A DNA stretch of 64,000 bases. It comes from Candidatus Versatilivorator sp. (GTDB lineage Bacteria; Acidobacteriota; Terriglobia; Versatilivoradales; Versatilivoraceae). The number at the start of each line of letters is the position of its first letter. Within the stretch, counting starts at the first letter, position 1. The DNA lies in assembly GCA_965207735.1 (NCBI GenBank), contig OZ242296.1:1440001-1504000 (forward strand). Reading direction: 5' to 3'. The notes below the pieces were generated by a model, which searched no databases, had not been told where the DNA came from, and worked only from the letters and a program-made list of their open reading frames with translations. This document shows positions 1 to 64,000 of this stretch, one piece after another. Made by a program: the position numbers and the translations under genes.

Positions 1-1
1 G

Positions 2-1930
2 GTGGTGGAGCGGGTGATCGCGGAATTGTGGCCGGATATCAGGGACCGCGAAGAACTGCACGATCTGCTCCTCAACCTGGTCGTTCTTCCCTCCCAAGCG
101 GTTGGCCGCTGGCGGGAATTCATGAACGAGCTGATCGAATTCAGTCGCGCCGCGCCGGTTTCCTGGATCAATCCGTCAGGGTCCCGCCAGGAAGCCTATG
201 TCGCCGCCGAGCGGCTGTCATGGCTGAAGCGCGTGGTTCCCGAAGTCCATGTGGACCGGTGTTTCCAGCCTCGAGCCCCGGATTCCGAAACCGCTTCGCC
301 TTTCCAGCCGGCGCCTTCGCCGACCACCGGCAGACTCCCCGGAACTCCCGAGGAGATCGCCGCCTTCCTGGTACGCGAGTGGCTGGAATGCCTGGGACCG
401 TCCACTGCGGCAGAGCTGGCCGACCGGCTCGGCCTGCCCCGCACCATGGTCCAACTGGCCCTGGTGACCCTGGAGGCCGGCGGGGCCATTCTGCGGGGCC
501 GATTCCGTGCCGGGCCCGGCCTGCCCGCGCCGGCAGGATCCCCTTCCCCCATGGACACTTCCACTTCAGCCGCATCCGGTGGGAAGGGCCCGAACTCCCC
601 GGACCAGCCGGGTCCCGACACGGAGTGGTGCGAGCGCAGGATACTGGCAAGGATCCACCGCTTGACGATCGGCCGGCTGCGCCGGGAGATCGAGCCGGCC
701 AGCACCACCGAATTCATCCGCTTCCTGCTGCATTGGCAGCACCTGGAGGCCGGCACCCAGCTCCACGGCCGGGAGGGCCTGCTAAAGATTCTGCAACAGC
801 TACAGGGACTGGAGCTTCCGGCGACGGCCTGGGAGCGCGACATTCTGCCCAAGCGGATTGCCGGCTATCGACCCGAGGACCTGGAAGCCTTGTGTCTCTC
901 CGGCACGGTGGCCTGGGGGCGGCTGCGGTTCTCTCCTCCTCCCTCATTGGATGGGCAGGATCCTTCGGCCGGAACCAAAAACGCTCGATCCAAGCCCGGC
1001 CGCTCGGCGCCACTGGCCTTTTTCACGCGGCAGGACTCCTCCTGGCTACTGGAGCCGAGACCCCTCTCCATGGAAGACATTCCCGGGTTGTCTCCTGTGG
1101 CCGTAGAGGTCGCCAATGCACTACGGCAATGGGGAGCCTGTTTCCTGTCGGACATTTCCGGGAGCACCGGGCGGCTGGCCGCCGAGGTAGAGGATGGGCT
1201 GTGGGAATTGGTGACCCGCGGCCTGGCCACCGGAGACGGGATGGCCGGGTTGAGGGTCTTGTTGCTTCCGAATCAGAAGCGGCGCCGACCGGAGCACCGT
1301 TTACGAGTCATACGTGGAGGGAACGCTCCCGGTCGACTGCTGCCACTGGGCCGATGGTCGCTCTTGCAGCCGCAGCGTCCCCATCTTGCGGACAATGCGC
1401 CCACCGACCCGCCTCAACCGGACGAGTCCCACGGCCGGATGACGGCTCCCCGTCAGGATTCCGAAGAATTCGCCATTCGGATGGCCAACCAGCTTCTTCA
1501 CCGCTACGGCATCGTCATCCGGGAGCTCATAGCCCGAGAGCCTCACGCACCCCGATGGAGAACCCTGCTGAACGTGTTCCGGAGAATGGAGGCTCGGGGT
1601 GAAATTCGCGGAGGGCGATTCGTGAGCGGTTTTGTGGGCGAGCAGTTTGCCCTACCGGAGGCCGTAGACACCCTGCGGGCGCTGCGGCGCGGCCGGGGGC
1701 CAGGGGGCGACACGGTCCTGGTTCCCGCCGCGGACCCGTTGAACCTGGTGGGCATCCTCACTCCCGGCGCTCGAGTGTCTCCCTTCTCCCATCAGTGGAT
1801 CGCCATCCGGGAGGGTCTACCGATTGAAGTGGGAGAACTGGGAGAGGTGCTGAGCCGATTGCAGCCCAAGCGGTCTTCCGGCACCGAGCAGGCGCCGCCT
1901 CGCTCAGGCGGCGACAGACATCGGCCATGA
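2..1930 (+). CDS. Lhr-family DEAD/DEAH helicase, C-terminal part (5' end outside window)
   Basis: 642-aa open frame from the window edge with Lhr C-terminal signatures: WCERRILARIHR, LQGLELPATAWERDIL, LLHRYGIV, EARGEIRGGRFVSGFVGEQFALPEA, AADPLNLVG. Confidence 0.8.
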   Translation: MVERVIAELWPDIRDREELHDLLLNLVVLPSQAVGRWREFMNELIEFSRAAPVSWINPSGSRQEAYVAAERLSWLKRVVPEVHVDRCFQPRAPDSETASPFQPAPSPTTGRLPGTPEEIAAFLVREWLECLGPSTAAELADRLGLPRTMVQLALVTLEAGGAILRGRFRAGPGLPAPAGSPSPMDTSTSAASGGKGPNSPDQPGPDTEWCERRILARIHRLTIGRLRREIEPASTTEFIRFLLHWQHLEAGTQLHGREGLLKILQQLQGLELPATAWERDILPKRIAGYRPEDLEALCLSGTVAWGRLRFSPPPSLDGQDPSAGTKNARSKPGRSAPLAFFTRQDSSWLLEPRPLSMEDIPGLSPVAVEVANALRQWGACFLSDISGSTGRLAAEVEDGLWELVTRGLATGDGMAGLRVLLLPNQKRRRPEHRLRVIRGGNAPGRLLPLGRWSLLQPQRPHLADNAPTDPPQPDESHGRMTAPRQDSEEFAIRMANQLLHRYGIVIRELIAREPHAPRWRTLLNVFRRMEARGEIRGGRFVSGFVGEQFALPEAVDTLRALRRGRGPGGDTVLVPAADPLNLVGILTPGARVSPFSHQWIAIREGLPIEVGELGEVLSRLQPKRSSGTEQAPPRSGGDRHRP

Positions 1931-2067
1931 TGCTTTTTGAAACCAGCGCCCTTCAGGCCGTACCGGCACTGCATCAATCGGATAAAAATGTTGAAACCGG
2001 CCGCCGGAGGCCAGCGTTTCTAGGGTTGACCCTGAAGCGGTGAAGCATCCTGGAAAGGTAGAGGTTC

Positions 2068-3855
2068 ATGAAACTGCAACGTAATCTGGTTCTCCCCATC
2101 GTCGGACTGGCAGCCCTGGTCGCCGTGGTCTATCTGGTCTGGGGTGGCGGGGATGCCGGTCAGGATGAGAGGTATTTGAGAGTGGAGGTGCAGCGCGGGG
2201 ACGTCCGCAGGACCGTCACCTCAACCGGAACCCTGCAGGCGGTGGTCACCGTGCAGGTGGGCAGTCAGGTCTCCGGCCGCATCCAGGAATTGCACGCCGA
2301 TTTCAACAGCGTGGTCAAGAAAGGACAGACCCTGGCCATCATCGATCCCGCCAACTTCGAAGCTCAGCGGGACCGCGCCGCCGCTTCCCTGGCCACGGCG
2401 GAAGCCTCGGTCAAGAACGCGGATGCCAATCTGGTCAATCGTCAGGCCGAGCTCCAGAGCGCCGAGGCCAATCTTCAGGTGTCGCGAGTGGACCAGCAGG
2501 AAGCCGGCCGGCAGCTACGAAGAGCCAAAGGACTGTTCGAGGACGGTCTCATTCCCGAGCGGGACCTGGAAACGGCCCAGGCCGGCCGGGATCAATCGGC
2601 CGCGCGGCTGCTGCAGGCCGAAGCCCAGATCAGCCAGATCAAGGCCTCCATTCGATCGGCCGGAGCCCAAAGGGAACAGGCCCTGGCCAACGTCAAGCAG
2701 GCCAAGGCCGAACTGAAGATGGCTCAGGTCAACCTTTATTATACGAATATCACCTCTCCCATTGACGGGGTGGTGATCGAACGCAACGTGGATATCGGCC
2801 AGACGGTGGCCGCCAGCTTCCAAGCCCCCATTCTGTTCATGATCGCCAACGATCTGGCCAAAATGCAGGTCATCGCTCAAATCGACGAGGCCGACATCGG
2901 AGCCATTTCCGAACAGGCCGGGGTCGATTTCACGGTCGATGCCTTCCCCGGCCAGACCTTCCAGGGGAATATTTCCGAGATTCGGCTCAGTTCCAAGCTT
3001 CCGGGCTCCAGCAGCACCGATGCCCAGCAGGCGGCCGGGTCTACCAACGTGGTTGTTTACAACGTCATGATCGACGTCGACAACCCCCAGTTGAAGCTGC
3101 GGCCCGCCATGACCGCCACCGTCAACTTCACCGTGGCCAGCGCGGAGGATGTCTTGAAAGTGGCTAACATCGCTCTGCGCTTTCGACCGTCGGACAAGAG
3201 TCCCGAGGAGATTCAAGCGATGCTTGGGGGCGGACCGCCCGGGTCGGGAGACGGTTCGGCGGCAGCCGGCCCCTCCGAAGGCCGTGAGAACCCGGCGGAT
3301 TCCGGCGGCCGGCCGGGCATGGATCCGGAGCGGATGCGCGCCATGAGAGCACGGATGGCTCAGGGCGGAGGAGGCCGCGGCTCCGGCGGGCGCGGGATGG
3401 ATCCGGAGCGGATGCGGGCCATGAGGGCCAGGATGGCTCAGGGGGGCAGAGGCGGACCTTTTGGAGGCGGCGGGCCCGGCATGCGCCGGAGCAGATCCGC
3501 CGGCACCGGCGCCAAGACCGTCATTGCGCCTTCCAACACGACCCAGTACGGCATTAGCCCCGGCTTGAAGATTCGGTTTCCTCAGGCAGAGAAGACCCGA
3601 TCTCGAAGGGGCCTGTTGTGGGTACTCGACTCGGAGGGTCATCCGGAACCTCGTCGAGTCCGCTTCGGTATCACGGACGGACGGGAGACGGCAATTCTTA
3701 ACGGGAACCTGGAAGAAGGAGAACAAGTCGTTAGCGGCGAACTGGCCACCGAGGCCAGAGCCAGTACCACATCCTCTCCCTTCGGCGGCCTGTTCGGTAG
3801 GCGGCGTCCGCCTCAACGAAGTCAGCAGCGAGGTCAGAGAAGCGGGAGCCGATAG
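2068..3855 (+). CDS. Periplasmic adaptor (MacA-like membrane fusion protein)
   Basis: N-terminal TM anchor, VQVGSQVSGRI lipoyl motif, long coiled coil, ITSPIDGVV, IDEADIG; upstream of ABC ATPase and permease. Confidence 0.9.
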   Translation: MKLQRNLVLPIVGLAALVAVVYLVWGGGDAGQDERYLRVEVQRGDVRRTVTSTGTLQAVVTVQVGSQVSGRIQELHADFNSVVKKGQTLAIIDPANFEAQRDRAAASLATAEASVKNADANLVNRQAELQSAEANLQVSRVDQQEAGRQLRRAKGLFEDGLIPERDLETAQAGRDQSAARLLQAEAQISQIKASIRSAGAQREQALANVKQAKAELKMAQVNLYYTNITSPIDGVVIERNVDIGQTVAASFQAPILFMIANDLAKMQVIAQIDEADIGAISEQAGVDFTVDAFPGQTFQGNISEIRLSSKLPGSSSTDAQQAAGSTNVVVYNVMIDVDNPQLKLRPAMTATVNFTVASAEDVLKVANIALRFRPSDKSPEEIQAMLGGGPPGSGDGSAAAGPSEGRENPADSGGRPGMDPERMRAMRARMAQGGGGRGSGGRGMDPERMRAMRARMAQGGRGGPFGGGGPGMRRSRSAGTGAKTVIAPSNTTQYGISPGLKIRFPQAEKTRSRRGLLWVLDSEGHPEPRRVRFGITDGRETAILNGNLEEGEQVVSGELATEARASTTSSPFGGLFGRRRPPQRSQQRGQRSGSR

Positions 3856-3858
3856 TCC

Positions 3859-4599
3859 ATGCAAAATCTCATCAACCCTGTCGCCGAAGGAACGTCTTCG
3901 CCGGACCTAGATCCGGCTGCCGTGATCGCATTGCAGGATGTGTGGAAGATTTACGATACGGGAGAGATTCGGGTGGAGGCGCTGCGAGGGGTTTCCCTCG
4001 AGATTGCCCGCGGGGAATTCGTGGCCATCATGGGCGCCTCGGGGTCGGGGAAATCCACCATGCTGAATATACTGGGCTGCCTGGATCATCCGACCCGCGG
4101 CGTCTATCGGCTGGACGGCGTGGATGTCTCCACCTTTTCCCACGCCCAAAGAGCCGACATTCGCAATCAAAAGATCGGCTTCATCTTCCAGACCTTCAAC
4201 CTGTTGAGCCGGACCTCGGTCTGGGAAAACGTGGAAGCCCCCATGCTCTATTCCGGGACCTCGAAGGCCGAGCGTACCCGGCGCATCGAGGAGGCCCTGC
4301 AAGTGGTTGGAATTCCCGAGAAAGCCAAGGCGCTACCCAACCAACTCTCGGGAGGACAGCAACAAAGAGTGGCTGCAGCCCGGGCCCTGGTCAACCAACC
4401 CGCCATCCTTCTGGCCGACGAACCCACGGGCAATTTGGACTCGGCCACTTCGGAAGAGATCATGACCTTTCTCCAGAGTCTGAACTCCGAAAAATGGATC
4501 ACCTTGGTCATGGTCACTCACGAACAGGAGATCGCCGCCTACGCATCGAGGCAGATTCACATGAGGGACGGTCGGATCTTACGCGACGAGAGGACCTGA
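3859..4599 (+). CDS. ABC transporter ATP-binding protein (MacB/LolD-like)
   Basis: Walker [10 protein letters not shown], signature LSGGQQQRV, Walker [13 protein letters not shown]. Confidence 0.95.
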
Positions 4600-4657
4600 T
4601 GCCACGCTCCAAGGGAGTCGGCTCAAGTCAAATACAGTCCAAATCCGGAGTACTGCA

Positions 4658-5878
4658 ATGAACTACTGGATGATCATGAAGATTTCGCTCAAGGCCCTGA
4701 GCCGGAACAAGATTCGCTCAGCTCTGACCATGCTGGGCATTATCATCGGTATCGCAGCAGTGATCGCCATGGTGAGTCTCGGCCAGGGCGCACAGCGCCA
4801 GGTTCAGGAAGAAATCGCCAGCCTGGGAGACAACACGGTCTGGGTGAGAGCCGGCAGCCGTCGTTCCTGGGGGGTCCGGAGTGCCTCCGGAACGAAGAAC
4901 TCTCTGAAAGCCACCGACTTCGCGGCCATGTTGAACGAGTGTTCTGCGGTCAAGGCCGTCAGTCCCAGCTCCAGGTCGATGGCCCAGGTGGTGTTTGGAA
5001 ACCAGAACTGGAATACCCGAATCGAGGGTTATAACGAACAGTACCCTGATATGCGAAACTGGACCATTGCCCAGGGCAGCTTCTTCGACGATAGCCACGT
5101 CAAGGCAGCCGCCCGGGTGGCCGTGCTGGGCAACACCGTCTGGACGGAACTGTTTGCCGGCAGCGACCCCGTCGGGCAAACCATTCGGGTCAAGAACCTG
5201 TCATTTCAGGTGGTCGGCGTGTTCAAGGCGAAGGGGTTCAACTCATGGGGCCGCGATCAGGACGACGTCATCATTGTTCCCTTCACCACCGTGCAGAAGA
5301 AGTTTCTGGGGGGCGCTCTCCACGTCGAGTCCGGATTGGTCCAGGCTGTCAGTGCCCGAGCAACCTATGCCGCCGAAGAACAGATCAGGGCGCTGCTACG
5401 CCAGCGGCACCGCCTGGGGCCTTTCCAGGACGACGATTTCATGATTCGCAACCTCAGCGAAATCGGAGAAGCCGCGGAATCAACCAACCGCATGATGAGT
5501 CTGTTGTTGTCCGGCATTGCCGCCATTTCGCTGCTGGTGGGCGGTATCGGCATCATGAACATCATGCTGGTGGCGGTCTCGGAGCGAACACGAGAGATCG
5601 GAATCCGGATGGCGATCGGCGCCCGACCGAATCATGTGCGCGTTCAGTTCCTCTCGGAATCGATCGTCCTCTGCCTGGTGGGCGGCATCCTGGGTCTACT
5701 GGTAGGAGTGGGTATTTCCTGGGGAATCGCACAATTGCTCGGCTGGCCCACGATAGTCTCGCTCGATTCCATCGCCATCTCCATGCTTTTCTCCGCGGCC
5801 ATCGGGATCTTCTTCGGCTACTATCCCGCCCACAAAGCGGCAGCCCTGGATCCCATCGAAGCCCTGCGCTACGAATAG
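4658..5878 (+). CDS. ABC transporter permease (MacB/FtsX-like)
   Basis: RSALTMLGIIIG, GGIGIMNIMLV.V.ERTREIGIR, C-terminal DPIEALRYE. Confidence 0.95.
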   Translation: MNYWMIMKISLKALSRNKIRSALTMLGIIIGIAAVIAMVSLGQGAQRQVQEEIASLGDNTVWVRAGSRRSWGVRSASGTKNSLKATDFAAMLNECSAVKAVSPSSRSMAQVVFGNQNWNTRIEGYNEQYPDMRNWTIAQGSFFDDSHVKAAARVAVLGNTVWTELFAGSDPVGQTIRVKNLSFQVVGVFKAKGFNSWGRDQDDVIIVPFTTVQKKFLGGALHVESGLVQAVSARATYAAEEQIRALLRQRHRLGPFQDDDFMIRNLSEIGEAAESTNRMMSLLLSGIAAISLLVGGIGIMNIMLVAVSERTREIGIRMAIGARPNHVRVQFLSESIVLCLVGGILGLLVGVGISWGIAQLLGWPTIVSLDSIAISMLFSAAIGIFFGYYPAHKAAALDPIEALRYE

Positions 5879-5978
5879 ACACAGTAAGCCGAACCCGGAT
5901 ACCGGCGGACGCACCCGCCGTCCGGATCTCCCGGACTATCTTGCCTCCTGACTCAGCGGAGATCTGCTTACTCGAAAG

Positions 5979-6287
5979 CTAGAGATTCTCGAAAAAACGG
6001 TGGTCGGTTACGAAGGAAAACCCGTTGGGGATCTCCCGTATGTAGAGTTCGGCCCTGAGCACCTGGATGCATCCCTCGACCAGGACCCGGTCCAGGGGCC
6101 ATTGGTTGTCCTTGGCTACTTGGTTGACTTTCTCCAAGGCAAGCTGGGTTAATTTGAAATGACCCTTGCAGGTGGCTCGTCCATTGTGGACCTTCCCCGC
6201 AAACTTGTGAAATTTCCCATCCACCTCGCCCCAGTTCTCCATGGATAGGGTGTAGTGCTTCTCCAGAAATTGAAATTTCTTGTTCAT
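5979..6287 (-). CDS. Hypothetical protein, about 102 aa (MNKKFQFLEKHY...)
   Basis: GAGG ribosome site upstream of ATG at 6287; protein-like composition unlike the shadow ORFs; no recognised motif. Confidence 0.6.
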   Translation of the reverse strand: MNKKFQFLEKHYTLSMENWGEVDGKFHKFAGKVHNGRATCKGHFKLTQLALEKVNQVAKDNQWPLDRVLVEGCIQVLRAELYIREIPNGFSFVTDHRFFENL

Positions 6288-6400
6288 CGGTACCTCGGGC
6301 TGCTGCTGCGCCCTGAAATCAGTGGCTTGCCGGTGGAAGTGTAGCCCAGATTCCCCGCCCGGCAAATTCCTTTTTCCGTGGGGTACTCGATCGTCTTTCA

Positions 6401-6456
6401 AGGATGAACAGGATGGACAGGATTATTGTTGTTTGCTTATCCTGTGCATCCATGTT
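6401..6456. repeat. Intergenic palindromic repeat with 9-nt periodic arm
   Basis: aacaggatggacaggat (6407-6423) pairs with atcctgtgcatccatgtt (6439-6456) with one bulge and one mismatch. Confidence 0.55.
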
Positions 6457-6543
6457 TCTTTTCCCCATTGCGCCGGCAGGCAAGGGATTCGAGAATCCGA
6501 CCCTGCCCCATCCAGTGAAGCAACCGCCAAAGGAGCGACGTTC

Positions 6544-7911
6544 ATGGAATCCGTCCTGCAATACATCCACCGGAACCGGGATCGCTACATAGCGGAGCTG
6601 AAAGAATTCCTGACCATTCCCAGTATCAGCAACAATGCCGAGAACCGCGCCGACATGGAGCGCTGCGCTGAATTCCTGAGAGACCAACTCGATACCATCG
6701 GAATGCAGAGGGCGGCCCTGTTTCCAACCCAGGGCCACCCCATTGTCTACGGGGAGTGGCTGGGAGCGCCCGGCAGACCCACCGTGCTCTTCTATGGGCA
6801 CTACGACGTTCAACCGGTCGATCCCCTGGATCTTTGGATCTCGGGACCCTTCGAGCCGACCATCCGGGACGGCGAGCTTTACGCCCGGGGAGCCATTGAT
6901 GACAAGGGCCAGGTATGGATGAATTTGAAGGCCGCCGAGGCTCACCTGCAGGATCAAGGAAGCCTGCCGATCAACCTCAAGCTCTTGATCGAGGGAGAGG
7001 AGGAAGTCGGCAGCGCCAATCTGGACACCTTTATCCAAACCCACCAGGAACTGCTGAAAGCGGATGTCGCCCTCATTTCAGACACTCCCATGTTCGATCG
7101 GGGGATTCCTTCCATCTGCTACGGACTCAGGGGACTGGCCTACTTCCAACTGGACTTGAAGGGATCGAGCCAGGACCTGCACTCCGGTTCCTTTGGCGGA
7201 ACGGTGATCAATCCCAACTTTGCGCTGGCGCAGATCATAAGCTCGCTCAAGGATTCCGAGGGACGCATCCTGATCCCCGGCTTCTATGACGACGTGGCTC
7301 CCATGAGCGACCGGGAAAAAGAAGAACTGTCCCGGCTGCCTTTCGACCAGGAACGATTCCGGGCTGAGGTGGGCGCACCCGAACTCTTCGGTGAAAAAGG
7401 ATACGGGACGCTGGAAAGAATCTGGTCCAGACCGACTCTGGAGGTCAACGGCCTGTGCGGGGGCTTTACCGGCGAGGGAGCCAAGACGGTCATCCCGGCA
7501 ACCGCCATGGCAAAAATCAGTATGCGCCTGGCTCCCAATCAGGACCCGGATCGGATAGCCCACCTCTTCGAACGACACTTGAAGACCATCACCCCCGACT
7601 CGGTAGAACTTACGCTCACTCGCATGCACGGCGGAAAACCCTGGCTGACTCCCATCGACCATCCAGCCATCCGAGCGGCCTCCCGGGCCTTCGAGAAGGG
7701 GTTCGGCGCTTCGCCGGTCTTTGTGCGGGAAGGAGGAACGATTCCGGTGGTGACCACCCTGGCTGAGACCCTGGGGCTGTCCACGGTGCTGATGGGGGTC
7801 GGCCTCCCCGATGAGAATGCCCACGCCCCCAACGAAAGAATGGACCTCGGCAACTATCAAAACGGCATCGTGAGCGTAGCCCACTTCTTCGATCAGTTTT
7901 CAGGACGCTGA
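6544..7911 (+). CDS. M20 family metallopeptidase (dipeptidase-like)
   Basis: YGHYDVQP, ARGAIDDKG, EGEEEVGS, DLHSG, NAHAPNE; start MESVLQY follows AAGGAG. Confidence 0.92.
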   Translation: MESVLQYIHRNRDRYIAELKEFLTIPSISNNAENRADMERCAEFLRDQLDTIGMQRAALFPTQGHPIVYGEWLGAPGRPTVLFYGHYDVQPVDPLDLWISGPFEPTIRDGELYARGAIDDKGQVWMNLKAAEAHLQDQGSLPINLKLLIEGEEEVGSANLDTFIQTHQELLKADVALISDTPMFDRGIPSICYGLRGLAYFQLDLKGSSQDLHSGSFGGTVINPNFALAQIISSLKDSEGRILIPGFYDDVAPMSDREKEELSRLPFDQERFRAEVGAPELFGEKGYGTLERIWSRPTLEVNGLCGGFTGEGAKTVIPATAMAKISMRLAPNQDPDRIAHLFERHLKTITPDSVELTLTRMHGGKPWLTPIDHPAIRAASRAFEKGFGASPVFVREGGTIPVVTTLAETLGLSTVLMGVGLPDENAHAPNERMDLGNYQNGIVSVAHFFDQFSGR

Positions 7912-7932
7912 ATCCGCCACCGAGTCCGAGGC

Positions 7933-10626
7933 TCAGCCGGGGCGATCCGGGACCGGGACCCGACCGAAATGCGGGGCCTGCAGCTTCACCTCCAGGCGCA
8001 GGCGTTCCAGGATCCGAGTCATCCTGAAGCCATCCACGATTTTCTCTCCATCGCCGGTCTGGACGTAAAACACGTCAAAGGCATAGTCCCTCTCGGTGGC
8101 CAGTTTGGCGGAGATGATATTGAGACCCAGGTCCGCCAGAATTCCGGCAATTCGGTAACTCAAACCCCAGCTATCCCGGGCCTGCACTTCAATGACCGTG
8201 CTGTGGGCGGAGATGTCGTTGTCGATGCGCACTCGGGGAGCCACGGCCAGGCCGGCGCCGCCCCGCTCTTCACGAGACTTGAAGCGCTGCCCGCGCAGCA
8301 GGTCGTCCAGGCGAGTCGTTCCCAGGATGATTTCGGCGAGCACCTGGTCCACCCGGCGGCGCCCCGCCTCGTCGATCAGCAGATGGCTGCCCAGATCGCT
8401 TACGTGGAAGGTATCGATCACGATGCCGTCCTCTCGGGTATTGAGTTGGGCGCTCAACGACCGGATGCCCAAGGCCGTCAGGGTTCCGGTTATCTGGGCA
8501 AAACGCCCGGGCAGATCGCGGGTGGAGAGGTGGAGTTCGTAGTAACCGGCATCCGGGTTGGCAACCCACTCACTCGCCAAGGGCTCTTCCTTGAGATTTT
8601 CGCAGAGACGAATGTGGGTCACGATTTGGGGAAGGGGCGTGTAGAGCGCATATTTCTCGGGCAGGAGAGAAAAATGGTGCAGCACCGAGTCTACCGACAG
8701 ATCGCCCGCCAGTTGCTCCAGGACGCCGCGCTGAATCTCGGCGACCCGGGCGTGTTCGGCCCCGCTGAGATCCTGACCGAACATGAGACGGTCCATGACT
8801 CTGAAATACAAGGACCACAACAGGAAGCGGTTTCTTTCCGACCAGGCAGTCTCATCCACCGAGGTCAAGTCCGCAAAGGTATGCAGCAACAGCATGTTCA
8901 GATTGTCGGTGGTCTCCACGGCCGCGCTGACCTCCTGGACGATCTGGGGATCATCCAGGTCTCTCCGTTGCGATACATGGGCCAGTAGGGTCTGCTCTCC
9001 CACCAGCATCAGGACTTTGTCCCGGTCTTCGGGCGACACACCGAGGCGCTGCAAGGCGCGAACCGCCATGGGCTGGCCGTTACCGGAGGGTCGATCCGGC
9101 CCGCTCGAGCCGGTCTCATGCAAGAGCAGACCCAGGTAGAGGATCGAAGGGTCCTCCACCTGCTCCAGCAAGCCTCGATAATCCTTGAGGCCGGGGTCGG
9201 TCGAGTTGGCCACCTGGTCCAGGCGATCCACGGCCCGCAGCGTGTGCTCATCGACCGAATACCTGCGGCCTCGGGCAATGCCGGGAAGACAGTCCAGGCG
9301 ACCGTACTCCGGCAGGTAGCGGGCCAGGAATCCGAGGTCACGCATTCGTCGCAGCGTCGATCCCACCTTTCCGCTGTTCTTGAGGATGCCCCGGAAGTCG
9401 GCGTGCATGGCAGGAATCCGCCAATGGCGAGCCTGCCAAAGGTGGAGCCGGGACTGCAGCCGTGAAACCATCCGGGGCTGGATGATCTCGGGCTCCATTT
9501 GACTCAGGCGAAAAATCTTCATCCAGCGTTGAGGCGTTTCCTCGTCGCTTCCCTGTTCCGGTTGATCAACCAACCGGAGATATTGGGACCTGAAGACTTC
9601 GCTTCCCTTCAAAAGGGTCGCCTTGTTGCGCTCCAGGCACTCCTCAAAGACAGCCAGCAGCTTCCTTTTCCGCCTCAGGGTGTCTCTCACCAGCAATTCC
9701 AGCGCCGGAAGACGACGAGAATCGTGAAATCCCAGGAAACGGGCCGTTCGAACACCGGACTCGCCCAACAGATCCGACTGAGGTTCCCCCGCCAGAAAAT
9801 GCAGATGGGTCTGAATCTGCAGCAGACGTTCCCGAATTGCCAGAAGCTGCGTCCACTCCCTGGGCGTAATCCCTCCCTTTTTCAGGATCCGGAGAGGGTC
9901 GTCGGTTCCGGCAAGCAGTCTCAGGGACTGCAACAGCGCTCGGCAGCACCACAAACCGCCCGGCCCCGATTCCAGCCCGCCGTTCAGGGCATAGACACTC
10001 CCTACCCCGCCTCCCACCATCTGCCGGTAGTATCCCTCGAGGTCGGAAAGGAAGACCACCGGCTTCTTGACCAGAGTCGACCGGAGCCGCTGGTGCAAAT
10101 CGGATCCCACCGACCCGGTCCCACCCACCCAACGAGAGGACAACAGCTCCAGGCAGAAGCCCATGTCCGACTGAGATCGGCGCAGGCACTCGCGGGAGCT
10201 GAGATGAACGATTTCGCCGTGGATCCCCATGTCCGCCATCCGGGACCGCGTTGCCTCCACGATCCGGCTTGTCTCTCCATCCCGGACCGATCCGGTCATC
10301 AACAACCGGGCCGGGGAAAATGGAGTCAATTCCAGACTGCCGTAAGCGCCCAGAGCCAGCCAACAGGACCTCGCGGTCTGGTCGGGTCGGCCGGGAACCC
10401 TGAGAGAGCTCGGCATCAGCAGGGACTGCAAGCTCAGGTCAATCAAGCGGCAGTGTTCGGCTGCCAGATCCGGAGCCGGCAATCCGCTGAAGTGGCGCCA
10501 TCGCAGCCGCGCCATTCCCCGCCGATAGAAGCGGTCCGGTCGGGTTGGCAGCCGTTCACTGCCCGAGTTGTCCGGTTTCGGCAGATTCATCCAAGCCCCC
10601 GAAACGCCTGAATTGGATTCGTTCAT
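7933..10626 (-). CDS. glnD: GlnD-like protein (NTase-like, HD-like and two ACT domains) with degenerate catalytic motifs
   Basis: LGAYGSLELTPFS, YSVDEHTL, DLPGRFAQITG, VRIDNDISAHSTVIEV, AFDVFYV; start uncertain (10626 or 10590). Confidence 0.8.
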   Translation of the reverse strand: MNESNSGVSGAWMNLPKPDNSGSERLPTRPDRFYRRGMARLRWRHFSGLPAPDLAAEHCRLIDLSLQSLLMPSSLRVPGRPDQTARSCWLALGAYGSLELTPFSPARLLMTGSVRDGETSRIVEATRSRMADMGIHGEIVHLSSRECLRRSQSDMGFCLELLSSRWVGGTGSVGSDLHQRLRSTLVKKPVVFLSDLEGYYRQMVGGGVGSVYALNGGLESGPGGLWCCRALLQSLRLLAGTDDPLRILKKGGITPREWTQLLAIRERLLQIQTHLHFLAGEPQSDLLGESGVRTARFLGFHDSRRLPALELLVRDTLRRKRKLLAVFEECLERNKATLLKGSEVFRSQYLRLVDQPEQGSDEETPQRWMKIFRLSQMEPEIIQPRMVSRLQSRLHLWQARHWRIPAMHADFRGILKNSGKVGSTLRRMRDLGFLARYLPEYGRLDCLPGIARGRRYSVDEHTLRAVDRLDQVANSTDPGLKDYRGLLEQVEDPSILYLGLLLHETGSSGPDRPSGNGQPMAVRALQRLGVSPEDRDKVLMLVGEQTLLAHVSQRRDLDDPQIVQEVSAAVETTDNLNMLLLHTFADLTSVDETAWSERNRFLLWSLYFRVMDRLMFGQDLSGAEHARVAEIQRGVLEQLAGDLSVDSVLHHFSLLPEKYALYTPLPQIVTHIRLCENLKEEPLASEWVANPDAGYYELHLSTRDLPGRFAQITGTLTALGIRSLSAQLNTREDGIVIDTFHVSDLGSHLLIDEAGRRRVDQVLAEIILGTTRLDDLLRGQRFKSREERGGAGLAVAPRVRIDNDISAHSTVIEVQARDSWGLSYRIAGILADLGLNIISAKLATERDYAFDVFYVQTGDGEKIVDGFRMTRILERLRLEVKLQAPHFGRVPVPDRPG

Positions 10627-10852
10627 CTTGGTGATTGAGCAAAAATAAACCAGTCGGACGGTAAGGTAAACCGAAAACAGGCCCGGGGCGGGGTGTTTGT
10701 CCCCCACCAGCTCGACTGCGGGCTCCGCTAACGGGACGCCGCGTTGGCCCTTCTCCGGATCGACTGCTGGCTGCGCCCTCCCTCCGGAGAACGCCCTCTC
10801 ATTGCCCATCGACCCCCTTGGAGACATGCTAAGCCCCACACAAGAAGACTAG

Positions 10853-12550
10853 CCCGCATTTCTCACCAGAGTTCGCACAGGAGCGGTAAAAGGGGCCATG
10901 GAGGCATTTGAGGCCGAGTTTAACAACGTTGGTGGCTGGATCGGTAGGCAAAGGCCAACAGCGGAGGCTTCTGAGGCTCTCCGAGGAACCTCAGGCGGCA
11001 TTTTCCCTCGAAAACAGCGACACCTCTGCCATCGGGCCTGGTGGCCGCGTCTTCAAGGGCCAGGAGTGACGGTCGGGTCAGGGCACCTCAGGGCGGCAGG
11101 TGAGCCCAAGCGATGCGGAACTCCCTCTGGTAAGGACATCCGGAAGCCATGGCGACCTTGATGCGACGGACCGAGATGGTGACCTGAGCGCCGATCTTGA
11201 GCAGTTTGAGTCTGATGGAACCGACGGTGGCCCGGGCCAGGCAGGTGGATTGCAGCGCCCGCCGGCGCAAGCCCTCCACCAGCACATAGGCGAAAGAGGT
11301 CATCAGGAGCCGGAGCTGATTCGCCCGGAAGGAGTGGGTGGAGGTGCGATCGGCAAACAGGTCGAGTTGCTGCTCCTTGATGCGGTTTTCCATCTCACCG
11401 CGGGCACAGTAGATCTTCTCATAGAGGAACTGGGCGGGGTAGTCCTGGACCGACAGAGAGGTGACGACGAAGCGGGGGTTGGGGCCGCGGGGCAGGACCT
11501 CGGCTTTGGCGACCAGGCGGCGCTCGTGGGACCAGCTCTTGTGAGTGCGGTAGGAGAGGTCGGTGAAGATCCGGGCGGGCTGCTGTTGCTGGTCTGAGAG
11601 GGCCTGGGCCTGAGCCAACTCGGGGGCGATGGCGTCTTGGAGGCGGGAGTTGCGGGCCAGGCCGAAGAGATAGTCGACCTGATGCTGCTCACACCACCCC
11701 ATCAGCTCCTCACGGGCAAAGCCGGAGTCGGCCCGCAGCAGGATCTTGACCTGAGGCCAGACACGCCGTAGGCGGGAGACGATGCGCTGGACCTGCTCCA
11801 GAGCGCCGGCGGAGGCATCGATGTTGGCGGGTCTGAGCAGGGCCGAGAGCAGATGGCGGCCCGAGAAGATGTAGAGGGGCAGGTAGCAGTAGCCTCGGTA
11901 GTAGCCGTGGAAGAAGCGGTCCTCTTGTTCCCCGTGGAGGGGATCGTCAGTGGCGTCGAGGTCGAGGATGATCTCATCGGGGGGTTGGGGATGGGCTTGC
12001 AGAAACAGTTTCACCAGGAGGGCTTGCAAGGCCTCGGGGTCGTGGTCAATCTTGTGGTAGCGGGTGGGGCCTTGGGTGGGGGCGTGTTCGAGTCGGTTGA
12101 GGGTGCTCTTGCCTGCCAGGGGAGGCGAGTCGCCACGACGGCCTTTCTCTGAAAACAAGGCCATGAGGGGATCGTGACGGAGTTGGTCGTGGTCGATGAG
12201 ATCCTCGTAGCCGAGGGCGATGCCACGGATGCGCTGAGCGATGAGGGTGCGCAGGCTGTATTGGGTCCGCTTGGGGTCGCGGTGATCGGTGAAACAGTCG
12301 GCCACCTGGTCGGAGAGAGATAAGCCCCGATCCACCCGGCGCAACAGCAGGGAGCCGGCATCGGAAGTGATGGGACCGCCGTCGAAATCAGCCACCACGC
12401 GGCGGCGGCCGTGGGGTTCAAACTCCAGGGGTTTGGTGTTACACTGTGTCGGCATCGGTTCTCCTTTAAGAATCTGGTTAACTCCTTAGACAAGAGTATT
12501 TTACCAGATTCCGAGAACCGATGCTTCCTACCTCTGGTGAGAAATGCGGG
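10853..12550 (-). mobile_element. IS1380-family insertion sequence, 1698 bp, apparently intact
   Basis: Perfect 19-bp terminal IRs cccgcatttctcaccagag (10853-10871) and ctctggtgagaaatgcggg (12532-12550); CTAG flanks both ends (10849-10852, 12551-12554). Confidence 0.93.
11088..12455 (-). CDS. IS1380-family DDE transposase
   Basis: FDGGPITSDAG, GYEDL.DHD.LR.DP, LDLDATDDPLHG, LRADSGF, YCARGEMENRIKE. Confidence 0.95.
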   Translation of the reverse strand: MPTQCNTKPLEFEPHGRRRVVADFDGGPITSDAGSLLLRRVDRGLSLSDQVADCFTDHRDPKRTQYSLRTLIAQRIRGIALGYEDLIDHDQLRHDPLMALFSEKGRRGDSPPLAGKSTLNRLEHAPTQGPTRYHKIDHDPEALQALLVKLFLQAHPQPPDEIILDLDATDDPLHGEQEDRFFHGYYRGYCYLPLYIFSGRHLLSALLRPANIDASAGALEQVQRIVSRLRRVWPQVKILLRADSGFAREELMGWCEQHQVDYLFGLARNSRLQDAIAPELAQAQALSDQQQQPARIFTDLSYRTHKSWSHERRLVAKAEVLPRGPNPRFVVTSLSVQDYPAQFLYEKIYCARGEMENRIKEQQLDLFADRTSTHSFRANQLRLLMTSFAYVLVEGLRRRALQSTCLARATVGSIRLKLLKIGAQVTISVRRIKVAMASGCPYQREFRIAWAHLPP

Positions 12551-12556
12551 CTAGCC

Positions 12557-12608
12557 GTGTAAACCATGTTCCCGGTTTACTGTGTAAACCATGTTCGGCT
12601 TGCACACA
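12557..12608. mobile_element. Probable IS481-like terminal remnant
   Basis: gtgtaaaccatgttc repeated (12557-12571, 12582-12596), ending in ...gcacaca; resembles the repeated-subterminal TGT...ACA ends of the IS481 family. Confidence 0.4.
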
Positions 12609-12744
12609 GAAGCCGAGCCGAATGGCGAAGGCTGATGCGGTGGGGGGCCGACGCCGAGGCCCCAGCCAGGGGTCGCCCCCAGCCCAAGGCCGTCAGGAGT
12701 CGCAGAAGCCGAGCCGAATGGCGACAGCTGATGCAGTTGGGGGG
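12607..12744. repeat. Imperfect direct repeat of about 41 bp, 96 bp apart
   Basis: cagaagccgagccgaatggcga..gctgatgc.gt.ggggg at 12607 and 12703. Confidence 0.75.
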
Positions 12745-12798
12745 ACTGGCGGCCGACATCTCAAAGAGCCGACGTGCACTCTCCGGGGAGACCCCGTT

Positions 12799-12827
12799 TT
12801 GACCCGCTCAAGGCCGTTCTGTATAAT
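12799..12827 (+). promoter_or_regulatory. Sigma70-type promoter of aroA
   Basis: TTGACC (12799-12804), 17-bp spacer, TATAAT (12822-12827). Confidence 0.75.
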
Positions 12828-12882
12828 TCCCCACTTTCCGTCTCACCCCTTCCCACAATCCGGACCCCTCTGCTGACCACTG

Positions 12883-14169
12883 ATGAAAATCACCATCAGA
12901 CCCTCAAGCCGGATCCGGGGCCGAGTGGAGCTTCCCGGCGACAAATCGATCTCCCACCGGCTGGCCATGCTGGGCGCAATCGCCAAAGGGAAAACGGTCA
13001 TCCGGGGTTTTTCCGGCAGCGCCGACTGTACCAGCACCTTGAGCTGCCTCCGGCAACTAGGGGTCGGCATTGAATCGCCGCGGCCGGGCCATGTGGTGAT
13101 CAGGGGGCGCGGGCTTCGCGGCCTGGAAGCTTCCGAGCACTTCCTGGACGCCGGCAATTCCGGATCGACCCTCCGAATGCTGTCGGGCATATTGGCGGGT
13201 CAGCACTTCTCGACAACCATTTCAGGAGACCCTTCCCTGAGGCGGCGCCCCATGCGGCGCATCATCGATCCCCTGTCCCAAATGGGGGCCGAAATACAGG
13301 CAGGCCCGGACAACACGCCTCCCCTCTCCATCAGGGGCGGAGACCTCCAGGCCATCGATTACCCCATGCCCGTGGCCAGCGCCCAGGTGAAGTCGGCCAT
13401 CCTGCTGGCCGGACTCTACGCCTCCGGAACGACCCGCGTGGTCGAACCGCTGGCCAGCCGCGATCATACCGAAATAGCCCTTCGACAATTCGGCGTCGGC
13501 CTGCAGGTATCGGGGAAAGCATTGCAGATTCGAGGGGGTCAGCAGCCCCTGGCGCAGGCGGCTGCCGTTCCCGGAGACCTCTCCTCGGCCGCCTTCCTCA
13601 TCGCAGCCACTCTGCTGCTGCCGAACTCGGAAACACTCATCCCGGGGGTGGGGTTGAACCAGAGGCGCCGGGCCTTGGTGGACGTTCTGATCGGGATGGG
13701 CGCCGCCATCGACGTCATCGAGGAATACCCGCTCCACGGAGAGCTGGCCGGCGACCTTCGAATCCGCTCTTCCTATCTGCGCGGCGGGAGCTTGTCCGGA
13801 GCACTGATCCCGCAGTTGATCGATGAGATTCCCATTCTGGCCGTGCTGGCGCCCCGCACTCAAGAGGGCATCCACATCAGGGACGCCGCCGAGCTGCGGG
13901 TCAAGGAGAGCGACCGGATTCAAAGCATTGTGGAGAACCTGCGCGCGATGGGGGTGGCGGTAGAGGAGTACCCGGACGGGATGTCGATTCCGGGCCGCCA
14001 ATCGTTGCGGGGAGGCCTGGTTGACTCTCACGACGACCATCGCATCGCCATGGCTTTCAGCATCGCCGGCCTGGTGGCCGACGGACCCACGGTGATTGGG
14101 AATGCCGACTGTGTGTCCATCTCCTTTCCCGGGTTTTACGACCTCCTGGCCCGATTGACCCAAGCCTGA
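12883..14169 (+). CDS. aroA: 3-phosphoshikimate 1-carboxyvinyltransferase (EPSP synthase)
   Basis: PGDKSISHR, DAGNSG, ASAQVKSA, ELRVKESDRI, DDHRIAM. Confidence 0.97.
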   Translation: MKITIRPSSRIRGRVELPGDKSISHRLAMLGAIAKGKTVIRGFSGSADCTSTLSCLRQLGVGIESPRPGHVVIRGRGLRGLEASEHFLDAGNSGSTLRMLSGILAGQHFSTTISGDPSLRRRPMRRIIDPLSQMGAEIQAGPDNTPPLSIRGGDLQAIDYPMPVASAQVKSAILLAGLYASGTTRVVEPLASRDHTEIALRQFGVGLQVSGKALQIRGGQQPLAQAAAVPGDLSSAAFLIAATLLLPNSETLIPGVGLNQRRRALVDVLIGMGAAIDVIEEYPLHGELAGDLRIRSSYLRGGSLSGALIPQLIDEIPILAVLAPRTQEGIHIRDAAELRVKESDRIQSIVENLRAMGVAVEEYPDGMSIPGRQSLRGGLVDSHDDHRIAMAFSIAGLVADGPTVIGNADCVSISFPGFYDLLARLTQA

Positions 14170-14183
14170 CAACCAGATAACCC

Positions 14184-14226
14184 TTGACATGCAGACATTT
14201 GTCTGCTAAATATTCTCTTTTTGTTC
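14184..14226 (+). promoter_or_regulatory. imuA promoter with palindromic spacer and candidate LexA box
   Basis: TTGACA 14184-14189; GCAGACA-TT-TGTCTGC 14191-14206; ATTC-N7-GTTC 14212-14226. Confidence 0.5.
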
Positions 14227-14276
14227 CCTTTTTACGACTGCCTCTGAAGTACAGAGGGGTAGCCCCAGGAGAATAC

Positions 14277-14912
14277 ATGTCGGCTTTGCAGGCCAGTATC
14301 GCAAGGGACTTGCGGTCTCGACTCAAGGGAGCGGCAACGGAACCCCGAGGGGAAACACCGCTCTGGTCGCGAATGCAGTTGGCCGGACGCCTGTGCGAAC
14401 TTTCCTCCATTCCCGGATCCGCCCTGCTGACGGCTGCCTTCCGCCTGGTGCTGGACGCGCAGACGGAGGGTGAACCGGTGGCCTGGATTGCAGCGACGCC
14501 GGACACCTTCTTTCCCCCGGATGCCGCTGACAACGGTGTGGACCTGAACGCCCTGGTGGTGATTCGCGTGCCTGGCGCCCAGGCAGCGGCGCGCTCGGCA
14601 GACCGGCTCTTGCGGTCGGGCGCCTTCGGCCTGATCGTGATGGATCTGAACGCCAACCCCACCATTTCCATCCCCCTGCAGGCACGCCTGGTCCAGCAGG
14701 CGCGGACTCACGACACCGCCCTTCTCTGCCTGACTTCCAAAGCCCGGAACGCTCCTTCGCTGGGATCGCTGGTCTCTCTGAGAGGGCAAACCTCCTGCCG
14801 GCGCCTGGGAGCCGATCGCTTCCGGTACGACATCGAATTCCTGAAGGACAGACGCCATGGACCGGGTTGGCGCCACACCGAGATCTGCCGTGGACCGGAC
14901 GGCCTGCATTAA
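14277..14912 (+). CDS. imuA: ImuA/RecA-like protein of mutagenesis cassette
   Basis: LAGRLCELS, FFPPDAADNGVDL, ADRLLRSGAFGLIVMDL; AGGAGA ribosome site; first gene before imuB and dnaE2. Confidence 0.8.
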   Translation: MSALQASIARDLRSRLKGAATEPRGETPLWSRMQLAGRLCELSSIPGSALLTAAFRLVLDAQTEGEPVAWIAATPDTFFPPDAADNGVDLNALVVIRVPGAQAAARSADRLLRSGAFGLIVMDLNANPTISIPLQARLVQQARTHDTALLCLTSKARNAPSLGSLVSLRGQTSCRRLGADRFRYDIEFLKDRRHGPGWRHTEICRGPDGLH

Positions 14913-16332
14913 CATCCGGGCGCTGCCGCTGCAACTCCTGCTGAGGAGACATCCGGAGTGGAAGCAGCGGCCGGTGGCCGTGGTAGAGCAAGAAAAGCCT
15001 CAAAGCCCCCTCCTGTGGGTGAACGCCCCAGCCGGTCGGGCCGGCATCCGGTCGGGGATGCGCTACGCCTCCGCCCTTTCGCTGGACCGGGACCTGTGCG
15101 CCGGGACCGTTTCGGAGCAGGAAATCCGGGAGGCCGTCCGGCAGGTCCATCAACTGCTGGACCGCTTCAGTCCCCGGGTTGAGCCCTGTGAGGATGAGCC
15201 CGGCATCTTCTGGGCCGACGCCGGCGGACTCGACAAGCTCTACAGGACTCTCCAGGACTGGGCCCGGCAGATTGAACTCCACCTCTCCCGGCTGGAGTTT
15301 TCGGCCGGCATCGTCATCGGCTTCAGTCGTTTCGGCAGCTATGCCCTGGCCAAGGCAGAGAGGCTGGTGACGGTACTTCCCTCCCCCGAGGCGGAGCAGG
15401 CCCAAAGCCGCCAGGTAAGCCTGCTGCATCTGCAACTCGATCCCAGGCTGCGCGACCGGCTGGAGAAGCTGGCGATTCACACCCTGGAAGACCTGCTGCG
15501 GCTTCCCGAAGCCGGCATCCAACGCCACCTTGGCGAGCAGGCCCGCAACCTCCGTCGTCTGGCCTCGGGTGAGCTGTCGCGGCCGCTCCAGCCCCGAAGC
15601 ATCCCCCAGCCTCTCCACGCCCGCATGGACCTGAACGAGCCCGACCCTAATGCCCAGAGGCTGCTTTTCCGGATCAAGCAGTTGCTGGACCCCCTGTTGC
15701 GGGCGGCAGCGGAACGATACCAGGCGGCGGCAGCCCTCCAGTTGCAGCTTCGGCTGGAGAACGGAACCCGTCACCGTCAGCGCATCCAGCCGGCCCGGCC
15801 GACCCTGGAAGTTTCGGTCCTGCTGGACCTGGTCCGGTTGCGCCTGGAGAGGGTCTCCTTGTGCGCTCCTCTGCTGGAACTGTGCCTGGAGGTGGAAGCC
15901 GTCTGCGTCTCCGCCGAGACGCGGAATCTGCTGCAGCGCACCCCCCGCCGCAATGCCGAAGCGGCCCTGCAAGCCCTGGCCCGGGTGCGGGCCGAGTTCG
16001 GGCCCGATTCGGTGCTTTCGGCCCGGCTCAAACCGGGACATCTGCCCGAAGCCCGCTGGGAGTGGCAACCCCTCCACGGACTCACTCCAGCCACTCCCCG
16101 GCCGGGCCCCATCCGCCCCCTGGTACGCCGGGCCCATGCCCGTCCCAAGCTTCTCGACTGGAAGAGACCTCCGGGCCTGGAGCCTCTGCTCGGGTATCTG
16201 ATCAGTGGAGGATGGTGGAATCGGGAGGTTCGAAGAGACTATCGGTTCGTCAACACCAACCGGAGAGAGGTGCTCTGGGTCTATTACGATCCACAAGGAC
16301 GTCGCTGGTACTCCCAGGGCCGCGTGGAGTGA
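14857..16332 (+). CDS. imuB: ImuB (Y-family polymerase-like, non-catalytic)
   Basis: PVAVVE, AGIRSGM, FSPRVE, HLPEARW, C-terminal GGWWNREVRRDY; canonical acidic catalytic residues not evident. Confidence 0.85.
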   Translation: MDRVGATPRSAVDRTACINIRALPLQLLLRRHPEWKQRPVAVVEQEKPQSPLLWVNAPAGRAGIRSGMRYASALSLDRDLCAGTVSEQEIREAVRQVHQLLDRFSPRVEPCEDEPGIFWADAGGLDKLYRTLQDWARQIELHLSRLEFSAGIVIGFSRFGSYALAKAERLVTVLPSPEAEQAQSRQVSLLHLQLDPRLRDRLEKLAIHTLEDLLRLPEAGIQRHLGEQARNLRRLASGELSRPLQPRSIPQPLHARMDLNEPDPNAQRLLFRIKQLLDPLLRAAAERYQAAAALQLQLRLENGTRHRQRIQPARPTLEVSVLLDLVRLRLERVSLCAPLLELCLEVEAVCVSAETRNLLQRTPRRNAEAALQALARVRAEFGPDSVLSARLKPGHLPEARWEWQPLHGLTPATPRPGPIRPLVRRAHARPKLLDWKRPPGLEPLLGYLISGGWWNREVRRDYRFVNTNRREVLWVYYDPQGRRWYSQGRVE

Positions 16333-16341
16333 ACGCAAACC

Positions 16342-19300
16342 ATGACCGGACCGGCCCCTTCCTACGTTCCCCTCTGGTGCAAGAGCAACTACTCCTTTCT
16401 GGAAGGAGCCAGCCATCCCGAAGAGTTGGTCGATGCCTGCCGGCAGAAGGGCATTCCCGCCCTGGCCCTCACCGACCGCCACGGGGTGTACGGGATGGTC
16501 AGGGCCCATGTCCGCGCCCGCCGGCAGCGCATCCACCTGATCGCGGGGTCGCAGATCAGCCTGGGGGAGGGAGCCGAGATCCTGCTGCTGGTTGAGAACG
16601 AGGAAGGTTACCGCAACCTCTGCCGACTGCTGACCGACGGGCACCTGCGTTCCTCCAAGGGGAAGTGCAGCCTGGACGGGCAGGCGGTGTGCGGTTGCAA
16701 CCGCGGCTTGCTTGCCCTGTGGATCGGCCCTCCCGACCCCAGGGCTTCTCCGGAAGCTGCCTTCGAACCCCTCCTGGGGCAGTTCAAAGCGGCATTCGAA
16801 GACCGTCTCTACATCCTGCTGGCCCGACACCGCCGGGCGGAGGAGATCCTGCCGGAGATTCAGTTGCGAAAGCTGGCGCGCCGGTTCAGCCTCCCTACCG
16901 TGGCAGCCGTGGAGATCCTCTATCACGTTCCTGAACGGCGGCGCCTGCAGGACGTTCTGACCTGCATCCGGGAAGGAGTCACCCTGACCACGGCCGGCCG
17001 GCTCATCCGTCCCAACGACCAGCACGCCCTCAAGAGCCCCGAGGAGCTGGCCCGCCTCTTCAGCGACGATCCGGAGTCGGTCCGGCGGACCCTGGAGGTG
17101 GCCGCCCGCTGTTCCTTTTCGCTGCAGGAACTGCGTTACCGCTATCCACTGGAGCCTCTGCCGGAAGGAAAGACCTCCAGCCAGCACCTGCGGGACCGGA
17201 CCTTCGAGGGAGCCGCCCGCCGCCTGGGCAAAAAGTTCCACGGCCTGATTCCACAACTGCGAAAGGAGCTCGATCTCATCCGGGAGCTGGAGTACGAAGG
17301 CTATTTCCTGACCATGCACGAGATCGTCGAGTACTGCCACCGCCGGCACATCCTCTGCCAGGGCCGAGGATCGGCCGCCAACTCGGCGGTCTGTTTTGCC
17401 TTGGGGATCACCAGCGTGGACCCGACCCAGGTGGATCTCCTCTTCGAGCGCTTTCTGTCCAGGGAGAGGGCCGAGCCTCCGGATATCGACCTGGACATCG
17501 AGCACGACCGCCGGGAAGAGGTGATCCAGCATGTCTACGAAAAGTACGGGCGCGATCGTGCTGCCATGGTGGCCAACGTGGTCCGTTACCGGCGTCGGTC
17601 CGCCATCCGGGAAGTGGGCAAGGTGCTGGGGGTTGCGGCCACCAGCCTGGACCGCCTGGCCAAGCTGGTGTCCCACGATCACTGCAACGCCGAGTTCATC
17701 CGGCAGGCCGGACTCGATCCCGGCAACCCTGCCCTGCTCCACCTGGCCTCTCTGGTGGAAGAGATTCAGGATTTTCCCCGTCACCTCTCCATTCATCCCG
17801 GGGGCTTTCTGCTGGGTCATCGCCCCGTCCACGACCTGGTGCCGATCGAGAACGCCTCCATGCCGGGCAGGACGGTCATTCAGTGGGACAAGGAAGACGT
17901 GGACCAGGCCGGCCTGTTCAAGGTAGACCTGCTGGGGCTGGGCGCCCTCACCCACCTGCACCTCTGCTTCGATCTCCTGCGGCGGCACCGGCAACGGGAG
18001 CTTTCCCTGGCTACCATGCCCAAGGGGGACCCCTCGACCTTTGAAATGATCTGCCGCAGCGACACGGTGGGAGTGTTTCAGATCGAGAGCCGCGCCCAGA
18101 TGGCCATGTTGGGGCGCCTGAAGCCGCGCAGCTACTACGACCTGGTGATCGAGATCAGCATCGTGCGCCCCGGACCCATCACCGGCGGCATGGTCCATCC
18201 CTATCTGCGGCGGCGCAATGGCCAGGAGGAAGTCCAGTACCCTCACCCCAGCCTCATTCCCGTCCTGAAGAAGACCCTGGGCATCCCCCTGTTCCAGGAA
18301 CAGGTGATGCAGCTGGCCATGGTGGCGGCCGACTACTCTCCCGGAGAGGCCGACCAGTTGCGGCGGGACATGGCGGCCTGGCGGCGTTCAGGGCGGATCG
18401 AGCGGCACCGGCAGCGGCTGGTCACCCGCATGGTGGCCAAGGGGATTCAGCCCGAGTTTGCCGAGCGTGTCTTCCAGCAGATCCGCGGATTCGGCGAATA
18501 CGGCTTCCCCGAGAGCCATGCCGCCAGCTTTGCCCATATCGCCTATGCCACCGCCTACCTCAAATGCCACTACCCGGCCGAGTTTGTCTGCGCCCTGCTG
18601 AATGCCCAGCCGATGGGGTTCTACTCGGCTGCCACCATCGTCAACGACGCCCGCATTCATGGAATCGAGGTGCGTCCGGTCAGCATTCTCGACAGCCACT
18701 GGGACTGCAGCCTGGTCGAAATTGAGGGAGCTACTGGAGAATCCGCCCAGTTCGCGGTCCGCATGGGGCTGCGCTACGTCAAGGGGCTGGGGCGGGAAGA
18801 CTGGCACAGGCTGGCGGAAGCGGCCCGGCAGGCTCCCTTCCGCAACCTTCCGGACCTGGCCCGGCGGAGCCGGCTCCACCAGGACAAGCTGGAAGCTCTG
18901 GCCGAGGCCGGGGCCCTCGAGTGTCTCGGTCTGGACCGTCGAGGGGCTCTTTGGCAGATTCAGGGACTGACCACCGAACCCCGGCCCCTGCTGCCCCTGG
19001 CCGGCCGCGATCCCTCGCCCCGGTTCCCCTCCCTGAGCGGGCTGGAAACCATCCTCTGGGACCATCGGGCCAGCAGCCACAGCTCCCGGGCCCACCTCCT
19101 GAAACCGCTGCGCCCCACTCTGGAAGTCCAGGGGCTGCCCACCGCGCGCCAACTCAACCGGATGCCGAACGGCCGCCTGGTCCGCTATGCCGGCATGGTC
19201 ATCTGCCGCCAGCGGCCGGGGACCGCGGGCGGAGTCACCTTCATGACCCTGGAAGACGAGACCGGCTTCGTCAACCTGGTCATCTGGAAGCAGACCTTCG

Positions 19301-19455
19301 AGCGCTATTCCCTGCTGGCCAAGACGCTTTCCTGCATGGGGGTCACCGGGAATCTGCAGGTGGCGGAAGGAGTCACCCACCTGGTGGTCCGAAAAATCTG
19401 GAAGCCGGAGCTGGAGAAGGAATCCCTCCACCTGAAGAGCCGGGACTTCCACTGA
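16342..19455 (+). CDS. dnaE2: Error-prone DNA polymerase DnaE2 (ImuC)
   Basis: PHP domain ([15 protein letters not shown]), [27 protein letters not shown]-terminal SRDFH signature. Confidence 0.96.
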
Positions 19456-19560
19456 CAATCGATGGGCCTGAGGCTCACTCACAACCCCACCTCCGGCGAA
19501 CCCGAATTTCATCTCAGAAGGCACCGCAGTTCCACCCGGAAAATGACCACGCACCAACCC

Positions 19561-19604
19561 TTGACGGCAAGTCGTCCCTGAGATTAGACTAGATTCCAAC
19601 TAGT
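19561..19604 (+). promoter_or_regulatory. TA operon promoter with operator-like palindrome
   Basis: TTGACG, 18-bp spacer, TAGACT; ACTAG-N7-CTAGT (19588-19604) overlapping the -10 element. Confidence 0.5.
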
Positions 19605-19630
19605 TTATTTCTTGTTCAGGGAGGCTAAAC

Positions 19631-19873
19631 ATGCCTGAAGTAGGCGCGTTCGAGGCCAAGACCCATCTTCCCAGGTTGCTGGAACGGGTCCGGAAGGGCG
19701 AGCGCTTTGTGATTACCAAACACGGAAACCCCGTGGCCGAACTCATTCCATTCAGGAAACGCGATACGGCAAAAATTCGCGCAGCAATTGACGACCTCAA
19801 GGCATTTCAGGAAGCCCATAGCCTGGGTGGATTGTCGGTCAGGGAGTTGATCGAGGAAGGGCGCAAAAGCTGA
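19631..19873 (+). CDS. Phd/YefM-family antitoxin
   Basis: VGAFEAKTHLPRLLERV..GE.FVITKHG.PVAELIP; GGAGG ribosome site; TGATG overlap with toxin. Confidence 0.9.
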   Translation: MPEVGAFEAKTHLPRLLERVRKGERFVITKHGNPVAELIPFRKRDTAKIRAAIDDLKAFQEAHSLGGLSVRELIEEGRKS

Positions 19874-20279
19874 TGCCGTTTGTATTGGACTGCTCGGTAA
19901 CCATGGCCTGGCTGTTTCTCGATGAGGGTAACGATTCTACCGATGCGCTACGGGAGGAGTTGGTGATGGAGCACGCGGTTGTACCCGCGCTATGGCCCAT
20001 CGAGGTCGGCAATGCACTACTGGCTGCTACGCGGCGCGCAGGCTTTCCGAGGAGGATTGGCCGCGAATCCGCAATGACCTCGCGCAATTGCCTATTGAAA
20101 TCGACACGGATTCCTGTGCCAGGGTCTTGGACAGGGTACTGCCCGTAGCCAGGGATCATAGGCTGTCCGTATACGATGCAACCTACCTGGAACTTGCAAT
20201 GAGGCTTTCCCTGCCACTTGCCACACTGGACCGCCAACTAGCCGCAGCCGCCAGAGGGGCCGGCCTCGAGATTCTCTGA
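19873..20279 (+). pseudogene. vapC: VapC (PIN-domain) toxin split by a 1-nt deletion near 20038
   Basis: N-half FVLDCSVTMAW...WPIEVGNALL in one frame, C-half LSEED...LSVYDATYLELA...LATLDRQL in another. Confidence 0.8.
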
Positions 20280-20336
20280 AGGATTCCTACACGGTCGTAT
20301 CCTAATGCCAGGGGTCGGCTGGGCAACACCGGTCTT

Positions 20337-21239
20337 TCAGGACTCCCGTTCCAGCACGTAGTCGGCGATCTCGAGCAGCGGCCAGGCAGCGTCTCCCAGG
20401 AATTCAAGGCTGGACTTGGCCTGGGCAATCCGGCGCCGCGCTTCCTCTCTGGCCGCCTCCACACCCAACAGGCTGGCAAAGGTCACCATGTCCCGCTCCT
20501 GATCGCTGTGGGCGGCTTTGCCCATCTGCCTTGGGTCTCCCGTCACATTGAGAACGTCGTCAACGATCTGGAAGCCCAGGCCCAGCCCTTTGCCGTAGCG
20601 CCGCAACGCCCCCAGAACCCTGGAGTCGGCCCCCGCCAGCAGGCCCCCGCATTCCAATGAGGTCTCGATCAGCGCCCCGGTCTTGCGCCCGCAAGTCTCT
20701 TCCAGGGTTTCCTTTCGTCCATCCCGGGCGTCATTGGAGATATCCATGACCTGGCCGCCCACCAGGCCCACTGTACCGATGGCCCGGGCCACGGCGCGGG
20801 CTGCTGACAGCTGCGCGCCTTCGGGAAAACAGCCCTTTCGGTCTTCGGTCAGCAGGCACTCGAAGGCCAGCGCGGTCATGGCGTCTCCCGCCAGGACGGC
20901 CATGGCTTCTCCGAAGACCTTGTGGTTGGTGGGACGCCCGCGACGATAGTCGTCATCGTCCATGCAGGGCAGGTCGTCGTGGATCAGCGAGTAGGTGTGG
21001 ATCAGCTCCAGACCGCAGGCAGGCACCAGGATGGCGTCCTGGCTGCCGCCGGCGATCCGGTAGGCGGCGATGGCCAGGATGGGGCGAAGGCGCTTCCCAC
21101 CGGCAAAGACGCTGTAACGCATGGCCCGGTGGATGAGGCGGGGCTCCCGATCCTCCGGAGGCAGTACCTGCTCCAAGGTCCGGTCAACCTGAACCCTTTT
21201 TTCGCGCAGATACTTTTCTAATCGAGGGGACACGAACAC
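20337..21239 (-). CDS. ispA: Polyprenyl (farnesyl/geranylgeranyl) diphosphate synthase
   Basis: GGKRLRP, LIHDDLPCMDDDDYRRG, KTGAL, FQIVDD. Confidence 0.92.
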   Translation of the reverse strand: MFVSPRLEKYLREKRVQVDRTLEQVLPPEDREPRLIHRAMRYSVFAGGKRLRPILAIAAYRIAGGSQDAILVPACGLELIHTYSLIHDDLPCMDDDDYRRGRPTNHKVFGEAMAVLAGDAMTALAFECLLTEDRKGCFPEGAQLSAARAVARAIGTVGLVGGQVMDISNDARDGRKETLEETCGRKTGALIETSLECGGLLAGADSRVLGALRRYGKGLGLGFQIVDDVLNVTGDPRQMGKAAHSDQERDMVTFASLLGVEAAREEARRRIAQAKSSLEFLGDAAWPLLEIADYVLERES

Positions 21240-21254
21240 ACCCTGGACTCTCGG

Positions 21255-21455
21255 TTACTCAGCCAGCTCCCGGTCACGCTCGGATCGAGCTGTCGCACCA
21301 AGCGCGAGCTGCCTTCGAAGGTCCGCTCTCCCCTGTTCCTTGACGAAGCGTGTCACGGCTTCGTCAATCAACTTCGAACGCTGGCCTCGAGGTGCAGCAC
21401 GATCGAGCATCCTGACCGTTTGTTCCGGCAGGGTGATGTTGAGCCGTCGGTTCAT
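21255..21455 (-). CDS. RHH/CopG-type antitoxin-like protein without an adjacent toxin
   Basis: RLNITLPEQTV..LDR......RSKLIDEAV ribbon-helix-helix pattern; GAGG ribosome site. Confidence 0.6.
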   Translation of the reverse strand: MNRRLNITLPEQTVRMLDRAAPRGQRSKLIDEAVTRFVKEQGRADLRRQLALGATARSERDRELAE

Positions 21456-21514
21456 TGGGACCTCACGTTATCTTCGAGGGGACACGGCCACACCCGCACG
21501 GTGGTCTGTAAATG

Positions 21515-21985
21515 TTAAATCCCGCAATGAGCCAGGCCACGCTTTTCCAGGTACTGCTGGTGGTACTCCTCGGCTCGGTAGTAGGTGGAGGCCGCCGTGA
21601 TCTCGGTGACGATCGGGCGCGGATAGCGGCCGGAGGCGTTCCGCCTCTCCCTGGACTCCCGGGCTGCCGTTTCCTGGCGAGCGTCGTGAAAGAAGACGGC
21701 CGAACGATACTGGCTGCCGAAATCGGGCCCCTGGCGATTCAAGGTGGTGGGATCGTGATTGTCCCAAAAGATGTCCAGCAACTGCTCAAAGGTGACTTTG
21801 GAGGGATCGTATTCGATGTCGACCGCCTCGGCATGACCGGTGGTGCCGGTACACACCGCCCGGTAATCAGGATTTTCCAGGGTTCCTCCCGTGTAGCCCA
21901 CGGAAGTGGACAAGACCCCTTCGACCTGCCGAAAGGTGGCCTCGACGCCCCAGAAACAGCCGGCTGCAAACGTGGCCATGGCCAT
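21515..21985 (-). CDS. msrA: Peptide methionine sulfoxide reductase A
   Basis: [39 protein letters not shown]. Confidence 0.96.
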
Positions 21986-22168
21986 GGATGCTCTCCTTTC
22001 TCCCCGCCCGTTCAGATATGGGGGCCAAGCCAGTATAGCGGATTTCCTGCCCAAGGAAGCGCCGGAGGACGAGATTCGCCAACCGATGATCCACATCCTG
22101 GATAATCAACCGTCATTCCCTGTGAATTGTTGTATGATCGGTGGCCGTATCCGATCCAGGGGGGAGCG

Positions 22169-23818
22169 ATGGACGCGATTTGGGCCGCGGCCGGCTGCTT
22201 GGTCACCTACGTCCTCTTCTACCGATTCTATGCCAGGTACCTGGGCCGATGGGTCTTCCGCCTGGACCCGGACAGACCGACTCCGGCCCACCAGTTGCGG
22301 GACAACGTCGACTACGTTCCCTGCCGGCGCAGTGTCCTGTTCGGACACCACTACGCCTCCATCGCCGGGCTCTCACCCATGCTGGGGCCTGCCATCGCGG
22401 TGATCTGGGGATGGCTTCCCGGCATGCTCTGGGTGGTGTTCGGCACCCTCCTCATCGGGGCCGTCCACGACTTCGGAGCCCTGGTCCTTTCCATGCGCAA
22501 CCGGGGCCTGAGCATCGGCAAGGTGGCCGAGGAAATCATCGGGCCGCGAGCCAAGTCCCTCTTCCACGTTCTTATCTTTTTCCTGGTCTGCCTGGCCATG
22601 GGCGTCTTTGTCCACGTGGTGGCCGGGCTGTTTACGGCCTCCTTCTACCCCGAGGCGGTCTTCCCGACATTCTCCCTGATCGCCATCGCTCTGGTGGTGG
22701 GCTGGGCCGCCTTCAGAAAGTCGATCTCGGTCTGGAAGCTCACCGTCGGGGGCTTCGTTTTAATGCTCTTCACCATCTGGCTGGGCCTGCAGTTCGATAA
22801 GCCCGATCTGACGGCCGGTGTATGGGGAGTGCTGATCCTGATCTATGCTTTCTGCGCCTCCACCCTTCCCGTCTGGGCCCTGCTTCAGCCGCGGGACTAT
22901 CTGAACTCCTTCCTCCTCTATCTGGGCCTGGGGCTCGCCTACGTCGGTTTCTTTGTCCTGCGACCCAACTTCGCGGCTCCGGTGCTGGACGCCAGTCCCG
23001 CCGGCGCTCCGCCCATCTTTCCCTTCGTCTTCATCGTCATCGCCTGCGGCGCCGTTTCCGGGTTCCACGGACTGGTCTCTTCAGGAACCACCTCCAAACA
23101 GATCTCGCGGGAAACCGATGCCGTCTCCATCGGCTACGGCGGCATGATCGGGGAGTCGCTGCTGGGCCTGCTGGCGGTGCTGGCCTGCACGGCCGGATTC
23201 CGAACCATCGAGGCCTGGAACACCCACTACCAGAGCTGGTCGACCGCCGGCACGCTCTCCGAAAAGATGCGGGCCTTCATCGATGGGGCGGCCCTGTTCA
23301 TCAGCCAACTGGGAGTACCCTTTTCCTGGGCCCAGGCCTTCATCGCCCTGGTGGCCGTGTCCTTTGCACTGACCTCTCTGGACTCCGGCACCAGGCTCCT
23401 ACGCTACAACATCACCGAGATCGCGAGCGGCCTGCGACTGCCGCTTCTGACCAACCGCCACCTCTCCTCCCTGCTGGCGGCGGTTTCCATCGGCTTCTTC
23501 GCCTTTTATGAAGTGGACGGCAAACCGGCCGGGCTCCTCCTGTGGAAGCTCTTCGGCAGCACCAACCAGGTCCTGGCGGCACTGACGTTGCTGACCATCG
23601 CCATCTACCTCCGGCAACGCGGCAGAAACCACTGGTTCGCCAGCCTGCCCATGCTCTTCATGATCACCGTAACCGTGATCGCCATGGTCATGGAGATAAA
23701 GGGCTACTGGATCTCCAGCCAATACCTCCTGCTCTCGGTAGGCGGCGCCATCCTCCTGCTGAGCCTCTGGGTCATGCTGGAGGCCTCCATTCGCTTTCGA
23801 AAAGACAGCCTCTCCTGA
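22169..23818 (+). CDS. cstA: Carbon starvation protein A family transporter
   Basis: TPAH...DNVDYVP, LFGHHYASIAG, LPVWALLQPRDY, IACGAVSGFH, GYGGMIGE, WKLFGSTNQ. Confidence 0.92.
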   Translation: MDAIWAAAGCLVTYVLFYRFYARYLGRWVFRLDPDRPTPAHQLRDNVDYVPCRRSVLFGHHYASIAGLSPMLGPAIAVIWGWLPGMLWVVFGTLLIGAVHDFGALVLSMRNRGLSIGKVAEEIIGPRAKSLFHVLIFFLVCLAMGVFVHVVAGLFTASFYPEAVFPTFSLIAIALVVGWAAFRKSISVWKLTVGGFVLMLFTIWLGLQFDKPDLTAGVWGVLILIYAFCASTLPVWALLQPRDYLNSFLLYLGLGLAYVGFFVLRPNFAAPVLDASPAGAPPIFPFVFIVIACGAVSGFHGLVSSGTTSKQISRETDAVSIGYGGMIGESLLGLLAVLACTAGFRTIEAWNTHYQSWSTAGTLSEKMRAFIDGAALFISQLGVPFSWAQAFIALVAVSFALTSLDSGTRLLRYNITEIASGLRLPLLTNRHLSSLLAAVSIGFFAFYEVDGKPAGLLLWKLFGSTNQVLAALTLLTIAIYLRQRGRNHWFASLPMLFMITVTVIAMVMEIKGYWISSQYLLLSVGGAILLLSLWVMLEASIRFRKDSLS

Positions 23819-23880
23819 ACCGCACATCTCACCGGTTGCTGGATACATTCTGTAAATTCGGGTCAAACAGGGAGATGGGG

Positions 23881-24309
23881 TCAAATTACGTAGAAGGACT
23901 GATGGTCAGCTCCGGGAACCACGCTTGGCGAGATGCGGGCATCGAATGTAACGAAGCGCCCTTGCTGCTCAACGGCGAGCGCCAACAGATAAACATCGCT
24001 GATCTGTTTGGAGCCAACTACCCGATGCCAATCTGCAACGCCCGGCTGCAGAAGACTGATTTGATCGGGCCAGAATTGATGGTGGCTGGTGGCCGTTGCC
24101 TCAAAGAGGCGTTGGGCAACGAGGGACGCTGCCAGGCTATTGGGATAGGCCGGGTGGGCCATGACCCGCAAACACCCATTCTGGGTGATTGGGCAGGTCG
24201 CCCAACCGTGTTGGATGTTGTCTCTCAACCACCGCCTGGCGGACTCGTGATGCAGGTGTTCGGCATCCAGCAAGGCGATCAGGACGTTCACATCCAGTAG
24301 CGCTCGCAT
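23881..24309 (-). CDS. vapC: VapC-family PIN toxin
   Basis: LLDVNVLIAL, WATCPITQNG, QISDVYLLALA, FVTFD. Confidence 0.9.
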   Translation of the reverse strand: MRALLDVNVLIALLDAEHLHHESARRWLRDNIQHGWATCPITQNGCLRVMAHPAYPNSLAASLVAQRLFEATATSHHQFWPDQISLLQPGVADWHRVVGSKQISDVYLLALAVEQQGRFVTFDARISPSVVPGADHQSFYVI

Positions 24310-24560
24310 CAGTCGCCCATCTCTTCGCGCAGCCGTCCGATCAGTTCGTTGGTGACGACACCGCCGCGTTTGGGAAACGGACGAAAGCCAAACTCGGCGC
24401 CGGGCTCTTCCGTTTGGCTATCCGGGTCCTCCGGTCCGGCCGGAGCCAGCGATTGCCGAAGCATGTCCGATATCACCGCGCTGGCCGATTTCGACTTGCG
24501 TTTTGCGAGTTCCTTGACGGCAATCAGCAAGTCATCGTCGATATTCAGAGTCGTTCGCAT
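24309..24560 (-). CDS. vapB: VapB-like antitoxin
   Basis: MRTTLNIDDDLL...VISD.LR, GVVTNELI..LRE; TGATG overlap with toxin. Confidence 0.88.
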   Translation of the reverse strand: MRTTLNIDDDLLIAVKELAKRKSKSASAVISDMLRQSLAPAGPEDPDSQTEEPGAEFGFRPFPKRGGVVTNELIGRLREEMGD

Positions 24561-24698
24561 GGCTGAATCCCAACCGGAAGATCACAAGGATTGATGCTAC
24601 CGCACTATGCATCACGCATCAATGTTCTTCGGCGGAAAAAATCCCCCGGCTTTCGAGGCCTTCACTCGTGAGCCGAATGCAGCCGGCGAAGCTGGAGG

Positions 24699-25567
24699 GT
24701 AGAGTCGAGGACTGGCGCGTTGACTATAGGGTCCGGTGGCTATTCCGTCGCTTTCGCTTCGGGCCTCAGTCCGGCTCCCTTATCACGTTTCCAGTCCCCG
24801 CTCTCCGAACCGGACGTGCGGTTTTCCCGCATCTCGGCTCTCCAGTGGGATCATGCGTCTCGCACACAGGTCCCCGCTCGCATCCGTGGACGACTCCTAT
24901 GGGATTGGCACCCGTCCCCCACTCCATCCACTTCCGCTCCCGGGTTGCCGCCAGGCCTGTTGATGCCCTGACGACGCCGTCCTCCTCCGACGACCCTTTC
25001 ACTTTTGCATGTGATGCTTCCGGAGTCTCCGGCCCTTTTTTGGTCGGGGTTTCAGGCTTTCGCCACTCCCGGGACCCTTCCCCCTTCGGTCACCGCTCCT
25101 CACCTGAGGCCCCTTCCCTCCACCGGTATTACCCGGCTTCTCCGGTACTACAGGCCTCTCCGCCACCCTGTCGGCCTAGACTGACTCTCGCGAGCTTCCG
25201 GTTCGGTGCGTGCCTCACCACCCACAGGGCTTCCCATGTTGCTGCCTTCTTCCCCTTCCATGCGTGCCAGCGCCACTACCCCGGCGGGTCCAAAGGGGTG
25301 CCCGCGTCGCTCGCTTCCCCCTCCGTCTTCGGCCTTCCCCATTTCTCAGGTGGGTCGGCCCCCGCATTGCCCGTTTCGAGGCCTGCTCGACGTTCACTCG
25401 CGTTCCGGCCCGCATGCTCGCTGAACCGCCTTAAGCGGCCCTTTGACACCAGAGGGCTTCAGACCATATCGTTACCTCCATGATCCGCCCTGGCTGCTAC
25501 CAACCGGAGCGACAGTTGTTGGACGGGTTTCGCACCCGTTGGAAGAAGGCGCCTTTCCATGGCGCAC
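24699..25567 (-). ncRNA. ORF-less group II intron (IIB-like), 869 nt
   Basis: 5' end GUGCG at 25567; domain III-like GGAGAGGCCUGUAGUACC...GGAGGGAAGGGGCCUC; domain V GAGCCGAGAUGCGGGAAAACCGCACGUCCGGUUC (24840-24807); domain VI ending CCAGUCCUCGACUCUAC at 24699; no RT ORF. Confidence 0.9.
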
Positions 25568-25584
25568 TGAGAAATGCGGGCTAA
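25568..25584. mobile_element. IS1380-type terminal inverted repeat (outer part) interrupted by the intron
   Basis: tgagaaatgcgggcta identical to the IS end at 12538-12553; the next IR bases (gg) resume at 24697-24698 across the intron. Confidence 0.8.
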
Positions 25585-25677
25585 CGTGGTTTTCTCCGGC
25601 AGTCGTCGGAGTGAGCCCATGGAATTCGGGTTGGTCAAGGCGTGGGATGGTACAGAGGGTTGTACGGCCCGAAGCGA

Positions 25678-26514
25678 CTACTGACCGGACGGGGGCTCGG
25701 GGGCGGCCGGTTCGGTTTGCGTCTTGGCCTGAGCCTCACGGGCCTGGCCGGCCATCTCGGCCAGATCTTCGATGGTGCGCAGGATGGGCAGAATCAATCG
25801 ATTGCCGCTGAGACGGGAACCGCCGAAGGCCATGCCGGCCGGGTTTTGCTTGGTCACCAGAATGCCCAGCGGCGCTCCCTGGGAGTCGTATACGATACAG
25901 CCCAGGTTGGTGGAGAGAGAGGCGTCGCACACATAGAAGGGGCGGGGGCCCTTTACCTTGGCTTCCACACGGCCCAGGTGCAACCGGATGGCTCGATTGC
26001 CGATCTTGCCCAGACGACCCACCGCAAAGACCTGATCCAGAACCTGAGGCTCCTGCCCGGCGGCGTCCAATGCCACCGCCTTGAAGGGATCCTCGGCTTC
26101 ACGGGGCTTGATGAAGATCATGTCCAGGTCGCTGTCCTTCAGGATCACTTCGGCGTCCACCTCGGTTCCGTCATCCAGAATGAGCGTGGTCTCCTTGAAC
26201 TCCGATTTGATATCGGCTCGGGTGGTGGCCCGCATCATGATGGTTGGGTCGAGCGCCGCGGCCGAAGCAACCGTCAACCCCGATCCGTCAATGACGGTTC
26301 CGTTGGCTTCTATCTTTCGTTCCTGGTCCCGGCTCTGGCCGCGGATGGAAAATTTGATTCCCATGACGACCCGCACCGTGACCAGCGCGCCCTTCGATTG
26401 CTCTGCCACGGATCGGGCCGTTTCCCGGATATCGCCGGCCTGGGCGACGGATGCCAGGAGCAATGCGATGACCGGATACAAGCAGCACTTTAGCGGACGG
26501 GCAAGGTTGATCAT
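25678..26514 (-). CDS. Secreted trypsin-like protein lacking catalytic His/Ser (pseudo-protease)
   Basis: Signal peptide (LLLASVAQA), NGTVIDGSGLTV, AEVILKDSDLDMIFIK, NLGCIVY in place of GNSGGP; ATGA overlap with upstream protease. Confidence 0.65.
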   Translation of the reverse strand: MINLARPLKCCLYPVIALLLASVAQAGDIRETARSVAEQSKGALVTVRVVMGIKFSIRGQSRDQERKIEANGTVIDGSGLTVASAAALDPTIMMRATTRADIKSEFKETTLILDDGTEVDAEVILKDSDLDMIFIKPREAEDPFKAVALDAAGQEPQVLDQVFAVGRLGKIGNRAIRLHLGRVEAKVKGPRPFYVCDASLSTNLGCIVYDSQGAPLGILVTKQNPAGMAFGGSRLSGNRLILPILRTIEDLAEMAGQAREAQAKTQTEPAAPEPPSGQ

Positions 26515-28610
26515 GGCTCCACTCCATCCAACGGAGCGGCGCCATTGCCCTGGCTCCAGTTGGGCTGCAACTCCAGAAAAAGAGTGTAAATGCCCCGCTT
26601 CACAAACAGCGGGATGTTGGCTGGTTTCCGGTTGCCGGCGGCCTCCAGGTGAGCCTCCAGATCCTGCACTCCCCTGACTTCTTGGCGATCCACGGCCTTG
26701 ATGAGGTCTCGAGCCTTCAATCCGGCCACTGCAGCCCATCCTCCCGCATCCACCTGCGAGACCAGGGCACCGCTTTCCTCCTCCGACCAGCGATTGGCGA
26801 CGCGGTCCAGGTAGGAGATATCCCGGGCCTTGAATTCGAAGCGGAGGTCCTCGTAGACCGGCAACTCTCCTTCCGAGGTGGGCATGGCGACCAGCTCGGC
26901 ACTCAGGGCGCTGGTCTCTCCCGACCGTATCAGGGTGAATTCGGCCTGGCTGCCGACCCGGTAGGCCCGAATCATGGTCTTGAATACCTCGGCGTCCTGG
27001 GGTTCGGAAGCCTCGATGACCTGGGAATCGACATGAGTCAGGATATCCCCCACCTTGAAGCCGGCGGCTTCGGCGGAACTGCCGGGATAGACCTGGGTAA
27101 TTCTCACCCCCTTCTTGCCCGGAAGGTCGAGGGCCTTGGCCAGCTTGCGCGACAGCACCTGCGTCGCGACCGGCAGCCAGGCCTTTCTGGCTTCGGCCGG
27201 GGGCCTCTGCGGGCGCCTCAGACCCACTTCCACCAGGGTCAGCAGGCGCTCGGAACGGCGATCGAACGCGACCACCACCGGGACGGGGCCTTGCCGGCCG
27301 CGGCAGATCTCGGTGGTCAATCGATCGAAGGAGCGCACTCCCTCCACCGCCTTTCCGTCGATCTCCACGATGACGTCGCCCGGCCGCAGGCGGGGCACGG
27401 CCTTGTCGGCCGCCCCCCCGGGTCGAATGCTGCTGACCAGCACGCCCTCCAGACTCGGGCGGTGCAGTTGCTTGGATTCCAGCCGGGTCAAACGCCTGAG
27501 GGTTATTCCCCATTCCCTGGCCTCGGCCTCCCTGCCCCTGGCGTCATCGCGCAACTCGGGAGTGATGCTCAAGGATTGCTCGACCTCTCCCCGCTTCACC
27601 TTCACCTGCATGGGGACGCCCACGGTCTTGGAGAGCAGTCGCCGAATCAAGCCCGGCATCTCTTCCTCGAATTTGACCCGGACCGGCTCACCGTCAATGC
27701 TCAAAAGGATGTCGCCCGGCCGGAGCCCGGCCCGGTCCGACGGAGAGCCCGGCAGTACTCCCGACACCAGCGCCCCCTGGTCCGCCGTGGCTGTCGCACC
27801 GTTTTTCAACAGCGGCTGAAAGCCGGCGCCCACCCAGGACCGGCGCACCCGGCCATGCTCGATCAATTTCTGGGAGACCGGTTGAGCCAATTCGCTGGGG
27901 ATGGCGCCCCCCAGACCGAGCCCGATCTCGTTGATGCCCACGATCTCACCCCGCAGGTTCACCAGCGGGCCGCCGGAGTTCCCCGGGAAAATGCCGGCGT
28001 CGTGTCCGATCCACTTGACCACGGATCCGACGTTTTCCCCATCCAGCCGCAGGGGAGCGCTCATGCGCTTGGGAATCATCATGTCCTTGTTGGAGACCAC
28101 TCCGCGGGTCACCGACTGCGAGATGGCCAGGGGACATCCCATGGCCAGGACGGGCTCTCCCACCGCAAGGGCCTCCGAGCTGCCGAATCGGGCGATCGGC
28201 AGGGGTCCGCCGGCGGGGTCCCGGGAGGACATGTCCAGCTTGATCACGGCAATATCGGCCAGGGCGTCGGTCCCCACCAGCTCGGCTTCCAACTCTTCCC
28301 GAGTGGAGAGGACGCAGCGAATCGAGGTCGCCTTGCCGGCCACGTGGTGGTTGGTGATGACATAGCCCTCAGGGGATATGATGACCCCGCTCCCGGTGGA
28401 TTCGAACTTGCGCCCTCTGCCTCCCCCGTGCCGCAGAGACAACACATAGATTTGAACCAGGGCCGGATAGACGGCATCGATGGCCCGCTGGACCTGCTGC
28501 TCGGTCCCCGGCCTCCTGCTCGCCTCCGCCGCTGCCGCGGGGGAAGCCAAAAGGGAGGACACCACCAACGCCACCAACCCCGAGACTCCCATTTTCCTTC
28601 GATGAACCAT
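26511..28610 (-). CDS. HtrA/DegP-like serine protease with multiple PDZ domains
   Basis: GSGVIISPEGYVITNHHV, DIAVIKL, IFPGNSGGPL; four PDZ-like segments (GLRPGDIL, LRPGDVI, GFKVGDIL, GLKARDLI); start uncertain. Confidence 0.88.
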   Translation of the reverse strand: MVHRRKMGVSGLVALVVSSLLASPAAAAEASRRPGTEQQVQRAIDAVYPALVQIYVLSLRHGGGRGRKFESTGSGVIISPEGYVITNHHVAGKATSIRCVLSTREELEAELVGTDALADIAVIKLDMSSRDPAGGPLPIARFGSSEALAVGEPVLAMGCPLAISQSVTRGVVSNKDMMIPKRMSAPLRLDGENVGSVVKWIGHDAGIFPGNSGGPLVNLRGEIVGINEIGLGLGGAIPSELAQPVSQKLIEHGRVRRSWVGAGFQPLLKNGATATADQGALVSGVLPGSPSDRAGLRPGDILLSIDGEPVRVKFEEEMPGLIRRLLSKTVGVPMQVKVKRGEVEQSLSITPELRDDARGREAEAREWGITLRRLTRLESKQLHRPSLEGVLVSSIRPGGAADKAVPRLRPGDVIVEIDGKAVEGVRSFDRLTTEICRGRQGPVPVVVAFDRRSERLLTLVEVGLRRPQRPPAEARKAWLPVATQVLSRKLAKALDLPGKKGVRITQVYPGSSAEAAGFKVGDILTHVDSQVIEASEPQDAEVFKTMIRAYRVGSQAEFTLIRSGETSALSAELVAMPTSEGELPVYEDLRFEFKARDISYLDRVANRWSEEESGALVSQVDAGGWAAVAGLKARDLIKAVDRQEVRGVQDLEAHLEAAGNRKPANIPLFVKRGIYTLFLELQPNWSQGNGAAPLDGVEP

Positions 28611-28669
28611 GCAGACCCTCCCGGGCTTGCGCCAACCGCTTCCTTGACCGCCGTTCATGGCGCCCCGGA

Positions 28670-30127
28670 TCAGTACCTGGGCACTGAGGGATCCACCTCT
28701 TGAGACCAGCGGTCGATGCCTCCGGTGAGATTCTTCACATTGGTAAAGCCGGCCTTCTGCATCTGTTCCACCGCCCTGGCGCTGCGCCCGCCCAGCTTGC
28801 AATGGACCACGATCTCGTCATCGGAATTCAACTCGCCCATGCGTTGGCCCAGTTGTCCCAGCGGGATCAGAATGGAGCCGGGCAGGCAGCAGATGTCATA
28901 CTCGTGGGATTCCCGCACATCCAGGATCACGGGAGTTTCTCCGTTATCCAGCATGGTTTTGAGTTCCTTGGGTGTCATTTCGTCGGACTCCTCGGGCGCA
29001 TCCGCCCCGGCCGCAGCCTGAGGCGAAATACCGCAAAATTGTTGGTAGTCGATCAAGGCCTTGATGGTGGGCTGTTCTCCGCAGAGAGGGCATTTCGGAT
29101 TCTTTCGCAGCTTCAGCTCCCGAAACTTCATCTGCAACGCATCGTAAAGAATCAGACGCCCCACCAGGGATCGGCCGCTTCCCAGAATCAACTTGACGGC
29201 TTCGGTGGCCTGAACCAGTCCGATGATTCCGGGAAGGATCCCCAAAACGCCCCCCTCGGCGCAACTGGGCACCAGTCCCGGAGGGGGTGGCTCGGGATAG
29301 AGGCAGCGGTAGCAGGGACCCTGCCTGGCGTCGAACACGGATGCCTGACCCTCGAACCGAAAGATGCTCCCGTAGACGTTGGGCTTGTTCAGAAGAACAC
29401 AGGCGTCGTTCACCAGGTAACGCGTGGGGAAGTTGTCGGTTCCGTCAATTACGATGTCGTATCCGACAATGATGTCCAAAGCGTTGTCGGAAGTCAGCAT
29501 GGCTTCGTAGGTCTCCACCCGGACGTTGGGATTGATATCCAGAATCTTCTCCCGGGCCGAGTCCAGCTTGGGGCGACCCACATCCTTGGTGCCGTGAATG
29601 ACCTGCCGCTGCAGGTTGCTGAAATCGACGATGTCGAAGTCTACCAATCCCAGCTTTCCGATGCCGGCGGCCGAAAGATAGAGGCCCAGCGGAGCCCCGA
29701 GCCCCCCGGTCCCGACGAGCAGGACCCTGGCGGCCTTCAGCTTCTTTTGGCCCTCCATGCCGACTTCCGGCATGATGAGGTGCCGGCTGTACCTCTGGAT
29801 CTCATCCTGGCTGAGGTCCATGCTTTCCGAAGCCACCTCGACGGCAGGAAGGCTTCCGCCGGCGATGGATGGCACGATGCTCAAGACGTCCCCTTCCTTC
29901 ACGGGCGTCCGGTCTTCCTGCAGATACCGCACATCCTCGTCGTTGATGTACAGGTTGACAAAGTTGCGGACCTGCCCCTCGTCATTCAGCAGGTGGGGCT
30001 TGAGCTCAGGAAAACGCCGGACCAGTCCGTCGATCACCTCACCCACGGATTCGCCGCTCAGTTCCACCTCGTCCCGATTGCCCGTGAGATGTCGCAACGC
30101 AACCGGCAGGAGCACCTTCAAAGCCAT
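28670..30127 (-). CDS. moeB: MoaD/CysO-like ubiquitin domain fused to MoeB/MoeZ adenylyltransferase and rhodanese
   Basis: N-terminal ...IVPSIAGG, then RYSRHL, VGTGGLG, SNLQRQ, DGTDNF, CYRC, CPLC, HCKLGGRS. Confidence 0.92.
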   Translation of the reverse strand: MALKVLLPVALRHLTGNRDEVELSGESVGEVIDGLVRRFPELKPHLLNDEGQVRNFVNLYINDEDVRYLQEDRTPVKEGDVLSIVPSIAGGSLPAVEVASESMDLSQDEIQRYSRHLIMPEVGMEGQKKLKAARVLLVGTGGLGAPLGLYLSAAGIGKLGLVDFDIVDFSNLQRQVIHGTKDVGRPKLDSAREKILDINPNVRVETYEAMLTSDNALDIIVGYDIVIDGTDNFPTRYLVNDACVLLNKPNVYGSIFRFEGQASVFDARQGPCYRCLYPEPPPPGLVPSCAEGGVLGILPGIIGLVQATEAVKLILGSGRSLVGRLILYDALQMKFRELKLRKNPKCPLCGEQPTIKALIDYQQFCGISPQAAAGADAPEESDEMTPKELKTMLDNGETPVILDVRESHEYDICCLPGSILIPLGQLGQRMGELNSDDEIVVHCKLGGRSARAVEQMQKAGFTNVKNLTGGIDRWSQEVDPSVPRY

Positions 30128-30173
30128 TTCTCCTCCTCAAGGATCATCCCCACGCTCGCTGGACATAGTATAG

Positions 30174-30247
30174 CCCGCATTTCCTGCCGGGTCGCCGCGC
30201 AGGGGATGAAATATTGCATCGGGCCAGCACCCGGTAGGCAATGTGGG
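30174..30247. repeat. 74-bp hairpin element with an IS1380-like terminus
   Basis: 19-nt arms with 16/19 Watson-Crick pairs (30174-30192 and 30229-30247); inner palindrome gatgaaatattgcatc. Confidence 0.5.
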
Positions 30248-30253
30248 GCCGGC

Positions 30254-30679
30254 TCACCCGGCTTCGAATTCCTCGGGGCTGAAACGGGACCGGTCGTCGG
30301 TCAGCCTCCAGCAGGTCATGGCTCCGGCCCTTCCCAGGGAAACCGAGACAATGAGGTATGAGTAGAAGGGCCAGGCATGATCCAGATCGAACTGAGAGGG
30401 CCGGGCCTCGGCGTTGGGATGGGAGTGGTAGAAGCCCAGCACATCCATGCCCTTTTCCCGCGCCCGTTTCTCGGCTTCGAACATGGTCCCGGGTGAGATC
30501 AGAAATCGGTTGTGCCGGTCGCTCTCCTTGCGTGCATTCTCGGCCGGAAGCAACTCAAGGATGTGCTTGTCTCCCTGAACCAGCCGCCCCAGCATCAAGC
30601 CACAGCACTCGTTGGGATAAGTGGCCTCCCCGTGAGCTTGAATGGCCCGGGGATGCTCCCGTTTCAATTTAACCACCAC
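30254..30679 (-). CDS. JAMM/MPN+ metallopeptidase (Mec-like, M67)
   Basis: YPNECCG, GFYHSHP...ARPS..D. Confidence 0.9.
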   Translation of the reverse strand: MVVKLKREHPRAIQAHGEATYPNECCGLMLGRLVQGDKHILELLPAENARKESDRHNRFLISPGTMFEAEKRAREKGMDVLGFYHSHPNAEARPSQFDLDHAWPFYSYLIVSVSLGRAGAMTCWRLTDDRSRFSPEEFEAG

Positions 30680-31610
30680 CCTTGCCGACTCCCCAGAACC
30701 GCTCGTTCAGGTATTTCATGCCTCCGTCGCACAGCACCGTCACCACCACCCCGGCCTCCAGGCCCTTGGCGATCTCGACAGCCGCCACCACGTTGGCCCC
30801 GGCCGAGATCCCGACCAGAAGGCCTTCTTCACGGGCCAGCCGGCGAACCATCTCCTGAGCCGCTTCCGTGGACACCTCCAACTGCCGGTCGGCCAAGCGG
30901 CTGTCGTAGATCGGCGGGACGATGGAGGAAGGCATGTGCTTCATCCCTTCCAGGCCGTGCAGAGGCGAGTCCGGCTGCATGGCGATACACTCGATGCCCG
31001 CATCGAACTCCTTCAGCCTCCGGGTGGTCCCCACAAAGGTGCCGCTGGTACCGAGTCCGGCCACGAAATGGGTCACCCGCCCGCCGGTTTGCCGGTAGAC
31101 TTCGACCGCCGTGCTCCGGTAGTGAGCTTGCCAATTGGCCGGATTCCCGTACTGATCCGGGTAGAAGTAAAGGTCCGGGTTTTCCGAGTAGAGTCTTTTG
31201 GCTGCCCGAATGGCTCCGTCGGATCCCTCTCTGCCGCTGGTCAATACCAGTTCCGCGCCGTAAGCCTGCAAGATCTTGAGTCTTTCCGGGGTCACGTTTT
31301 CCGGCATGGCCAAACGCACCGGAATCCCCCGCACCGCCCCGATCATGGCATAGGCAATCCCGGTATTCCCGGAGGTGGCATCCAGCAGGATCTTTCCCGG
31401 CTTGAGCTTGCCTGATCTCTCCCCCTGCTCGATCATCTCCAGCGCGGGACGGTCCTTGATCGAGCCCCCGGGATTGAACCATTCCGCCTTGGCATAGACG
31501 GCGACGCCGGGTGCCCCTTGCCAGACCCGCTCGAGGGGAATCAGGGGGGTGTTGCCGATCGTATCCAGAACGGCTGTTGCTCCACCGGCTTCCAGGGTCT
31601 GGGACTTCAT
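30669..31610 (-). CDS. cysM: Cysteine synthase family PLP enzyme (CysM-like)
   Basis: IGNTPL, KAEWFNPGGSIKDR, ATSGNTG, GLGTSGT, KYL. Confidence 0.9.
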   Translation of the reverse strand: MKSQTLEAGGATAVLDTIGNTPLIPLERVWQGAPGVAVYAKAEWFNPGGSIKDRPALEMIEQGERSGKLKPGKILLDATSGNTGIAYAMIGAVRGIPVRLAMPENVTPERLKILQAYGAELVLTSGREGSDGAIRAAKRLYSENPDLYFYPDQYGNPANWQAHYRSTAVEVYRQTGGRVTHFVAGLGTSGTFVGTTRRLKEFDAGIECIAMQPDSPLHGLEGMKHMPSSIVPPIYDSRLADRQLEVSTEAAQEMVRRLAREEGLLVGISAGANVVAAVEIAKGLEAGVVVTVLCDGGMKYLNERFWGVGKGGG

Positions 31611-31680
31611 GGGCTTTACCTGATTTACCGCCGACTTCCGCAGCCCCGTAGACTAACATGATCGCCACCGCTTCACAATC

Positions 31681-31716
31681 TCCCCCCGAGGCTCCCCCCG
31701 AGGCTCCCCCCGAGGC
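31681..31716. repeat. 12-bp tandem repeat, three copies
   Basis: tccccccgaggc three times in the divergent cysM/dprA intergenic region. Confidence 0.9.
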
Positions 31717-31867
31717 AGGGTCCTCTGATATACTGTGGTCGGTTCGACTCCCTCCACGTCGGTAAATATCCCTGGAAAAATTGTTGTTTTTCTCTGCCGG
31801 CGGCAAGCTGCGCAGGTCTCTGTCTCTCAGATCGAGATCGCCATAGAATCCCTGAAGGATCGAGCCC

Positions 31868-32965
31868 GTGGACGAAGACATTCTCTCCTGCCTGATGCTG
31901 ACCTCGGTGAAGGGGCTCGGCTGCCGGGGCGCCCATCGGCTGATGGCTGCCCTGGGATCACCGCGGGAGGTGGTCCAGGCAAGCCCGGGCGCCCTCACCC
32001 GCCTGGGCCTTTCAGACGATATCGCCGGATCCCTGTCGTCGGAACAGGTTCGCCTGCAAGCCGAAAGGGAACTGCACAAGTGCCGGCGGCACCAGGTCAC
32101 CGTGCTGACTCTCCAGGACCCCCGTTACCCCGCCCTGCTCAAGCAAATTTTCGATCCTCCCATCCTCCTGTTCGCCGCCGGAGACCCCTCATGCCTCGCC
32201 CTCCCCTCGATTTCCATGGTGGGCTCCCGCAAGGCCACCGCCTATGGCCTCAACACGGCTGAGAGAATTGCCTGCGACCTCGCGGAACGTGGGCTCCTGG
32301 TCACGAGCGGACTGGCAAGAGGCATCGACACCGCCTCTCACCGGGGGGCGTTGCGGGGCAAGGGAGCAACGGTGGCGGTCCTGGGCAGCGGCCTTGACCG
32401 CATCTACCCGCGAGAAAACCGGTCCCTCGCCCGGGAGATCGGCGGCAAGGGCTGCATCCTCTCCGAGTTTCCGCTGGGCACCCGTCCCCTGCCGCAGAAC
32501 TTCCCCATACGGAATCGCATCATCAGCGGCATTTCGCTGGCTACCTGCATGGTGGAGGCCAACCAATCCAGCGGCTCGCTCATCACAGCCCGCCTGGCGC
32601 TGGATCAAGGACGGGAGGTGTTGGCAGTGCCGGGAAACATCACCTCCGAAACCAGTTATGGCCCCAATCTGTGGATCAAGCAGGGAGCCAAACTGGTTCA
32701 GGATTGGCGGGACATCGTGGAGGAGTTGCCCCCGTTTATCCAGGAGCAGCTAGAGGTCTCCACCGGCTCGCCGCAACCGGAAACACTGACCCAAAGGGAG
32801 CAGCAGGTTTTGGAATCGTTGAGTGCCGACCAGGCCATGCCTATTGATCACCTGCTGGAATCGACCCGGTTGACATCGTCGGAACTTTTGTGCACGCTGT
32901 CTGAGTTGGAGATGAAGGACAGGATCCGACAGCTCCCCGGAAAAGCCTTTCTGAAGCGCTTGTGA
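31868..32965 (+). CDS. dprA: DNA-protecting protein DprA
   Basis: YPALLKQIFDPP, VGSR, SGLARGID, NFPIRNRIISG, SGSLITA. Confidence 0.95.
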   Translation: MDEDILSCLMLTSVKGLGCRGAHRLMAALGSPREVVQASPGALTRLGLSDDIAGSLSSEQVRLQAERELHKCRRHQVTVLTLQDPRYPALLKQIFDPPILLFAAGDPSCLALPSISMVGSRKATAYGLNTAERIACDLAERGLLVTSGLARGIDTASHRGALRGKGATVAVLGSGLDRIYPRENRSLAREIGGKGCILSEFPLGTRPLPQNFPIRNRIISGISLATCMVEANQSSGSLITARLALDQGREVLAVPGNITSETSYGPNLWIKQGAKLVQDWRDIVEELPPFIQEQLEVSTGSPQPETLTQREQQVLESLSADQAMPIDHLLESTRLTSSELLCTLSELEMKDRIRQLPGKAFLKRL

Positions 32966-33029
32966 GTGGGTTCTCCTCCGGAAGGTGGTCGCCTCGGAGA
33001 GACCGGTCCCTCGAAAATCGGTAACGCTC

Positions 33030-35438
33030 GTGCCAAAATCATTGGTCATTGTCGAGTCCCCCGCCAAGGCCCGGACCATCAACCGCTACCTCGGCAAGGA
33101 TTTCAGTGTCAAAGCTTCCATGGGACACGTGCGGGATCTCCCCAAGAAAGAACTGGGAGTCGATCTGAAAAACCGATTTCAGCCGACCTATGAACTGATA
33201 CCCGGCAAGGAAAAGGTAATCCAGTCCCTCAAGTCCGCGGCCCGGGGAGTGGATTCCGTCTACATCGCCACAGATCCGGACCGCGAGGGTGAGGCTATCG
33301 GCTGGCACTTGTCGGAAGCATTGTCGCAGGCTGATGGAAAGTACAAGTTCTTTCGAGTGCTCTTCAATGAGATCACTCAAAAAGCCGTTCGGCAGGCCTT
33401 CGATCGTCCCGGAGAGATCGATTCCCGGCTGGTGGACGCCCAACAGGCCAGGCGAATCCTCGACCGCCTGGTCGGCTACAAGATCAGTCCCCTGCTTTGG
33501 CGGAGGGTCCGCCGGGGAACCTCGGCCGGCCGGGTTCAGACGGCAGCCTTGAGATTGGTCGTCGAACGCGAAAGAGAGATCGACGCCTTCCAATCCAAGG
33601 AGTACTGGACTCTCACGGCCAATCTCTCGGCTTCCCAACCCCCTGCCTTCGACGCCCGCCTTCAGAAATTCAAGCGCAAGAACATCGAGGTCACCAACGA
33701 AAAGCAGGCGCAGGAGATCGTCGGAGCCCTGGATGGAGCCTCATTCACCGTCGAGAGCGTCACCACCAAGGAAAGGAAACGGAATCCGGTCCCTCCGTTC
33801 ATTACCAGCAAGCTTCAGCAGGAAGGGGCCCGCAAGCTGCGGTTTTCGGTGAAAAAGACCATGGCGGTGGCTCAACGCCTGTACGAGGGGATTGAACTGG
33901 GGGAGGAAGGCAGCGTCGGCTTGATCACCTACATGCGTACCGACTCCCTTCGGGTTTCCAACGACGCGCTGAACGAAGTCCGAACCTACATTGCTCAGAA
34001 CTACGGCAATCGATACCTGCCCGCCAAGGCCAAGTATTACCGCAGCCGCAAGGACGCCCAGGATGCTCATGAGGCCATTCGGCCCACCTCGGCGGGTCGT
34101 CGTCCCGACGAGATCCGGAAATTTCTCAGCCCCGACGAGTTCAGACTCTACAAGCTCATCTGGCAGCGGTTCGTGGCTTCCCAGATGCAGGCGGCGCTAT
34201 TGGACCAGACCGTGGTGGAGGTTGCTGCCGGACCGTACCTCTTCAGAGCTTCCGGCTCAGTCTTGAAGTTCGACGGTTTCCTGAAAGTCTATGAAGAAGG
34301 CCGGGACGACAAGACCGAGGAGGAGCCTGCCACCTCCCTGCCGCCCCTGACCAAGGGCGAGGTCTTGCAGTTGAACAAACTGTTGCCCGAGCAGCACTTC
34401 ACTCAACCTCCGCCTCGCTTCACCGAGGCCACCCTGGTGAAAGCGCTGGAGGAGAAGGGCATCGGCCGTCCCTCCACCTACGCCGCCATTCTCACCACCA
34501 TCCAGGACCGCGAATACACGATCAAGAAGGAGGGAAGGTTCCGTCCCACCGATCTGGGGCTGGTGGTGAATGATCTGCTGGTGGCCAGTTTTTCCGATCT
34601 CTTCGATATCCAGTACACGGCCCGCATGGAAAAGGAGCTGGATGACATCGAGCAGGGCAAGGTTCCCTGGATCAAGGCCCTGCAGGATTTTTACGGCAAA
34701 TTTTCCACCGATCTCAACCAGGCCCGGAGCCAGATGAAGGTCACGGAAGAACAAACCGGGGAGAGTTGTGAAAAATGCGGGAAACCCCTCGTGATCCGGT
34801 GGGGGCGTCACGGAAGGTTTATCGCCTGTTCCGGGTTTCCGGCCTGCAAGAACACCCGGGAGCTTGCAGCAAAGGATGGAGATCCGGCCGGCGCCGCGGA
34901 GTCTGAAAAAGAGGCCCCACAGGAATCCTGCCCCAACTGCGGCAAACCCATGGCCCTGAGAAAGGGACGCTTTGGACCCTTCCTGGCCTGCACGGGTTAC
35001 CCGGAATGCAAGACCACCCGGAAGCCGGGAGCTGCCGACTCCGGCCAGCCTACGGCCGCGCAAGCGCTGCTGGAGGAAAAGTGTCCCCGCTGCGACAACC
35101 CTCTGGCCGTCAGACAGGGGCGTTTTGGGGAGTTTACGGCCTGCAGCAACTACCCGAAATGCAGATACGTCAAAAGGCAAACCCTGGAAGTCGCCTGCCC
35201 TCAGCCCGATTGCGGCGGTGAAATCGTCGAGAGGAAGTCCCGTCGAGGCAAGACTTTCTACGGGTGTGACCGGTATCCCGAATGTCGATTCGTCCTCTGG
35301 AACAAGCCGGTCAAAAAGGCTTGCCCGCAATGCGGCGCGGCCTTTGTCCTGGAAAAAGTGACCCGGAAGAAGGCGATCCTGCACACCTGCCACGACCCGT
35401 CCTGCGATTTTCAGGAGTCGGCCGGAGAGGTGGCCTGA
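33030..35438 (+). CDS. topA: DNA topoisomerase I
   Basis: LVIVESPAKA, ATDPDREGEAI, SAGRVQ, ITYMRTD, GIGRPSTY, C-terminal Zn ribbons; GTG start. Confidence 0.97.
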   Translation: MPKSLVIVESPAKARTINRYLGKDFSVKASMGHVRDLPKKELGVDLKNRFQPTYELIPGKEKVIQSLKSAARGVDSVYIATDPDREGEAIGWHLSEALSQADGKYKFFRVLFNEITQKAVRQAFDRPGEIDSRLVDAQQARRILDRLVGYKISPLLWRRVRRGTSAGRVQTAALRLVVEREREIDAFQSKEYWTLTANLSASQPPAFDARLQKFKRKNIEVTNEKQAQEIVGALDGASFTVESVTTKERKRNPVPPFITSKLQQEGARKLRFSVKKTMAVAQRLYEGIELGEEGSVGLITYMRTDSLRVSNDALNEVRTYIAQNYGNRYLPAKAKYYRSRKDAQDAHEAIRPTSAGRRPDEIRKFLSPDEFRLYKLIWQRFVASQMQAALLDQTVVEVAAGPYLFRASGSVLKFDGFLKVYEEGRDDKTEEEPATSLPPLTKGEVLQLNKLLPEQHFTQPPPRFTEATLVKALEEKGIGRPSTYAAILTTIQDREYTIKKEGRFRPTDLGLVVNDLLVASFSDLFDIQYTARMEKELDDIEQGKVPWIKALQDFYGKFSTDLNQARSQMKVTEEQTGESCEKCGKPLVIRWGRHGRFIACSGFPACKNTRELAAKDGDPAGAAESEKEAPQESCPNCGKPMALRKGRFGPFLACTGYPECKTTRKPGAADSGQPTAAQALLEEKCPRCDNPLAVRQGRFGEFTACSNYPKCRYVKRQTLEVACPQPDCGGEIVERKSRRGKTFYGCDRYPECRFVLWNKPVKKACPQCGAAFVLEKVTRKKAILHTCHDPSCDFQESAGEVA

Positions 35439-35504
35439 CGCCGTCCTGCCCGGCGCCGAGTCCGGGCTCTTTCCCATGTCCTCTCTAACAATAAATCACC
35501 TCTC

Positions 35505-36815
35505 ATGAAACCGGTCCTGATCATCGGCGGCGGCCTGGCGGGTTCCGAGGCGGCTTGGCAGATTGCTCGGCGGGGCCTCCCGGTGCGGCTGTGTGAAATG
35601 AGGCCTGTCCGAAATACTCTTGCCCACAAGACGCCCCATCTCGCCGAGATCGTCTGCAGCAACTCCTTCAAGTCGGACCAGCCGGGCACAGCCCCCTGGC
35701 TGCTAAAGGAGGAGTTGAAGGCACTGGATTCCCTGCTGCTCGAGCTTGCTTATCGCCATCGAGTCCCCAGCGGAGCCTCGCTATCGGTGGACCGGGAACA
35801 ATTCGCCGCGGCAGTGACCGAAGCCTTGGCGGCTTGTCCCCGGGTTGAAATCGTACGCGAGGAGGCCGCGGACCTGCCTGCCGAAGGTCCGGCCATTGTG
35901 GCCACCGGTCCCCTGACTTCCCCGGCACTCTCCCAATCGCTACGAGAATTCATGGGGGAAGATCACCTCTACTTCTACGATGCCATCAGCCCCATCCTGG
36001 AAGCCGACAGCATCGACCCGGAAAAGACCTATCGGGGTTCCCGATACGGCAAGGGCGGAGCGGACTACCTGAATTGCCCACTCAATCGAGAGGAGTATTT
36101 GGCATTTTACGAGGCCCTGATCCATGCCGAATCGGTACCTCTCCACGAATGCGAGAAGAGCCTCTATTTCGAGGCCTGCCTCCCCATCGAGGAGATGGCC
36201 CGCCGCGGGGTCGACACCCTTCGTTTCGGCCCCATGAAACCGGTCGGCCTCATCGATCCCAGAACCGGCCGTCGACCTTATGCGGCCGTACAGTTGAGAC
36301 AGGAAACCCTGAAGGCCGACAGCTACAACATGGTCGGCTTTCAGAATCATTTGCGATTCGGAGAACAGCAACGGGTGTTCCGCATGATTCCCGGCCTGGA
36401 ACGATCCCGATTCCTCCGGCTGGGGCAGGTCCATCGAAACACCTTCATCAATGCACCCCTGCAGCTGAAGGACACCTTGCAGTCCCGCAGGCGGCCGGAC
36501 CTTTTCTTCGCCGGGCAGATTTCCGGAGTCGAGGGTTACGTGGAGTGCGTTGCCACCGGGCTGGTGGCCGGAGTCAACGCCGCCCGTCTGGCGGCCGGCC
36601 TACCGCTGCTGTCGTGGCCTCGAGCCTCGGCCATCGGTTCGTTGCTGCACTACCTGGTGAGCGCCGACCCGGGGAACTTTCAGCCCGAGAACATCAACTT
36701 CGGCATTATTCCTCCGCTCCCCGCCGGCGCCGCCAAGATCGGCAGAAAGGAAAAACGTCGGCGCCAGACCGAAATCGCCCTGAAGGAAACCTCCCGGTTG
36801 GTCGCCGGCTTGTAG
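35505..36815 (+). CDS. trmFO: Folate-dependent tRNA (U54) methyltransferase
   Basis: IIGGGLAGSEAAWQ, EIVCSNSF, YFYDAISP, FGPMKPVGL, AGQISGVEGY. Confidence 0.96.
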   Translation: MKPVLIIGGGLAGSEAAWQIARRGLPVRLCEMRPVRNTLAHKTPHLAEIVCSNSFKSDQPGTAPWLLKEELKALDSLLLELAYRHRVPSGASLSVDREQFAAAVTEALAACPRVEIVREEAADLPAEGPAIVATGPLTSPALSQSLREFMGEDHLYFYDAISPILEADSIDPEKTYRGSRYGKGGADYLNCPLNREEYLAFYEALIHAESVPLHECEKSLYFEACLPIEEMARRGVDTLRFGPMKPVGLIDPRTGRRPYAAVQLRQETLKADSYNMVGFQNHLRFGEQQRVFRMIPGLERSRFLRLGQVHRNTFINAPLQLKDTLQSRRRPDLFFAGQISGVEGYVECVATGLVAGVNAARLAAGLPLLSWPRASAIGSLLHYLVSADPGNFQPENINFGIIPPLPAGAAKIGRKEKRRRQTEIALKETSRLVAGL

Positions 36816-36824
36816 GGTAACGGA

Positions 36825-37733
36825 ATGGAAGAGGAAATTCGCCAGTTCGCCGACGACCTGATCCGACGAAACACCTCCGACCACACGGTGCGAAGCTACG
36901 TCAGCGACCTGCGACAGCTTCACCGTTACCTGACTCCTCCGGATTCCGAAGGCAAACCCGGGACCTTTTCTGTCCAGAACCTGAACACCCAGGTCATCCG
37001 CGAGTACATGGGCTACCTGCACGATAAGAAAATCGAAAAATCTTCCATTGCTCGCAAGATGTCAGCGCTTCGTTCCTTCTGCCGCTACCTCTGCAAGAGC
37101 CGGATTTTGCCGCACAATCCGGCCAAGCTCATTCGGTCACCCAAGGTAGCCCAAAAAGTCCCCAACTATCTGACCGAAAAGGATTGTGTGGCTCTGATCG
37201 AAGCCCCCGATCTCAACCAGCCCGGAGGAAGGCGGGACCGGGCCATCCTGGAGCTGCTCTATGCCTGCGGCCTTCGGGTAAGCGAACTCACCGGCATCAA
37301 TATCGGCGACATCGACTTCGGGGAGTCCTTGATTCTGGTTCGGGGAAAAGGGAAGAAAGAACGGCTGGTTCCTTTTGGGAACCCCTGCCACGCGGCCCTC
37401 AAGGCCTATCTGGAGGAACGCTGCTCGCAGCCTCTCGCCCGTTCGCCCGAAGCGGACCTGCCGGTGTTCCTCAACCTCCAGGGCTCGCGGTTGACCGCCC
37501 GCTCGGTGCGGCGACTGGTCGAAAAGCACCTGAGGTCGGCCCGCTTGAACCAGAAGATCAGCCCCCATGGACTGCGGCATTCCTTCGCCACCCACCTGCT
37601 CAATTCAGGGGCCGACCTGAGGTCCATCCAGGAACTTCTGGGACACAAGAACCTCTCCACGACTCAACGCTATACCCACATCAGCATCGGTCACTTGATG
37701 GAGCAATATGAAAAGGCTCACCCCAAGGCCTGA
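36825..37733 (+). CDS. xerC: Tyrosine recombinase XerC
   Basis: RDRAILELLY.CGLRVSEL, GKGKKER, PHGLRHSFATHLL, TTQRYTH; conserved topA-trmFO context. Confidence 0.9.
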   Translation: MEEEIRQFADDLIRRNTSDHTVRSYVSDLRQLHRYLTPPDSEGKPGTFSVQNLNTQVIREYMGYLHDKKIEKSSIARKMSALRSFCRYLCKSRILPHNPAKLIRSPKVAQKVPNYLTEKDCVALIEAPDLNQPGGRRDRAILELLYACGLRVSELTGINIGDIDFGESLILVRGKGKKERLVPFGNPCHAALKAYLEERCSQPLARSPEADLPVFLNLQGSRLTARSVRRLVEKHLRSARLNQKISPHGLRHSFATHLLNSGADLRSIQELLGHKNLSTTQRYTHISIGHLMEQYEKAHPKA

Positions 37734-38907
37734 TGCCGGAAGCCCGTCGTCTGGGCTGACCGAGCGGATCAGATCCAGGTCCCTGGCGCTGGGGTTCGAC
37801 AAGGTTGGCTTCAGCCGGGCGGAGCCCCTGGGTCCCCGGAGCGGCTTGGAGAAGTGGCTGCAGGCCGGCCACCAGGGAGAAATGCATTGGATGAGCCGGA
37901 ATGCCGCCAAGCGCCAGGATCCTTCCCTGATTCTGGCCGAAGTCCGGACCGTTCTTTCGGTAGCCGTCAATTACTACCATCCCATCGACCACTCCGAGAA
38001 CCCGCGGCACGGCAAGATCTCCCGCTATGCCTGGGGCCTGGACTACCACCGCCTGTTGAAGGCCCGACTCAAGACTCTGGCCGGATGGATTGCCGAAAAC
38101 CTGCCCGCGGCCAACGGATTGTTCTATTCGGACACGGGTCCGGTGATGGACAAGGTCTGGGCCCACAGGGCCGGCCTGGGATGGATCGGCAAGCACTCCA
38201 ACCTTGTCACTCGGGATCTGGGGTCCTGGCTTTTTCTGGGGGAGATCCTGCTGGATCTCGAACTGCCTGAAACCCGGGAGAGCGGTAATTTCTGCGGCAA
38301 CTGCCGGCGCTGTCTGGATGCCTGTCCCACCGGGGCCATCGTGGCTCCCTACGTGGTTGACTCGCGCCTGTGCATCTCCTACCTGACCATCGAGCTGAGA
38401 GGCCCCGTCCCCCTGGAGCTGCGGCCGCTCATCGGCACCAGGATCTTCGGCTGCGACGACTGCCAGGACGTCTGCCCCTGGAACCGCTTCGCTCAACCCA
38501 GTCGGGAGAAAGACTTCTACCCCGCACCCGGGAACCAGGCGCCGGTTCTGATGGAGCTGATGCAGATCAGCCGGCAGGAATTCTCCTTACGTTATCGACT
38601 CAGTCCGATCCGGCGGTGCGGCTATGCCGGATTTCTGCGCAACGTGGCCATCGCGCTGGGAAACAGCGGCCTCCCGGAGGCCGTCTCCCCGTTGAAGACC
38701 GCTCTTCACCACCCCGAGACCCTGGTGAGGCGCCACGGGGCCTGGGCCCTGGGCCGCATCGGCGGCCGGGAGGCTCGATCGGAACTGCTGCAGGCGACCC
38801 GGACGGAATCCGATCCATGCGTCAGGAGTGAAATCCGGCTGGCTCTGGACAGCCTTCAGTTCAGGCATTCCCGCCAAACCGCCGAGCCTCGGACTTCCGT
38901 TGTATAA
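37708..38907 (+). CDS. queG: Epoxyqueuosine reductase
   Basis: ISRYAWG.DYH, GLGWIGK, CGNCRRCLDACPT, CISYLTIE, FGCDDCQDVCPWN; start approximate. Confidence 0.93.
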   Translation: MKRLTPRPDAGSPSSGLTERIRSRSLALGFDKVGFSRAEPLGPRSGLEKWLQAGHQGEMHWMSRNAAKRQDPSLILAEVRTVLSVAVNYYHPIDHSENPRHGKISRYAWGLDYHRLLKARLKTLAGWIAENLPAANGLFYSDTGPVMDKVWAHRAGLGWIGKHSNLVTRDLGSWLFLGEILLDLELPETRESGNFCGNCRRCLDACPTGAIVAPYVVDSRLCISYLTIELRGPVPLELRPLIGTRIFGCDDCQDVCPWNRFAQPSREKDFYPAPGNQAPVLMELMQISRQEFSLRYRLSPIRRCGYAGFLRNVAIALGNSGLPEAVSPLKTALHHPETLVRRHGAWALGRIGGREARSELLQATRTESDPCVRSEIRLALDSLQFRHSRQTAEPRTSVV

Positions 38908-38977
38908 CCCGCCCCCGGATTGAATTTTCCCCTCTCGCAACCCATAATGCCCTGACCCGTCATCCTGGAGGCCAATC

Positions 38978-40141
38978 ATGTCTTCTTCCCAAAAATCCCT
39001 CCGCATCCTGGTAGCCCCCAACGCCTTCAAGGAGAGCCTGTCGGCCATGGAAGCCGCGGCAGCCATTTCAAGGGGAATCCTCAAGGTGTTGCCCGCCTCC
39101 AAAATTACTCAACTGCCCATCGCCGACGGCGGCGACGGAACACTGGAAGCGGTGGTCGAGGGCACCGATGGAAAGATTTTTCGGGCCCGGGTTCTCGATC
39201 CGTTGGGAAGGAAGATCTTTGCCGAGTACGGTTTGACGGGCGACGGAAAGACCGCCGTCATCGAAATGTCGAGAGCATCCGGCCTGGCCCTGGTTCCGAC
39301 CTCACAACGCAATCCCATGCTATGCACCAGCTACGGCACCGGACAGTTGATCAAAGCCGCGCTCAAACGCGGGGTGAAGGACATCATCCTGGGCATCGGA
39401 GGGAGCGCCACCGTCGACGGCGGCATTGGCGCCTTGCAGGCGTTGGGAATCGAATTCCTCGATCGTCGAGGCAAGCCGGTCGGTTGGGGCGGCAACGGCC
39501 TGAAGTCGATCTCTCGGATCGACGCCGGGGCGGTCAACCCCTTGCTCGAGCAGGCACGGATCCTGGTGGCCTGCGACGTGGACAATCCCCTGGTCGGCCC
39601 CAGGGGATCGGCGGCCGTCTTCGGCCCCCAAAAGGGCGCCACCCCGGGGATGGTCCGAAAACTGGATCAATACCTTTGCAAGCTGGGCCGGCTCATTCAA
39701 CAGACGACAGGCCGGGATGTCTCACAGGTTGCCGGCAGCGGCGCCGCGGGAGGAATTGCCGGAGGGTTCATGGGACTGCTGGGGGCCGAGCTGAGTCCCG
39801 GAAGCGACTTGGTGTTTGAACTGCTCAAAGTCGAAGAACAGGTGAGGAAGGCGGACCTTATCTTTACGGGGGAGGGTCAAATCGACTTTCAGACGCCCTT
39901 TGGCAAGGGCCCGGGAATGTTGGCCAAGACTGCCAAGGAAAACGGGGTGCCCGTGATCGGCATTGCCGGAAGTGTGGCCGGCGACGTGGGCGGCTTGTAT
40001 GACCAGGGATTCACCGCGCTCTTCAGCATCCTCGCCTCGCCTCTGACGGTCGAGGCAGCCATCAGACAGGCAGACCAGCTATTGGAAGCCCAGTCGGAAC
40101 AGGTGGCCCGGCTCCTCCGTTTCGGCCTGGATTCAGCTTGA
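38978..40141 (+). CDS. Glycerate kinase (GlxK/GarK family)
   Basis: APNAFKESL, ADGGDGT, GIGGSATVDGG, FGPQKGA, TGEG.ID.QT..GK. Confidence 0.93.
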   Translation: MSSSQKSLRILVAPNAFKESLSAMEAAAAISRGILKVLPASKITQLPIADGGDGTLEAVVEGTDGKIFRARVLDPLGRKIFAEYGLTGDGKTAVIEMSRASGLALVPTSQRNPMLCTSYGTGQLIKAALKRGVKDIILGIGGSATVDGGIGALQALGIEFLDRRGKPVGWGGNGLKSISRIDAGAVNPLLEQARILVACDVDNPLVGPRGSAAVFGPQKGATPGMVRKLDQYLCKLGRLIQQTTGRDVSQVAGSGAAGGIAGGFMGLLGAELSPGSDLVFELLKVEEQVRKADLIFTGEGQIDFQTPFGKGPGMLAKTAKENGVPVIGIAGSVAGDVGGLYDQGFTALFSILASPLTVEAAIRQADQLLEAQSEQVARLLRFGLDSA

Positions 40142-40152
40142 GCCACCGCGAT

Positions 40153-40329
40153 TCAGCGTGGAAAGGGCGCCATCAGCCAACCCAGGCCCAGGGACACCAC
40201 CAGAAAAATCACGAACACGAAAACGCCGTAGCGCACCCGCTCGCGGGGAGTCTCCTTGCTGCTGAGGGCAAAGACGATCGAAACGCAGAAGGCGAAAATC
40301 GCCAAAGCCGCAAAGTGTGAAATCACCAT
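40153..40329 (-). CDS. Small two-TM membrane protein, 58 aa (not in the ORF track)
   Basis: MVISHFAALAIFAFCVSIVFALSSKETPRERVRYGVFVFVIFLVVSLGLGWLMAPFPR*; starts 1 nt after the upstream stop. Confidence 0.7.
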   Translation of the reverse strand: MVISHFAALAIFAFCVSIVFALSSKETPRERVRYGVFVFVIFLVVSLGLGWLMAPFPR

Positions 40330-40330
40330 G

Positions 40331-40708
40331 TCAGCTTTTCCGGCCCACGGCGATGTCGTAGGCGTTGAGAGCGGCCAGCAGGTTGAGCAGCCCGGCCACG
40401 GCCAGATAGGTCGTCCCGTAGTCGAATGACTGGTTCTCCAGGTTGCCCGCGCCGTACCCTAAAAACTTGGCCAGAAAGTAAAGAAGTCCGATTCCGAGGT
40501 CGGCAAAGAGAAATACGAATTCGATAAACTGCTCGGCAGCCAGAGTATGCAGCTTGCCCCCCAGGCTCAGCCCCAAGCCGAACAACAGGAGGATGGGAAA
40601 GGCGAACAGTAGGGAGCGCACCCACTTCCCCAGAATCAAATGGCCCAGTCCCGGAATGACGAGCCCCCCGAGACCGATCAGCATTGCATTCAAGAAACTG
40701 GAATTCAT
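40331..40708 (-). CDS. Conserved membrane protein (DUF6677-like)
   Basis: IPGLGHLILG, DYGTTYLAVAGLLNLLA..NAYDIA; several hydrophobic helices. Confidence 0.7.
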   Translation of the reverse strand: MNSSFLNAMLIGLGGLVIPGLGHLILGKWVRSLLFAFPILLLFGLGLSLGGKLHTLAAEQFIEFVFLFADLGIGLLYFLAKFLGYGAGNLENQSFDYGTTYLAVAGLLNLLAALNAYDIAVGRKS

Positions 40709-40722
40709 GGGTCACCAGTGCT

Positions 40723-41421
40723 TCAAGCCGGTGGGCGCCGCCCGAAGATGGCCGTGCCTACCCGGACCATGGTGGATCCTTCCTCAATCGCCACGGAATA
40801 ATCGTGGCTCATCCCCATGGACAGGACCCTCATGTGGACCTTGGGCAGACGGAGGCTTGCCAGCCGATCGAAACACCGCCTCAACCGTCGAAAATAGGGC
40901 CGCACGGCTTCGCCATCCTCCCAAAAGGGCGGAATGGCCATCAGTCCCTGAACCGAGATGGAGTCCAGGTCGACCAGTTGTTCGGCCAGTTCTTCCAACT
41001 CCTCTTCCGACACCCCGGCCTTTTGCGGCTCTCTTCCGACATTGACCTCGATCAGTACCGAAACCGTCTTCCCCAGTCGAGCCGCCGACCGGTCGATCCG
41101 CCGGGCCAGATCGAGGCTGTCGACAGTCTGGATCCAATCGAAGGTGGCCAGGGCGCGGTTCACCTTGTTGCTCTGGAGGGGGCCGATCAAATGATACTCG
41201 AAATCCAGCCCCGCCAGACGTGCCTTCTTCGACTGGGCCTCCTGAACCCGATTCTCCCCCAGGCAGTCCACGCCGGCGGCCAGCGCCTGGCGGATCCGGC
41301 CGGCATCCACCAGCTTGGACACCGCCATCAGCCGCACCGCCTCCGGACGGCGGCCCGACTTCAGAGCCGCATTGGCAACCGTGTCCATCACCCGCTGGAC
41401 CCTTCCAGCGATGACATCCAT
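40723..41421 (-). CDS. yggS: PLP homeostasis protein YggS
   Basis: LMAVSK, GENRVQE, HLIGPLQSNK, GLMAIPP, LSMGMSHDY, STMVRVGTAIFG. Confidence 0.95.
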   Translation of the reverse strand: MDVIAGRVQRVMDTVANAALKSGRRPEAVRLMAVSKLVDAGRIRQALAAGVDCLGENRVQEAQSKKARLAGLDFEYHLIGPLQSNKVNRALATFDWIQTVDSLDLARRIDRSAARLGKTVSVLIEVNVGREPQKAGVSEEELEELAEQLVDLDSISVQGLMAIPPFWEDGEAVRPYFRRLRRCFDRLASLRLPKVHMRVLSMGMSHDYSVAIEEGSTMVRVGTAIFGRRPPA

Positions 41422-41612
41422 CCGTTTAAAGCTCCCGCCAAACCCGATCGCCGCCCCAAAAAGGGGCCATCTTACCTCAAGTTCCGGCCGATTTCCAAAC
41501 ACCGCCGCGGGCGGAGAGGCAGGGGCTGAGGTGCCTTGTTGGAACCGCCGCCTTTGTGCTATTTTGCCAAGGATCCCGGCCCCGGGGGCCGGGCTTGAAC
41601 CCTGGTTCCTCC

Positions 41613-42269
41613 ATGCCTCCATTCATTTCCTTCGAGGGATTGGACGGCTGCGGCAAGACCACCCAGGTGCGGCTGCTGGCCGATACCCTGAACCACCGCG
41701 GCGTCCAGGTGGCCCTACTGCGAGAACCCGGCGGAACCCCGGTGGGAGAGGCTATTCGAACGCTGTTGCTCAGTTCCCGAAACCAGGGGCTGCTGCCCTT
41801 GAGCGAGCTGCTGCTCTACTACGCGGCCCGCAACCAGAACCTTTGCCAGCAGATCATCCCGGCTCAGGCTGAGGGCAAATGGGTCCTGTGCGACCGTTTT
41901 GCGGATGCCAGCGCTGCCTACCAGGGATATGGACGCGGGCTGGATCTTTCGCTGGTCGATAGGCTCGACCGTATGGTGACCCGTGGCAGGAAGCCGGACC
42001 TGACGCTGTTGATCGACATCGAGCCCTCTCTCTCCCTGGCCCGGGCCAGGGAGAGGAACCGTCGAACGGGGCTGGACGAAGGGCGATTCGAGGCGGAATC
42101 TCTGGCCTTCTTTCATCGCATCCGGGAAGGATACCTGCAGATTGCAGCCCGGGAGCCCCGCCGGATCCGGATCCTGAACGGAAACCAGACCATCGAGCAG
42201 TTGCAGAAAGAAGTCCTGGGGCTGATTTCGCCCTTTCTTCCAGGGGACAGACCTAATGGGGTGGATTGA
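41613..42269 (+). CDS. tmk: Thymidylate kinase
   Basis: FISFEGLDGCGKTTQ, REPGGT, LCDRF, AYQGYGRG, RFE. Confidence 0.96.
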   Translation: MPPFISFEGLDGCGKTTQVRLLADTLNHRGVQVALLREPGGTPVGEAIRTLLLSSRNQGLLPLSELLLYYAARNQNLCQQIIPAQAEGKWVLCDRFADASAAYQGYGRGLDLSLVDRLDRMVTRGRKPDLTLLIDIEPSLSLARARERNRRTGLDEGRFEAESLAFFHRIREGYLQIAAREPRRIRILNGNQTIEQLQKEVLGLISPFLPGDRPNGVD

Positions 42270-43260
42270 TTTTCTGGGGAATGCCCGCGTGCGGGACCTG
42301 ATGAGGCAGAGTCTTTCCGACGGCCGCCTGCCCTCATCGCTGCTGTTTGCAGGCATCGCGGGAGTCGGCAAGGCCACCCTGGCCCACTTCCTGTCCAAGG
42401 CCGCCAACTGCCAGAAACTTCAGAATGATTTCTGCGACGAATGCGGGAGCTGCCGCAAGATCGAGCAGAGGGTTCACCCCGACGTTCGAAGCTATGCGCC
42501 CGAGGGCGCCTTCATCAAGATCGATCAGATGAGGAATCTGATCCGCGAGGTTTTTTTCAAACCCTTTGAAGGCCGCCGCCGCGTCTTTGTGATCGATCAA
42601 GCCCACCGACTGCGCCTGGAGGCCGCCAACGCCCTTCTGAAGACTCTGGAGGAACCGCCGGAGACCTCTCTGCTCATCCTGGTCACCGATTCTCCCAACG
42701 ATCTTCCCGGCACTCTCCGGTCCCGCTGCCAGCGCGTCCAGTTCTATCCCTTCTCTCCGGCGGAGCTGGAGAGCATCCTCCAGCAACGGTCGATCTACCC
42801 GACCCGGGACCTGCCTCTGGTGGGACGAATCTCCAGGGGAAGCCTCGGAAGGGCCTTGAATCTGGATCTGCAGCAGTACCGCGAGGCTCGACGCGAAATG
42901 TTGGAGGCGATTCGAGCCTGCACCAGCGCCTTGTCCTATCGTCAGGCTCTGCAAATCACCGAGCCTCTTGCCTCCGCCAGGCAGAAAGGACAATTCGAGT
43001 TCAAGACGGGCGTCCTTTACGACCTGCTGCGCGACCTGCTGCTGATTCAGCAGGGCGTGCCTCCCGAAAATCTCACCAACCTCGACCTGCATGCGGAGCT
43101 GGCCGAAATCGGCTCTGCCCTGACTTTCGAACGGATCGTCGATGCCGTCGGCTCGCTCGACCACTTGATGAAGGGACTGGGGCGCAATCTCAACAAGTCG
43201 CTGGCTCTGGACCGATTCCTGTTCAGATTGAGTGGCGTGAGCGCCGCGGCCCGAACCTGA
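42256..43260 (+). CDS. holB: DNA polymerase III delta' subunit
   Basis: LLFAGIAGVGK, CDECGSC, HPD, AANALLKTLEEPP, LRSRCQ. Confidence 0.93.
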   Translation: MGWIDFLGNARVRDLMRQSLSDGRLPSSLLFAGIAGVGKATLAHFLSKAANCQKLQNDFCDECGSCRKIEQRVHPDVRSYAPEGAFIKIDQMRNLIREVFFKPFEGRRRVFVIDQAHRLRLEAANALLKTLEEPPETSLLILVTDSPNDLPGTLRSRCQRVQFYPFSPAELESILQQRSIYPTRDLPLVGRISRGSLGRALNLDLQQYREARREMLEAIRACTSALSYRQALQITEPLASARQKGQFEFKTGVLYDLLRDLLLIQQGVPPENLTNLDLHAELAEIGSALTFERIVDAVGSLDHLMKGLGRNLNKSLALDRFLFRLSGVSAAART

Positions 43261-43288
43261 ACACGGGGCTTCTCGGGCTTCTTGGGAC

Positions 43289-43317
43289 TTGTCGCGAAGT
43301 GGTGCCCGTGGTAAACT
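43289..43317 (+). promoter_or_regulatory. Sigma70-type promoter (extended -10) about 240 nt upstream of the Hfq-like gene
   Basis: TTGTCG, 17-bp spacer, TAAACT preceded by TGn. Confidence 0.5.
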
Positions 43318-43558
43318 GTGCTCAATTTTGACGCTTACAGGCCACCTTGTAAGACCCTGCGGGTCAGTGTTGTGACACCGTCGTTGTCCAGCCATTGAGT
43401 CTGTTGTCGTCCGTCCTGAAGTGATCGCAGGTTTCCAAGTCCCCATCGGAACGCGGAAGACTTGAGTTCTCTTGACTAAAGTAGAGACCAGACGGCCGGT
43501 CAATCGGGTTGCCGCGACCCCGCGCACGAACCAGATAAATCCGGGAGGAGGATTTTCG

Positions 43559-43867
43559 ATGAATCGTCGGCTCATCCGTCCGTCGCTGTCGGACATCAAA
43601 GACAAGGTGACCGTGCGATCGCAGAAGAAGCGACCGACTCCTCCCGAACAGACCAACGCCGAAAGCTTCTACTACCTGAAACAGATGCAGAACCGGACGC
43701 CCATGGTGCTGGTCTTCCACGACGGAGAACGGATGCAAGGGGTCATCGAGTGGTACGACCGCAATTGCATCAAGTTCAACCGCGACCCGCAACCCAATCT
43801 GCTGGTCTTCAAACACGGAATCCGCTACATGTACAAGGAGGACGAGGACAAGTCCAGCGACGACTGA
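43559..43867 (+). CDS. Hfq/Sm-like RNA chaperone homolog
   Basis: Sm-fold pattern TPMVLVFHDGERMQGVIEWYD...LLVFKHGIRY; strong GGAGGAGG ribosome site. Confidence 0.75.
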   Translation: MNRRLIRPSLSDIKDKVTVRSQKKRPTPPEQTNAESFYYLKQMQNRTPMVLVFHDGERMQGVIEWYDRNCIKFNRDPQPNLLVFKHGIRYMYKEDEDKSSDD

Positions 43868-43935
43868 GATCGGCACTGTCGGCTCACGGCCGCTTCGATC
43901 CAACCCACTCCCGGATTACGAAAGGAAGTTTCCCC

Positions 43936-44454
43936 ATGAAAAAATTTGCCTTGTCGGTTGCGTTGCTCTCTACCCTGGCGGGGCTCGTTCTGGCTCACCC
44001 CCATATCCGCAAGACGGTCGGCGCCAATGCCGAGGGCGTTCAGCTCAAGTTGAGCTACTTCACCCTCCCCTACAACGCGGAGCATATGGCCGATGTCAAG
44101 GAGGGATTTGTCTTTCATTGCGGACGCGCGACCCTGGAGATCAACGGAGAAATCGAAGTCTCGGGAGTGAAGGTGTCGACCGGGCAGTACGACCTCCGGG
44201 CCAAAGCCGTCACCGCCGACGAATGGACCCTGATGCTCGTTCCCAAGGCTCCGGAGGGCTCCGCAGGCCAGCAGGGCTCGAGCCGGGGAATCCCCCTCGA
44301 GAGCCGATCGGCCAAGGGAGGACACCAGGCCCACCACCTGAATCTGGACTTGACCAGCGGGCACGGCCCCACCCACGGAAAACTGATTCTCTCGGTGGCC
44401 TTCGGACCCAGAACGGTCGAGGGGATCCTCTCTCTTCCAGCTCCCGAAGCCTGA
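43936..44454 (+). CDS. Secreted protein, DUF2911-like
   Basis: Signal peptide MKKFALSVALLSTLAGLVLA; ATLE...VSGVKV..GQYDL.....DEWTL. Confidence 0.55.
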   Translation: MKKFALSVALLSTLAGLVLAHPHIRKTVGANAEGVQLKLSYFTLPYNAEHMADVKEGFVFHCGRATLEINGEIEVSGVKVSTGQYDLRAKAVTADEWTLMLVPKAPEGSAGQQGSSRGIPLESRSAKGGHQAHHLNLDLTSGHGPTHGKLILSVAFGPRTVEGILSLPAPEA

Positions 44455-44463
44455 GGAATCGTC

Positions 44464-45333
44464 GTGGGCTCGACCACTCTCAAGCAGCGCCTGGCGCTTC
44501 CCCAACCCCTGCTGGTCCCCGCCTGCTACGACATGGTCTCCGCCAAAGTGGTGGAGCGCTGCGGCTTTGAAGCCGTCTACCTCTCTGGATACGGGCACTC
44601 CGCCTCTCACCTGGGCCTCCCCGACGCGGGCCTGATCTCCTTTTCCGAGATGCTGGAGCGGTTGCACCATCTGGTCCGCAGCGTCGACATCCCCGTCTTG
44701 GCGGATGCCGATACCGGATTCGGCGGAGTGGTGAATGTGCGCCGGACAGTAGAGGAATACGAGGCGGCCGGAGCCCAGGCCATCCAACTGGAGGATCAAA
44801 TGATCCCCAAGAAGTGCGGGCACACGGCGGGAAAGCAGTTGGTTGAAGCTGCGGAGATGGCGAGCAAGCTGGAGGCGGCTGTCGCCGCCAGGCGCAGCGA
44901 CCGATTTCTGATCATCGCCCGCACCGATGCCATTGCCGTCACCGGATTCGATGATGCCATTCGCCGAGGACAGCTTTTCCAGCAGGCGGGAGCCGACATC
45001 ATCTTTATCGAAGCCCCCACCACCGTCGACCAGATCGAGCGGATCGGCGCTGCCTTTGACAAGCCACTCATGATCAACCTGGTCGAAAGGGGAAAAACTC
45101 CCCTGCTCCCCCTCGAGCAGCTCCAGACCCTGGGGTACAAGGTCCTCGCCTACGCCTTGACTACCCTGATGGCCTCGGTCCGGGCCATGGAACGCACCCT
45201 GTCGAAGCTGAAAGACCAGGTCTCACCCGAAGAATACCTGGACGATCTGGCCTCATTCGAGGAACTGGATCAACTGCTGGGTTTTCCGGAGTGGCGCCAA
45301 TGGGAAACCCGGTTCCGCCGGCAGAACGGATGA
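44464..45333 (+). CDS. Isocitrate lyase/PEP mutase family enzyme (methylisocitrate or dimethylmalate lyase-like)
   Basis: GLPDAG, DADTGFG, QLEDQ..PKKCGH, IIARTDA, ADIIFIEAP. Confidence 0.9.
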   Translation: MGSTTLKQRLALPQPLLVPACYDMVSAKVVERCGFEAVYLSGYGHSASHLGLPDAGLISFSEMLERLHHLVRSVDIPVLADADTGFGGVVNVRRTVEEYEAAGAQAIQLEDQMIPKKCGHTAGKQLVEAAEMASKLEAAVAARRSDRFLIIARTDAIAVTGFDDAIRRGQLFQQAGADIIFIEAPTTVDQIERIGAAFDKPLMINLVERGKTPLLPLEQLQTLGYKVLAYALTTLMASVRAMERTLSKLKDQVSPEEYLDDLASFEELDQLLGFPEWRQWETRFRRQNG

Positions 45334-45348
45334 GCGGCCCCGCGGCTG

Positions 45349-46350
45349 TTAGCGCTCAGAAGCCTCCAACACCGAGCGGAAGGCCCGGATATGGGCAGGG
45401 GTGGTGCCGCAGCAACCTCCGATAAAGTAGGCTCCCTCCTTCAGAAGGCCGAGGAAATGGCCGGCCATTTCCTCGGGGGTCTGGGTGTAGTAACTCCTGA
45501 GTTGGTCGTCCAGTTGCGGCATCCCCGCGTTGGGGTAGGCCATCATCCGTTTAGCTTCCACCCCTCTGGAAGCCATGGCCTCCCGCAACTCCCTCACTCC
45601 CTGAATGGCATAGGGCATGCCGGTATGCTCCTCCCGCCGGGGTTCGGCGCCGCAGTTGAGGCCGAGCAGATCCACGTGCTCCAGCAAATTGTCCCCCCCC
45701 GAATACTCACCCGACGAAAAAACTTCCAGCAGATCCAGAGCCGAGTGTCCCCAGTCCGTCCTGTAGGTCACCTTGCCGCTGTTGCGGTCCAGGGTGTACT
45801 TGTAGGTGAGGTTGACGGCCACTGGAAGCCCGAACTGGCGTACCACGTCGACAGCGACGGCCGCCTCCCTGGCTGAAAACATGGTCTCGATGCAGAAGAA
45901 ATCGACGCCGCCTTCGGCCAGAGCCCCTGCCAGTCTCTGGTGGGCTTCTCTCGCCAAGTGGTTGGCGATTCCAAAGCTGGTGTCGCCGCTGTCGGCTTCG
46001 ATGGCTCCCGGGGAAGGTCCCAAGGATCCCGCGATATAGGTCTCCTTTTCACTTCTCTCGACCGCGGCCCTGGCATGCTCCACCGCGGCCCTGGCCAGCC
46101 GGTCGCACCCGGCGGGATCTTTTCCGGCCATCTTGAGGTGCAGGGTAGATCCCACAAAGGTGTTGGTGCCGATGGCATCGGCTCCGGCTTCAATGTAGGC
46201 GCAGTGGATGCCGACGACATCTTCAGGATGCAACTCGTTGGCTACGCTGCTGTTGGGCAGCTCAATCCCTCTGGCGAACAGTTGCGAGCCGAATCCCCCG
46301 TCATATAGGAGAGGCTTCGGCTGCCTGAGTCTTTCCGATAGAGGAATCAT
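45349..46350 (-). CDS. Homocysteine S-methyltransferase family protein (stand-alone Hcy-binding domain)
   Basis: DGGFGSQL, YIEAGAD, IAGSLGP, GLNC, YPNAG, IGGCCGTTPAHI. Confidence 0.88.
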   Translation of the reverse strand: MIPLSERLRQPKPLLYDGGFGSQLFARGIELPNSSVANELHPEDVVGIHCAYIEAGADAIGTNTFVGSTLHLKMAGKDPAGCDRLARAAVEHARAAVERSEKETYIAGSLGPSPGAIEADSGDTSFGIANHLAREAHQRLAGALAEGGVDFFCIETMFSAREAAVAVDVVRQFGLPVAVNLTYKYTLDRNSGKVTYRTDWGHSALDLLEVFSSGEYSGGDNLLEHVDLLGLNCGAEPRREEHTGMPYAIQGVRELREAMASRGVEAKRMMAYPNAGMPQLDDQLRSYYTQTPEEMAGHFLGLLKEGAYFIGGCCGTTPAHIRAFRSVLEASER

Positions 46351-46425
46351 GGAGCTCCTTTAATTGTGAAACCTTAACCCGGCCGGCGTCAGCGATCTTC
46401 CGAAACCCGGCCCTTCCTCAGAGAT

Positions 46426-46496
46426 GCCTTTTGCAAAATTCCGCAGGTAGGTGCACATTCCCGGCAAACGTCCCCCTGCCGAATTTTGCAAAAGGC
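46426..46496. mobile_element. 71-bp MITE with 16-bp terminal IRs and 8-bp target duplication
   Basis: gccttttgcaaaattc (46426-46441) and gaattttgcaaaaggc (46481-46496); tcagagat at 46418-46425 and 46497-46504. Confidence 0.8.
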
Positions 46497-48206
46497 TCAG
46501 AGATCCATCAAGTCCCGGACATGCTTGGGAGCCGGCGACCCAAAGGACAGCAGTCGGTCGTGAAAGGCTTTGAAGTCCTTCAAGGGACCGTGCCTGGCTT
46601 CGTAAGCCTCTCGAATGGCATTGATTTCACGGTTGCCCACATAGTAGGTCGAGAGCTGGGCCGAGGTCAGGCACGCCCTGCGCCACTTGCCGGCTGCCTC
46701 TCCCTCTTCCTGGAAGCCCTCGTTCATCATCAGATCCATGGCCTCTTCCCGTCCCATGCTGCCGGCATGGACCTGTTGATCGATGATGGCATTGATGATC
46801 AGCCGGAGGCGCATCTTCAACTGTTGCATCTTGACGGCCGGACCGCCAAATCCCTTTTCCGCCATGAGCTGCTCGGCATAGGTCGCCCACCCCTCCACAA
46901 AAGTTCCACTGGTAAAGATCGCCCGAATCCGGGTCGGCGCCCGGAACCGGTTCGAATGGGCGATTTGGAGGTAGTGGCCCGGAGTGGCCTCGTGGATGGT
47001 CAACTCCTGCAGCATGTAGTCATTGTACTCCCTGAAAAACGACCTCACTCGATCGGCCGGCCAGTCTTCAGGGGTCGGAGAGATGGCGTAGAAAGTCTCA
47101 CCCCGAGTCTCCAAAGGCCCTGGAGAATCACAGTAGGCCACGGCTACGCCCCGCTGGAACTCCGGCATCACGATGATCCGGATCGGCTCTTGGGGAACCG
47201 TCGCCAACTCCTGCTCCCGGGTGAATCGGGTCACCTGGTCCAGCGACTGCCGGGCCTTGTCCACAATGGTTTCATTGTCCGGATGGGAATCGGCCAGCCT
47301 GCCCAGCACCTCTCCGACCACGGATTTCGGGTCCAGCGGCGGATCGCTGTCGGAGAAGAACCGTGGGTAGAGTCGGCCGGCGGTGGCGAAGAGGTCTTCG
47401 CGGGTACGTTTCAGATCCTGCAGGGCGGCTTCGCGGATTTCTTCCAGGGACAGTTCCGATTCCAGCGTGTGCCTGAGCTTGGCTCTGAACAGCCGTTCCC
47501 CCAGCCGGAAGTCTCCCTGCGCCCTGGGGAGCAGCTCCTCTTCCAGCCATCGGCCGTACTCCTCCAGGGCTTCGACGGCTTTTCGTTGAGCCTGGAAGAA
47601 CGACTCCTCCAGCTCGGGCTTCCGGTCCAGATAGGGTTGCAACCCCTCGGCAATGAGGCGCAGGGTTCCCCGATTCTGCTGAATCGCGGTCTCGGTATGG
47701 ATCCTGGGCGGATTGCGCAGATTGGCCTTGGCCGCCATGACCACAGCCGAAACCGACTCAAGTCTTTTTCGCAAGCTGGCCATTCGCTCCGGCAAGGGTG
47801 CGAACTCACGGGCCACCAGGGAATAGACGGCACTGCCCACGTTGTAGACCATGGGATTCCACTGGTATTCCTTCAGATCCTCCAGTCGAAAAATCATCGA
47901 CTCGATATTGGCCCTCAGAATCCGGTAGTCCACCCGATTGACTTCGCTGAGCCGAGCCGGATCCATGGTCTCAAGCTTCCGGAGAGATTGGCGCTGAAAA
48001 GCGAGGTCGCGATTCGCTCCCTCCAGGGAATAATCGTTGAGGCGGTGGTCGTAGCGGTGATCTCCCAGCAGGGTGGCCCATTCGGGCCTCATGGCCAACA
48101 GTTCCTCCACGTAGGTCTCGGCGAAGGATTCGAACCCGGCATTCTGACCGGGCCTCCACCAACACCCTGCCCCCAGCAGCAAGACCCAGGCCATCCATCT
48201 CTTCAT
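46497..48206 (-). CDS. DUF885 family lipoprotein
   Basis: Lipobox LGAGC; PEWAT.LG.H.YD, HEATPGHYLQ, FVEGWATYAE, QLSTYYVG, FHD.LL..GS. Confidence 0.88.
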   Translation of the reverse strand: MKRWMAWVLLLGAGCWWRPGQNAGFESFAETYVEELLAMRPEWATLLGDHRYDHRLNDYSLEGANRDLAFQRQSLRKLETMDPARLSEVNRVDYRILRANIESMIFRLEDLKEYQWNPMVYNVGSAVYSLVAREFAPLPERMASLRKRLESVSAVVMAAKANLRNPPRIHTETAIQQNRGTLRLIAEGLQPYLDRKPELEESFFQAQRKAVEALEEYGRWLEEELLPRAQGDFRLGERLFRAKLRHTLESELSLEEIREAALQDLKRTREDLFATAGRLYPRFFSDSDPPLDPKSVVGEVLGRLADSHPDNETIVDKARQSLDQVTRFTREQELATVPQEPIRIIVMPEFQRGVAVAYCDSPGPLETRGETFYAISPTPEDWPADRVRSFFREYNDYMLQELTIHEATPGHYLQIAHSNRFRAPTRIRAIFTSGTFVEGWATYAEQLMAEKGFGGPAVKMQQLKMRLRLIINAIIDQQVHAGSMGREEAMDLMMNEGFQEEGEAAGKWRRACLTSAQLSTYYVGNREINAIREAYEARHGPLKDFKAFHDRLLSFGSPAPKHVRDLMDL

Positions 48207-48511
48207 GAGTCCCTCACGGAAGTCAGCCCCAAACCGGGATCCGGCCCCACCTGCCCCCACCGGAGCCAATCATTCCCAAAACTGCCAGGGGATGGTAGCA
48301 TAGCCGGGGTTTGCGTGCCTAACCCCCAGTCCTTGACTCATTTACGGGGAGGGCTGCCGGGGAAATCCCGCGGTTCGGCTCCGGTCGATCACCCGGGAGA
48401 CGACAGGAGGCGCTTGGTTTGGCGACCGGTACCGCACGCTCTCATCCCGGTCGGCTCCGCGGGCAGCGGAGATTCCCGGTGCTGCCGGACTGTCGAGACT
48501 AAGGAGGATTC

Positions 48512-50248
48512 ATGGCCAGCAAAGGCGTAAAGATCTTTGGTGTCATTCTGGTGGTTTCGCTGATCCTGTTCGGGATCATGGTCTTTGCACTCATTCGTTT
48601 CACTCGTCCGGCCCCGGTCAAGGTCCAGAGAGACTCCGTATTGGAGCTCACTTTCGGCGGTGAACTGCCGGACCTGCCACCAACCTCTCCCCTGGCGCAA
48701 TTCACGGGCCAGGGCAATATCTCCTTGCTGGAGATGGGACAGGTTTTGCGGGCCGCCGCTGAGGATGAGCGCATTTCCTCGCTCTATTGCAGGATTTACC
48801 CCCTCCAATCGAGTTGGGCCAGCGTGGAAGAGATCCGATCCTTCATGCACGAATTCCGGGAATCCGGCAAGAAAATCTACGCCTACCTGTCGTTGGATCT
48901 GGTCAGCGACAGGGACCTTTACCTCGCCTCGGCTGCCGACGAGATCCACCTGAATCAGGATTCGGCCCTGATGGTCAATGGCCTGGTGGCCGAGGTCAGT
49001 TTCTACAGCAAGATGATGAGCAAGCTGAAGGTCCGACCCGACGTGCTCCAGTTCAAGGAATACAAGAGCCCCGGAAGCTACACCCGATCCGGAATGACTC
49101 CGGAATTCCGCTCCATGTACCGGAGCCTGTTGTCCGACATTCAGCAACGCCTCAAGCAAGCCCTGAGCCGGGAGCGCGGGATCGAGCCGCAACAGTTGGA
49201 ACGTCTGATGCAAAAGGGCATCCTGAGTTCCTCCTCGGCCCTGGCCGCGGGACTGGTCACCCACCTCGGATACGAGGATGAAATTCGACACCGGTTGAAA
49301 GCCGAGTCCTCCGGAGAAGAACCGGAGTACCGTTCCGTTTCGGTATCGGACTACCTGAAAGCCGTCAAGGCTCGGAGCCGGCCCTCCCCCCCGCACAAGG
49401 TGGCGCTGCTGGGCGGCATCGGTCCGATCATGACGGGACGAAACGACGAGACCTGGGAACGTTCCATGGGAGGAGACACCATCGTGTCGAGGCTGAGGAA
49501 GATCCGGAAGGACAAGAGTGTGAAGGGACTGCTCTTTCGGGTCAACAGCCCCGGCGGTTCCGCCGTGGGTTCCGACAAGATCTGGCGCGAGATCCGGCTC
49601 ATGGAAGAGGCCGGGAAGCCGGTCGTAGTCAGCATGGGGGGAGTGGCCGGTTCGGGGGGATACTACATCGCGATGGGCGCCCGCAAGATCGTGGCCCAGC
49701 CTTCAACCGTCACGGGCTCTATCGGGGTGATTTTCATGAAATTCAACCTCAGCGGCCTTTTCGATCAATGGCTGGGAATTACCGTAGACCGGGTAAAGCT
49801 GGCTGAAAATGCCGATATCCTTTCTCCCACGACCTCTCTCAACTCCATGCAGAGAGACGAAGTCGAGGAGTGGATGAGCCACATCTACAACACTTTTGTC
49901 GAAAAGGCGGCCGAAGGACGCCACCTGACCGTCGAGGAGCTGGAACGGCAGGCCGGCGGCCGAATCTTCACCGGAAGCCAGGCCAGGCAGCGTCAACTGA
50001 TCGATGCGGTGGGTGGATTGAGTACGGCGCTGGATCTACTCAAGCAGGAATTGAACATTCCTGAGGAGGAAGAAGTGGAAATGGTGCTCTATCCCAAATC
50101 CAAGAGCCTGTGGCAGAGCCTGCTCGAGGGGGATTGGGCTCAAGTGTCCAGTCCCGGGAAAACCCTGGAATCGTTGCTCAGGCAGCGGCTGTCGGAGGCC
50201 ACCCATCCGGCGCCCTGGCTAATCGTTCCCGAGCTGACGATTCACTGA
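48512..50248 (+). CDS. sppA: Signal peptide peptidase SppA (long form, S49)
   Basis: YLASAAD, EYKS, RVNSPGGS, VVSMG.VA.SGGYYI, TGSIGV. Confidence 0.93.
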   Translation: MASKGVKIFGVILVVSLILFGIMVFALIRFTRPAPVKVQRDSVLELTFGGELPDLPPTSPLAQFTGQGNISLLEMGQVLRAAAEDERISSLYCRIYPLQSSWASVEEIRSFMHEFRESGKKIYAYLSLDLVSDRDLYLASAADEIHLNQDSALMVNGLVAEVSFYSKMMSKLKVRPDVLQFKEYKSPGSYTRSGMTPEFRSMYRSLLSDIQQRLKQALSRERGIEPQQLERLMQKGILSSSSALAAGLVTHLGYEDEIRHRLKAESSGEEPEYRSVSVSDYLKAVKARSRPSPPHKVALLGGIGPIMTGRNDETWERSMGGDTIVSRLRKIRKDKSVKGLLFRVNSPGGSAVGSDKIWREIRLMEEAGKPVVVSMGGVAGSGGYYIAMGARKIVAQPSTVTGSIGVIFMKFNLSGLFDQWLGITVDRVKLAENADILSPTTSLNSMQRDEVEEWMSHIYNTFVEKAAEGRHLTVEELERQAGGRIFTGSQARQRQLIDAVGGLSTALDLLKQELNIPEEEEVEMVLYPKSKSLWQSLLEGDWAQVSSPGKTLESLLRQRLSEATHPAPWLIVPELTIH

Positions 50249-50286
50249 CCGCCGCGGGGAAACTGAGTTGTTTCAAGACAAGGGCA

Positions 50287-51630
50287 TCAGGTTTCGTTCG
50301 GTTCACCTTCCAGGACTTGAACCAATACCTGGCTGACCCGCAGCTTCTCCACCCGGTGAACCACCATCTTGAGGTTGTTGTGGATGGACTCGGCCCCTTC
50401 GGAGGGAATATTCCGCCAGTGGTTCACCAGGTAGCCGCCCAGGGTGGTCACGTCGTAGTCGCCGTTGAACTGGGTTCCAAAGGCTTCCTCCAGGTCATGC
50501 AGCGGCGTGGAGCCATCCACCAGAAATTTGCCGTCTCCGAGCTTGACGATTAAAGGGGCCTCCTGGTCGAACTCGTCCTGAATCTCACCGACCAGTTCCT
50601 CCAGAACATCTTCCAGAGTGACCAGACCCAGCGTCCCCCCGAATTCGTCGACGACCACCCCCATGTGACACTTCCTTTGCATGAAGGTCTTCAACATCGT
50701 TTCCAGCGAGGCGAACTCCGGGAAAAACAGGATCTCCCGGCAGATCGATTGCAGGTCGACCAGCTCGTTCCCAGACTGAATCTCCCAAAGCAGGTGCTTG
50801 ATGTGGACCATTCCGACCACGTCGTCGAGCGTCTTGCGGCAGAGCGGAAACCGGGTGTGGCGGTAGGCCTTGACGATTTCGAGGTTCTGTTCCGGAGACA
50901 TCTCCAGGTAGAGGGCGTCGATCTTGTTGCGGGGAAGCATGATGTTGCGGGCCTGCAGCCTCTTCAGACTGAAGGTCCTGCGGAGAATGCGCCGGCTCAA
51001 CGAATCGTGGGAGACTCCTGGACCGGATTCGGAAAGAAGCGTGCGCAGTTCTTCCTCGGAATGCCCCACCTCATGCTCGCTGGCCGGTCGAAGTCCCACC
51101 GCCCTGAGAATGCGGTTGGCCACCCCGTTCAGCAACCAGATGGCCGGATAGAAGGCCTTGTAGAAAAAGGTCAAGGGGATGGCAACCCAGAGCGTGGTGC
51201 CTTGAGCCCGCTGGATGGCCAGCGACTTCGGCACCAGCTCACCCACGACGATGACAAGAAACGTGATGAAGACGAACCCGACGACAACCGAAAGAGAAGT
51301 GACCAGATCCGCAGAGTGCACCCCCAATCCCGAGAGCACCGGCCGGAGCATCTCGCTCACAAAGGGCTCTCCCAGCCAGCCGAGGCCCAGGTTGACCAGC
51401 GTGATGCCCAGTTGGGTGGCCGACAGGTAGGAATCCAGGTGGCGGATGACGTTCTCGGCGACCTTGGCGCGCCGCTGCCTCCTCCTGGCCAGGGTCTCGA
51501 TCTGAGTGGAACGGACCTTGACGATGGCGAATTCGGCTGCAACGAAGAAGCCGTTCAGAAAGACCAGAAAAAAGATGGCCAGCAGCCTGAGTGAAACGCC
51601 GAGGAAGGTTAAATGTGGAGGGTCGTCCAT
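50287..51630 (-). CDS. HlyC/CorC family membrane protein (DUF21-CBS-CorC)
   Basis: NGFFVAAEFAIV, TQLGIT, GELVPK, HTRFP, VDEFGGT.GLVTLEDVLEELVGEI. Confidence 0.93.
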   Translation of the reverse strand: MDDPPHLTFLGVSLRLLAIFFLVFLNGFFVAAEFAIVKVRSTQIETLARRRQRRAKVAENVIRHLDSYLSATQLGITLVNLGLGWLGEPFVSEMLRPVLSGLGVHSADLVTSLSVVVGFVFITFLVIVVGELVPKSLAIQRAQGTTLWVAIPLTFFYKAFYPAIWLLNGVANRILRAVGLRPASEHEVGHSEEELRTLLSESGPGVSHDSLSRRILRRTFSLKRLQARNIMLPRNKIDALYLEMSPEQNLEIVKAYRHTRFPLCRKTLDDVVGMVHIKHLLWEIQSGNELVDLQSICREILFFPEFASLETMLKTFMQRKCHMGVVVDEFGGTLGLVTLEDVLEELVGEIQDEFDQEAPLIVKLGDGKFLVDGSTPLHDLEEAFGTQFNGDYDVTTLGGYLVNHWRNIPSEGAESIHNNLKMVVHRVEKLRVSQVLVQVLEGEPNET

Positions 51631-51671
51631 CGATTCCGAAAGCCGGTTCCAGCAAGAACTCTATTCTACCA

Positions 51672-53006
51672 CTAAATGGGTTCCCTGGCCTGCATCACGG
51701 CTGCAAAGACACCGTCCGATTGGGTCACAAGCGGCGGCAGCCAAAGGAAACCTTCCTGGCAAAAGGGCTTCAACCCCTCATCGCAGGCGATCTTCAACCG
51801 GAACCCCGGGTGGTTCGACAGGAAGCGCTCCACCACCTGTTGGTTTTCCTCCGGTTCCAGAGAGCAGGTGGCGTACACCAGGGTTCCACCCGGTTTCACC
51901 AGGTCGGCGGCGTTGTCCAGCAGACTGAGCTGCAGTCCGGCCAGCCTGGTAAGATCTTCCGCTCGCAGGCGCCAGCGGATCTCGGGATTGCGTCGCAAGG
52001 TCCCAGTTCCGGAGCAGACCGCGTCCACCAGAATCTTGTCGAACCTCACTGACAGCGGCAACGGCCGGCTCCCGTCGGCCGCCACCCAGCGCAAGCCGGG
52101 CCATTGCTTCCCGTGACGCTCCCTTGCAATCCGGAGGCGAGCGAAATTGGAGTCCAGGCCGATAACGCTCGCCCGCCCTTTACCCAGTTGAACCATGTGG
52201 GAGGCCTTGCCTCCGGTGCCGCTGCACACATCCAGGCACGCATCCGAGGGCTTCAGCTCCAGCAAGCGGGCAATCACCTGGGACCCGGCGCCCTGAATAG
52301 CCAGTCGTCCGCTCCGGTATAGCGATGACTTGGTCAGGTCTCCCTCTTCGACTACCCAGACACCCCTGCTCAGGTGATAGGGGTAGACACTATAGCCCTC
52401 CGCTTCCAGGATGGTCACCATCTCTTCCGGCCCCAATCGGGGCGAGTTGGAACGGAAATGCACCTTGGGAGGACGGTTGTTTTCGTGCAGAACGATGGAG
52501 GCGTGCTTCCAACCCCAGCGGTCGATCCAGCGTTTCACCAACCATTCCGGGTGGGAACAACTGAGGCTGAGCCCCCGGGGGGAATCTAGCGGCAACTGAC
52601 CGCATGCCTGCTCGAAACCGTCCTCGTCGGCTTTGCGCAGCACCGCGTTTACCAGGCCGGCCGCGGAACGCTTCCTGGACTCCTTCACCAGTTCCACGGA
52701 CTGGTGTACGGCCGCGCGCACGGGAACTCGAGAAAGAAACAGGATCTGGTAGGCCCCCAACCGTAGCGCCATCCGGACTTCCCTGTCCAGCCGTTCAAGG
52801 GGCCGCTCCACCAGCGAAGCCAGGTACCAGTCCAGGCAACTCTTCTGCCGCAGGACTCCGTATACCAGTTCGGTGGCCAACCGGCGGTCAGCCAGGTTGA
52901 ACCGACTGACTGGATCGCCATGGAGCATGTCCACGGCAAACCCGCCCCCCTGCTCGATTTTCGTCAGGATGTGGAAGGCGGCCAGTCGCGCCGGTGAAAG
53001 AGGCAT
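51672..53006 (-). CDS. rsmB: 16S rRNA m5C967 methyltransferase RsmB/Sun
   Basis: NusB-like N-terminus (ELVYGVLR, GLVNAVLR), SHPEWLV, DAVCSGTG.LRRNPE, LVYATCS...EEN. Confidence 0.9.
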   Translation of the reverse strand: MPLSPARLAAFHILTKIEQGGGFAVDMLHGDPVSRFNLADRRLATELVYGVLRQKSCLDWYLASLVERPLERLDREVRMALRLGAYQILFLSRVPVRAAVHQSVELVKESRKRSAAGLVNAVLRKADEDGFEQACGQLPLDSPRGLSLSCSHPEWLVKRWIDRWGWKHASIVLHENNRPPKVHFRSNSPRLGPEEMVTILEAEGYSVYPYHLSRGVWVVEEGDLTKSSLYRSGRLAIQGAGSQVIARLLELKPSDACLDVCSGTGGKASHMVQLGKGRASVIGLDSNFARLRIARERHGKQWPGLRWVAADGSRPLPLSVRFDKILVDAVCSGTGTLRRNPEIRWRLRAEDLTRLAGLQLSLLDNAADLVKPGGTLVYATCSLEPEENQQVVERFLSNHPGFRLKIACDEGLKPFCQEGFLWLPPLVTQSDGVFAAVMQAREPI

Positions 53007-53008
53007 GC

Positions 53009-53947
53009 CTAGTGTCCCAATGGGATGGAGTGCCCGGGTTGCAACCGGAGGCCGTTCAGGAAATCCGAGGCCGCTACCGGCTTGTGGTTTTCCGGCTGAA
53101 CTCGCAACAGCTCCAGCCAGCCCTCTCCGCAGGCAACCAGGGCGCGCCTGGAGTCCCATCGCCACAGCGAACCCGCCGCCTGTCGCTGCACAGGGGGGGT
53201 GACCGGCCGTGCTTTCAAGATCCGCAGTGAGGAGCCGCTTCGATAGGTGAAGGTTCCCGGCCAGGGATCGAAACCGCGCACCCGATTGAAGATCTGCCGA
53301 GAGGACTGGCTCCAGTCGATTTCCCCGTCGGACTTCCTCAACATCGGAGCATAGGAGGCCAGTTGCGGATCCTGCGGCCTGGGCCGGAGCTGACCCGCCT
53401 CCAGTCGATCCAGCGTTTCCACCAGCAGGTCCGCCCCCATGGCCGCCAGCCGATCCTGCAGCGCCGCGGCCGTCTCCTCCGGTCCTATCTCCACCGCTTT
53501 CTGCAGAAGCAGGTCCCCGGTATCCATGCCCCGGTCGATTCTCATGGTGGTGACGCCGGTGTGGGTTTCGCCACGGACAATCGCCCAGGAAACGGGTGCG
53601 GCGCCGCGGTAGCACGGCAGCAGCGAGGCATGCACATTGATGGCGCCATGGGGGGGTAGACTGAAAAGCCAGGGAGGCAGGATCTTGCCGTAAGCCACCA
53701 CCACCAGGACGTCGGCGGTGGTCTCCACCAGGACCTTCCACTCCTCGGGGGCCAGCCTTTCCGGTTGGTGGACCGGGAGCCCGCTTTGAAGAGCCAGTTG
53801 TTTGACGGGACCGATGGCCAGTTGACGGCCCCGGCCGGAGGGTCGGTCGGGTTGGGTGAAGACGCCTCCGACCTGGTGCCGGCCCGAGAGGAGCTTCCGG
53901 AGGGTCGGAACTGCAAAGCCCGGGGTCCCCATGAAGAGCAGGCGCAT
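53009..53947 (-). CDS. fmt: Methionyl-tRNA formyltransferase
   Basis: FMGTP.FA, TQPDRP.GRG, INVHASLLP.YRGAAP, MDTGD. Confidence 0.96.
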   Translation of the reverse strand: MRLLFMGTPGFAVPTLRKLLSGRHQVGGVFTQPDRPSGRGRQLAIGPVKQLALQSGLPVHQPERLAPEEWKVLVETTADVLVVVAYGKILPPWLFSLPPHGAINVHASLLPCYRGAAPVSWAIVRGETHTGVTTMRIDRGMDTGDLLLQKAVEIGPEETAAALQDRLAAMGADLLVETLDRLEAGQLRPRPQDPQLASYAPMLRKSDGEIDWSQSSRQIFNRVRGFDPWPGTFTYRSGSSLRILKARPVTPPVQRQAAGSLWRWDSRRALVACGEGWLELLRVQPENHKPVAASDFLNGLRLQPGHSIPLGH

Positions 53948-54456
53948 CACCACTCCCCGGCCCGAACCTTCTTGCGTATCTTTCTCTTGATGATGTCGCG
54001 CTTGATCACGCTCAGGTGATCGATAAAGAGCACTCCGTTCAAATGGTCGATTTCGTGGGACAGGATCCGAGCCAGCAAGCCCTCCCCCTCCACCATCGTC
54101 TGCCTGCCATCGATCCGCTTGCCCGATACGACCACCTTCTCGGGTCGGTGGACACGAGCGGTGAACTCGGGAATGCTCAAGCAGCCCTCCTCTTCGTACT
54201 GGTCCCCTTCAGACTTCACGATCTCGGGATTGGCCAGCACAATCAAGCAGCCCGCCTTCTCTCCGCCCGTGGGATCGATCACCATGAGGCGGGTCAGCAC
54301 CCCGACCTGGGGAGCAGCCAGCCCAACCCCCGGGGCCGCATACATGGTTTCCACCATGTCCTTGCAGAATCGCTCCAGGGTCTCGTCAAAGGCAGTGACC
54401 GGTTCGGCAACCCGGTGCAGGACCGAGTCTCCGTACTTGACAATGGGAAGATTCAT
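53947..54456 (-). CDS. def: Peptide deformylase
   Basis: GVGLAAPQVG, EGCLS, HEIDHLNG. Confidence 0.97.
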   Translation of the reverse strand: MNLPIVKYGDSVLHRVAEPVTAFDETLERFCKDMVETMYAAPGVGLAAPQVGVLTRLMVIDPTGGEKAGCLIVLANPEIVKSEGDQYEEEGCLSIPEFTARVHRPEKVVVSGKRIDGRQTMVEGEGLLARILSHEIDHLNGVLFIDHLSVIKRDIIKRKIRKKVRAGEW

Positions 54457-54768
54457 GGGGAAGGCGCACGCAGCAGTTGGTTACCGGCCTCGATTTTATC
54501 TGTGGGCGTCGGGCATCGTCAACCGCCGCCGCCGAAGGCAAGGTCCCGGCGGGGTGCAGGTCAAAAAAGGGAGGCAAAAGAATGACGACTTCCTGGGAAC
54601 GCGGGCGTCTCACCCGCGCCAGGCCCGGCACAGCGTCGTCTAATATATTGATAATAAATAATATATGGGATGAGCTCTCGTCGTTTCGGTTTGGATGGAA
54701 TCTTGACTTGGCCTTTCCGAATCGATTACGATTTCTTGATGAACGGCCTCTCCGGCAGATCAACCACG

Positions 54769-55518
54769 ATGCTGCAGAGCTGGGTGCTCGAAGTTCAGGA
54801 CTTCACCCTGCTGGGGGCGCGGTCGATCACCAGCTTCTTCCGACGGCCGCTCTATTTGAGGGAAACGTTTCAGCAGATGGACATCGTGGGGGTGGGCTCA
54901 CTCTCCATCTCTTGTCTCACCGCCTTCTTCACGGGGGCGGTGCTGGCTCTGCAGACTTCCAACACGCTTTCCTCCTTCGGGGCGGTCGGCTACACCGGTC
55001 AACTGGTGGCGGTCTCGCTGGTGAGGGAGCTGGGGCCGGTGCTGACGGCGGTGGTGGTTGCCGGGCGCGTCGGTTCCGGCATCGCCTCGGAGCTGGGGTC
55101 GATGCTGATCGGCGAGCAGATCAACGCTATGCGGTCTCTCGGCACCGACCCGATCAAGAAGCTGGTGACCCCGCGGGTGGTGGCCTGCACTACCATGGTT
55201 CCGGTTCTGACCGTGATCGCCGACCTGGTCGGTATTATGGGTGGATTTTTCGTGGCCACCATCTTTCTGGGAATCAGTCCCTCCCTCTTCCTGACCTCCG
55301 CCTACGACCGTTTGGACTATTCCGACTTGGTACAGGGGCTGGCCAAACCTCCCATTTTCGGTTTTCTCATCGCCATTGTGGGTTGCCACCGGGGACTGGG
55401 AACCTGGGGAGGCACGGAGGGGGTGGGGAGATCGACCACCCAAGCCGTAGTCACCTCCATGATTCTTATCTTCATCTCCAATTTTTTCATCACCCGCATC
55501 CTCCTGACCATCCTGTGA
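54769..55518 (+). CDS. mlaE: MlaE family ABC permease
   Basis: VRELGPVLTA, GRVGSGIASELGSM, EQINAM, GVGRSTT.AVV. Confidence 0.92.
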   Translation: MLQSWVLEVQDFTLLGARSITSFFRRPLYLRETFQQMDIVGVGSLSISCLTAFFTGAVLALQTSNTLSSFGAVGYTGQLVAVSLVRELGPVLTAVVVAGRVGSGIASELGSMLIGEQINAMRSLGTDPIKKLVTPRVVACTTMVPVLTVIADLVGIMGGFFVATIFLGISPSLFLTSAYDRLDYSDLVQGLAKPPIFGFLIAIVGCHRGLGTWGGTEGVGRSTTQAVVTSMILIFISNFFITRILLTIL

Positions 55519-56342
55519 TGAACAAACGCCACGCCCATTCGGATGAAGCTCCGGCCATAGAGCTGAAGCACGTCACCAAGTACTACGACGACGCCCCGGT
55601 GTTGAAGGACATTTCCTTCTCCGTAGAGCGCGGGGAAACCAAGATCATCCTGGGAGGCAGCGGCTCGGGCAAATCCACCATTCTCAAGTTGATTATCGGC
55701 CTGGTTCAGGCAGACGAGGGTGAAATCTGGGTGGAAGGCCGGAACATCACCCGCTATGGCGAAAGACCGCTGATGGAGGTCCGCAAGCACATCGGCATGG
55801 TGTTCCAGGAGGGGGCGCTGTTCGACTCTCTCTCCGTGGCGGAAAATGTCGGTTTTCGACTCTACGAGCAGGGCGAACTGGAAGAGGACAAGGTCCTGGA
55901 AGTCGTAAGGAAGACCCTGGGATTCGTAAATCTGGAAGGCGCCATAGACAAGATGCCCTCGGAACTATCAGGCGGCATGCGCCGGCGGGCGGCCATCGCC
56001 CGGGCATTGGTGGGGACCCCCAACATCATGCTGTACGATGAGCCTACAGCCGGATTGGACCCCATCACAGCCCGAACCATCAACGAACTGGTCATCAAGT
56101 TGAGAGATCTGGAGGATGTCAGCTCGATCTTCGTCACCCATCGCTTGAACGATGCCTATACGCTGGCCAATGAACGCTTTATCCAGGAAAATGGTCGTTG
56201 GGTCGTCCACCGGGAGTTCACCGATCCCGGTCGAATCAATACCCACTTCATCATGCTGAAGGACGGCGGAATCATCTTCCAAGGAACGGACAAGGCGCTG
56301 AAGCACAGCCGAGATCCATACATTCGGAGATTCCTTATTTGA
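55518..56342 (+). CDS. mlaF: MlaF family ABC ATPase
   Basis: GGSGSGKST, FQEGALFDSL, LSGGMRRR, YDEPTAGLDP; TGATG overlap with mlaE. Confidence 0.92.
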   Translation: MNKRHAHSDEAPAIELKHVTKYYDDAPVLKDISFSVERGETKIILGGSGSGKSTILKLIIGLVQADEGEIWVEGRNITRYGERPLMEVRKHIGMVFQEGALFDSLSVAENVGFRLYEQGELEEDKVLEVVRKTLGFVNLEGAIDKMPSELSGGMRRRAAIARALVGTPNIMLYDEPTAGLDPITARTINELVIKLRDLEDVSSIFVTHRLNDAYTLANERFIQENGRWVVHREFTDPGRINTHFIMLKDGGIIFQGTDKALKHSRDPYIRRFLI

Positions 56343-56353
56343 GAGGAGGTACC

Positions 56354-57427
56354 ATGGCTCGACAATCAATGGCTTGGAAAGAACTGCGTGTCGGTATTGT
56401 GGCCATTTCGGGTTTTGTGATCCTGGCAGCCGCCCTGGTCCTGGTCAGCGGCGGACGGGGGCTTTTCACGCCCAAATACACCGTCAAGACCCATCTTGAA
56501 AACGCCTCCGGCCTGCGCAGGGGATCCTTGATCTGGTTGGCAGGGGTTGAGGTGGGCAGCGTGGGCGAGGTCCGGGTCTCCCGCTCGGACGATCCTGACA
56601 GGGCCGTTGAGGTCCACATGAAAATCGATCGGGTCTTTCAGCAGTCCATTCGCCGGGACTCGCAAGCCACTCTGGGTTCCATCGGCCTTCTGGGGGACAA
56701 GTACATCGAGATTTCGCGCGGATCGCAATCCGAGCCCATGGTCTCGGATGGTGGTGAGATCGACGGCTCTTCCCCGCCCGACATCAAGAGGATCATCCAG
56801 GGGACCAACGACCTCATGGCCAACGTCGGCGACCTGGTCCAAAAAGTCACCGGAATCGCCGGCAAGATCAACGTCCAGGAGGGGACCCTGGGAAAGCTGA
56901 TCAACGACCCCGCCATTTTCAACAACCTCACCGGAACATCAGAGGAACTGAAGGACCTGGTCAGACAGATCACGGCCGGCAAGGGGACTGTCGGCCGCCT
57001 CGTCTCGGATCCCCGGCTCTACGAGGAGTTGCAGAAGACGATTCAAAAGGGACAGAACGTGGTGACCAAGGTGGAATCGGGAGAGGGAACCTTGGGAAAG
57101 GTCGTCAACGATCCCGCGCTCCATGATCGGACCGAACGCATGCTGGCCAGGGTCGAAACGGTGGTCAAGAGAATCGAGGATGGAGAAGGATTGCTTGGGT
57201 TGTTGTCCAAGGATGAAACGCTCTACCGTGAATTCAACCAGAGCATGCAGAAATTCACCGATGTCGCCGACAAGATGAGCCGGGGCGACGGCACCGTTTC
57301 CAAGCTCCTGAAAGATCCTTCTCTTTACGCCAACCTCGACGAGGCTTCAGCCGAGCTGGTGAAGTTCATCCACGACGTCCGAGTCAATCCTAAGAAGTAT
57401 CTCCGCATCAAGTTGAGCCTGTGGTAA
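56354..57427 (+). CDS. mlaD: MlaD/MCE family protein
   Basis: ELRVGI, ASGLR.G....AGVEVG.V, GLLGDKYIEI, repeated GTLGKL..D..LY helices; GAGGAGG ribosome site. Confidence 0.9.
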   Translation: MARQSMAWKELRVGIVAISGFVILAAALVLVSGGRGLFTPKYTVKTHLENASGLRRGSLIWLAGVEVGSVGEVRVSRSDDPDRAVEVHMKIDRVFQQSIRRDSQATLGSIGLLGDKYIEISRGSQSEPMVSDGGEIDGSSPPDIKRIIQGTNDLMANVGDLVQKVTGIAGKINVQEGTLGKLINDPAIFNNLTGTSEELKDLVRQITAGKGTVGRLVSDPRLYEELQKTIQKGQNVVTKVESGEGTLGKVVNDPALHDRTERMLARVETVVKRIEDGEGLLGLLSKDETLYREFNQSMQKFTDVADKMSRGDGTVSKLLKDPSLYANLDEASAELVKFIHDVRVNPKKYLRIKLSLW

Positions 57428-57599
57428 AGCCAGGGCCGCGTTTTGTCGGCTTGACAATCGAGGGGCTCGCGACCTTCGCGGGCCTTTCAGCCGGCGCCGG
57501 CAGCCTGGAGAAACAGCGGAGTCTCCAGATGGACATGTTTTGACTTTTCAGTCGATTAGAACTATTATTGGCGACTTTCCGAGGCCAAAAAAAACTCCC

Positions 57600-58082
57600 A
57601 TGCCCATCGACATCAAGAGAAAGCTGGAAGAAGAGATTCGTCTGATTCAGCACGAGTTGACCAAGGAACTCCCCAAGGAGTTGAAGAAAGCCATCGCGCT
57701 GGGAGACCTGAGCGAAAATGCCGAATACCAGTCGGCCAAGCAGCGGCAAGAGATTCTCAACGCCAAATTGGCTCAACTAGGCAAGAGATTGGCCGACGTG
57801 GCCATGATCAACTTCGACAGGATACCCAGGGATCGGGCCTCCTATGGGTCCACCGTTGTCCTCTATGACCTTCAGAAAAATGTCGAGATCACCTACAAGC
57901 TGGTTTCAGCCGAAGAGTCGGACATTCGAAACGGCCTGATTTCGACGTCCTCCCCCATCGGCCGGGGCCTGCTGAACAAGAGAGAGGGGGACACGGCCAA
58001 GGTAAACACACCGGGCGGGATCAAGGAATTCGAGATCTTGAGCCTGACCACCATTCACGATCAATCAGAGGACACCAAATAG
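57600..58082 (+). CDS. greA: Transcription elongation factor GreA
   Basis: GDLSENAEY, IS..SPIGRGLL. Confidence 0.93.
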   Translation: MPIDIKRKLEEEIRLIQHELTKELPKELKKAIALGDLSENAEYQSAKQRQEILNAKLAQLGKRLADVAMINFDRIPRDRASYGSTVVLYDLQKNVEITYKLVSAEESDIRNGLISTSSPIGRGLLNKREGDTAKVNTPGGIKEFEILSLTTIHDQSEDTK

Positions 58083-58088
58083 CCGGCC

Positions 58089-58754
58089 ATGCTGAGCCAA
58101 ACCATCGGCAGGATATGCAGAGCCATCCTCAACCTCATGGTCAGGGGAATTTCTCTGTTGGGAGTCAATCCCAACCTGCTCACTTTTGTCGGATTTCTGA
58201 TCACTCTGCTGGCTGCCTATTTTCTGGCCGAGGGGAGATTCTTCGATGCCGGGATCGTCATCATATTCTCGGGCGTCTTCGACATGCTGGACGGCCGGCT
58301 GGCTCGGATAACCAACAAAGTCACCAAGTTCGGCGCCTTCTTCGACTCGGTCCTGGATCGGTACTCCGACATGGCTCTCTTCCTCGGATTGCTGATTCAC
58401 TACGCCCGCATTGAAGAGATGACTTACCTGGTGCTGGCCGGCGTCGTCATGATGGGCGCCGTCATGACCAGCTACACCCGCGCCCGGGCAGAGTCGCTGA
58501 TCCCGCTCTGCAAGGTCGGATTCATGGAGCGCCCGGAGCGGCTGGTCCTGATCATCATCGGCGCTCTGTTCAACAAGATGGCTCCGGTCCTGTGGGTCAT
58601 GGCCATCATGAGCAATCTGACCGTCGTCCACCGCATTGTCTACACCTGGAGGCAGGCCTCCGGGGAAAGCCCGGCTGAACAGGCCGACGCCTCCCCGAGC
58701 TCCGATCCCGGCCGGCCGAAACCTCACGAATCCGCGCCTCAGGGCCTCCACTGA
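58089..58754 (+). CDS. CDP-alcohol phosphatidyltransferase
   Basis: PNLLT, DMLDGRLAR....T.FGAFFDSVLDRYSD, SYTRARAE. Confidence 0.92.
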   Translation: MLSQTIGRICRAILNLMVRGISLLGVNPNLLTFVGFLITLLAAYFLAEGRFFDAGIVIIFSGVFDMLDGRLARITNKVTKFGAFFDSVLDRYSDMALFLGLLIHYARIEEMTYLVLAGVVMMGAVMTSYTRARAESLIPLCKVGFMERPERLVLIIIGALFNKMAPVLWVMAIMSNLTVVHRIVYTWRQASGESPAEQADASPSSDPGRPKPHESAPQGLH

Positions 58755-58864
58755 TTTCCATGGCGGAGACCTGACAAGAGGCTGTATTGGTGCTAAAATA
58801 GGATTGGTCGCAGATTCACCGGGATTGGTCATCGAGGGTGATAACCAAGAGAGGAGCGAGTTCG

Positions 58865-59881
58865 ATGAAACGTAAGCTCAGGCAGTTATTGGCCATGACC
58901 TTGGCGGCATTTCTCGGATTCGGGATCCATAGTCCACTTCTGGCGGGACAGAAGCAAAACAAGAAAAAAAAGAAGAATGCGGACGTAGAGAACGTCGGCA
59001 ACCGGGAAATCAACAAACGCAGCTTGAACTTCTATTCGATCGAGCGGGAGATCGCCCTCGGCAAGCGGCTGTCCATGCAGATCGAGCAGCAGGTCAAGCT
59101 GGTCACCGACCTGGAAATCAATGAGTACGTGAACCGGGTCGGCCAGAACCTGGTTCGGAATTCCGACTCCAAGGTGCCGTTCACCATCAAGGTGGTGGAT
59201 TCGGACCAGGTCAATGCCTTCGCTCTGCCGGGCGGATTCTTCTATGTCAACGCCGGCCTGATCACCTCGGCGGACTCGGAATCGGAGCTGGCCGGCGTGA
59301 TGGCCCACGAAATAGCCCACGTCACCGCCCGCCACGGGACCGAGAACGCCACCAAAGGCCAGATCGCCAACTACGCCATGCTGCCCCTGATCTTCATGGG
59401 GGGCGCCCTCGGTTACGGCCTCTACCAGGCCGCCGGATTCCTGATCCCCCTGCAGTTCCTGCATTTCAGCCGGAAAGCCGAAACCGAAGCCGATTTTCTG
59501 GGGCTGCAGTACCTGTACAAGACCGGGTACGATCCGACCTCTTCGGTTTCCTTCTTCGAGAAGATTCAGTCCCTGGAGAAAAAGAAGCCGGGCAAGCTGG
59601 CCAAGGCATTTCGCACCCACCCCCCGACCGGTGATCGAATTGTCAAAACCCAGAAAAACATCGCCGGCGTTCTTCCGGAGCGGGAGCAGTACGTCATCAA
59701 CACCTCGGAGTTCGACCGGATCAAGTCCAAGCTCCTGGCCCTGGAGAATGCCAGCCGCCCCAAGAAGGGTGAAAAATCCAACCGCCCGTCCCTGAAGCGG
59801 CGCACCAGCGGAGAGGTGGAGGAAGTCTCCGACGACCCGGCGGACGACGAGGAGCGCCCCACCCTCAAACGCAGGAAGTAG
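58865..59881 (+). CDS. M48 family metalloprotease (BepA-like), exported
   Basis: Signal peptide, NAFALPGG, LAGVMAHEIAH, E.EAD, THP. Confidence 0.9.
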   Translation: MKRKLRQLLAMTLAAFLGFGIHSPLLAGQKQNKKKKKNADVENVGNREINKRSLNFYSIEREIALGKRLSMQIEQQVKLVTDLEINEYVNRVGQNLVRNSDSKVPFTIKVVDSDQVNAFALPGGFFYVNAGLITSADSESELAGVMAHEIAHVTARHGTENATKGQIANYAMLPLIFMGGALGYGLYQAAGFLIPLQFLHFSRKAETEADFLGLQYLYKTGYDPTSSVSFFEKIQSLEKKKPGKLAKAFRTHPPTGDRIVKTQKNIAGVLPEREQYVINTSEFDRIKSKLLALENASRPKKGEKSNRPSLKRRTSGEVEEVSDDPADDEERPTLKRRK

Positions 59882-59904
59882 GGTTTCCGCGGAAACGCCA
59901 AACG

Positions 59905-59942
59905 AAAAAAGCCAGCGACCTTTCGGCTCGCTGGCTTTTTTT
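59905..59942. terminator. Bidirectional intrinsic terminator
   Basis: aaaaaa-gccagcga...tcgctggc-ttttttt between convergent genes. Confidence 0.85.
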
Positions 59943-59972
59943 GTTTGAAGATTCGACTGGAATCGAATCGGG

Positions 59973-60242
59973 CTACAGCTTCTTCAACTCCTCCGCGTAA
60001 TACTTGCGGTAGAGGATGTCCCACTCCAGGCTGCCTTCCGGAACCGTCTTTTTCTGGGATTCGATCTTCCTTCTGGCCTCCTGGTCCAGGCCCTCCTCCT
60101 TCTTCATCTCTTCGTTCAGAATCCTCACGATTTCCAATCGAATAGTATTTCGGTCCTCGACGAATTCCACTTCGTCGCGAGTCACAAGCTCATCCGTCAC
60201 CACATGAGCCAGCTTGTTGATCTTGTCGCGGCTCAGGCGCAT
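59973..60242 (-). CDS. DUF507 family protein
   Basis: MRLSRDKINKLAH...EGSLEWDILYRKYY.EEL. Confidence 0.8.
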   Translation of the reverse strand: MRLSRDKINKLAHVVTDELVTRDEVEFVEDRNTIRLEIVRILNEEMKKEEGLDQEARRKIESQKKTVPEGSLEWDILYRKYYAEELKKL

Positions 60243-60248
60243 GGCGGC

Positions 60249-60527
60249 TTACAGAATCACCTTCTTTTCCTTGACCAACCGGTTCTTCACCATCTTGAAC
60301 ATCTCATGATAGGACACGCCGGTTTGTCGCATGTGTTCCGCGTACTGCTGCAGCAGGTTTCTGGCTTCCTCGTTGATGCGATCCTCCACACCCAGTTCTT
60401 CGTCCATCACCGCCAGCACCTGGTCCCGCAGAGGGGATTGCACGGGAATCTCGATCATTTCCCGTTTGATCAACTCATCCACCACCCGGTGCGAGAGGTA
60501 GCGGACGTATTCCCTTTGCAGCCCCAT
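60249..60527 (-). CDS. DUF507 family protein (paralog)
   Basis: EL..EDRINEEAR..L, YHEMFKMVK..LV.E.KVIL. Confidence 0.75.
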   Translation of the reverse strand: MGLQREYVRYLSHRVVDELIKREMIEIPVQSPLRDQVLAVMDEELGVEDRINEEARNLLQQYAEHMRQTGVSYHEMFKMVKNRLVKEKKVIL

Positions 60528-60539
60528 AGGCGCGCTAGA

Positions 60540-60616
60540 TGGCGGGGCCGACGGGACTCGAACCCGCGACCTCTGACGTGACAGGCCAGCGTTCTAACCA
60601 ACTGAACTACGACCCC
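60540..60616 (-). tRNA. tRNA-Asp(GTC)
   Basis: 77-nt cloverleaf, anticodon loop CT-GTC-AC, GTTCGA T-loop, encoded CCA. Confidence 0.97.
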
Positions 60617-60636
60617 GCGGAAATGAAGGTTCACCT

Positions 60637-60712
60637 TGGTGGGCGGTACTGGGCTCGAACCAGTGACCCCATCCTTGTAAGGGATGTGCTCTCCCAGCTG
60701 AGCTAACCGCCC
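60637..60712 (-). tRNA. tRNA-Val(TAC)
   Basis: 76-nt cloverleaf, anticodon loop CT-TAC-AA, encoded CCA. Confidence 0.97.
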
Positions 60713-60748
60713 GTAACAGCCCGGCCACCCAGGCTCAAAACGGACTGG

Positions 60749-60777
60749 AATATACAATGGATGATACCCGAAGTCAA
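60749..60777 (-). promoter_or_regulatory. Promoter of tRNA-Val/tRNA-Asp
   Basis: TTGACT, 17-bp spacer, TATATT on the minus strand. Confidence 0.7.
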
Positions 60778-60873
60778 GGAACCCACCGGGCCGCTCCGGA
60801 AGGGGAAATGGCCAGTGGACGCCGCCATCTCCGACCATCCTCAGCCAGACCCGAACCGGACCTGAACCGGACC

Positions 60874-60902
60874 TTGACAGTCCTGTGAGTTGCTTCTAAG
60901 AT
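60874..60902 (+). promoter_or_regulatory. Promoter of tRNA-Lys/tRNA-Glu
   Basis: TTGACA, 17-bp spacer, TAAGAT. Confidence 0.75.
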
Positions 60903-60918
60903 AGCTCAGCTTTTGCGC

Positions 60919-60994
60919 GGGCCGTTAGCTCAGTTGGTAGAGCATCTCCCTTTTAAGGAGAGGGTCGCTGGTTCGAGCCCAGCACGGCTCACCA
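60919..60994 (+). tRNA. tRNA-Lys(TTT)
   Basis: 76-nt cloverleaf, anticodon loop CT-TTT-AA, encoded CCA. Confidence 0.97.
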
Positions 60995-61099
60995 GTGTTC
61001 TGTCTCGGATTTCTGAGACAGGACACCAGACCCAACCGTTGACCGAACCCTGCAGCCGGCCCGACCGCCGCACGGGCTGCCTGCCGATCCCGTCTCCGA

Positions 61100-61177
61100 G
61101 TCCCGTTCGTCTAGTCTGGCCTAGGACACCGCCCTTTCACGGCGGCAACAGGGGTTCAAATCCCCTACGGGACGCCA
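61100..61177 (+). tRNA. tRNA-Glu(TTC)
   Basis: 78-nt cloverleaf, anticodon loop CT-TTC-AC, encoded CCA. Confidence 0.97.
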
Positions 61178-61189
61178 TTTTTTTCAATT

Positions 61190-62461
61190 TCAGTAGTCGA
61201 TCCATCCCGCCGAGCGCATGGCCAGATGCAGCCAGGAGGAGCTCCAGGGGCCCGGGCGGCCGATCTCCTTGTGCCCGCTCATGGCAAATCCGACCGAAGC
61301 CAGCGAAACGATCAGCAGCATGTAGGCAATCCACCTGTAGCGACGGACGGGCATAACCTGTCGGACGACCGCAGGCAGGGTGAGCAACCAGAAGGGGATC
61401 AACCAGAAGAGCCAGCGCGCACCCTGGCAGTTCCCCCCATAGTTGTTGGTGTGCAGCGTGTATACGACCACCATGGTGGCGGTCAGCGCCCCTCCCAACC
61501 GGTAAATTCCCTGCAACCTGTCTTTGACGAAGAATCCCACGAAGGAGAGGATGAACACCGGGGTCAGGCTCAGCACGCCGTGGTGGCCCAGGATCAGGTT
61601 GAACAGGTAGAACCACTTGGGATCGTCGGCGGCGTCGATGCCCTTGGGTTGGTTCCAATAGCTGTCTTCATAGTGGTAGAGCGGCGAATCAACGTACAGG
61701 TAGTAAGGAAGCAACCCGCCGGTCGACAGGTAGAGGGTAAACAGGAAGGCGGCGCCCAGCAGGACTGCAGGCGGCAGAAACCAGGCAGCCGTAGCTCTGG
61801 GACAGGTCCGAAACAGCCATCCCATCAGGACCAGGGCCAAAGGCAAGGCCGGCATCTCGTTGGCGACGGCCCAGGCGCAGCACAAGCCGCAGATCGCAAA
61901 GTACTTCCACTCTCTCTGCCCCTCATAGGCAATGCGAATGAAACAGTAGAGCGCGAAGAAGGTGGCGATGGCCGCCTGGGTATGGTTGTTGAGCGTTACG
62001 CTGTAGGCGGTCAGATAGGTGCCCAGGCCGGCGGCGCAGAGACAATAGTGGATCGTGGAGGTGTCGAATCCCCGCCTGTGAAGCAGGCGCGAGTAGAGCA
62101 CCAGGAGCCCGGCAAAAGGGATGAGATTGATCAGGACCAGCACAAACCGCACGATGAAGTCCTGATGGTCGGGAAGAGTCATCCCCGTCACCAGGCCGAT
62201 GGCCCAGACCGGGCCCGCGATCAGAGTCGGCAGCAGAGCCGGCTTGCTGGAATAGAAGTGGTCCCCGCGCTTGACCTTGTCGATGGTCGGGAAGGGAGTC
62301 TCGTCAATGACGTAGCCCTGCCCGGTGTTCAGGCTCCAGACCGTGCTCCAGCGGGACTTGTCGTTGGCGCTGGAAATCGGCTGCAGCCGAAGCAGCGATC
62401 CAAAGATCAATCCGATGGCCACCAAAATGATCAGAGAGGTAAGGCTGCCGTGGTTGTTCAT
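61190..62461 (-). CDS. Polytopic membrane protein, possible GT-C fold glycosyltransferase
   Basis: About ten hydrophobic segments; first loop SANDKSRW...DKV...HFYSSKP; operon with GT2 and flippase-like genes. Confidence 0.55.
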   Translation of the reverse strand: MNNHGSLTSLIILVAIGLIFGSLLRLQPISSANDKSRWSTVWSLNTGQGYVIDETPFPTIDKVKRGDHFYSSKPALLPTLIAGPVWAIGLVTGMTLPDHQDFIVRFVLVLINLIPFAGLLVLYSRLLHRRGFDTSTIHYCLCAAGLGTYLTAYSVTLNNHTQAAIATFFALYCFIRIAYEGQREWKYFAICGLCCAWAVANEMPALPLALVLMGWLFRTCPRATAAWFLPPAVLLGAAFLFTLYLSTGGLLPYYLYVDSPLYHYEDSYWNQPKGIDAADDPKWFYLFNLILGHHGVLSLTPVFILSFVGFFVKDRLQGIYRLGGALTATMVVVYTLHTNNYGGNCQGARWLFWLIPFWLLTLPAVVRQVMPVRRYRWIAYMLLIVSLASVGFAMSGHKEIGRPGPWSSSWLHLAMRSAGWIDY

Positions 62462-62485
62462 GATCTTGCCCCGGGCCCGAATCCT

Positions 62486-63430
62486 TCAGGGCTCGCCGAT
62501 CCGTTCGGAGATGCTGTAGGGGCACTGGTCCCCCTGCCCGAGCCTCGAACCTGGAGATGTAATGAGTTCGGCCAGGATGCCCAGGGTCATCATCTGACCT
62601 CCCACAACCAGGCCGGCCACCGAGTAGATCAGCAAGGGGCGGGTGCCGATGGACCCCTCACCCGAAAGCCATACGCCCGCCAGGTAGGCCAACCCCAACA
62701 CCCCCGCCACAAACGCCAGCAGTCCCAGCCCTCCCAGCAGATGGATGGGACGCCGCCGGAAGCTGCCCAGGAATCCCAGGGTCGACAGGTCCAGCAACCC
62801 CGTCAGCAGACGTGCCGCTCCGTATTTCGAGCGTCCGTAGAGCCGGGGCCGATGCCGGGTTTCGATTTCGGTGACACGGAAACCGCTGCGATGAGCCAGC
62901 AGCGTGATGAAGCGGTGCAATTCCCCGAACAATCGGATCTCCTTGACCACCTCCGACCGGTAGCCTTTCAGGCCGCAGTTGTGATCGTGAAGCCTCAGAC
63001 CGCTGAAGGCTCCGACCAGCCAGTTGAAAAGGAGGCTTGGGACCCGCTTGTGCCAGGGATCGAAGCGTTGCCTCCTCCAGGCGGAAACCAAGTCGAAGCC
63101 CTCCTCGAGCTTGTGAATCAGCAGGGGAATCGAAGCGGGATCGTCCTGCAGATCGGCATCGAGGGTGATCACCGGATCGCCCCGGACACCGGCGAAGGCG
63201 GCGCTGAGGGCTGCCGACTTGCCGAAGTTGCGGCGAAAGCGGATGCCCCGCACTCGTGGGTCGGCCTCGGCCAGAGCCACGATCCTTGACCAGGTGGCAT
63301 CGGTGGACCCATCGTCCACAACGATGATTTCAGCCTGCAAGGCCGACGCCCCCAGCACGGAGTCGATCTCCCGGTGGAGCAGTTCCAGGCTGTCCTCTTC
63401 GTTGCGGGCCGGGACCACGATACTAAGCAT
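62486..63430 (-). CDS. GT2 polyprenyl-phosphate glycosyltransferase (ArnC/GtrB-like)
   Basis: LSIVVPARNE, VDDGSTD, RNFGKSAAL, LDADLQDDP, GELHRF, two C-terminal TMs. Confidence 0.92.
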   Translation of the reverse strand: MLSIVVPARNEEDSLELLHREIDSVLGASALQAEIIVVDDGSTDATWSRIVALAEADPRVRGIRFRRNFGKSAALSAAFAGVRGDPVITLDADLQDDPASIPLLIHKLEEGFDLVSAWRRQRFDPWHKRVPSLLFNWLVGAFSGLRLHDHNCGLKGYRSEVVKEIRLFGELHRFITLLAHRSGFRVTEIETRHRPRLYGRSKYGAARLLTGLLDLSTLGFLGSFRRRPIHLLGGLGLLAFVAGVLGLAYLAGVWLSGEGSIGTRPLLIYSVAGLVVGGQMMTLGILAELITSPGSRLGQGDQCPYSISERIGEP

Positions 63431-64000
63431 GGGTCCCCCCTGCCCTCTTCAGGCCATAAAGGACGGCCGCCATGACCAACTCGCCGCAAACCTGCAGGCC
63501 CCTGGCCGCGACGGCAGCCAGCGCCGCCGGTCCCTCGCCGACCGACGGGCCCAGGGTCTGCACCAGGAGCCATTCGCGAACCCCCAAACCCGCCGGAGCC
63601 ACCAAAACCACGAAACCGGCGGCAACGGCCAGTCCCGATGCCGCTCCCGTCAACACCGCTTCACGCAGCCCCGGGTAGTCCACTCCGATGCCGGCTCCCG
63701 CCAGGGGAAAGCTGGCGCCCGCCAGGATCCAGCCCAGAATCAGCAGCGGCGTCCCCTTCCAGAAGACCCTCCAGGATGGCACCGGCATAACACTTTCCTG
63801 CCTGTTCGCCCCCCAACCTGCCACTGCGGCAACCCAGGCGGACACCGGAGGATGGGAAGCAGCCAGCAGCGCCACCGACAGTCCAAGCGCCAGCCACAGC
63901 AGGGTGGGATCGCCACCCAGGAACAGCAACGCCAGGAAAGAGAGAAGCGCCCCGAATCCCATCACGTTAAAGGTCTCGTAGACACTCGAGGCGGTCACCG
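63423..64000 (-). CDS. UPF0104/lysylphosphatidylglycerol synthase TM (flippase-like) protein, 5' end outside window
   Basis: Hydrophobic helices with APAGLGVRE motif. Confidence 0.7.
   Translation of the reverse strand, partial: VTASSVYETFNVMGFGALLSFLALLFLGGDPTLLWLALGLSVALLAASHPPVSAWVAAVAGWGANRQESVMPVPSWRVFWKGTPLLILGWILAGASFPLAGAGIGVDYPGLREAVLTGAASGLAVAAGFVVLVAPAGLGVREWLLVQTLGPSVGEGPAALAAVAARGLQVCGELVMAAVLYGLKRAGGTHA

Follow-up and report, generated by a model that had tools for sequence, protein, structure and literature searches.

The 64,000-nt stretch of DNA analysed here (the window) carries an ORF-less group II intron which, we are fairly confident, has been mobile recently and is programmed for IS1380-type ends, retrohoming by means of the reverse transcriptase (RT) of sister introns and bearing a domain I acquired by recombination. 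The association with these ends is real and far beyond chance: the 5.26-Mb host genome (G000) contains 28 ORF-less copies, 99.6-100% identical and 22 of them identical throughout, and all 28 occupy position 13/14 of an IS1380-type inverted repeat, with a perfect 13-mer in 27. The match to the inverted repeat is thus no one-off, and no copy sits in unrelated sequence; all lie in mobile-element ends or their relics and none in a gene. Similarly, among the matches listed for the same-genus genomes G005, G009 and G011, 22 of 24 full-length copies occupy the same site and two are off-target.

In the window the intron lies on the minus strand, as do its parts and exons, the trypsin-like gene before it and the IS1380 element with its transposase, and runs from GUGCG at 25567 to AC at 24699 (24699..25567, 869 nt). 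In run X4, which comes from another strain, a 4745-nt contig has 24698 directly followed by 25568, with precisely the 869 nt missing, and this natural empty allele fixes the intron boundaries; the first-pass annotation had given a span of 24697..25584, whose flanking bases are exon. The assignment to the ORF-less group II introns stands, as the sequence matches the Rfam models group-II-D1D4-4 (80.8 bits) and Intron_gpII (41.2 bits) and a tblastn search found no RT remnant inside it (best E 0.19), the longest sense ORF from an ATG being 66 aa. The RNA has all six domains with zero ORF, and the marks of a group II intron of IIB type are present, namely GUGYG...AY ends, the AGC triad of domain V, the bulged A of domain VI and the EBS1-IBS1, EBS2-IBS2 and EBS3-IBS3 pairings. 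Domain V (24807..24840) contains the AGC triad and a 5-nt GAAAA loop and is followed by a long domain VI (24701..24803, bulged A at 24705); together they fold with z = -5.26, while the values for whole domain I (-1.45) and for domains II-IV (-1.06) are uninformative alone. The alpha-prime segment (25306..25312; alpha at 25513-25507) lies in a terminal loop, which is a IIE/IIF feature. Domain IV (24841..25112) lacks an ORF and is common to the ORF-less lineage, and its start is likely a decayed ORF start that may double as an RT docking site.

The 5′ exon (25568..25580) consists of the 13 outermost bp of an inverted repeat of IS1380 type, here a solo relic, and supplies IBS1 at -1 to -6 and part of IBS2 at -11 to -13. 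Upstream of it stands TTAG (25581..25584), a target-duplication sequence of YTAR type whose last base is position -14 and could be read by EBS2, and the 3′ exon starts with CC (24697..24698), repeat positions 14-15, of which the first C is IBS3. The 18-nt identity of the rejoined exons to both ends of the IS1380 element in the window, pointed out in the first-pass annotation, is real, except that TAG, three of these nucleotides, comes from the target duplication and not from the repeat. The window copy is one of three at unpaired sites, and once joined, its flanks match the other ends for no more than 21-29 nt, so that a position inside an IS or MITE can be rejected. It is absent from all 13 same-genus orthologous loci (420 nt compared per locus). 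An assembly artefact is rejected by depth, which in X1/X2 is 223-241 over the intron and 6-10 over the flanks.

A same-strand gene with a trypsin-like domain (25678..27513) stops 110 nt short of the intron, this gap contains no terminator-like site, and read-through transcription into the intron is likely, judging from this layout. Contigs from the RNA libraries X15, X17, X19 and X20 include the part specific to the ORF-less intron at high contig depth, and two RNA runs with the intron bear the label sponge metagenome; as these are contigs from other strains and of a multi-copy sequence, which cannot show level, strand or splicing, we do not use them as evidence, and no spliced-exon or circle joint was found among the contigs of four RNA runs. 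We also note, just downstream of the intron (23881-24560), a PIN-domain gene with a probable small antitoxin gene, both absent from the 13 orthologous loci compared, and farther off (14184-19455) consecutive RecA-like, IMS-family and DnaE-like genes, whose layout we take to be that of an imuABC mutagenesis cassette.

The window also includes an IS1380-family element with both ends empty (10853..12550), bounded by 19-bp repeats (10853-10871 and 12532-12550) and a CTAG duplication (10849-10852 and 12551-12554) and encoding a 455-aa transposase (11088..12455; NF033539, 410.6 bits). Elements of this family have short terminal repeats that start with CC and make a 4-bp duplication, and both traits are found here along with the transposase. 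The 19-bp repeat starts with CCCG and is split 13|6 by the intron, and of the 21 IS-size elements in the genome, 20 are flanked by two matching copies of the 4-bp YTAR duplication. As 18 of 20 IS copies are identical, the order of events among them cannot be read. A second source of the same ends is a 243-bp MITE family, the 33 copies of which have only their 17-bp ends in common with IS1380, the interior being unrelated; they fall into 32 haplotypes and differ at 10.5 columns on average. The genome has a further ~85 unpaired or degenerate repeat ends.

When the introns were removed by script and the repeat sites counted, 213 sites were obtained (≤1 mismatch in 15 nt). Six intron copies lie in full IS elements, 19 in MITEs and three in solo or unpaired repeats, which corresponds to an occupancy of 6/21 IS-size elements, 15/33 243-bp MITEs and 4/8 MITEs of 130-165 bp. 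The target originally proposed, the ends of IS1380, is therefore right as to the repeat, but the ends in question are mostly those of MITEs or relics and not of IS1380 proper. Both inverted repeats of the IS are homed into (four copies at the right end, IRR, and two at the left, IRL). Mutual exclusion of the two ends of an element was considered and set aside, because none of 26 occupied elements being doubly filled is too few and one locus (L034) consists of two opposed copies 217 bp apart.

Several further arrangements of these introns were seen. In G009, IS1634-like elements interrupt both an ORF-less intron and RT introns (L043, L044, L045), so that nesting goes both ways; ORF-less introns form head-to-tail arrays with units of 719 nt and 895 nt, up to six consecutive (L264 in G054, L265 in G060); and at a palindrome target of the host genome (G000:C1:4261108-4260992) lies a 117-nt internally deleted ORF-less intron that keeps the first 84 and the last ~37 nt.

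Target choice can be assigned to short segments of domain I. EBS1 is UGAGAA (25343..25348), in a 9-nt loop (25350-25342) closed by CCCA/UGGG with the delta C at 25349; EBS2 is GGGC (25369..25372), complementary to exon positions -11 to -14; and EBS3 is the G at 25276. On this assignment EBS2 would read the transposon end's last three bases and the duplication base at -14. The 9-nt segment UGAGAAAUG had been noted as a whole as complementary to exon positions -1 to -9, and such a 9-bp EBS1 is rejected: only its UGAGAAA is in the loop, and its last UG (positions 227-228) belongs to the stem. The two segments noted just upstream fared differently, CGGGC containing EBS2 (25372-25369) and AAUGCGGG proving to be part of an internal stem, the 5′ arm of which (25361..25365) pairs with 25288-25284. 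Specifically, of 71 distinct domain I cores, 69-71 keep the pairing of the GCGGG of AAUGCGGG with CCCGC (25288-25284), with compensatory G-C/A-U exchange, and the CCCA/UGGG stem under the EBS1 loop is kept just as often (69-71/71).

Covariation between introns and their targets was scored over 26 intron types, drawn from the introns of the host genome and 76 loci from other genomes, after tandem copies and 31 of 191 loci without found anchors had been dropped. EBS1 pairs at 5.01 of 6 positions as against 3.17 with shuffled targets, and EBS2, taken as the four bases after CCUCGAAAC, at 3.32 against 2.32; because kin in this set are not independent, the permutation p values are overstatements. 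For EBS3, 53 of 59 cases are Watson-Crick. The segment AAUGCGGG does not track its targets (3.64 observed, 3.75 shuffled), and introns with an altered form of it (L036 in G011, L041-L043 in G009) occupy the same site, which, together with its place in an internal stem, leads us to reject it as EBS2.

EBS pairing as the means of targeting the IS1380 repeat, as first proposed, is thus supported by the 28 placements and by covariation that extends to a repeat variant elsewhere: in Bryobacterales (G047) the repeat ends in ATCTCA and EBS1 is UGAGAU. The same target is used in Gemmatimonadota by an ORF-less intron (L197) and by RT-encoding introns (L140, L147), and in Bryobacterales by ORF-less introns (L200, L207), all adjoining IS1380 transposases at 52-60% identity. 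An RT-encoding sister with EBS1 UGUUAA holds the same 13/14 register in an IS1634-family end. Introns of this latter type recur at IS1634 ends (L083, L084, L051-L055 in G008; also in G005, G009 and G011), and in G009 one RT intron (L046/L220) has an IS1634 end as its 5′ exon and an IS1380 end as its 3′ exon, a mixture likely due to recombination between two intron copies. The targets of more distant RT relatives (L095, L118, L144, L096, L098, L151), compared by eye, resemble ends of other IS families and may be such.

The host genome contains 15 RT-encoding sisters of ~1995 nt, 14 of them with an unbroken 452-455-aa ORF with a YADD motif, and no other class of RT was found in this genome. Over nt 1-470 the sisters are 85-92% identical to the ORF-less intron; at E ≤ 0.1 their RTs match no Pfam domains but RVT_1 and GIIM, and an endonuclease domain is absent. 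The first-pass annotation had called for an RT-encoding sibling with the same EBS, and one exists: G000:5004992 has the same EBS1 and occupies the same position within the repeat of a divergent IS1380. Thirteen of the 15 (G000:C1:409328 and 12 more) are aimed at an intergenic repeat of CACGAA type, into which IS1380 inserts too, and one lies at a palindrome, which is home to a different ORF-less copy as well. The helper RT probably need not have the same target as the ORF-less intron, since in G011 the six of nine intact RT introns that were checked all have EBS1 UGUUAA, the sole IS1380-type RT found there being truncated; an RT of the same specificity is therefore not required by the data. 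Plasmid sequences match the RT at 45-54% identity and bear no class labels (best 40 of 110 matches). Separately, one other genome (G004) holds eighteen copies of an unrelated RT (33% identity, 526-aa frame).

The two halves of the ORF-less introns have different affinities. Over the first 400 nt they group by target with RT introns, at 92-97%, 98% and 92-96% identity for three targets, whereas the IS1380 type is 86-88% identical to the other target types. Over the last 175 nt, all seven same-genus ORF-less introns are 96-99% identical to one another and 63-66% identical to all nine RT introns compared. Up to nt 397, 55 of 59 informative sites of the ORF-less copy aimed at the palindrome agree with its RT sister; from nt 410 on, 29 of 32 agree with the window intron. 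In the window intron itself, the zone of switch from RT-intron-type to ORF-less-type similarity is at 25105..25170 (intron nt ~398-463). Domain IV is common to full-length ORF-less relatives from Gemmatimonadota, Alphaproteobacteria and other Acidobacteriota: over nt 461-580 the identity to introns of other phyla is 64-68% in five of six, the sixth having a deletion. In trees of 24 introns with both ends parsed (10 ORF-less, 14 RT), domain I rejects a clade of ORF-less introns (p-AU 2e-105), the start of domain IV, where 123 columns of decayed non-coding sequence are compared with coding sequence and the bootstrap is not settled, shows it at 100/100, and domains V-VI do not reject it (p 0.5). 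RT introns swap too, as L092 has a domain I 95-99% like that of the window intron, while its ORF start more closely resembles the CACGAA type (91% vs 83%). As the ORF-less introns are one lineage by domain IV and their domain I groups with local RT introns, we interpret the pattern as swaps of the targeting module, and the window intron likely took its repeat-targeting domain I from sister introns by recombination.

The same data bear on whether each ORF-less copy might be a simple deletion derivative of a local RT intron, arisen repeatedly, with no persistent lineage and no module swapping. This would account for a domain I that in each ORF-less type is 92-98% identical to that of the same-target RT intron, and for the decayed ORF start visible in domain IV, but not for a 3′ end common to all seven ORF-less introns and remote from that of every RT intron compared, nor for a domain IV in common with ORF-less introns of other phyla; we regard it as largely refuted and give it very little credence. 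We lean instead towards a long-lived non-autonomous lineage that crosses phyla (Acidobacteriota, Gemmatimonadota and Alphaproteobacteria), keeps its chassis of domains IV-VI and repeatedly swaps in the domain I of a co-resident RT intron, with targets that include IS1380/MITE ends, palindromic repeats and CACGAA repeats. Such a lineage would be a bacterial counterpart of SINEs that exchange modules with LINEs, its helper outnumbered 28 to 1 at the common target.

How the copies spread is indicated by their strand. By global skew 22 of 28 copies have their sense strand on the G-rich strand, and by local skew 21-22 of 28 do, whereas of 184 empty sites 70-76 are so oriented (Fisher p 7e-5 to 1e-3). 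Of 25 occupied two-ended elements, 19-21 carry the intron at their G-rich end; against this bias, 6-7 of 28 copies are on the other strand, and the genome skew is mosaic. The G-rich strand is the lagging-strand template, which endonuclease-less introns prefer. For RmInt2 a preference for this template is stated in the available excerpt of its description (PMC4615759). The alternative is that the intron entered an IS or MITE end on one or a few occasions, after which the IS1380 transposase spread the composite, in keeping with the outer 13 bp of the repeat staying intact, with target duplications that match in 21 of 26 occupied elements and with the recent amplification of IS1380, and one MITE-intron pair is indeed identical over 1112 bp within different flanks. 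Matching duplications, however, are expected under either model, and that pair, the only identical one of 528, reflects either a single joint move or gene conversion; it is the sole hint of an intron and transposon moving together in the manner of an IStron. The 15 occupied 243-bp MITEs are of 14 different haplotypes and their introns are near-identical and placed at either end, so that the MITEs were colonised one by one. The use of both ends and of four element types, the strand bias within two-ended elements, the solo sites and the exact empty allele also speak against joint movement, as does multiplication where a close intact transposase is lacking: in G011 no IS1380 transposase exceeds 38% identity and in G005 the only close one is broken, yet each has at least 9-12 full ORF-less copies. 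These observations do not support the earlier suggestion that the intron spreads with the IS, and we judge transport by the transposase improbable.

It is also conceivable that the host keeps the intron as a defence, because IS1380 and MITE ends are silenced by it. The confinement of all copies to mobile-element ends or relics, with none in genes, would suit such a role, and a similar one has been argued for RmInt1 in the excerpt available (PMC5894124). Only six of 20 IS copies are hit, however, the IS has amplified recently all the same, most targets are old MITEs, and safe-site parasitism alone accounts for the pattern; a defensive role therefore seems highly unlikely to us. Still, we think it plausible that transposition from a split end is usually impaired, because the IS and the MITE have 17 terminal bases in common.

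We therefore favour retrohoming with a borrowed RT, which may proceed as follows. Read-in transcription from flanking genes would yield a precursor RNA, to whose domain IV the endonuclease-less RT/maturase of one of the 14 intact sisters could bind and so support splicing. The resulting RNP would reverse-splice mostly into the lagging-strand template at replication forks, and as each IS or MITE has two opposed repeats, one end would always present the favoured orientation. The intron would in this way colonise ends already in place, mostly those of MITEs and relics, and not ride the transposon. In the long term the ORF-less 3′ half would persist while domain I is exchanged with that of a co-resident RT intron, and the target would change with it.

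One neighbour of the target sites deserves mention. A 1588-bp IS1182-family element (G000:C1, e.g. L076:309-1631 and 12 more) abuts IS1380/MITE ends, adjoining them at a common CTAG in most of its 13 copies. Repeats beside its left end bear the intron in seven of nine cases, and among G-rich-strand sites the intron is present in 6/6 beside this end vs 17/56 (p = 0.0016). Candidate explanations are outward transcription, a favourable distal exon or a preference of IS1182 for intron-bearing ends; a consensus scan of the IS1182 end gave no outward promoter.

No other intron of the host genome is as numerous as the ORF-less one, whose lineage crosses phyla. If the swapping of domain I is true, it provides natural retargeting by module exchange and not only by point mutation of the EBS, and it bears on how introns escape saturation of their targets and on the design of endonuclease-less targetrons against IS ends. 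The system also lends itself to testing whether transposition is stopped by an intron within a terminal repeat. In SINE/LINE and MITE/IS pairs, the non-autonomous element persists through the recognition module of its autonomous partner; here, by comparison, the common part is a 5′ ribozyme domain that sets the choice of DNA target. The literature searched, which left out most subscription journals and theses, contained no report of ORF-less introns in IS1380 or MITE ends or of domain I exchange, and such introns may be catalogued in existing surveys. The three-tier arrangement itself is not new, as both TeI3 family F4 and RmInt2 had been published. Each tier is known, and it is the combination with MITE ends and a mosaic lineage across phyla that appears new.

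As to class, the structural marks make the window intron IIE/IIF-like and do not separate E from F/g3-g5. Judged against excerpts of the class descriptions, the likeness to classes E and F includes alpha-prime in a terminal loop and the 5-nt domain V loop (PMC3753933), a long domain VI, which is a IIF tendency, and a 450-aa RT without endonuclease (PMC3753933; PMC3552965), while the YADD of the sister RTs argues against g2, which has FADD (PMC3552965). According to the part of the report at hand, RmInt2 of Sinorhizobium meliloti GR4 homes into the inverted repeats of ISRm17 (PMC4615759), and homing into both inverted repeats of an IS is thus RmInt2-like behaviour. The window intron is not of RmInt2 type, however: as far as that text goes, RmInt2 has its own class D RT and seven copies and targets ISRm17 repeats, whereas the window intron is ORF-less, IIE/IIF-like and present in 28 copies and targets IS1380-family ends, mostly MITEs and solo repeats. 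The class D C-terminal motif LX3AX3PXLF[V/A]HW is absent from the ends of the sister RTs, read by eye. An increase of ORF-less introns in certain genomes, with a moderate strand bias, is described by Miura et al. in the portion available (PMC8919778). The closest parallel is TeI3 of Thermosynechococcus elongatus BP-1, whose ORF-less introns, in the excerpted account, derive from one ORF deletion, outnumber their RT-encoding sisters and were mobilised experimentally by 'driver' RTs while their EBS diverge, family F4 having a conserved site in ISEL1 (IS200) (PMC2882425). Like these, the window intron is ORF-less and accompanied by closely related RT-encoding introns in the same genome, and by analogy it would be mobile in trans, to which the 22 identical copies of 28 and the strand bias point indirectly. 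On the same partial account, TeI3 belongs to IIB1, with IEPs that have an endonuclease domain, and diverged in parallel after the deletion within one genome (PMC2882425), whereas the sister RTs of the window intron lack an endonuclease and the ORF-less lineage here extends over three phyla; unlike TeI3 as there described, it targets terminal repeats and appears to interchange domain I with RT introns.
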